Positions 1 through 32,000 of a stretch of 32,000 nucleotides of DNA are shown in pieces. This DNA comes from Dickeya dadantii NCPPB 898 (GTDB taxonomy: Bacteria; Pseudomonadota; Gammaproteobacteria; Enterobacterales; Enterobacteriaceae), in contig NZ_CM001976.1 in assembly GCF_000406145.1 (NCBI RefSeq), positions 1,922,061-1,954,060 of the forward strand. The letters run 5' to 3'. The notes under the pieces are model-generated. The model made no database searches. It worked only from the letters and a program-made list of their open reading frames with translations, and was not told where the DNA came from. Numbering within the stretch: position 1 is the stretch's first letter; the number at the start of each line of letters is the position of its first letter. Made by a program: the position numbers and the translations under genes.

Positions 1-551
1 CGGCGAAAGCGTCGTCGCCACCAGATGCGCGGTTCCTCATCGTGGGCCAGCGCCGCCAGCGCAAAACGGTAGATGTCGTCCACCACCGGGCCGCGCACCT
101 TAACGGCGTAATCCTGCTTGGCTTCCGGGCCGTAGTCGCTCAGGTGGTCGGCGGAATAGTTGATGCCGCCTATCCAGGCGGTGTGGCCGTCTACCACCAC
201 GATCTTACGGTGTAACCGCCGGAACAGATTGGTGCGCATCAGGCCGAACAAGCGGCGTCGGGGATCGTAAAAATGAAAACGTACCCCGGCTTCGATCATC
301 GGTGCCAGAAAGTCGGGCGACAGGTCGTGCGAGCCGTAGCCGTCGGCGGTGGCGTCCACGTTGACGCCGCGCCGCGCCGCCGCGATCAGCGCCTCCCGCA
401 GCGCATAGCCGACCTTGTCTTCAAACCAGATAAAGGTCTCCAGCACCACCCGATTGCGGGCCTGACGGATGGCGTCAAACACGCTGGGGTAGAATTCGTC
501 GCCATTCACCAGCAGTTCAATCTGGTTGCCGTCGCGCCATTCGGTTTTCAC
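1..551 (-). CDS. clsB: Cardiolipin synthase B (PLD/HKD family), N-terminal part; the gene continues past the left window edge
   Basis: Reading the minus strand from GTG at 551 gives [48 protein letters not shown]...[10 protein letters not shown] (first HKD motif) with no stop down to position 1. This is collinear with E. coli ClsB. The GTG overlaps the ybhP stop (GTGA), as in the ybhP-clsB operon. It is absent from the ORF track because no stop lies inside the window. Confidence 0.85.
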
Positions 552-1318
552 AAGTGAATCTCCACCGCCAGCGGCGCATGATCGGACAGATGCGACCAGG
601 GTTTAGGCGGCAGCAACCTGGGGACGCTGGTCCGGGCGTTGCGCACGTAGATGCGATCGAGGCACAACAGCGGAAAGCGGGCCGGAAAGGTCCGCGCCGG
701 TTTGCCGAAGTGCTGGCTGAATACCTCTTCCAGACCGGCGCTGCGTTTCAGCAGGGCGCTGGCCTTCATCTGCCAGTCATTGAAATCCCCGGCGACAATC
801 AAGGGCGCTTCGGCGGGTAGCGTCGCCAGCAGGTCGCACAATAATGTCATTTGCTGCCGCCGGTGCGAAGCGGTGAGCCCCATGTGTACGCATACTACGT
901 GGATATGCAAATCCCGGTTGGGGACTTTCAGTACGCAATGCAGGATGCCGCGTTTGGCTCTTTCGGATACCGATACGTCCAGATTGCGATAGCTGAAAAT
1001 CGGAAAGCGCGACAGCACCGCGTTGCCGTGATCGCCCTCCGGGTAAATCGCGTTGCGCCCGTAGGCGTAATCGTTCCACATGGTTTCCGCCAGAAATTCG
1101 TAGTGCGAAGTATCCGGCCAGTGTTCCACCTGTAAGGGATGGGTAGAGTGGCGGCCCAACACTTCTTGCAGGCAGACGATATCGGCGGAAACCGAACGTA
1201 CGGCATCGCGCAGTTCCGGCAGGATAAAACGGCGGTTCAGTGCGCTGAACCCCTTATGGGTATTGATGGTCAGCACGGTGAAAGAAAACCCCAATGACGG
1301 TTGCGAGACGGTATCCAT
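548..1318 (-). CDS. ybhP: Endonuclease/exonuclease/phosphatase (EEP) family protein YbhP
   Basis: ORF 548..1483 trimmed to the ATG at 1318 ([24 protein letters not shown]...), which has a GAGGG RBS just upstream. The 256-aa length and sequence are collinear with E. coli YbhP. The 55 upstream codons are Arg/Ala-rich and look non-coding. Confidence 0.85.
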
Positions 1319-1410
1319 TGTTTTCCCTCGTTCCCAAGTAGCTGAATAATCAGTGTAGTCAGTGTTTGGCGACGCGTCGTTGACGCTGTGCGCCGCCCGT
1401 GCGCGCAAAC

Positions 1411-2517
1411 CTAGCCGATCTTGCGCCGGAACAGCGCGTAGGCGGCGCTGCCGGTGGTGGCGGTGATCACCAACAGCGGCCACACCCCGCGCCAGACCAC
1501 GGCCAGGCTGGCGTTTTTCAGATATATCTGTTTGGTGATATCGGTGAAATGGCGCACCGGGTTAGCCCAGGTGAGCTGTTGCAGCCATAGCGGCATATTC
1601 TCGACGGGCGACACATAGCCGGACAGCAGAATGGCGGGCATCACGAAGACGAATACGCCGATGAACGCCTGTTGCTGGGTGGAACAGAGCGCGGAAATCA
1701 GCAGCCCAAATCCCACCAGCGATAACCCGTAAACCAGTATGCAGAGGTAGAACAGCAGCAGCGAGCCGGAAAACGGGATGCGATAAGCGAGGATGCCGGC
1801 CGCCAGCACGATGCTGGCCTGAACGGTGGCGACGATCAGCGCCGGGACCGCCTTGCCGACGAAGATCTGTCCGGTGGACAGCGGCGAAACCAGCAGTTGT
1901 TCCAGCGTGCCCTGTTCCCGCTCGCGCGCCACCGACAGCGCGGTGACGATCAACACGCCAATGGTGGTAATCAGCGCCACCAGCGACGGCACCACAAACC
2001 ATTTGTAGTCCAGGTTCGGGTTGTACCAGTGGCGAATCACCAGTTCGCTCTGGTGCGTCAGCGTCGGGTCGTTCAACTGCTCCTGCTGATAATTCTGCAC
2101 GATCTGTTGGACGTAGCGGGCGGCGATCTGGGCGCTGTTGGAGTGGCGTCCGTCGAGCAGAAGCTGGAGGCTGGTCGGCGTGCCGCTCACCAGCTGGCGA
2201 GAGAAATCGGGCGGGAAACGCACCAGCAGCAGCGCCCGCTGGTTATCAATCGTGGGCGCAATTTCCTGCGGGCTGTGTAGGGTTATGACCCGCGAAAAAG
2301 CGCTGGCGCTGGCGAAACGCTGCGTCAGCTCCACCGAAGCCGGGCCGTTGTCTTCGCTGTAAATGGCGAGCGTGGCGTCGGTGACGTCCAGCGTGGCGGC
2401 AAATGGGAACAGCAGCACCTGCAGCAGCACCGGCAACACCAGAATGGCGCGCGTCTGCGGCTCGCGCAGCAATGACTGAAGCTCTTTGCGGATCAGCGTC
2501 CACAGGCGATACCACAT
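1411..2517 (-). CDS. ybhR: ABC-2 type exporter permease YbhR
   Basis: Trimmed to [25 protein letters not shown]..., which is near-identical to the E. coli YbhR N-terminus. Length is 368 aa, as in E. coli. It sits in the ybhGFSR order. Confidence 0.9.
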
Positions 2518-2580
2518 ACTCTTTCCCTCATCAGCGTGCTGATAAACATCCAGCACGATCCGGTTGATGAATTCGCGCAC

Positions 2581-3726
2581 CTAATCCAGCCGACGACGGG
2601 TTTTCCAGGCGGTCAGGCCGATAAAAAATACCGCGGACGTCATCAAAAACAGCAGGTTCATCAGCAACACGCTGCCGATATTCCCGGCCAGAAACAGGGT
2701 TTGCAGCGTGCTGACGAAATAGCGGGCGGGGATCAGGTACGACACCGCCTGCACCGGTATCGGCATACTGTGGATTTCGAAAATAAACCCGGACAGCATC
2801 ACCGCCGGCAGAAAGGCGGCGTTGAGCGCCACCATCGCCGCGTTGAACTGATTGCGGGTTAGGGTGGAAATCAGCAACCCCATCCCCAGCGTACTGGCGA
2901 GAAACAGGCTGCTCAGGCCGAACAGCAGCCACAGCGAACCGCGATAAGGCACCCCCAGCACAAACACCGCTACCACCACGCACAGGGCCATGGCGATCAT
3001 CCCCAGCACGTAATAGGGGAGCAATTTGGTGAGCAGCAGTTCGGCGCGGGTGACCTGCGTTGAAAGCAGCGCTTCCATGGTGCCGCGCTCCCATTCGCGG
3101 GCGATCACCAGCGAGGTCAGAATGGCGCCGATCACCGTCATGATGATGGTAATGGCGCCGGGAATGATGAAGTGCCGGCTGATGGCGGCGGCGTTGAACC
3201 AGTAGCGGGTCTGCACCTCAATCAACGGTTGATAGCGGCCGCCGTGGTCTTGTGCGTACTGCTGCTGCCAGAGTTGCCACACTCCCTGTGCGTAGCCCTG
3301 TACGAATTGCGCGGTATTCGGCTCGCTGCCGTCGGTGATGACCTGAATCGGCGCGCGATCCTGCGGGCGCGCCAGCCGTTCGGCGAAATCGGCCGGGATG
3401 ACGACCAGACCGCGAATCTGCCCGGCCTGCATCCGTGCGATCAGCGCCGGGCGATTATCGCTGAGGGTAACGGCCAGAAAGGACGATCCGGTAAAGGCGC
3501 GCGCCAGGCTGTCGGCCTCGGCGCTGTGTTGTTCCATCAGCACGCCGACGTTCAGGCGGCTGGAGTCGAGGTTGATGCCGTAGCCGAAGATGAACAGCAG
3601 CAACAGCGGAATGACAAAGGCGATCAGCGCGCTGCTGGGGTCGCGCAGGATCTGGCGGGTTTCCTTCAGGCACAGCGCGCGTAAGCGCCGCCAGGAAAAA
3701 CGGTTATCGTCAATGCGCAGTGACAT
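2581..3726 (-). CDS. ybhS: ABC-2 type exporter permease YbhS
   Basis: Trimmed to the ATG at 3726 ([32 protein letters not shown]...). It is collinear with E. coli YbhS through the C-terminal KTRRRLD. The start overlaps the ybhF stop by 17 nt. Confidence 0.9.
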
Positions 3727-5461
3727 GGCCCGCCTCCTGATCATAGGCTTGCACCAGCGTGATGAACGCCTGTTCCATGGTCGGCTCCGGCGCACTGTCG
3801 CTGGCGGCCTGACGCTTCAGGTCATCCGGCGTGCCGCTGGCGATAAGCCGGCCGCGGTACACCAGTCCGATGCGGTCGCAATATTCGGCTTCGTCCATAA
3901 AATGGGTGGTGACCATCACCGTCACGCCTTTGTCCACCATGCCGTTGATGTGCTGCCAGAACTCGCGGCGGGTAAACGGGTCGACGCCGGAGGTGGGTTC
4001 GTCAAGGAACAGGATGTCCGGTTCGTGCATCAGCGCGCAGGCCAGCGCCAGCCGCTGGCGGAAGCCGAGCGGCAGCGCGTCCGGCGTTTGCTGGAAGATG
4101 GGATGAAAGTTGAACGCCTGCGCCATGCTGTCCACCTTCTCCTGTTGATGCTGGCCGCGCAGGCCGTAAACGCCGGAGAAAAAGCGCAAGTTCTGTTCCA
4201 CGGTCAGGTTGCCGTACAGCGAAAATTTTTGCGCCATGTAGCCGAGGTGCTGCCGCGCCCGGCCGGAGCGGGTTTTGAGGTCCATATCCAGCACCAGCGC
4301 CTGACCTTCGGTCGGCGTCAGCAGGCCGCACATCATACGAAAGGTGGTGGATTTGCCGGCGCCGTTCGGCCCCAGCAGACCGAAGATTTCACCACGGCGC
4401 ACCTGAAAATTCACCCGGTCGGTGGCGGCGAAATCGCCGAATTTTTTGGTCAGGTTACGTGCCTCGATCACCGTTTCCCCGCGGTGGGTGTCCAACTGCG
4501 GCAGAATAGCCGCCAGTGATGAGGTAGCGCTCGGCCCGCCGCCCAATAAGTCGATGAACGCGTCTTCAAAACGCGGCGCGGTGTCCTGCGCGCTGTCCGG
4601 CGACAGGCCGAGGGTGTGCAGCAGTGTGGCGCGATCCGCCCGCGGTTTCAGAATCAGTCGCACGTAGAGCCCCTGAATCACGCCGTCGCTCACCTGCGGC
4701 TGACGCAACGCCTGTTGCAGCAGACGACGGTGATTGCTGCCCGGCTGGTCGAGCAGCAGGCAGCGGCCCGCCATCCGTTGCGTCAGGTCGGCGGGCGCGC
4801 CCCGGTAGAGCAATTCGCCTTCGTTGAGCAACAGCACGTCGCGGCACTGTTCCGCCTCGTCCAGATAGGAGGTGCTCCACAGAATCAGCATGCCGTCGTC
4901 CGCCAGCTCATGCACCATCCGCCATAGTTCGCGGCGGGAGATTGGGTCGACGCCGACGCCGGGTTCATCCAGCAGCAGTACGCCGGGCTGCCCCAGCAGG
5001 GTACAGGCCAGCCCCAGCTTCTGCTTCATGCCGCCGGAGAGTTTGCCCGCCAGCCGGGTGGTAAAGCGGGTGAGGTCGGTAAACTGCAACAGCCGCTCGA
5101 AAGTGGCGCGCCGGGTGTCGCCGGTGATGCCGCGCAGGTCGGCGTACAGCGTCAGGTTTTCCATCACGGTGAGGTCTTCGTACAGGCCGAATTTCTGCGG
5201 CATGTAACCGAGCCGGGCGTGCAACTGGCGGTCATCGGCGATAGGGTCTAACCCCAGCACCCGAATGGCGCCCGCGCTGGGCGTCAGCAATCCGGCCAGC
5301 ATGCGCATCAGCGTGGTTTTGCCGGCACCGTCCGGCCCCACCAGCCCGGTGACCGCGCCGGCGCGAATCTCGGCGCTCAGCTGCGCCAGCGCCGGTTTCG
5401 TCATGCCGTCGAAGCGTTTTTCCAGCGCATCGAGGCGGATCAGCGGCGGGTCACTGGTCAT
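3710..5461 (-). CDS. ybhF: Tandem-domain ABC transporter ATP-binding protein YbhF
   Basis: The 583-aa product has two Walker A motifs ([18 protein letters not shown]), two LSGG-type signatures ([15 protein letters not shown]) and two Walker B motifs (LLLDEP, LFLDEP). Similarity to E. coli YbhF runs the full length. Confidence 0.92.
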
Positions 5462-6455
5462 GGCGCGATCTGTCCTGCACCAGCGTGAGGGTCACCGGCA
5501 TGCCCTGGCGCAGGGCGTCGTCCGGGTCACTGACGATGATGCGCAGCCGGTACACCAGATCGGTGCGCAACTCCGTGGTTTCAACGTTTTTCGGCGTAAA
5601 TTCGGCGCTCGGCGACACAAAGCCGATTCGGCCGTGATAAGGGCGGTTCGGGCGTCCGTCGGTGTAGATCCACACTTCGCGGCCGGGCGCGGCGCGCCCC
5701 AATTGCGTTTCATTGACGTAGGCGCGAATCCACACCGGATGGGTCAACGACAGGGTAAAGACGGTGCTGCCGGCGCTCAGCATGCTGCCGGCTTCGACGG
5801 CCCGGGTCAGGATCACGCCGGGAGACGGCGCGTACAGGCGCGTATCCTGCAGATTCAACTGCGCCTGCGCTTCGGTGGCCTGCGCCTGCGCCAGCGCCGC
5901 TTCGGCGGCGGCGATTTCCTGCGGGCGGTTGCCGCGTTGATACTGGTTCAGTTTCTCCCGCGCCGCCTGCAACGTCGCCTGCGCTTGATTGCGGGTGGAA
6001 CGGGCGTCTTCCAGCGCGTTGGCGGCGAGGGTATGCTGTTTCCACAGGCCGAGCTGGCGCTGATAGAAGCTGTTGGCGTAATCGTAGGCGGCCTGCGCTT
6101 GTTCCAGTTGTGAACGCACCTGGGCGATTTCCTCGCTGCGGTAGCCTTCCCGCAGCAGCGCCAGTTGCGCCTGCGCGCTGGCGACGCCGGCTTTCGCCTG
6201 CCGTAGTTCGTTCTGCAGCGGTGCGCTATCCAGCCGGGCCAGCAGTTGACCCGGCTGGATAGCATCCCCTTCATCCACATTCAGGCCGGCCAGTCGTCCA
6301 CCCACCCGAAAACCCAGATTGACGCTGCGGATATCTACATTACCGTACAGCGTCAGCGGCGCATCCTGCTGGCTACGGTACTGCATCAGGCCGTAACCGG
6401 CGGCGGTGACGGCAATCAGCGCCAGCACCAGCCATAACCCTGTTTTCTTATTCAT
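5451..6455 (-). CDS. ybhG: HlyD-family periplasmic adaptor YbhG
   Basis: Trimmed to the ATG at 6455 ([44 protein letters not shown]), giving 334 aa collinear with E. coli YbhG. The stop overlaps the ybhF start in ATGACCAGTGA. Confidence 0.9.
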
Positions 6456-6743
6456 AGCGCTCCCGATATGACTTTGCGTCCTGTTCTTGTTCGTCGATGT
6501 CGTTATTGCCAATCCCGCGTTGACGGCGACGTATATTAAGAATAATCCGTCATGCAACAGATTGCCGTGTTCCGGCCGGCGGTGCGCTGATTCCGCACGG
6601 GTATACGTTGCCGTTGCGGGGGTGAAAACCGGTTTTTTTTATCAGTAACTGGTTGATATCCATAAAGAGCAGAACCATTTTGCGCAGAATGCAGAGGATA
6701 AAATGTGATCGACAGATAAAAATTCCTCAAACAAGCGATTTTC

Positions 6744-6752
6744 TGTTACAAT
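6744..6752 (+). promoter_or_regulatory. Candidate extended -10 promoter element (TGTTACAAT) for rhlE
   Basis: TGnTACAAT lies about 150 nt upstream of the rhlE ATG. The -35 is weak. This rests on pattern match only. Confidence 0.3.
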
Positions 6753-6904
6753 CGCGCGCAGTCATGCACCGTAGTTTGTGCCCATTCATCTGGAGTCAGC
6801 ATTGTGAGGCGTGTACGCCGACAGCGCTGCTGAACCCATCTGTCATCACCCTGAAAACTGCACCGGCGGATGCCGGGTAGGGTGAATCTGGAGTTGTTCT
6901 CGTT

Positions 6905-8269
6905 ATGTCTTTTGAATCTCTCGGTCTGAGTGCCGATATTTTGCGCGCGGTAGAAGAACAGGGCTACCGTGAGCCGACGCCGGTTCAGCGTCAGGCGATC
7001 CCGGTGGTACTGGAAGGGCGCGATCTGATGGCTAGCGCCCAGACCGGTACCGGCAAAACCGCCGGTTTCACCCTGCCGCTGCTGCAACTGCTGAACGACC
7101 GTCCGTCGCAGGCCAAAGGTCGTCGTCCGGTGCGTGCGTTGATCCTGACGCCGACCCGCGAACTGGCGGCGCAGATCGGTGAAAACGTGCAGGCGTACAG
7201 CAAATACCTGCGTCTGCGTTCGCTGGTGGTGTTCGGCGGCGTCAGTATCAACCCGCAGATGATGAAGCTGCGCGGCGGCGTCGATATTCTGATCGCCACG
7301 CCGGGCCGTCTGTTGGATCTGGAACACCAGAACGCGGTCGACCTGTCGCATGTGGAAATTCTGGTGCTGGATGAAGCCGATCGCATGCTGGACATGGGCT
7401 TTATCCACGATATCCGCCGGGTGCTGGCGAAGCTGCCGCCCAAACGTCAGAATCTGCTGTTTTCCGCCACCTTTTCCGACGAAATCAAGGAACTGGCCGG
7501 AAAGCTGCTCACCAATCCGGCGTCGGTGGAAGTGGTGCGCCGCAATACCCCGTCCGAGCTGGTGACCCAACACGTGCACTTTGTGGACAAGAAACGCAAG
7601 CGCGAACTGCTGTCGCACCTGATCGGCAAACACGACTGGCGGCAGGTGCTGGTGTTTACCCGCACTAAGCACGGCGCTAACCATCTGGCGGAACAGCTGA
7701 ATAAAGACGGCATCACCGCCGCCGCTATCCACGGCAATAAGAGCCAGGGCGCGCGTACGCGGGCGCTGGCGAATTTCAAAGACGGCGACATTCGCGTGCT
7801 GGTGGCGACCGATATCGCCGCCCGCGGGCTGGATATCGACCAGTTGCCGCATGTGGTGAACTACGAGCTGCCGAATGTGCCGGAAGATTACGTGCACCGT
7901 ATCGGTCGTACCGGTCGTGCGGCGTCGACGGGTGAGGCGTTGTCGCTGGTGTGCGTCGATGAACACAAGCTGCTGCGCGACATTGAGCGTCTGCTGAAGC
8001 GGGAAATCCCGCGGATGGAGATTGCGGGCTATGAGCCGGACCCGACTATCAAAGCCGAACCGATCCAGAACGGCCGTCAGGGTGGGCGTGGTGGTCGCGG
8101 CGGCGCGCCGCGTCAGGGCGATCGCCCGCAAGGCGAGCGCGCATCACGTCCGCAGGGTGACCGTCCCCATCAGCCGCGTCGTGACGGCGCCTCGCGCCCG
8201 GCTGGGCAGCGTCCGGAAGGGCAATCCGCCCGCCGCCGTTCGCCGCGTAAACCGGCCGGCGGACAGTAA
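6905..8269 (+). CDS. rhlE: ATP-dependent DEAD-box RNA helicase RhlE
   Basis: [33 protein letters not shown] is followed by AQTGTGKT (motif I), DEAD, SAT and HRIGRTGR motifs. It is near-collinear with E. coli RhlE and includes the Arg/Gly/Pro-rich basic C-terminal tail. Confidence 0.95.
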
Positions 8270-8290
8270 TCGCGTTTTTTCGCCAGCCAT

Positions 8291-8330
8291 CCCACCCAAC
8301 GTTCTCCCGGTGACGGGAACGCGGGGTGGG
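8291..8330. terminator. Hairpin between convergent rhlE and the DMT transporter gene (possible bidirectional terminator)
   Basis: CCCACCC (8291-8297) pairs with GGGTGGG (8324-8330), and an inner TCCCG/CGGGA pairing lies between them. There is no clean U-tract on either side. Confidence 0.45.
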
Positions 8331-8339
8331 AGAGCGTTA

Positions 8340-9236
8340 TCATGCGCTTTTCGCCACCGGTTGCGGCCGGGGGCGATAAAACATCACCGCATTGCCCGCC
8401 AGAATCAGCAACAACCCCAGCACGGCGTTGGTTCGCCATACGTACCCTTCGTACAGGGTGGAAATGGAGAGCGCGACTAACGGAAACAGCAGGGTGGCAT
8501 AAGCCGCCTGGCTGGCGCCGATACGCCCGACCAGCGTGAAGTAGGCACCAAAACCGACAACCGAGCCGAACAGCGACAGGTAGAGCAGCGAACCGAGATA
8601 CTGCGGCGAGAATTCCGGCGTGAAGCGATAGCCCAGCAGCAGTGAGATCACGCCCATCACCAGCGCGCTGTACAGCATGCCCCAGCAGTTGGTGGTCATG
8701 ATGTCCCGCCCCATGCGTTGATGCTGGGCGCTGATCATGTTGCCGAGCGAAAAGCCGTAGGTGCCGAGCAGGCTCAGGCCGACGCCCCACAATAACTGTG
8801 GGCTGCTGCTAAGCCGCAGCAGGTCGTGCCAGAACAGCAGGATGATGCCAGCCAGCCCCAGCGGCGCGGCCAGCATCACGTTGCGACTGAGGCGGGTGCC
8901 GAAAAATAGCCGACTGTTGAAGGCGTTGAACAGTACCGCCATCGAAAAAATCACCGATTCCAGCCCACTGGGGATCCAGGCGGCGGCATGATAAAAGCAA
9001 AAGAAATTAAGGCCGAAGACCGTCACTCCCTGCACCAGACACAGCAAATGCGCCCGGCCGCTTATTGGGCGCAGACGGCGCGTCAGGATCAAAAACGTCA
9101 TTAACAGCGCCGAAGCGATGGCGAAACGCCAGAAAATCGACACTTCTGGCGGCACGCTGCCGTGCTGTAGGCTGATGGCAATCCAGGTCGTGCCCCAGAT
9201 CAGCACCACGGTGCAATAAAGCAGGCTATTCATCAT
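8340..9236 (-). CDS. EamA/DMT-family inner-membrane transporter
   Basis: ORF 8340..9287 trimmed to the ATGATG at 9236/9233, preceded by a GGGGAG RBS. The product is polytopic and hydrophobic (MMNSLLYCTVVLIWGTTWIAISLQ...), consistent with two EamA repeats. Substrate is unknown. Confidence 0.8.
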   Translation of the reverse strand: MMNSLLYCTVVLIWGTTWIAISLQHGSVPPEVSIFWRFAIASALLMTFLILTRRLRPISGRAHLLCLVQGVTVFGLNFFCFYHAAAWIPSGLESVIFSMAVLFNAFNSRLFFGTRLSRNVMLAAPLGLAGIILLFWHDLLRLSSSPQLLWGVGLSLLGTYGFSLGNMISAQHQRMGRDIMTTNCWGMLYSALVMGVISLLLGYRFTPEFSPQYLGSLLYLSLFGSVVGFGAYFTLVGRIGASQAAYATLLFPLVALSISTLYEGYVWRTNAVLGLLLILAGNAVMFYRPRPQPVAKSA

Positions 9237-9661
9237 CAGACTCCCCAAACAACAGATACATTCAGTATCCGGCATGGGTGGAATCATGGCTGTCAGCAGA
9301 TTGCGGCGAGTAGCAGAATCCTGCGGTTTTTTTATTTCAAACTGATTCCAACACCGACAGTGGCCGATCTACGCCGCAACCCACCGCAACAGGTTTTCCC
9401 ACCGTTTATGAGAGTAACGCTATGGCTGTCGATCAGCGGTCGGCTGAATGCCAGAGCCCGGCGCGAGCCGTCGTCGCCGTTGGTAAGTGAGCGATTTCGT
9501 TCATTAAGATGGTACCGGGTGTACCGCGCAGTCTCCTTATCTGGCAACGCTTTGATGGCGGTAATGGACGCAATTTCTTCATACAAGTGTCATCTGAAAA
9601 GGATAGGGTTCGCTCAGGTTGTTGATCGATAACGGTCACGATAATGACAAGGAACACCCTT

Positions 9662-10435
9662 ATGCTGACTCAGGCGGAAGAGCGTCAGGCGAAAATCGTT
9701 GAATTTCTGCGCGAAGAGAATTTTGTTGATCTGCGCACGTTAACGAAGCGATTCGAGGTGTCGGTCGCCACCGTCCGTCGGGATCTTTGCGACCTTGAAG
9801 GCGCCGGAATGCTGCGCAGGACGCATGGTGGCGCGGTCAATATCAATCAGGTCGCTCTGGACGCGACAAACGAGGCCCGTGCCGTCTGGAATCAGGCGCA
9901 GAAGGCGGCCATCGCCGTCGTCGTCGGCGCCATGATCGCCGATGGCGACACCGTGCTTCTGGATGCCGGTACGACCGCGCTGGAAGTGGCTAAACAGCTT
10001 GTCGGTCGTCAGAGCCTGACGCTGATTTCGAATGGCCTTGATATCGTTGCTGAATTTTCGCGAGGCGAGGGGCAAAGCATTTACTCGGTCGGGGGCGAAT
10101 TTACCGCAACGAACCGCTCATTCAGAGGCCCTTTGGCGGAGTATTTCATACGGCAGTTTAATGTCGACAAACTGATCCTGAATGCCGCGTCGATCGACGT
10201 CGACCGTGGTTTGATCTGCACTTCATCGCCGGTGAATGCGAGTGTCGCACGGGCCATGATCGACGTGTCGAACCGCGTCATTGTGGTGGCTGACCACTCG
10301 AAGTTCACGAAATCAAGCCTCTCGGTCATCACCCGGATAGAAGACGTGGGCGTCATTGTTACCGATGCCGGCGCCCGCAGCATCATCGAAACAGTACCTG
10401 AAAAACTGCGCAAGAAGTTTGTCATCGCGCACTGA
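9662..10435 (+). CDS. DeoR-family transcriptional repressor (AccR-like position)
   Basis: The N-terminal HTH (FVDLRTLTKRFEVSVATVRRDLCDLEGAGMLRRTHGGA) plus a DeoR C-terminal sugar-phosphate sensor domain identify the family. I prefer the ATG at 9662 (AAGGA RBS 8 nt upstream) over the ATG at 9644, which has no RBS. Confidence 0.8.
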   Translation: MLTQAEERQAKIVEFLREENFVDLRTLTKRFEVSVATVRRDLCDLEGAGMLRRTHGGAVNINQVALDATNEARAVWNQAQKAAIAVVVGAMIADGDTVLLDAGTTALEVAKQLVGRQSLTLISNGLDIVAEFSRGEGQSIYSVGGEFTATNRSFRGPLAEYFIRQFNVDKLILNAASIDVDRGLICTSSPVNASVARAMIDVSNRVIVVADHSKFTKSSLSVITRIEDVGVIVTDAGARSIIETVPEKLRKKFVIAH

Positions 10436-10483
10436 ACCCCGACCCTCTGGTCGACGGCCCCGCTTACTTAAGGAGTGGTTTGG

Positions 10484-12046
10484 ATGAAGATAAGAACCTT
10501 TATCGGTATGGCGGCGTTGATCGCCATCTCCCTTTCAGGCGGCATCGCGGCCGCTCAGGAAGACAATCGTCCTGAGCTACGGATCGCGGTTCAGAAAAAC
10601 CCGGAGACACAGGAGCCGGTCGACGCGGCGTCCAACGTCGCTTTCCGCAACAATCCCTCGATTCACGAGACGCTGCTGAAACTTGACCTTGATGGCCACT
10701 TCTCGGTGCAGCCGAACCTGGCGACCTCGTGGCGATGGATTGACGATAAAACCCTCGAAGTAAAGCTGCGCAAAGGGGTCATTTTCCACGACGGCCGTGA
10801 GATGACCGCGGAGGACGTCGCCTTTTCGTTCGGACCGGAACGGTTGACCGACCCGAAGGCGCCCGGTTATCCCACCTATCTGACCAGCTTCAGCAGCCTT
10901 GCTCATGTCGATGTGGTGGATCCGGAAACCGTCCGTTTCGTCACTAAGTTCAAGGACCCGATTTTGTTACAGCGGCTGGCCAGTTATGCCGCGGTGGTTA
11001 TCAGCAAAGACGCCTGGATTAAGATGGGCGGCGACTGGGCGAAGTGGAAACAAAAGCCGGTCGGCGCCGGGCCCTACAAGGTTCTCGAATCTGTTGCCAA
11101 CGATCATGTCACGCTGGTCGCTCACGACAGGTATTTCGGTGGAAAGCCTAATGCGAAGCGCGTCACCTTCAAGGTGGTGCCGGAAGTGTCATCCCGTATC
11201 GCCGGCCTTCTGGCGGGGGATTATGACATTGCGACCGATTTGCCGCCGGATCAGCTCGACGTGGTGAACAAGTCCGGCAACGCGACGGTCGTCGGAGGCC
11301 CGGTGCCGAACAACCGCATCCTCTTCTTCGACAAGTACAACCCGGCGCTCAAGGATCCGCGCGTTCGTCAGGCGTTGATTCTTGCCATCGACCGTCAGGC
11401 GATCGTCGACACCATCTGGAACGGCCTGACCGTCGTCCCGAACGGCGAGCAGTTCAAGGAGTTCGGCCCCATCTACATGAAGGACCGGCCGAAATACGAA
11501 TACAATCCGGAAAAAGCCCGGCAACTGCTGAAAGCGGCCGGCTACAAAGGCGAACCGATCGCAATCCGCTCGCAGAACAACTACTACACGGCTGAAAACA
11601 CGGTCAGCGAAGCGGTCGTCGCCATGTGGCAGGCGGTCGGCATCAACGCCAAACTGGAGTTTGTTGAAGCCGGCAAGCTCTTCGATAACGCCAACGGTCG
11701 GGCGACCGGCAACTGGTCCAGCACCGCGGTTATTGCCGACCCTTACGTCTCCATCTACTCGATGGCGTTCGCCAGAACCGCATCGATGGGCACGCAGAAG
11801 ATCTGGATCAATGACGAATTCGATGCGCTCGGCGCGAAGCTTGAACAGGCGGTAGCTCCGGCGGATCGCGCCAAAATCTTCTCCGACATGCTGGACATCA
11901 TTGAATGGAAGGACCCAGGCATCACTGTCCTTCACCAGAACGCCGTCTTCTTCGGCGTCTCCAACAAGGTGAAGTGGAAACCGCAGCACGCCTTCGCGAT
12001 GGATCTGGGTCCGCAAAACCTGTCCTTCGTCAATGCCGCCGGGTGA
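10484..12046 (+). CDS. ABC transporter periplasmic solute-binding protein, family 5 (peptide/nickel/opine type), AccA-like
   Basis: The ATG at 10484 has an AGGAG RBS 8 nt upstream. The signal peptide is MKIRTFIGMAALIAISLSGGIAAAQE. The 520-aa length and motifs (GAGPYKV, DHVTLVAHDRYFGGKP) are typical of SBP_bac_5. Confidence 0.85.
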   Translation: MKIRTFIGMAALIAISLSGGIAAAQEDNRPELRIAVQKNPETQEPVDAASNVAFRNNPSIHETLLKLDLDGHFSVQPNLATSWRWIDDKTLEVKLRKGVIFHDGREMTAEDVAFSFGPERLTDPKAPGYPTYLTSFSSLAHVDVVDPETVRFVTKFKDPILLQRLASYAAVVISKDAWIKMGGDWAKWKQKPVGAGPYKVLESVANDHVTLVAHDRYFGGKPNAKRVTFKVVPEVSSRIAGLLAGDYDIATDLPPDQLDVVNKSGNATVVGGPVPNNRILFFDKYNPALKDPRVRQALILAIDRQAIVDTIWNGLTVVPNGEQFKEFGPIYMKDRPKYEYNPEKARQLLKAAGYKGEPIAIRSQNNYYTAENTVSEAVVAMWQAVGINAKLEFVEAGKLFDNANGRATGNWSSTAVIADPYVSIYSMAFARTASMGTQKIWINDEFDALGAKLEQAVAPADRAKIFSDMLDIIEWKDPGITVLHQNAVFFGVSNKVKWKPQHAFAMDLGPQNLSFVNAAG

Positions 12047-12056
12047 GGTTGTTATA

Positions 12057-12929
12057 ATGCGCGAATCCGTTCTCTCCATTCACGACTTGAGCATTTCCTT
12101 TCCCGCGGGAAAGCACAGGACGACGCCGGTCAGGTCGGTATCCTTTGACGTCAGGAAGGGCGAAATACTGGGCATTGTGGGGGAAAGCGGTTCCGGAAAA
12201 TCGCTTTCATGCCTCGCCGTAGCCGGCCTGCTGCCGGCTACGGCCCAGGCTTCCGGCGCGGTCGCTATTGGCGGCCAGACGTTCGCCGCCGCCGATCTGC
12301 CGAAAGCGCTGGCGTCGAAACGACTTCCGCCGATCGGCATGATCTTCCAGGAACCGGTATCCTGCCTCAATCCGGTACGCAGCGTTGGCGAGCAAATCGC
12401 CGAGGCGGCGCGAAGTGCCGGGCATTCTGCGGAACAGGCCCGCAAGATTGCGCTGCAACTCCTGAAAGACGTCGCCATCGACGAGCCGGAGACGCGCTAC
12501 CATGACTATCCTTCGCAGTTTTCCGGCGGCATGTGCCAGCGCGTCATGATCGCCACGGCGCTGGCGCTGGAACCGCAACTGGTCATCGCCGACGAACCGA
12601 CGACCGCGCTCGACGTCACGGTGCAGGCTCAGGTGGTGTCGCTGCTGGTGTCGCTGGTACGCCAACGCGGCATAGCCATGATTTTCATCAGCCACGACCT
12701 TGACCTGATCGCGGAGGTCTGCGATCGCATCGTCGTGATGTACGGCGGTGAGATCATGGAAGTCGGCACGACTGAAAACATCTATGCACGTCCGAGCCAT
12801 CCCTACACCCGGCTGTTACTCAACGCGATGCCGGGGCACGGCGAACCGCTCACCCGGCTGGTGGAAATGCCCCACGACTGGCGGCTTGACGCGGCTGCAT
12901 CATTAACCTCAGTGGAGCGTATACCATGA
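12057..12929 (+). CDS. ABC transporter ATP-binding protein (OppD/DppD type)
   Basis: The ATG at 12057 follows a GAGG RBS. It carries Walker A GESGSGKS, signature FSGGMCQR, Walker B VIADEPTTALD and H-loop ISHD. Confidence 0.85.
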   Translation: MRESVLSIHDLSISFPAGKHRTTPVRSVSFDVRKGEILGIVGESGSGKSLSCLAVAGLLPATAQASGAVAIGGQTFAAADLPKALASKRLPPIGMIFQEPVSCLNPVRSVGEQIAEAARSAGHSAEQARKIALQLLKDVAIDEPETRYHDYPSQFSGGMCQRVMIATALALEPQLVIADEPTTALDVTVQAQVVSLLVSLVRQRGIAMIFISHDLDLIAEVCDRIVVMYGGEIMEVGTTENIYARPSHPYTRLLLNAMPGHGEPLTRLVEMPHDWRLDAAASLTSVERIP

Positions 12930-13798
12930 GTTTGAGCGCGTCAGCCAGGACGACAGTCCTTGAGGCCCACGATCTGGATTTCACTTACCACGCCGGATTT
13001 TCTCTTCTGCCGGGTAGTCGGGTCGGTCATCATGCCGTCCGTGGTGTTTCGCTCGCGCTTGGTCAGGGCGAAACGCTCGGTCTGGTCGGCGAGTCTGGAT
13101 GCGGGAAATCAACCCTGGCCGCATTGCTGTGCGGCGACCGCCAGCCGGATAGCGGCACGCTGGCACTCTTCGGCGCACCCTTCGCCGGCTATCTCAGGCC
13201 GAATCGCCGGCGTCTGGCCCGCGTTCTTCAGGTCGTCGCACAAGATACGCTTGGGGCGTTCGACCCGCGGCATACCATCGGCCGGCAGATTGAGGAAGTG
13301 CTGCTGATTCATGCTATCGGCGGCAAGAGCGAGCGGCGCGATCGGGCCAGAGAAGCGCTCGGCGCCGTGGCGCTGCCGGGCGCCATGTTGGATCGTTATC
13401 CGCATCAGATGTCGGGAGGGCAGCGGCAGCGCGCCGCCATCGCCCGGGCGCTGGTGACCGAACCCAACATCCTGCTTTGCGATGAACCCGTCTCGGCGCT
13501 GGATGTGTCGGTTCAGGCTCAGGTGCTCAATCTCCTGCTCGATCTTCAGGAGAAGCGCGGTCTTTCTATCCTGTTCATCAGCCACGATGTGCGCGTGGTG
13601 CGCCATGTGTCGCATCGGGTCGTCGTGATGCAGGCCGGTCGCGTGGTGGAGAGCGGGCCGACGTCAACCGTCTTCGCCGCGCCGTCCGACCCCTATACCG
13701 CGAAGTTGCTTGCTGCCGTGCCGAAAGGCAAGCGTCGGGCAAGCTCTGCGGATACGGCGTGCAGCCGCTTAATGCTGGCGGAGGCGAGAGCATGCTGA
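12926..13798 (+). CDS. ABC transporter ATP-binding protein (OppF/DppF type)
   Basis: The start overlaps the upstream stop (ATGA). It carries Walker A GESGCGKST, signature MSGGQRQR, Walker B LLCDEPVSALD and H-loop ISHD. Confidence 0.88.
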   Translation: MSLSASARTTVLEAHDLDFTYHAGFSLLPGSRVGHHAVRGVSLALGQGETLGLVGESGCGKSTLAALLCGDRQPDSGTLALFGAPFAGYLRPNRRRLARVLQVVAQDTLGAFDPRHTIGRQIEEVLLIHAIGGKSERRDRAREALGAVALPGAMLDRYPHQMSGGQRQRAAIARALVTEPNILLCDEPVSALDVSVQAQVLNLLLDLQEKRGLSILFISHDVRVVRHVSHRVVVMQAGRVVESGPTSTVFAAPSDPYTAKLLAAVPKGKRRASSADTACSRLMLAEARAC

Positions 13799-14718
13799 AC
13801 ATCATGACCGGCTCATTTTTTCGCGCGATATTGACGGTTTTCCTGGTGGTGACCTTCACCTTCGTGATGCTGCGCATCAGCGGCGACCCGATGACGTCGC
13901 TCCTTGGCGTCGAGACCCCGCCGCAGGTGGTCGACATGCTGCGCCAGCAATGGGGGCTGGATCGCCCGGTGGCCGAACAGTATTTCACCTATCTCGGCCG
14001 GATGCTGACCGGCGATTTCGGCACCTCGCTGCGAAGTGGTCAGGATGCGCTTGCCCTCATCATCGAGAAGGTTCCGGCGACGCTGCGGTTGATGGCGGCC
14101 GCGCTGGTACTGGCGCTGGCGGCAGGCGTCCCGCTGGGTATCGTCGCGGCCCGCTATCGTGGCGGATTTGTCGACCGCGCGGTGATGAGTCTCGCCGTGC
14201 TGACGCACTCTGTGCCAACCTTTCTGACCGGCATTCTTCTGATCCAGCTGTTTGCCGTAAAGCTGCGGCTGCTGCCGTCTGGCGGCGGGGCAACGCTCGC
14301 CCACATGGTGATGCCCACGCTGGTGATTGGGCTTTACAATGCCGGCGTCATCGCGCGATTCGTTCGTTCAAGCGCGCTGGAGGTGATCGGGCAGCGCTAT
14401 GTCCTCGCCGCCCGAGCGAAGCGGGTATCGGAGTGGGGGATTATCTTCAGGCATGTGATGCCGAACGCGGCGCTTCCCTTGCTGACGCTGCTCGGATTTT
14501 TGCTCGGCGGCATGATTGGCGGTTCTGCGGTGGTCGAGGCGGTATACGCCTGGCCCGGCGTTGGCCTGCTGTTGATCAGTTCGGTTGCTTCCCGCGATGT
14601 TGCGGTGGTTCAGGCGATTGTCATTCTCATCACGGTTGCGATGGTCAGCGCCAACCTGCTGGTCGACTTCCTGCACGCGGTGGCTGACCCCCGTCTGCGC
14701 TACCCGAAACGCGCTTAA
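13792..14718 (+). CDS. ABC transporter permease (DppB/OppB type)
   Basis: The ATG at 13792 has a GGAGG RBS 7 nt upstream and overlaps the upstream stop (ATGCTGA). The product is a polytopic BPD_transp_1-type protein (MLNIMTGSFFRAILTVFLVVTFTFVMLRISGDP...). Confidence 0.85.
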   Translation: MLNIMTGSFFRAILTVFLVVTFTFVMLRISGDPMTSLLGVETPPQVVDMLRQQWGLDRPVAEQYFTYLGRMLTGDFGTSLRSGQDALALIIEKVPATLRLMAAALVLALAAGVPLGIVAARYRGGFVDRAVMSLAVLTHSVPTFLTGILLIQLFAVKLRLLPSGGGATLAHMVMPTLVIGLYNAGVIARFVRSSALEVIGQRYVLAARAKRVSEWGIIFRHVMPNAALPLLTLLGFLLGGMIGGSAVVEAVYAWPGVGLLLISSVASRDVAVVQAIVILITVAMVSANLLVDFLHAVADPRLRYPKRA

Positions 14719-14729
14719 AGGAGGTGGTC

Positions 14730-15608
14730 ATGGCCGATATCACCCCTGAGTCACCCAAGCTGCCCTCCGGCGTCTTCACCAGACTTCCACGCATCAATCC
14801 GCTGCTGGCGGTATGTGTATCGATTATTGTGCTGGCGGTCGGTCTTGCGGTATTCGCCGACGTGCTGGCGCCATACGGCTTTGCTCAGATCGACCTGAGG
14901 GCCCGCAAGATGCCGCCGCTCCACGTCGGGGCCGGCGCTACGCACTGGCTCGGTACCGATGAGATGGGGCGCGACATCCTAAGCCGCATCTTTTACGCGC
15001 TGCGTATGAGCATCCTGATATCGCTCGGCGCGTCGATCATCAGCATGTTCATCGGCACGGCGCTGGGGCTTATCGCGAGTTTCCGTCGTGGCTTTGCCGA
15101 CGCCATCATCCGGGTGGCGGTCGATTTTCAGGCGTCCATGCCGTTTATTATCATCGCGCTTACGGTTTTGGCGTTTCTCGGCAACAGCCTCACGCTGTTC
15201 ATCTGCCTGCTGGGGTTATTTGGCTGGGAACGGTTTGCGCGCCTGACGCGGACCATGGCCGGCCTTGAACTGGGAAAACCCTATATCGCCGCGTTGCATC
15301 GCAACGGCGCGGGGAGTTTTCGCATCGCGATGGTTCACGTGCTCCCCAATATTCTGGCGGTGGTACTGGTCACCTTCACGGTGGTGATGCCTGAAATCCT
15401 CATTCTGGAATCATCGCTGAGTTTCCTTGGCCTCGGCGTGCAGCCGCCACTGGTCAGTCTGGGTTCCCTGGTGGGCGCCGGCCGCGACTACATCATGACC
15501 GAGTGGTGGATCGCTATCGTTCCGGGCGTGGTCATCTTCGTCCTGTCGCTAACCATTAGTCTTATCGGCGACCAGCTACGCGACATCTTCGACCCGACGC
15601 TGAAATGA
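14730..15608 (+). CDS. ABC transporter permease (DppC/OppC type)
   Basis: The ATG at 14730 follows an AAAGGAGG RBS. The product is polytopic and contains the HWLGTDEMGRDILSRIFY motif typical of DppC/OppC-type permeases. Confidence 0.85.
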   Translation: MADITPESPKLPSGVFTRLPRINPLLAVCVSIIVLAVGLAVFADVLAPYGFAQIDLRARKMPPLHVGAGATHWLGTDEMGRDILSRIFYALRMSILISLGASIISMFIGTALGLIASFRRGFADAIIRVAVDFQASMPFIIIALTVLAFLGNSLTLFICLLGLFGWERFARLTRTMAGLELGKPYIAALHRNGAGSFRIAMVHVLPNILAVVLVTFTVVMPEILILESSLSFLGLGVQPPLVSLGSLVGAGRDYIMTEWWIAIVPGVVIFVLSLTISLIGDQLRDIFDPTLK

Positions 15609-15686
15609 TCGAAACGCGCTGATTTCATCGCGCGGCGCTCTTCGCGCGAAACCGTGCTAAACGAAAGTGAACAGGAGACAGTGAAC

Positions 15687-16487
15687 ATGAATCCGTTAAG
15701 AATGACGCCAGAGACTCTGCGCCTCGGCGGCCACCGCGGCCACAGCGTCGGGGCGCCGGAAAACACCCTCGCCGCGTTTAAAAAGGCGTTTGAATACGGC
15801 GGCCGCGGCGTGACCTGTGAAACCGACCTCGGCATCACCCGCGATGGCGAACTGGTGCTGATTCACGACAGCACGGTTGACCGCACCACCAACGGCCGTG
15901 GCCTGGTGCAAAACATGACCTATGCCGAACTCGCCCAACTCGATGCCGGGCAATGGTTCAGCCATGAATTCGCCGGAGAGCGCGTTCCGCGGCTCAGGGA
16001 TGCGCTACAGCTTGCCCGCGAGCTTGGCATCATCTATCAGCTTGAGCTTAAGTTATACGATCGCAATGAGGTGCTTTTCCCGAAGCTCCGCGCGCTGATT
16101 GATGAACTGGACTGTGCCGAGCTATTGCAGTTTTCCTCGTTTGACTACGTGCAACTGAAGGCGGTGAAAGCGGCGATACCGGAAGTGCCGACCGTCGGCC
16201 TGATGCATTCTCGTTTGATCGACCCTGCCGCGCTGGCCCGGCAGGCCAATCTCGATGCGATGAATATTGAGATCTACCATTTTGCCAGCGGAGAGGCGCG
16301 CCAGCTGCATGACGAGGGTTTCGCCGCCTTCCTCTACCTGCCGGGACAGGAGCATCAGAAGCGCAAGGACTACGGCGTTGATATCGAAGCTCAGGTCGTG
16401 CAATGGATTCGTGACGGTCAGTTGGATCAACTGCTGGGCGATGACGTTGCGCAGGTGGCAAGGCTCAAACAGGAAGCCTTCGGCTGA
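15687..16487 (+). CDS. Cytoplasmic glycerophosphodiester-phosphodiesterase family enzyme (UgpQ/GDPD type), AccF-like position
   Basis: The ATG at 15687 follows an AGGAG RBS. GDPD catalytic motifs are present: GGHRGHSVGAPENTLAAF and CETDLGITRDGELVLIHDSTVDRTTNG. There is no signal peptide. Confidence 0.85.
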   Translation: MNPLRMTPETLRLGGHRGHSVGAPENTLAAFKKAFEYGGRGVTCETDLGITRDGELVLIHDSTVDRTTNGRGLVQNMTYAELAQLDAGQWFSHEFAGERVPRLRDALQLARELGIIYQLELKLYDRNEVLFPKLRALIDELDCAELLQFSSFDYVQLKAVKAAIPEVPTVGLMHSRLIDPAALARQANLDAMNIEIYHFASGEARQLHDEGFAAFLYLPGQEHQKRKDYGVDIEAQVVQWIRDGQLDQLLGDDVAQVARLKQEAFG

Positions 16488-16529
16488 GATGAAGAGGGCG
16501 CGGGAAATGATTGACCATTCACTAAGCGG

Positions 16530-16621
16530 TAAACCACACTGTTTGTCGTAGACCGTGTTTGCAATAGACGGTATTTGCAGTAGGCGGTGTTTGTAATAAA
16601 CCGTGTTTGCCGCAGACACGG
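16530..16621. repeat. Imperfect tandem array, about 5 copies of a 16-bp unit (TAGACCGTGTTTGCAA)
   Basis: The units are contiguous: 16549-16564 tagaccgtgtttgcaa, 16565-16580 tagacggtatttgcag, 16581-16596 taggcggtgtttgtaa, 16597-16612 taaaccgtgtttgccg. Degenerate copies flank them at 16530-16548 and from 16613 onward. The array is intergenic. Confidence 0.75.
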
Positions 16622-16677
16622 CTTCGGATTGGTTCATTGCGCTAACATTCATACCTCAGCGATCGTGGTGGTGAGAG

Positions 16678-17442
16678 ATGGTTATACCTAATGCCTTCAT
16701 GCTGTCCATTCGCGGCTACGGCGCGCTGGAGGCGCCTCATCGTCACGATCATTCGCAGTTGGTTTTACCGCTGTCCGGGTCGCTCAGTATTGATATCTCT
16801 GGGCAGAGCGCCCAGTTGGATCGCCGTCTGGCCGCCTATGTCGACAGGCATTTTCCTCATGCGCAGCAAAGCCGCGGGGCAAACCAGTTTCTGATTGTGG
16901 ACGTTGAGCCGGACCATCTGGATCCCCTTGTCGCGGACTATCTGGCATCGTGCCGGTTCCTGAGTCTTGCGCCGGAAGCCAACAATCTGATTGATTACAT
17001 GGGCACGATGCTGGTCAAAGGCCGGGTGCCCGACTCGCGGATTCAACTGTGGGCGCCGCTGTTGCTGGATGCGCTGACCGGCGAGGGGCCGCAGCCGCGT
17101 TCACGGCTGGCGGGGCTGATATCGGCTATCGACAGTGACCCTTTTCTGGACTGGACCACCGAGTTCATGGCGCAGCAGGCGGGGATGAGCGTCAGCCGGC
17201 TACATGCCGTGTTCCGCCGCGAACGCGATACCACGCCGCACGCCTGGCTGGCGCGGGTACGGCTGGGTCGGGTGCAGCACTGGCTGGCGACGACGAATCT
17301 GCCCATCGCCGAGATTGCCTACCGAGGCCGCTATGCCGATCAAAGCGCCCTGACCCGGGCCATGCGCAAGGCGACGGGGCTGACGCCAGCGGCGTTTCGA
17401 CAGCTGTCGCAGGAGTCTGGGCCTAAAGAACGCGAGTCTTAA
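16678..17442 (+). CDS. AraC/XylS-family transcriptional regulator (cupin-like N-domain plus C-terminal double HTH)
   Basis: The C-terminus (FMAQQAGMSVSRLHAVFRRERDTTPHAWLARVRLGRVQHWLATTNLPIAEIAYRGRYADQSALTRAMRKATGLTPAAFRQ) is a canonical AraC HTH. Confidence 0.8.
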   Translation: MVIPNAFMLSIRGYGALEAPHRHDHSQLVLPLSGSLSIDISGQSAQLDRRLAAYVDRHFPHAQQSRGANQFLIVDVEPDHLDPLVADYLASCRFLSLAPEANNLIDYMGTMLVKGRVPDSRIQLWAPLLLDALTGEGPQPRSRLAGLISAIDSDPFLDWTTEFMAQQAGMSVSRLHAVFRRERDTTPHAWLARVRLGRVQHWLATTNLPIAEIAYRGRYADQSALTRAMRKATGLTPAAFRQLSQESGPKERES

Positions 17443-17501
17443 TCAAGACGTGCGGCATAGGTTGCGCGATACTCTCCCGTCAGCAACGAGTGGAGAGCGG
17501 T

Positions 17502-18464
17502 ATGGTGGATGGTAAAAGAACAGTAGCGGGTGTGGCGTGCGGCATGGGGGCCGGCGCGCTCTGGGGGTTGGTTTTCCTGGCGCCGGAGCTGGTGCGTGCG
17601 TTTAGCCCGCTGCAGATCGCCATCGGCCGCTATATTGCCTACGGCCTGATTGCGTTGGTGTTGCTGGCGCTGCGCGGGCCGTCGCTGATGCGGCGACTGA
17701 CGCGCCGTGAGTGGTTCGCGCTGGGCTGGCTCTCGCTGGCGGGCAACACCCTGTATTACATTCTGCTGTCCAGCGCGGTACAGATGGCGGGCATCGCCGT
17801 CACGTCGTTGGTGATTGGTTTTATGCCGGTGGTGGTGACCTTGATCGGCAGCCGCGATCGGGGCGCGGTGCCGCTGCGCAGGCTGTTGCCGTCGTTGCTG
17901 ATGTGCGCGGCCGGCGCCCTGTGCATCGGCTGGCAGGCGCTGGGCGCGCCGGCGTCCGCCGCCGTGGGGGCTCAGGCGGTCGGCCTGCTGTGCGCGCTGG
18001 GCGCACTGATATCCTGGAGCAGCTTTGCCGTAGGCAACAGCCGCTGGCTGGCCCGCGTGTCTTCTGTCTCGGCCCATGACTGGAATCTCATGATGGGTAT
18101 CGTTACCGGCGCGCAGTCGCTGGTGCTGATTCCTTTCGCCATCATGCTTAACACCAACAGCCACAGCGACGTCGCCTGGGCGCAGTTCGCCGGCGTATCT
18201 ATCGGGTTGGCGGTGCTGGCTTCCATCGTCGGCAACCTGTTTTGGAACCAGATGAGTCGCCTGTTGCCGCTCACGCTGGTCGGGCAGATGATTTTGTTTG
18301 AAACCCTGTTCGCGCTGATTTACGGCTTTTTGTGGGAGCAACGCTTGCCCACGTATCTGGAGGCCGCCGCTTTTACGCTGGTGGTTTGCAGCGTGGCGTC
18401 CTGCGTCGCGGTACACCGGAAACCCGTGCCTCATGACGACGAAGACGGTTTAACCACTGCTTAA
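17502..18464 (+). CDS. DMT-superfamily inner-membrane protein, YtfF-like
   Basis: The ATG at 17502 follows a GGAGAG RBS. GALWGLVFLAPELV...IGRYIAYGLIAL resembles the E. coli YtfF N-terminus, and the roughly 320-aa polytopic product fits. Confidence 0.78.
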   Translation: MVDGKRTVAGVACGMGAGALWGLVFLAPELVRAFSPLQIAIGRYIAYGLIALVLLALRGPSLMRRLTRREWFALGWLSLAGNTLYYILLSSAVQMAGIAVTSLVIGFMPVVVTLIGSRDRGAVPLRRLLPSLLMCAAGALCIGWQALGAPASAAVGAQAVGLLCALGALISWSSFAVGNSRWLARVSSVSAHDWNLMMGIVTGAQSLVLIPFAIMLNTNSHSDVAWAQFAGVSIGLAVLASIVGNLFWNQMSRLLPLTLVGQMILFETLFALIYGFLWEQRLPTYLEAAAFTLVVCSVASCVAVHRKPVPHDDEDGLTTA

Positions 18465-18596
18465 CGGCCACTTAGCCGCTGCGCCCTTACGGACGAAAAA
18501 AACGCGCGGCGCTGATTGGCCCGGAAAGACCGATTCCTTATGGTGGACGCTTGTTTTACTCTGTGGCCTGAGGCGATATTTTTTGCAGGGTGACAG

Positions 18597-19472
18597 ATGA
18601 GCCAGTACGAGGCGTTCGAGGTATTACAGCATTATAAAACCCGGTTGCAGGAGACGGTCACGCTTGCCAACGAGGTGCAACTGGCGGTCTGGCAAAACAG
18701 TCACGATCGGGTCACGCTGGAAAACGCCCATCACCACATTTTCAGCATGTACGTGCAGGATGGCTACGAAAGCTACCACAAGCGTCCGGACGGGTGGTTC
18801 AACGGCGGCGCGCCGGGGCGTTTTTGTCTGATGCCGAAAGAGAGCCAGTCCACCTGGGATATTCGCGGCAGCCTGCGGTTCGCCCACTTTTACTGTACCG
18901 ATCAGCACCTGCGCCAGCTGGCGGAGCAAACCTGGGATCGCAGCCCGGCGTCGATTCGTCTGGATGAGCGTATTTTTATCGCCGACCCGGCGCTGGAGGC
19001 GCTGTACCGCCATTTCCTGCTCGCCGGCAACTGGGGCGACCCGGCCAGCCAGATGACGCTGAGTTCCGCGACCACGTTGGTGATGCTGCATATGCTGCGT
19101 CAGTACAGCCAGTTGCAGTGGCAGGCGCCGAACAGCCGCGGCGGGCTGGCCCCGGCGGTGTTGCGGCGGGTAAAGGCGCGGATTGACGCCCGGTTGGGGG
19201 AGCCGCTTACGCTGGCCGAGCTGGCGGCGGAAGCCGATCTTAGCGAGTTTCATTTTTCCCGCATGTTCCGCCAGAGCGAGGGCATGGCGCCGCATCAGTA
19301 TGTGATGAAGCGGCGGCTGGCGCAGGCGGAACAGTGGCTACGCCACAGCCGCCGTTCCATCACCGATATCGCGCTGGCCTGCGGGTTCAGCTCCGCCAGC
19401 CATTTCAGCCAGCGCTTTCGCGCCGAGTACGGCATCACGCCTTCGGCGCTGCGTCAGCAATGCTCAGGCTGA
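18597..19472 (+). CDS. AraC-family transcriptional regulator
   Basis: The C-terminal double HTH is LAELAAEADLSEFHFSRMFRQSEGMAPHQYVMKRRLAQAEQWLRHSRRSITDIALACGFSSASHFSQRFRAEYGITPSALRQ. Confidence 0.85.
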   Translation: MSQYEAFEVLQHYKTRLQETVTLANEVQLAVWQNSHDRVTLENAHHHIFSMYVQDGYESYHKRPDGWFNGGAPGRFCLMPKESQSTWDIRGSLRFAHFYCTDQHLRQLAEQTWDRSPASIRLDERIFIADPALEALYRHFLLAGNWGDPASQMTLSSATTLVMLHMLRQYSQLQWQAPNSRGGLAPAVLRRVKARIDARLGEPLTLAELAAEADLSEFHFSRMFRQSEGMAPHQYVMKRRLAQAEQWLRHSRRSITDIALACGFSSASHFSQRFRAEYGITPSALRQQCSG

Positions 19473-20705
19473 AGGCTGCTGCGCCGCCAGCAGGCACAGC
19501 GTCAACGCCACCTGATAGGATTTGACGAACGACGGCAGCGGCAGAAACTCAAAGCGTGAATGGAAGTTGTGCGCGCCGGTAAAAAAGTTCGGCGTCAGAA
19601 TGCCTTTGGCCGACAGCGCCGCGCCGTCGGTGCCGCCGCGCATCGGAATCACGTTCGGCGCTATCGACAGGGTGTCCATGGCGGCGAACAGCAGATCCAG
19701 CGCCCGCCGGTCGTCTCCCAGCGCGTTGCTGATGTTGCTGTAGATATCGGCGATGGCGCAGCTGACCTGACCGGTGGGGTACCGGGCGGCGATCTGCGCC
19801 GCGACGTCGCGTATCTGCTGTTTACGCTGTGCAAAGCCGGCCAGATCGAAATCGCGGATCGAGGCTTTCAGCACCGCCTCATTGGCGTTGGCGTGAATGT
19901 CGTTGAACCAGACGTAACCTTCGCGGCCTTCGGTGTGCTCCGGGGTGTGCCGGCGGTCAAACTGGCTGATGAAATCGTGCGCCATCAGGATCGGGTTGAC
20001 CAGCACGCCTTTGGCCGACATCGGGTGCGCGGTGACGCCGGTAAAACGGATTTCCGCGGCGGCGGCGTTAAAATTCTCGTATACCACTTCGCCCAGTTCA
20101 CAGCAGTCGATGGTGTAGGCGAAATCGACGTCGAAACGCGCCAGATCCAGCGCCTTGGCGCCACGTAGCCCAATCTCTTCATCCGGCACGAACGCTACCA
20201 CGATATCGCCGTGCGGCTGGTCGTCGCGCAAATTTTCCAGTAGCGTCATCACCACGGTGACGGCGGCTTTGTTGTCTGCCCCCAGCACGCTGGTGCCGTC
20301 GCTGAAAATAATCTCCTGATCGCGATAGGGCAGGATTTCCGGATGCTCGCCGACCCGCAGCCAGATGTCCTGCGCTGGATTGAGACACAGATCTTCGCCG
20401 CTAAAACGCAAGGTTTGCGGATGAATTTCCGGCGACAGGCCGACATCCACGGTGTCGATATGGGTGATGAAGCCGATGCGCGGCGCGGACGGCGTGTTGC
20501 CCGGCTTCACGGCGGTGACGGTGGCGTGCTCGTCGCACACCACCTGGCTCAGCCCCAGCGCGCGCAATTCTTCCGCCAGCAACCGGGCCATCGCCATCTG
20601 GCCCGGCGTGCTCGGCAGCGTGGTCGCGGCGGCGTCGCTTTGGCTGGTGACCGCCAGATAGCGGTAGAAACGGTCGGTCAACTGACGCGCCAGGTTATTG
20701 TTCAT
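19464..20705 (-). CDS. pepT: Peptidase T family (M20B tripeptide aminopeptidase) paralog
   Basis: The ATG at 20705 follows an AAGGAA RBS. IGFITHIDTVD, LGADNKAAV, PHGDIVVAFVPDEEIG and MRGGTDGAALS..PNFFTG..NFHS are collinear with E. coli PepT motifs, at roughly 40 percent identity by eye. Confidence 0.85.
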   Translation of the reverse strand: MNNNLARQLTDRFYRYLAVTSQSDAAATTLPSTPGQMAMARLLAEELRALGLSQVVCDEHATVTAVKPGNTPSAPRIGFITHIDTVDVGLSPEIHPQTLRFSGEDLCLNPAQDIWLRVGEHPEILPYRDQEIIFSDGTSVLGADNKAAVTVVMTLLENLRDDQPHGDIVVAFVPDEEIGLRGAKALDLARFDVDFAYTIDCCELGEVVYENFNAAAAEIRFTGVTAHPMSAKGVLVNPILMAHDFISQFDRRHTPEHTEGREGYVWFNDIHANANEAVLKASIRDFDLAGFAQRKQQIRDVAAQIAARYPTGQVSCAIADIYSNISNALGDDRRALDLLFAAMDTLSIAPNVIPMRGGTDGAALSAKGILTPNFFTGAHNFHSRFEFLPLPSFVKSYQVALTLCLLAAQQPSA

Positions 20706-20819
20706 AACGGTTCCTTATTGGTAAACCCTATGGAAAATTCGGTATGGTTTTCAGCCATAATCAAAGGCTTCGTTGTACTCAGCGAGCCGCCCGGAAGTCA
20801 ATAAAAAACGAGGATGGGG

Positions 20820-22415
20820 ATGAAAAACGCAATAACGCGCGTCGCGCTGGCGGCGCTGACGCTGGCGGCCGCTCAGGCGGCGTGCGCCAAAACGCTGGTG
20901 TACTGTTCAGAAGGCTCGCCGGAGAATTTTAACCCGCAGCTGTATACCTCCGGCACCAGCGTGGACGCCAGCGCGGTGCCGATCTACAACCGGCTGGTGG
21001 ATTTCAAGGTCGGCACCACCGAGCTGGTGCCGAGCCTGGCGGAAAGCTGGGATATCAGCCCGGATGGCACCCAGTACACATTCCATCTGCGTAAAGGGGT
21101 GAAGTTTCATCGCAACGCGCAGTTTACCCCGAGTCGCGATTTCAACGCCGATGACGTAATTTTCTCTTTTCAGCGCCAGCGCGACCCCAATCATCCGTAT
21201 CACAAGGTATCCGGCGGCACCTACGCCAATTTTGAGAGCCTGTCGTTCCGCAGCCTGATTACCGCCATCGACAAGCCGGATGATTATACGGTGCGCTTTA
21301 CCCTGAGCCATGCGGAAGCGCCGTTTCTGGCCGATTTGGCCTGGTATTTCGCGTCGATCCTGTCCGCCGAATACGCCGACCAGATGCTGAAGGCCGGCAC
21401 GCCGGAGAAAGTGGATCTGGAACCGATCGGTACCGGCCCGTTCCAACTGGCGCAGTACCAGAAAGATTCCCGCATCCTGTATCAGGCGTTCCCGAATTAC
21501 TGGCAGGGCAAAGCGAAACTGGACCGGCTGGTGTTCAGCATCACGCCGGACGCTTCGGTGCGTTACGCCAAGCTGCGCAAGAACGAATGTCAGGTGATGC
21601 CGTTTCCCAATCCGGCGGAGCTGGCGGACATGAAGAATAACAAGGACATTACCCTGATGCAGAAAGCCGGCTTGAATATCGGTTTTCTGGCCTTCAATAC
21701 CCGCAAAGCGCCGCTGGATAACGTCAAGGTGCGTCAGGCGCTGACGATGGCGATCAACAAACCGGCGATTATCGAGGCGGTGTTTCAGGGCACCGGCAGC
21801 GCGGCCAAAAACCTGCTGCCGCCCGGCGTATGGAGCGCGGCAGCCGACCTGAAGGACGATGAATACGACCCGGAAAAAGCCAGATCGCTGCTGAAAGACG
21901 CCGGGCTGGCGGAAGGAACCGCTATCGATCTGTGGGCGATGCCGGTACAGCGACCGTATAACCCCAATGCGCGCCGCATGGCGGAAATGATTCAGGCCGA
22001 CTGGGCGAAGGTGGGGGTAAAAGCAAATATCGTCAGTTACGAGTGGGGCGAATACCTCAAACGGGTGAGGAGCGGCGAGCATCAGGCGGCGCTGATGGGC
22101 TGGACCACCGCCACCGGCGATCCGGACAATTTCTTCGGCCCGCTGTTTACCTGTACTTCCGCCAATGGCGGGTCCAACTCCGCCAAATGGTGCTACCCGC
22201 CGTTTGATAAGCTGATTACCGACGCGCGCGCCGAGCAGGATCACCAGAAACGCGTGGAATTATACCGTCAGGCGCAGTTCATGATGCATGAGCAGGCGCC
22301 GGCGGTGATGATCGCGCACTCGACTATCTTTGAGCCGGTGCGCAATACGGTGACCGGGTATGAAATCGATCCGTTCGGCAAGCACATTTTCTATCAGGTG
22401 GATATCCGGCAGTAA
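20820..22415 (+). CDS. dppA: DppA-like periplasmic dipeptide-binding protein (orphan, with no adjacent dppBCDF)
   Basis: [26 protein letters not shown]...GTGPFQL...[31 protein letters not shown]...SKWCY are strongly collinear with E. coli DppA. I prefer the ATG at 20820 over 20814 because of RBS spacing. The dppA symbol denotes family membership only; this is probably a paralog. Confidence 0.88.
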
Positions 22416-22428
22416 TCTCAGCGCCGCA

Positions 22429-22466
22429 GCGGGAAAGCCCTGGCTTTCCCGCCGGTTCTTTTTCCT
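22429..22466 (+). terminator. Rho-independent terminator downstream of the dppA-like gene
   Basis: A perfect 11-nt inverted repeat, GCGGGAAAGCC (22429-22439) and GGCTTTCCCGC (22442-22452), is followed by the T-rich tail CGGTTCTTTTTCC. Confidence 0.85.
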
Positions 22467-22483
22467 ATTCTCATTGTGCTGTC

Positions 22484-22555
22484 ACTCCCGTCGACAGTTT
22501 CACCTGCCGACAGCTTCTCCCATCGACAGTTTCTCCCGTCGACAGTACCATTGCC
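22484..22555. repeat. Four phased 16-bp tandem repeats (CGACAGTTTCTCCCGT consensus)
   Basis: CGACAG begins at 22492, 22508, 22524 and 22540, an exact 16-bp period. The array lies between the terminator and the dusC start at 22581. Confidence 0.75.
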
Positions 22556-22580
22556 TGCCTTTTTTATGATGAGTCGAGTT

Positions 22581-23516
22581 ATGCGCGTTTTACTGGCCCC
22601 GATGGAAGGGGTGTTGGATTCCCTGGTGCGGGAATTGCTCACCGAAGTGAATGATTACGATCTGTGCATCACCGAGTTTTTGCGGGTGGTGGATAGCCGT
22701 CTGCCGGTAAAAGCCTTTTATCGCCTGTGCCCGGAATTGCGCCACGGCAGCCGTACGCCGTCCGGCACGCGGGTGCGGGTGCAACTGCTCGGCCAGTACC
22801 CGCAATGGCTGGCGGAAAACGCCGCCCGGGCGGTGGAACTGGGTTCCTGGGGCGTTGATCTTAACTGCGGTTGCCCGTCGAAAATGGTCAACGGCAGCGG
22901 CGGCGGCGCCACGCTGCTCAAAGACCCTGATTTGATCTACCGGGCCGCCAGGGCAATGCGCGAGGCGGTGCCGTCATCGCTGCCGGTGACGGTGAAGGTG
23001 CGGCTGGGCTGGGACTCCGGCGAACGCCAGTTCGAGATTGCCGATGCGGTGCAACAGGCCGGAGCCAACGAGCTGGTGGTACATGGCCGCACCAAGGAGG
23101 ACGGCTATCGGGCGGAGCGCATCAACTGGGCGGCGATTGGCGAAATCCGCCGGCGTCTGCGTATTCCGGTGATCGCCAACGGCGAAATCTGGGACTGGCA
23201 AAGCGCACAGGACTGTATGGCCGCCACCGGGTGCGACGCGGTAATGATTGGCCGCGGCGCGCTCAACGTGCCCAACCTGAGCCGGGTGATCAAATACCGC
23301 GAGGCGCGTATGCCGTGGCCGGAGGTGGTGCAACTGTTGCAGAAATACGTGCGGCTGGAAAAGCAGGGCGACACCGGCCTGTATCACGTGGCGCGCATCA
23401 AGCAGTGGCTGGGCTATCTGCGCAAAGAGTACGACGAGGCGAGCGATCTGTTCAGCCGGATTCGCGCGCTGACTACCTCGGCTGATATCGAACGGGTTAT
23501 CGACGCCATCGAATGA
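22581..23516 (+). CDS. dusC: tRNA-dihydrouridine(16) synthase DusC
   Basis: ORF 22476..23516 trimmed to [33 protein letters not shown], which is identical to the E. coli DusC N-terminus, and similarity continues full-length. The upstream extension merely translates the repeat array. Confidence 0.93.
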
Positions 23517-23691
23517 GCGGATATCGTGCCGTGGGCAATGGCCTGAGCACGTTTACCCGAACGGAAAGGCGGCGGGCAGGCGGCGAGCGGGTTACCCGCA
23601 GAGCGACTACGGCGACGATTTCTTCGTGAAAAGAAAATTTACAACAATGTGCCTGTTTAATCGGCAAAACGGGAGCAGGTGGATTGAATTA

Positions 23692-23994
23692 TTACGCTTT
23701 CGTATCTATACATGAGTAGCGAAAAACCGTTTTGTAATAATGATCCGATGGAATAGCGGGCTGGTGGTGTAAAACACCGTGTTCCGTATTGCGGTCAATT
23801 CGGGGCAGCGCGAAAATCCAGTTATCGGCGTTCATGCAATGAATTCCGGTAAAACCGGATTGATTGGCATTTACTGAATGAGATTTCTTTTGCAAATCCA
23901 TCATGATGAAACATGAGGGATTTGTTTTCTGGTAAGGAATTTCGGGTAAGGAATAGATGGGGCGTCTGTTTAATCCGTTCTCTTCTTTTAGCAT
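23692..23994 (-). CDS. Hypothetical small protein in the AT-rich islet (70-100 aa depending on start)
   Basis: This 100-codon ORF lies in locally AT-rich DNA, where long ORFs are less likely by chance, and its composition is not shadow-like. I found no convincing RBS at 23994 or at the internal ATGATG (23904/23901), and I recognise no family. Confidence 0.25.
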   Translation of the reverse strand: MLKEENGLNRRPIYSLPEIPYQKTNPSCFIMMDLQKKSHSVNANQSGFTGIHCMNADNWIFALPRIDRNTEHGVLHHQPAIPSDHYYKTVFRYSCIDTKA

Positions 23995-24280
23995 GGTGCC
24001 GGCGCACCGTGCCTGTGTTTGTGGTTCTCATTTCAGCAAAACGTGCCGATAAGATTGCCGGCCGGCGTGGTCTGCTTGCCGCTATGCGGGGAGCGTTCCG
24101 GTCTGTATGCGGCGCTAAGCCGCACTGATTCGCTGCGTAGCGGCGACAGCTCGAATAAGAAAATTAGCATGATAATAATATTGTTTAATAACAAACATAA
24201 CGTTATCTGGACGCCCGTCCCTGCCCGTATTCACCCCATAATGAGACGCGTCAGAGAGAACCGATAAGCGGAGAAAGAAC

Positions 24281-24820
24281 GTGCACGAGCATTTCAGAGG
24301 GAAATATGAAGTTGAATTGAAATTTCGTATTCAGGATATTAGCGCTTTCCGTGAAAATTTATTCAGCCATCATCCTGAGTCATTTGTGTTCGAAAATAAG
24401 GAAAACGATATTTATTATGATTCAGCGGAGAAAGCGCTGGGGCGACAGAATATCAGCATGTTATTACGCCGCATGGCGCCCTCGGGAATTAAGCTCTGGA
24501 TTGTAAAAGGGCCGCGTACCGGACGCTGCGAAGCTGTCAATATCGAGTCGTGCGACATGACGGACAGTATGCTGAAAACGCTGGGGTTTCTGCCGATCTT
24601 CGAAGTGAATAAAACCCGCAGCATCTATTTTCTCGACCGGTTCCATATCACGCTGGATTATATCGAGTCGCTGGGGCATTTTGTGGAGATCTCCTGCATG
24701 ACCGAGGAAGAGGCGGAACTGGATATTCTGGGCGAGCATTGTCAGGATTGCGCCTTGCGGTTGGGGTTGCAGATGAGCAATATTGAAACCCGCTCCTATC
24801 GGCAACTGCTGGGTTATTAG
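24281..24820 (+). CDS. cyaB: Class IV adenylate cyclase (CYTH domain, CyaB type)
   Basis: The GTG at 24281 follows a GGAGA RBS by 6 nt. The ExExK signature (KYEVELKFRI) is present, and SGIKLWIVKGP..RCEAVNIE and the C-terminal RSYRQLLGY match what I recall of Aeromonas CyaB and Yersinia pestis AC-IV. The 179-aa length also fits. Confidence 0.85.
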   Translation: MHEHFRGKYEVELKFRIQDISAFRENLFSHHPESFVFENKENDIYYDSAEKALGRQNISMLLRRMAPSGIKLWIVKGPRTGRCEAVNIESCDMTDSMLKTLGFLPIFEVNKTRSIYFLDRFHITLDYIESLGHFVEISCMTEEEAELDILGEHCQDCALRLGLQMSNIETRSYRQLLGY

Positions 24821-24852
24821 GCGAACAGCGGGGCATATTCGTTGCGGGACAC

Positions 24853-24884
24853 GGCTATAACGGAATATGGCTATAACGGAATAT
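24853..24884. repeat. Perfect tandem duplication of a 16-bp unit (GGCTATAACGGAATAT, two copies)
   Basis: Positions 24853-24868 and 24869-24884 are identical, and a degenerate third copy (gacgaaatat) follows. The repeat lies between the convergent cyaB and queH. Confidence 0.7.
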
Positions 24885-24908
24885 AACCATGACGAAATAT
24901 AAACTGAA

Positions 24909-24927
24909 CGCCCGGCGTCGCCGGGCG
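24909..24927 (-). terminator. Hairpin downstream of queH (candidate terminator)
   Basis: CGCCCGGCG-T-CGCCGGGCG forms perfect 9-nt arms. On the minus strand it is followed by the T-rich TTCAGTTTATATTT. The plus strand has no U-tract. Confidence 0.5.
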
Positions 24928-24945
24928 GACTGAGCCGATCGCGGA

Positions 24946-25629
24946 TTAACTATCGGACGGGGCGTCATCGCCGTAATAGAGTTTGCCGATGCGGATGATG
25001 TCGCGGCCCTGTGCCTTGCGGTGTTTGTTGGTGTCGCGCAGCGAGTAGATGCAACCGCAGTACTCCTGCTGGTAGAAGTGTTCCCGCTTGCTGATTTCAA
25101 TCATCCGCGCCGAGCCGCCGCCTTTACGCCAGTTATAGTCCCAGTACGTCATGCCGGGGTAGCGGCCGGCGGCATTGCTGCCGCACTGGTTGATCTGTTG
25201 CATGTTCTTCCAGCGGGAAATGCCCAGCGAACTGGAGATAACCGAAAAACCGTGCTCGTGGGCGTATAACGCGGTGCGCTCAAAACGCATATCGAAGCAC
25301 ATGGTACAGCGAATGCCGCGTTCCGGCTCCCATTCCATACCTTTGGCGCGCTCAAACCAGTTATCGCTGTCGTAATCCGCGTCGACAAAGGGAACGCCAT
25401 GCTTTTCGGCAAAACGAATATTTTCTTCCTTGCGGATCAGATATTCGCGCTGCGGATGAATGTTCGGGTTATAAAAGAAGATGGTGTAATCAATGCCGGA
25501 AGCGGTGATGGCTTCCATCACTTCGCCGGAGCAGGGGGCGCAGCAGGAGTGCAGCAACAGTTTGTCGGCCTGATTGGGCAGTGTCAGCACCGGGCGCTGA
25601 ACGCCCGCGGTCTGTTCCTTGTCGGACAC
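24946..25629 (-). CDS. queH: Epoxyqueuosine reductase QueH (DUF208 family)
   Basis: It has the [12 protein letters not shown] motif and a C-terminal [10 protein letters not shown] cysteine pair. I trimmed the ORF to the GTG at 25629, which has an AAGGA RBS 7 nt upstream, giving 227 aa. The track ORF extension to 25773 is Arg/Ala/Gly-rich and unlikely to be coding. Confidence 0.82.
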
Positions 25630-25883
25630 GGTTTCATCCTTTTGGGGTCGTCGATGGTCTGGATTGTCGTCGAGGCATCGCCCGGTGTGGCCGCCGGCGC
25701 GATACGCGCGGCCAGTATCCGTTATCACTAACCCGATGACAACCGCTGAACGGGCAGGCGGCGCGGCTGTCAAACTTTGTCACAAAGCTTTTTCAGCAGG
25801 TGGAGTGCACGCTATCCAGGGGCGCATTATAATGCGTCGGTCTCTTTTTTCAGTTAACAGTATACTGTTTAAGCTATTGAATA

Positions 25884-26837
25884 ATGAATAAAAAATTTCG
25901 GCTTTCCGTTGTAAGCCTGCTGTTGCTTTCCGCGCCTGTCTGCTTTGCGCCGCAGGCCGTCGCCAAAACGCCTACGACACAACATGTCACATCCCGTCAG
26001 GAGATCGCCTCCGGTAGCGCGATGGTGGTGGATTTACGTAATAACGAGGTGCTCTATTCCGCCAATCCGGATGTAGTGGTGCCGATTGCCTCGGTCACCA
26101 AACTGATGACCGCCATGGTGGTGCTGGACGCTAATCAGCCGCTGGACGAGCGCATTTCCGTTGATATCAGCCAGACCAAAGAGATGAAAGGGGTCTATTC
26201 CCGCGTGCGTTTGGGCAGCGAAATCAGCCGCCACGACATGCTGTTGCTGGCGTTGATGTCGTCGGAAAACCGCGCGGCGGCTAGCCTGGCGCACCATTAC
26301 CGCGGCGGGTATCAGGCGTTTATCGCCGCGATGAACGCCAAAGCGAGAGCGCTGGGCATGACCCATACCCGCTATGTGGAACCGACCGGGCTGTCGACCA
26401 GCAACGTCTCCACCGCCCGCGACCTGACCAAACTGCTGATCGCGTCCAAGCAGTATCCGCTGCTGAGCCAGCTCAGCACGACGCAGGAAAAAAACGCGGT
26501 GTTTACCCAGCCGTCCTACAGTCTGCCGTTTCGCAACACTAACCATCTGATTTATCGTCAGGACTGGAACATCCAACTGACCAAGACCGGCTTTACCAAT
26601 CAGGCCGGCCACTGTCTGGTGATGCGCACGGTGATCAACGGACGGCCGGTGTCGCTGGTGGTGCTGGATGCGTTCGGCAAATTCACCCACTTCGCCGATG
26701 CCAACCGCCTGCGCAACTGGCTGGAAACCGGCAAAGTCAGCCCGGTGCCGGAAGCGGCGCTGAGCTACAAGAAACAGAAGTCGCTGGCGTCGCGCCAGCC
26801 GCACGGCGCCGACGTCACGGCCGCCGTGGACGAGTAA
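25884..26837 (+). CDS. pbpG: D-alanyl-D-alanine endopeptidase PBP7
   Basis: The signal peptide ends in FAPQAVAK. The SVTK (SxxK), SENR and KTG motifs are present, and the protein is collinear with E. coli PbpG through ALSYKKQK. Confidence 0.92.
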
Positions 26838-26854
26838 CCCAGGATAGGGCGGCG

Positions 26855-27541
26855 TTACGGCGCCGTCCGCCAGTCTTGTACGATCTGACCCCAGTTTGCC
26901 ACCTCGTCTTCATGCTCCGCTTCACGCCAGGTTTCCGTCAGCGCCTGCTGGTACCATAACTGCATCGCCGGCTGCGCCAGCATGTGGCTGGCGTAGCGTT
27001 CAGCCTCGCCGGTCAGCGTCAGGCCGTAGGTTTGCGCCCGAAATACCACCGGGGCGAAAAACGCGTCTACCGCGCTGAACCGCGCGCCCGCCAGAAACGG
27101 CCCGCCAAACCGCTGTATGCCTTCCCGCCACAGCTGATTCAGCCGATCGATATCGCTCTGCAACGCTGGGGTGATGGCGTGCAGCTTCACCCGCACGCCG
27201 CAGCTCATCGAACACTGGTTGCGCAGCGCGCCGAAGCCGGAGTGCATTTCCGCCGCCGCGCTGCGCGCCCAGGCGCGAGCGGCCTTATCCTGCGGCCAGA
27301 CCGACGGGTGGTTTTCCGCCAGATACTCGGTGATGGCCAACGAATCCCAGACGGTGATGTCGTCATCCGTCAGGCACGGCACCTTGCCGGTCGGCGAGAA
27401 GGTTTTGAAGGCGGTCTGAACCGGGCCGGACGCAAACGGGGTCAGCCGCTCTTCAAACGGGATATCCAGTACTTTTAGCAGGATCCAGGGGCGCAGCGAC
27501 CAGGACGAATAGTTTTTATTGGCGATGTGCAACTGATACAT
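26855..27541 (-). CDS. Glutathione S-transferase family protein
   Basis: MYQLHIANKNYSSWSLRPWILLKVLDIPFEE...GKVPCL...VWDSLAITEYL is a thioredoxin-like GST N-domain, followed by a helical C-domain. Length is 228 aa. Confidence 0.78.
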   Translation of the reverse strand: MYQLHIANKNYSSWSLRPWILLKVLDIPFEERLTPFASGPVQTAFKTFSPTGKVPCLTDDDITVWDSLAITEYLAENHPSVWPQDKAARAWARSAAAEMHSGFGALRNQCSMSCGVRVKLHAITPALQSDIDRLNQLWREGIQRFGGPFLAGARFSAVDAFFAPVVFRAQTYGLTLTGEAERYASHMLAQPAMQLWYQQALTETWREAEHEDEVANWGQIVQDWRTAP

Positions 27542-27640
27542 GTTTTCCTCCGTGGGGATGTAAGGTGGTGTATAACCGTATCGTCCAGATGTACCACGAA
27601 ATCAGTGGCATGGCACCGTCTGATTGGCGGGAAAACCGTC

Positions 27641-28417
27641 TCAGGCCAGCAGCACTTGTCCGCAGGCCGCCTGTAGCGCGGGGTAATCGGCGTTGTGGAC
27701 GCTGGCGGCGTCGGTAATCAGCATGTCGATATCGGTGGGGGCGGCATAGAGAATGCGGCTGGTCACGCCGACCTTGCTGTGATCCGCCAGCATGATGCGT
27801 TGTCTGGCGCAGCGCGCCATCGCGCCCGCAATCGCCGCTTCATGATGGGAGAAGCTGCTGGCGCCGGACTGGCTGGCGATGCCGACCGGCGACAGCAGCG
27901 CGATATCGGCGCGGTAGCGCTGGATTTCCATTACCGTCAGCGCACCGCTGGTGGCCTGTGCGGACGCGCCCATGTGCCCGCCGAGCAGAATCACCTCGTG
28001 CGGCAAGCGTTCATCAGCGTCACCGGAAGTGAGTTTCAGCGCCACATTCAGGCTGTTGGTGATGATAGTCATGCCCGGCAGAGGGAGAAGTTCGCCAGCC
28101 AGTAGGGTGGTGGTGCTGCCGGCGTCGATAAACAGCGTCTGACCGGCTTTTAGCTGCTGTACCGCCAGCCGGGCGATCGCCAGCTTTTCCTGTTCCCGCA
28201 CCGTGTTGCGCACCGACAGCGGCGGCTCCGGTTCGGCGCCGGTCGCGACGATGCCGCCATGCACCCGGCGCAGCACGCCTTGCGCTTCCAGCTTGAGCAC
28301 ATCGCGCCGCACGGTTTCCCGCGATACCCCCAAATGCTGAATGATGTGGTCGGTAGTGACCCGGTTAAGGGACGACAGCAGCAGGCGGATACGGTGCAGG
28401 CGGGTTTCTTCAAGCAT
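27641..28417 (-). CDS. DeoR-family transcriptional regulator
   Basis: The HTH is VTTDHIIQHLGVSRETVRRDVLKLEAQGVLRRVHGGI, followed by a DeoR C-terminal domain. It is divergent from the aminotransferase gene. Confidence 0.85.
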   Translation of the reverse strand: MLEETRLHRIRLLLSSLNRVTTDHIIQHLGVSRETVRRDVLKLEAQGVLRRVHGGIVATGAEPEPPLSVRNTVREQEKLAIARLAVQQLKAGQTLFIDAGSTTTLLAGELLPLPGMTIITNSLNVALKLTSGDADERLPHEVILLGGHMGASAQATSGALTVMEIQRYRADIALLSPVGIASQSGASSFSHHEAAIAGAMARCARQRIMLADHSKVGVTSRILYAAPTDIDMLITDAASVHNADYPALQAACGQVLLA

Positions 28418-28793
28418 CAGCGGGCATTCTCTCGGTCAGGTAGCGGTCGCCGCCATTATAACGACAAGGCGGCGGACGATCAGGGTCGACAGACAATACG
28501 TCGATTGTGTGATTTTGTGCTTTTTAGCATAACAGCTGTGCAGATTTTGGCAATTGGGCGAGGTGAAACATGTCGGAACGAGCGATATTTATCTATTTAT
28601 TTGTTTTTTATTTAATTTTATCTGGGGTTTTATGCGGCGATTTGGCGTGCCCGGCCGCCGTGGCGATGCACTTTTTTGGTGATTTTTACGTCGCAAAATA
28701 GTGCGTATTTTTGTATTTGTGTATTTTGTTGCTTTTGGTGTAGGGTAGTGCTCATCAGGCGGCACCGGAGAGCCGGCGGCCATCACGCGTTGG

Positions 28794-28826
28794 GTACATT
28801 ACTTTCATTGAGTACATTACTTTCAT
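28794..28826 (+). promoter_or_regulatory. Direct repeat GTACATTACTTTCAT, two copies at 18-bp spacing, abutting the aminotransferase RBS (candidate operator)
   Basis: The 15-nt cores at 28794-28808 and 28812-28826 are identical. The TGGAG RBS at 28828 and the ATG at 28838 follow directly. The repeat lies in the 420-bp AT-rich divergent region shared with the DeoR gene. Confidence 0.5.
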
Positions 28827-28837
28827 CTGGAGTCATC

Positions 28838-30178
28838 ATGGCGACACGTTCAACCATCATGGATACCAACAGCTTCCGTGCGGAACATGCGGCGGCACTG
28901 ACAGACGACATCCGCACGCTGACGGAAAAACGCGGCAGGGTGCTGGGCGATTCTTACCGGCTGTTCTACCGCAACCCGGTGCATCTGGTGCGCGGCGAGA
29001 AGCAATATCTGTGGGATGCGGCAGGCAACCAGTATCTGGACGTGTACAACAACGTCGCCAGCATCGGCCATTGCCACCCGGCGGTGATTGAGGCGGTGCA
29101 CGCGCAGATGTGTCAGCTCAACACCCACACCCGTTACCTGCACGATCGCATTCTGGATTACACCGAAGACCTGCTGACGCTGGTACCGAAGGCGATCACC
29201 AAAGCGATGTACATGTGCACCGGTTCCGAAGCCAACGATCTGGCGATTCGGGTGGCTCGCGCCTACAGCGGCGGCACCGGGATTATCGTCACCCGCGAGG
29301 CGTATCACGGCACCAGCGAGCTGACCTCCGGCGCGTCGCCGGCGCTGGGCAGCGGTCAGCCGATTGCCGCGACTACCCGGCTGGTGCCGGCGCCGGACCG
29401 TTATCGCGTCGACGCGCCGGATCTGGGCGCCTGGTTTGCCAATCAAATCCAGCAGCAGATCGATGACATGGCTGCTCACGGCATCAAATTCGCCGGTTTC
29501 CTCGCCGATTCGATTTTCTCCTCCGACGGTGTGCTGCCGGGGCCGGCCGGCTATTTGCAAGCCGCTATTGATGTGGTGCACGCCAACGGCGGCATTTTCA
29601 TCGCCGACGAAGTGCAACCGGGCTTTGCCCGCACCGGCGACGCCTTCTGGGGCTTTGCCCGTCACGGCATCGTGCCGGACATCATCACGATGGGGAAACC
29701 GATGGGCAACGGTATCCCGGTATCGGCGCTGCTGGCGAAACCCGAGGTGCTGGCGGCGTTCAGCGACGAGATCCCCTATTTCAACACCTTCGGCGGTAAC
29801 CCGGTATCGATGGCGGCCGCGCAGGCGGTGCTGAAGGTGATCCGTGAAGAGAAACTGCAGGAGCACAGCAAGGTGGTGGGCGCCCGGTTGTTGAAAGAGC
29901 TGGCCGGACTGGCGGATCGCCATGCCTGCGTCGGCGACGTGCGCGGCGCCGGGCTGTTCATTGGTTTCGAACTGGTCAGCGACCGCGACAACAAGACGCC
30001 GGATAAGGTACGGGCGCTGAATGTAATCGAACGGCTGCGTGAACAGCGCGTGTTGACCTCAGTGGCCGGCCCGCACGGCAACGTGCTGAAACTGCGCCCG
30101 ACGCTGGCGTTTCAGGAACACGATATCGACTGGCTGGTCGGCGCGCTGGACAAGGCGCTGAGCGCCACCGCCTCCTGA
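28838..30178 (+). CDS. Class-III PLP-dependent aminotransferase-fold enzyme, AGXT2-like branch (possible phospho-lyase)
   Basis: ORF 28676..30178 trimmed to the ATG at 28838 (MATRSTIMDTNSF...). NNVASIGHCHPAVIEAV, GSEANDLAIRVAR, FIADEVQPGFARTG and TMGKPMGNG (PLP lysine) are present. Length is 446 aa. Confidence 0.88.
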   Translation: MATRSTIMDTNSFRAEHAAALTDDIRTLTEKRGRVLGDSYRLFYRNPVHLVRGEKQYLWDAAGNQYLDVYNNVASIGHCHPAVIEAVHAQMCQLNTHTRYLHDRILDYTEDLLTLVPKAITKAMYMCTGSEANDLAIRVARAYSGGTGIIVTREAYHGTSELTSGASPALGSGQPIAATTRLVPAPDRYRVDAPDLGAWFANQIQQQIDDMAAHGIKFAGFLADSIFSSDGVLPGPAGYLQAAIDVVHANGGIFIADEVQPGFARTGDAFWGFARHGIVPDIITMGKPMGNGIPVSALLAKPEVLAAFSDEIPYFNTFGGNPVSMAAAQAVLKVIREEKLQEHSKVVGARLLKELAGLADRHACVGDVRGAGLFIGFELVSDRDNKTPDKVRALNVIERLREQRVLTSVAGPHGNVLKLRPTLAFQEHDIDWLVGALDKALSATAS

Positions 30179-30184
30179 CGTTTT

Positions 30185-30214
30185 CGTGCCGGCGCTCGTC
30201 GGCACGTTCCTCTT
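30185..30214 (+). terminator. Candidate rho-independent terminator after the aminotransferase gene
   Basis: CGTGCCG (30185-30191) pairs with CGGCACG (30200-30206), followed by the T-rich TTCCTCTT. Confidence 0.55.
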
Positions 30215-30397
30215 GCCGTACGGGACTTGCTTTATGGTTCGCCAGCCCTTGTGCTGTGTCACACCATCAGCGGGAAATGCGCGATATCCATTTTTCCGCT
30301 GACGGTTTTGTGGCACATTAGCCGCCTTGTCTTGTCACTATCAGCGGGCAGGTTGTCGTTCCTTAACCGGCAGCTGCACAAGGAATTCGCAATAACA

Positions 30398-32000
30398 ATG
30401 AAATGGTTTACTTCACTGGCGCTCGCGGTCGGTCTGGCCTGTAGCCCGCTTTGGGCGCAGACGCCCCTGCAACAGACTGCGCCGCAGGCGGCTTCCGCCC
30501 AGCAGCGCGATGCCTTCGTTAACGACCTAATGAAAAAAATGACGCTGGATGAAAAGATCGGGCAGCTCCGCCTGATCAGCGTCGGACCGGATAACCCGAA
30601 ACAGGCCATTCGCGACATGATCCGCAACGGTCAGGTCGGCGGGATTTTCAACACCGTCACCCGGCAGGACATTCGGGCGATGCAGGATCAGGTGATGCAG
30701 CTTAGCCGCCTGAAAATTCCACTGTTCTTCGCTTATGACGTGGTGCACGGCCAGCGTACCGTGTTCCCGATCGGTCTGGGGCTGGCGTCGAGCTGGGACA
30801 TGAGCGCCGTGGAGCTGTCGGCGAAGATCGCCGCGTATGAAGCCACCGAAGACGGCCTGAACATGACCTGGGCGCCGATGGTCGATATTACCCGCGATCC
30901 GCGCTGGGGGCGTGTCTCCGAAGGCTTTGGCGAAGACACCTATCTGACCAGCGAAATCGCCCGCGTGATGGTGAAAGGTTTTCAGGGCGACGACCTGACC
31001 GGTCGCCATTCGCTGATGACCAGCGTGAAGCACTATGCGCTGTATGGCGCGGCGGAAGGCGGTCGTGACTACAACACCGTCGATATGAGCCCGCAGCGCA
31101 TGTTCCAGGATTACATGCCGCCGTACAAAGCGGCGATTGACGCGGGCAGCTACGGCGTGATGGCGTCGCTCAACTCCATCAACGGCGTGCCGGCTACCGC
31201 CAACCGCTGGTTGCTGAAAGACGTGTTGCGCGACCAGTGGCATTTCAAAGGCATCACCATCAGCGACCACGGCGCTATTAAAGAGCTGATCAAGCACGGC
31301 GTGGCGGCGGACCCGAGCGATGCATCGCGCATTGCGGTGCAGTCTGGTATCGGCATGAGCATGAGCGACGAGTATTTCGTGCGCTATCTGCCGGATCTGG
31401 TCAAGCGCGGGCTGGTCAGCATGAAGGATATCGATGACGCCTGCCGCCAGGTGCTGAACATGAAATACGATATGGGGCTGTTCCAGGACCCGTACAACCA
31501 TCTCGGCCCGGTCGGTTCCGACCCGGTGGACACCAATGCCGAAAGCCGTCTGCACCGCGAGGAAGCGCGTGACGTGGCGCGCCGCAGTCTGGTGCTGTTG
31601 AAAAACCGTCTTGATATCCTGCCGCTGAAAAAATCCGGCACCATCGCGGTGGTGGGGCCGCTGGCCGACAGTAAGCGCGACATTATCGGTAGCTGGTCCG
31701 CCGCCGGACGTCAGGCGCAGGCGGTGACGGTATACGAGGGAATCCGCAAGGCGGTGGGGTATAACGCCCGCGTTTATTACGCCAAAGGTTCCAACGTCAC
31801 CAATCATCCGGGGCTGGTCCAGTTCCTGAATCAGTATGACCAGTCGGTGGAGATCGACCCACGCACGCCGCAGGCGATGATCGATGAAGCGGTGGACGTG
31901 GCGAAGAAATCCGACGTGGTGATCGCGGTGGTAGGCGAATCTCAGGGGATGGCGCACGAAGCGTCCAGCCGCGCCAAAATTACCATTCCGCCGGAGCAAA
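30398..32000 (+). CDS. bglX: Periplasmic beta-glucosidase BglX (GH3), N-terminal 534 codons; the gene continues past the right window edge
   Basis: The ATG at 30398 gives MKWFTSLALAVGLACSPLWAQ (signal peptide), then DAFVNDLMKKMTLDEKIGQLRLISVGPDNPKQAIRDMIRNGQVGGIFNTVTRQDIRAMQDQVMQLSRLKIPLFFAYDVVHGQRTVFPI. This is near-identical to E. coli BglX and open to position 32000. It is absent from the ORF track (no stop in the window), which lists only its antisense shadow, 30527..31999. Confidence 0.93.
   Translation, partial: MKWFTSLALAVGLACSPLWAQTPLQQTAPQAASAQQRDAFVNDLMKKMTLDEKIGQLRLISVGPDNPKQAIRDMIRNGQVGGIFNTVTRQDIRAMQDQVMQLSRLKIPLFFAYDVVHGQRTVFPIGLGLASSWDMSAVELSAKIAAYEATEDGLNMTWAPMVDITRDPRWGRVSEGFGEDTYLTSEIARVMVKGFQGDDLTGRHSLMTSVKHYALYGAAEGGRDYNTVDMSPQRMFQDYMPPYKAAIDAGSYGVMASLNSINGVPATANRWLLKDVLRDQWHFKGITISDHGAIKELIKHGVAADPSDASRIAVQSGIGMSMSDEYFVRYLPDLVKRGLVSMKDIDDACRQVLNMKYDMGLFQDPYNHLGPVGSDPVDTNAESRLHREEARDVARRSLVLLKNRLDILPLKKSGTIAVVGPLADSKRDIIGSWSAAGRQAQAVTVYEGIRKAVGYNARVYYAKGSNVTNHPGLVQFLNQYDQSVEIDPRTPQAMIDEAVDVAKKSDVVIAVVGESQGMAHEASSRAKITIPPEQ

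Follow-up and report, generated by a model that had tools for sequence, protein, structure and literature searches.

The textbook example of how Agrobacterium creates a private nutrient niche is opine catabolism. The closest described systems to the locus studied here are two acc (agrocinopine catabolism) loci. The acc operon of pTiC58 (Agrobacterium fabrum C58) reportedly was the subject of work by Kim and Farrand in 1997 and by El Sahili et al. in 2015. In the pTiC58 mechanism, the compound that the phosphodiesterase AccF produces serves as effector for the regulator AccR (PMC4526662). The second locus is carried by pAtK84b, a nopaline-type opine-catabolic plasmid of Rhizobium rhizogenes K84 that confers agrocinopine and nopaline catabolism (PMC4231840; PMC6546132). 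Its acc region holds several sets of solute-binding protein (SBP), ABC, and GDPD genes and has close relatives on pOC-Colt5.8, pTiAv2, and A. vitis pTi. The two ACC types have been described as "structurally and functionally different" (PMC6546132).

We analyzed a 32-kb stretch of Dickeya dadantii NCPPB 898 DNA (the window), in which a first-pass annotation made from the letters alone had recognized an acc-like operon. That reading proved largely right, and the match is closer than had been supposed, with per-gene identities of 75 to 87%. The public annotation of these genes is a generic peptide ABC transporter and a glycerophosphodiesterase. No paper linking Dickeya or Pectobacterium acc genes with agrocinopines was found in the literature searched.

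Organization of the Dickeya acc locus

The locus comprises seven co-directional ORFs on the + strand. The first gene, accR (9662 to 10435, with an alternative ATG start at 9644), encodes a DeoR/GlpR-family repressor with HTH_DeoR and DeoRC domains. It is followed by accA (10484 to 12046, start ATG 10484), which encodes a pAtK84b-type periplasmic SBP with an SBP_bac_5 domain and, as read from the translation, a Sec-type signal, MKIRTFIGMAALIAISLSGGIAAA, immediately preceding QED. The OppD-like ABC ATPase AccB (12057 to 12929; start ATG 12057, longest ORF from 12033) and the OppF-like ABC ATPase AccC (12926 to 13798) both contain ABC_tran and oligo_HPY domains. The permeases are the DppB-like AccD (13792 to 14718; BPD_transp_1 and BPD_transp_1_N) and the DppC-like AccE (14730 to 15608; BPD_transp_1 and OppC_N). 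The start of accE was placed at ATG 14730, which has an AGGAGG ribosome-binding site (RBS) 5 nt on its 5' side; the ORF listing gives GTG 14724. The last gene, accF (15687 to 16487), encodes a predicted cytoplasmic agrocinopine-type phosphodiesterase of the GDPD fold. Its start at ATG 15687 (GTG 15654 in the ORF listing) is preceded by an AGGAG RBS 9 nt upstream and agrees with the MNPLRM N terminus of pTiC58 AccF. The catalytic motifs HRGH, PENT, CETD, and HD..RTT are all intact.

Rereading of the sequence confirmed the tight packing noted in the first-pass annotation. The accB/accC overlap is ATGA (12926 to 12929), the accC/accD overlap is the 7-nt ATGCTGA (13792 to 13798), and the remaining gaps between RBS-supported starts are 48, 10, 11, and 78 nt. 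Pfam analysis likewise bore out the family assignments made at that stage (a DeoR regulator, a family-5 SBP, two ATPases, two permeases, and a GDPD), and the AccF translation indeed lacks a signal sequence, as had been claimed.

Alignment revealed a conserved element on the + strand upstream of accR (9578 to 9628) that is a candidate AccR operator. It consists of TTCATA-N5-GTCATCT, GATAGG, and then the inverted repeat CGCTCA-N6-TGATCG (9611 to 9628); the inverted-repeat pattern occurs once in the 32-kb window, versus 0.13 occurrences expected. The element aligns with the accR upstream regions of pTiC58, both pAtK84b copies, and D. fangzhongdai, and the same element is found 5' of accA in Pectobacterium. 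From this we infer that it acts as the AccR operator. A promoter/terminator scan, which gave fewer matches than were found in shuffled controls, revealed no convincing sigma-70 promoter upstream of accR. The sequence GATAAT at 9640 to 9645 was weighed as a promoter element; it is weak and is not claimed.

No gene for AccG (an IMPase-family sugar-phosphate phosphatase) lies 3' of accF, where the next gene encodes an AraC regulator, and no Inositol_P domain was detected in the scanned ORFs outside the operon in the window. The surroundings are chromosomal (ybhGFSR-rhlE-EamA), and no traR or arc genes occur near the operon, which has neither the plasmid location nor the quorum-sensing coupling of its Agrobacterium counterparts.

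Relationship to the Agrobacterium acc genes

AccR is 75.5% identical to the characterized pTiC58 AccR and 76 to 78% identical to the pAtK84b AccRs. AccF is 83.5% identical to the characterized pTiC58 AccF, 81.6% identical to the product of the second pAtK84b accF, and 51.5% identical to that of the first. The five transporter proteins are 83 to 87% identical to those of pAtK84b accABCDE but only 33 to 47% identical to their pTiC58 counterparts. AccA matches the two AccAs of pAtK84b at 86% and 83% identity and pTiC58 AccA at 33%; the corresponding values are 84.5% and 44% for AccB and 84.5% and 45% for AccC, and AccD and AccE are 86.7% and 87% identical, respectively, to the pAtK84b proteins. 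The pTiC58-type comparison originally drawn for the transporter has to be corrected: the transporter is of the pAtK84b type and has a different sugar pocket. As judged by protein identity, the operon is a mix of a pTiC58-like AccR repressor and AccF phosphodiesterase with a pAtK84b-type AccABCDE importer.

At the DNA level, 5 kb of the window (10552 to 15629) is colinear with pAtK84b-type plasmids at 79% identity, and the accR and accF segments are 72 to 77% identical to these plasmids. The order accR-accA-accB-accC-accD-accE-accF is that of pAtK84b, in which the 7-nt accC/accD overlap, the variant AccA pocket, and the upstream element recur as well. The gene order, gene families, and candidate operator are found in pTiC58 as well, so the acc order (repressor, SBP, two ATPases, two permeases, phosphodiesterase) that the first-pass annotation gave was correct for both plasmids. 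Because the whole block is colinear with Agrobacterium acc loci at 75 to 80% nucleotide identity, the gene arrangement is not due to chance. Unlike that of pAtK84b, the Dickeya operon is chromosomal and resides in an enterobacterium, and it has no first accF paralogue (Arad_14125 type), no accG, no duplication of the accR-accA pair, and no link to traR/arc quorum-sensing genes. Compared with pTiC58, it lacks accG and the adjoining arc/traR operon.

On plasmids, AccR forms a discrete clade (75 to 81% identity, with next matches at ≤34%), as does AccF (other plasmid GDPDs are ≤42% identical), and the plasmid-borne members of both clades always belong to acc loci. On this sequence evidence, the seven Dickeya genes are true orthologues of Agrobacterium acc genes and not look-alikes.

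Among solved structures in the PDB, the best relative of Dickeya AccA is AccA (260 bits; next family, 127 bits). In a neighbor-joining tree, it falls within the AccA superclade, together with pTiC58 AccA, with 100% bootstrap support and separate from DppA, GsiB, NikA, and OppA. The first-pass annotation would have given up its reading if the SBP grouped with dipeptide, oligopeptide, or nickel binders and lacked a phosphate-binding pocket; neither was observed. Using the residue roles given in PMC4526662, we found that the phosphate-contacting Asn54, Tyr375, Tyr376, and Ser419 and the hinge Asn284 of pTiC58 AccA are all conserved (N51, Y367, Y368, S412, and N276 in Dickeya numbering). The clade-specific phosphate/hinge signature (S53-N54, N284, N374-Y375-Y376, and W418-S419) is present, and the 402-414 loop is shortened; both features are missing from DppA, GsiB, NikA, and OppA.

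On the sugar side of the pocket, Glu510, Trp178, Trp423, Met372, and Glu434 of pTiC58 AccA are replaced by Phe, Tyr, Val, Gln, and Ala, respectively, and the pAtK84b AccAs have the same substitutions. Dickeya AccA therefore does not possess the full pTiC58-type pyranose pocket, which has a Glu510 OH1 anchor and a Trp178/Trp423 gate and underlies agrocin 84 import. Given the Phe, Tyr, and Val at these three positions, the agrocin 84 sensitivity predicted earlier does not follow, and sensitivity of Dickeya is doubtful. A pAtK84b-type locus was reportedly found by Hayman and Farrand in 1990 to give no agrocin 84 sensitivity.

Proposed function and competing explanations

We propose, with a probability of roughly 0.7, that the locus is a chromosomal, horizontally acquired acc operon with the following function and history. 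By analogy with pTiC58, AccA would bind an agrocinopine-type sugar phosphodiester in the periplasm via its pyranose-2-phosphate end, and AccBCDE would bring the bound phosphodiester into the cell, where AccF would cut it (agrocinopine A would yield sucrose along with L-arabinose-2-phosphate). Binding of the pyranose-2-phosphate would cause AccR to leave the operator upstream of accR, derepressing the operon. Because no AccG is encoded, a housekeeping phosphatase would have to remove the phosphate from this sugar phosphate. Acquisition of the operon would date to the ancestor of the clade formed by D. dadantii, D. solani, and D. fangzhongdai, with purifying selection acting on it since then. 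Likely sources of substrate would be crown galls and naturally transgenic hosts expressing agrocinopine synthase, such as sweet potato, whose IbACS makes agrocinopine A (bioRxiv 10.64898/2025.12.18.694140), and Dickeya can probably feed on compounds from either. One point against this proposal is the binding protein: AccA is of the pAtK84b type with a sugar pocket unlike that of pTiC58 AccA, and import of agrocinopine through it is putative, pAtK84b itself carrying several SBP/ABC/GDPD sets. The absence of accG from the operon, the occurrence of AccF-like proteins in many organisms with no known crown-gall connection, and the lack of a convincing sigma-70 promoter upstream of accR count against it as well.

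The best-surviving rival, which we consider unlikely but worth serious attention, is that the operon is acc type by descent and that its physiological substrate in Dickeya is some other sugar or polyol phosphodiester of wider occurrence, from plants, fungi, or microbes, agrocinopines being just one member of the class or no substrate at all. AccF-like proteins at 70 to 80% identity are encoded in chromosomal Rhizobium, Devosia, Kaistia, Mesorhizobium, Paenibacillus, and three ascomycete genera, many of these organisms not being known from crown galls; in one fungus the gene adjoins that of an MFS sugar transporter. Since AccF-like enzymes are so widespread, even in fungi, their substrate may be broader than crown-gall opines. 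The AccF identity gap seen on plasmids had been considered as proof of an opine-specific clade, and this argument was weakened when a larger protein search revealed the broader clade. The AccA pocket, which holds the phosphate contacts with a remodelled sugar side, and the missing accG fit the wider-substrate explanation, and most Dickeya hosts are not known to make agrocinopines. Set against it, however, are the 75% identity of AccR to a regulator shown to bind arabinose-2-phosphate and glucose-2-phosphate, the close identity of AccF to an agrocinopine phosphodiesterase, and the closest transporter relatives, all of which are on plasmids reported to confer agrocinopine catabolism. In addition, no alternative natural pyranose-2-phosphodiester is known, and these compounds have been called unique among natural products (PMC4526662).

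Far less probable, and effectively refuted, is an ordinary peptide or nickel importer (Dpp/Opp/Nik) lying by chance beside a UgpQ-like glycerophosphodiesterase and a sugar-type DeoR regulator. The transporter components find their best Pfam/NCBIfam models in nickel, dipeptide, or oligopeptide families, the best model for the GDPD is glycerophosphodiester phosphodiesterase, and the SBP is publicly annotated as "peptide ABC transporter"; yet all NCBIfam scores are far below the equivalog cutoffs (150 versus 600 for the NikA type and 113 versus 1005 for DppA), and AccF scores under the UgpQ equivalog cutoff (NF006989; 130 versus 264 bits). Dpp, Opp, Nik, and Gsi importers share with the Dickeya transporter their ABC superfamily architecture (cluster C SBP_bac_5, OppD/F-type ATPases, and DppB/C-type permeases), and the Ugp/UgpQ system has the GDPD fold in common with Dickeya AccF, but gene order, SBP clade, and pocket all differ, and the Dickeya regulator is of the DeoR type. 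The SBP lacks the pocket residues of DppA, GsiB, NikA, and OppA, from which it was set apart in the tree, and every gene has an orthologue in acc loci at 75 to 87% identity, generic GDPDs being ≤42% identical. A separate, genuine DppA-like SBP is encoded elsewhere in the window (20814 to 22415).

A complete, regulated, and selectively maintained acc operon is present on the chromosomes of major soft-rot pathogens (D. dadantii, D. solani, D. fangzhongdai, and several Pectobacterium species), indicating that unrelated pathogens share the opine niche. Stem and root rot of sweet potato is caused by D. dadantii. A tentative and rather unlikely extension is that naturally transgenic hosts produce agrocinopine A constitutively and that soft-rot Pectobacteriaceae exploit it by means of the acc operon; an Agrobacterium "opine niche" that has become fixed in the genome of a crop, as the active IbACS gene of sweet potato, would then feed or signal to an unrelated pathogen. 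If use of pyranose-2-phosphodiesters is broad, as the AccF-like proteins of Paenibacillus and plant-associated fungi may suggest, these compounds would be a general plant-microbe currency beyond crown gall. The locus offers a genetic handle on whether crown galls, or naturally transgenic crops such as sweet potato (IbACS), are of benefit to soft-rot pathogens, on the ligand of pAtK84b-type AccA, and on the pyranose-2-phosphate "gateway" proposed for Trojan-horse antibiotics, with possible use against soft-rot bacteria.

Acquisition, retention, and distribution

Together with an AraC/EamA gene pair, the acc operon lies in a 9.2-kb insertion (9333 to 18526) that is missing from D. zeae and from a more distant Dickeya lineage. 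Homology to the D. zeae locus (L089) in blastn ends at window position 9332 and restarts at 18527, and the empty site in L089, L090, and L091 is an uninterrupted rhlE-EamA-AraC (291 aa)-M20. The boundaries of the insertion bear no direct or inverted repeats of >8 nt, and neither a tRNA nor an IS lies nearby. GC and GC3 gave no foreign signature (0.60 for acc and for the insertion and 0.59 to 0.62 for the flanks); base composition is uninformative on origin because donor-type plasmids have a GC content of ~59% (PMC6546132).

The acc dS equals that of the flanking genes; operon and flanks have diverged together in D. fangzhongdai. Rather than being a recent arrival, the locus dates to the ancestor of a Dickeya clade. 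For all seven genes, dN/dS is 0.07 to 0.20 against D. fangzhongdai, Pectobacterium, and pAtK84b; the operon is intact, under purifying selection, and selectively maintained. A decaying relic of an old transfer without current function, which the loss of accG, and in Pectobacterium also of accR, might suggest, is highly improbable in the face of seven intact ORFs, these dN/dS values, the intact AccF motifs, and retention across D. dadantii, D. solani, D. fangzhongdai, and many Pectobacterium genomes.

The first-pass annotation knew of no such system characterized outside the Rhizobiales, but the cassette is present also in Pectobacterium and Paraburkholderia. A species-representative genome scan gave no Dickeya or Pectobacterium acc locus, although such loci exist. 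The accABCDEF cassette of Pectobacterium (carotovorum, brasiliense, and polaris) encodes an AccA that is sister to that of Dickeya, with 87% identity and 95% bootstrap support; its accF is of the type found in Dickeya, accF1 and accG are likewise missing, and the upstream element is kept. The cassette sits between cysH and cysG, whereas the Dickeya operon is beside rhlE; its accR is deleted, and its DNA is only 79.5% identical to that of Dickeya. Agrocinopine catabolism in a Leifsonia is cited by a 2025 preprint.

The AraC-family regulator (16678 to 17442, + strand) and EamA/DMT transporter (17490 to 18464, + strand), both identified by Pfam, were co-inserted with acc: the pair is missing at the D. 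zeae site and present in D. fangzhongdai, and its members are not recent paralogues of the flanking EamA and AraC genes. The pair was considered as part of the acc system and rejected, as it has no counterpart beside acc in Agrobacterium, Pectobacterium, or Paraburkholderia. The insertion also holds a tandem repeat in the interval that separates accF from the AraC gene, where Tandem Repeats Finder detected 4.4 copies of the 16-bp unit TGTTTGCAGTAGACCG (16540 to 16610; score, 72).

The acc operon and its mosaic relationship to Agrobacterium loci

The first-pass annotation had described seven codirectional genes resembling the acc operon for agrocinopine catabolism. All seven were recovered in an ORF listing of the window, and Pfam domain analysis assigned them to the families that had been named: DeoR, SBP_bac_5, two OppD/F-type ATPases, two DppB/C-type permeases, and GDPD. 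The overlaps ATGA (12926) and ATGCTGA (13792) were seen directly in the sequence. Start codons were refined from RBS positions and by comparison with orthologues, which placed the ATG of accR at 9662 (or 9644), accA at 10484, accB at 12057, accE at 14730, and accF at 15687, all on the plus strand. In an NCBIfam scan of the operon proteins, the equivalog cutoffs were unmet for every peptide, nickel, glutathione, or UgpQ model, and curated annotation rules therefore give generic names only.

In a tblastn search with the window AccA, plasmids of Agrobacterium, A. vitis, and R. rhizogenes were found to encode proteins of 86% identity; one of them is pAtK84b, from the biocontrol strain K84, in whose annotation the genes are named accA to accE. 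Megablast gave 79% DNA identity across 5 kb to plasmid acc DNA. The annotated order on pAtK84b is accR-accA-accB-accC-accD-accE-accF-accF-accG, and the canonical pTiC58 order is DeoR-SBP-ATPase-ATPase-permease-permease-GDPD-IMPase. Since both operons read this way, the acc gene order given in the first-pass annotation is correct.

Gene-by-gene blastp of the predicted proteins shows a mosaic pattern. AccR is 75% identical to its pTiC58 counterpart and 76 to 78% identical to the two pAtK84b copies, and AccF is 83.5% identical to that of pTiC58, 82% to the second AccF of pAtK84b, and 51.5% to the first. AccA, -B, -C, -D, and -E share 33, 44, 45, 45, and 47% identity, respectively, with pTiC58 and 83 to 87% with pAtK84b. 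The C58 and Bo542 acc systems share 75% (AccA) and 83% (AccR) identity (PMC4526662). Matches to AccR on plasmids lay at 75 to 81% and then dropped to 34% or less; those to AccF lay at 70 to 85%, always with accG next, and then dropped to 42% or less. By local blastn, homology to Agrobacterium DNA spans approximately 9576-9610 to 16477-16491, an interval that coincides exactly with accR to accF. Unlike pAtK84b, the window has no counterpart of the first accF paralogue (approximately 960 bp).

The pAtK84b region (L001) also carries an orphan duplicate accR-accA pair (11453-13987) and a third ABC set of the SBP_bac_5 type, in which a gdpD is embedded (14468-18001). The window AccA is nearer the orphan AccA copy (86%) than the other (83%). 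pAt12D1 has the same arrangement as pAtK84b, adjoining traR. A complete pTiC58-type accR-accG operon lies directly beside an IS transposase on the R. leguminosarum chromosome CP071626 (L086, 2762-10612).

Binding protein, regulation, and predicted pathway

The closest solved structure to the window SBP is AccA of Agrobacterium C58 (260 bits, E 3e-76; next family, 127 bits), the agrocinopine/agrocin 84 binding protein. A phylogeny of the SBPs had been proposed as a check, and in a neighbor-joining tree (200 bootstraps) the window protein fell inside the AccA superclade (100%) and outside E. coli DppA, GsiB, NikA, and OppA. Within the superclade, the Dickeya and Pectobacterium AccAs pair as sisters (95%), and the two AccAs of pAtK84b branch beside them (100%). 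As an internal contrast, the window's own DppA-like SBP (20814-22415) falls outside the superclade and clusters with E. coli DppA (100% bootstrap). This native SBP_bac_5 gene, within 19464-22415, has an M20 peptidase gene and an AraC regulator gene as its neighbors.

Conservation of the ligand pocket, also suggested earlier as a check, held for the phosphate side and failed for the sugar side when the pocket residues of PMC4526662 were aligned and tabulated. The phosphate residues Asn54, Tyr375, Tyr376, and Ser419, the hinge residue Asn284, and S53, N374, and W418 are all kept across the whole superclade and are absent from peptide and nickel binders. The same distribution was observed for the shortened 402-414 loop, described as unique to AccA (PMC4526662). 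In all pAtK84b-type proteins, including the window AccA, the OH1 anchor Glu510 is replaced by Phe (with Asp at 513), the gate is changed (Trp178 to Tyr and Trp423 to Val), and Met372, Thr430, and Glu434 are Gln, Ser, and Ala. These proteins retain the phosphate site and are remodelled on the sugar/aglycone side. Sensitivity to agrocin 84 through this locus, which the first-pass annotation had predicted, is doubtful because of these changes and because the locus on pAtK84b is not known to confer such sensitivity.

Position 504, listed as Glu504 in PMC4526662, is a Trp invariant across the AccA superclade (pTiC58 AccA, L083 23299-24864). The numbering that gives Trp504 also reproduces Asn54, Asn284, Tyr375/376, Ser419, Trp423, and Glu510 of that paper, and Glu504 may be a typographical slip or a numbering offset.

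The 60 bp 5' of accR align among Dickeya, both pAtK84b copies, pTiC58, and D. fangzhongdai. They share a TCATA...GTCATCT repeat followed by an inverted repeat, CGCTCA-N(5-7)-TGA(G/T)CGAT, which lies at 9611-9628 and is the single occurrence of the pattern in the 32 kb. We propose this element as a candidate AccR operator. A sigma-70 promoter scan upstream of accR gave no good match. A second DeoR-family regulator (27641-28417, minus strand), which adjoins a class-III aminotransferase and is 29% identical to AccR, is unrelated to the acc locus.

For pTiC58 it was shown experimentally that AccA/AccBCDE bring in agrocinopine A and that AccR is bound, and the operon derepressed, by arabinose-2-P or glucose-2-P and not by agrocinopine itself; AccG is a putative phosphatase (PMC4526662). 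Agrocinopine catabolism is reported as conferred by pAtK84b (PMC4231840; PMC6546132), and the two ACC region types are described, in a passage of PMC6546132 citing Hayman and Farrand (1990), as structurally and functionally different. Given the identity of AccR and AccF to those of pTiC58 and the shared candidate operator, the Dickeya operon would run the same circuit of import, cleavage, and sugar-phosphate derepression. accG was looked for after accF and among the other window ORFs and was absent, so the sugar phosphate would need another phosphatase, for which a SuhB-type IMPase is one candidate.

Insertion and maintenance in Dickeya

Protein clusters place the window in Dickeya, with 99% to D. 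dadantii, and that cluster also includes D. solani and D. fangzhongdai. The D. fangzhongdai context is identical to that of the window (ybhGFSR-rhlE-EamA-acc-AraC-EamA-AraC-M20), with approximately 90% identity in flanks and acc genes alike. In D. zeae and one more distant Dickeya lineage, EamA directly abuts the 291-amino-acid AraC gene with no acc between them; relative to the D. zeae site, breakpoints at 9332 and 18527 define a 9.2-kb insertion. In the comparison with D. fangzhongdai, the acc genes have dS values of 0.20 to 0.40, like those of the flanking rhlE (0.27) and M20 (0.22), and dN/dS of every acc gene is 0.07 to 0.20 in all three comparisons. Because of this flank-like dS, low dN/dS, shared context, and empty D. 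zeae site, the operon must have been acquired once, before D. dadantii, D. solani, and D. fangzhongdai split, and has since been kept by selection. Composition of the insertion gave no foreign signal relative to the flanks.

The insertion also contains two genes absent in D. zeae (16678-18464), for a regulator of the AraC family and a transporter of the EamA/DMT type. No counterpart of this pair was found at acc loci elsewhere. At 27% identity or less to the flanking EamA and AraC genes, the two are not recent paralogues of them. Between accF and AraC lies a tandem repeat (16540-16610) of the 16-bp unit TGTTTGCAGTAGACCG in 4.4 copies, which may represent either an array of sites bound by a regulator or a scar left by insertion; a 59-amino-acid ORF is called at this position in D. 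fangzhongdai.

Ecological setting, substrate breadth, and relatives outside Dickeya

These data support the acc-operon interpretation with corrections: the importer is of the pAtK84b type, accG is missing, and agrocin 84 sensitivity is questionable. What is new is the host lineage and the genomic context in which an acc operon with such an importer is found; it differs from Agrobacterium acc loci in lacking accG and a quorum-sensing link. Within the searchable library, no paper was found that connects agrocinopine genes with Dickeya, Pectobacterium, or Erwinia. D. dadantii is a pathogen of sweet potato. Sweet potato has an active agrocinopine synthase, IbACS, which makes agrocinopine A and shapes the rhizosphere community (bioRxiv 10.64898/2025.12.18.694140); the preprint also cites earlier work in which the catabolism of agrocinopine was shown for "a few other bacterial species," a Leifsonia among them. 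An ecological link between the Dickeya operon and sweet potato agrocinopine may be envisaged. The locus is directly testable and links the soft-rot pathogens both with the opine niche and with crops that are naturally transgenic.

A cluster at 87%, with 120 members, includes P. carotovorum, P. brasiliense, and P. polaris. The Pectobacterium accA-F cassette lies between cysH and cysG (P. polaris, L084 9694-15979, sulfate-assimilation cluster), with DNA identity to the Dickeya operon of just 79.5%. It lacks accR but keeps the acc promoter/operator-like element upstream of accA, which suggests constitutive or otherwise rewired expression. In Paraburkholderia sp. J8-2, which has a 77% homologue, an AccF1-type phosphodiesterase precedes a pAtK84b-type accA-E transporter, with genes for an IMPase, a DUF4432 protein, a LuxR/TraR-like regulator, and an MCP in the vicinity (L085). 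Here a betaproteobacterium seems to carry a piece of an opine-catabolic plasmid.

That the Dickeya operon acts on a substrate other than agrocinopines is kept alive by the breadth of the AccF clade, which weakens the equation of AccF-like proteins with crown-gall opines. A search of 5.8 billion proteins extended the clade to chromosomal Rhizobium, Devosia, Kaistia, Mesorhizobium, Paenibacillus (72%), and ascomycete fungi. The fungal proteins, from Coleophoma, Ilyonectria, and Clonostachys (including P0238, P0260, and P0265), share 70 to 73% identity with the enzymes of Dickeya and Agrobacterium. The Coleophoma cylindrospora gene (L087 6001-6819) is apparently intronless and adjoins an MFS sugar transporter; its scaffold is genuinely eukaryotic and encodes profilin as well. 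The fungal genes look like products of inter-kingdom gene transfer.
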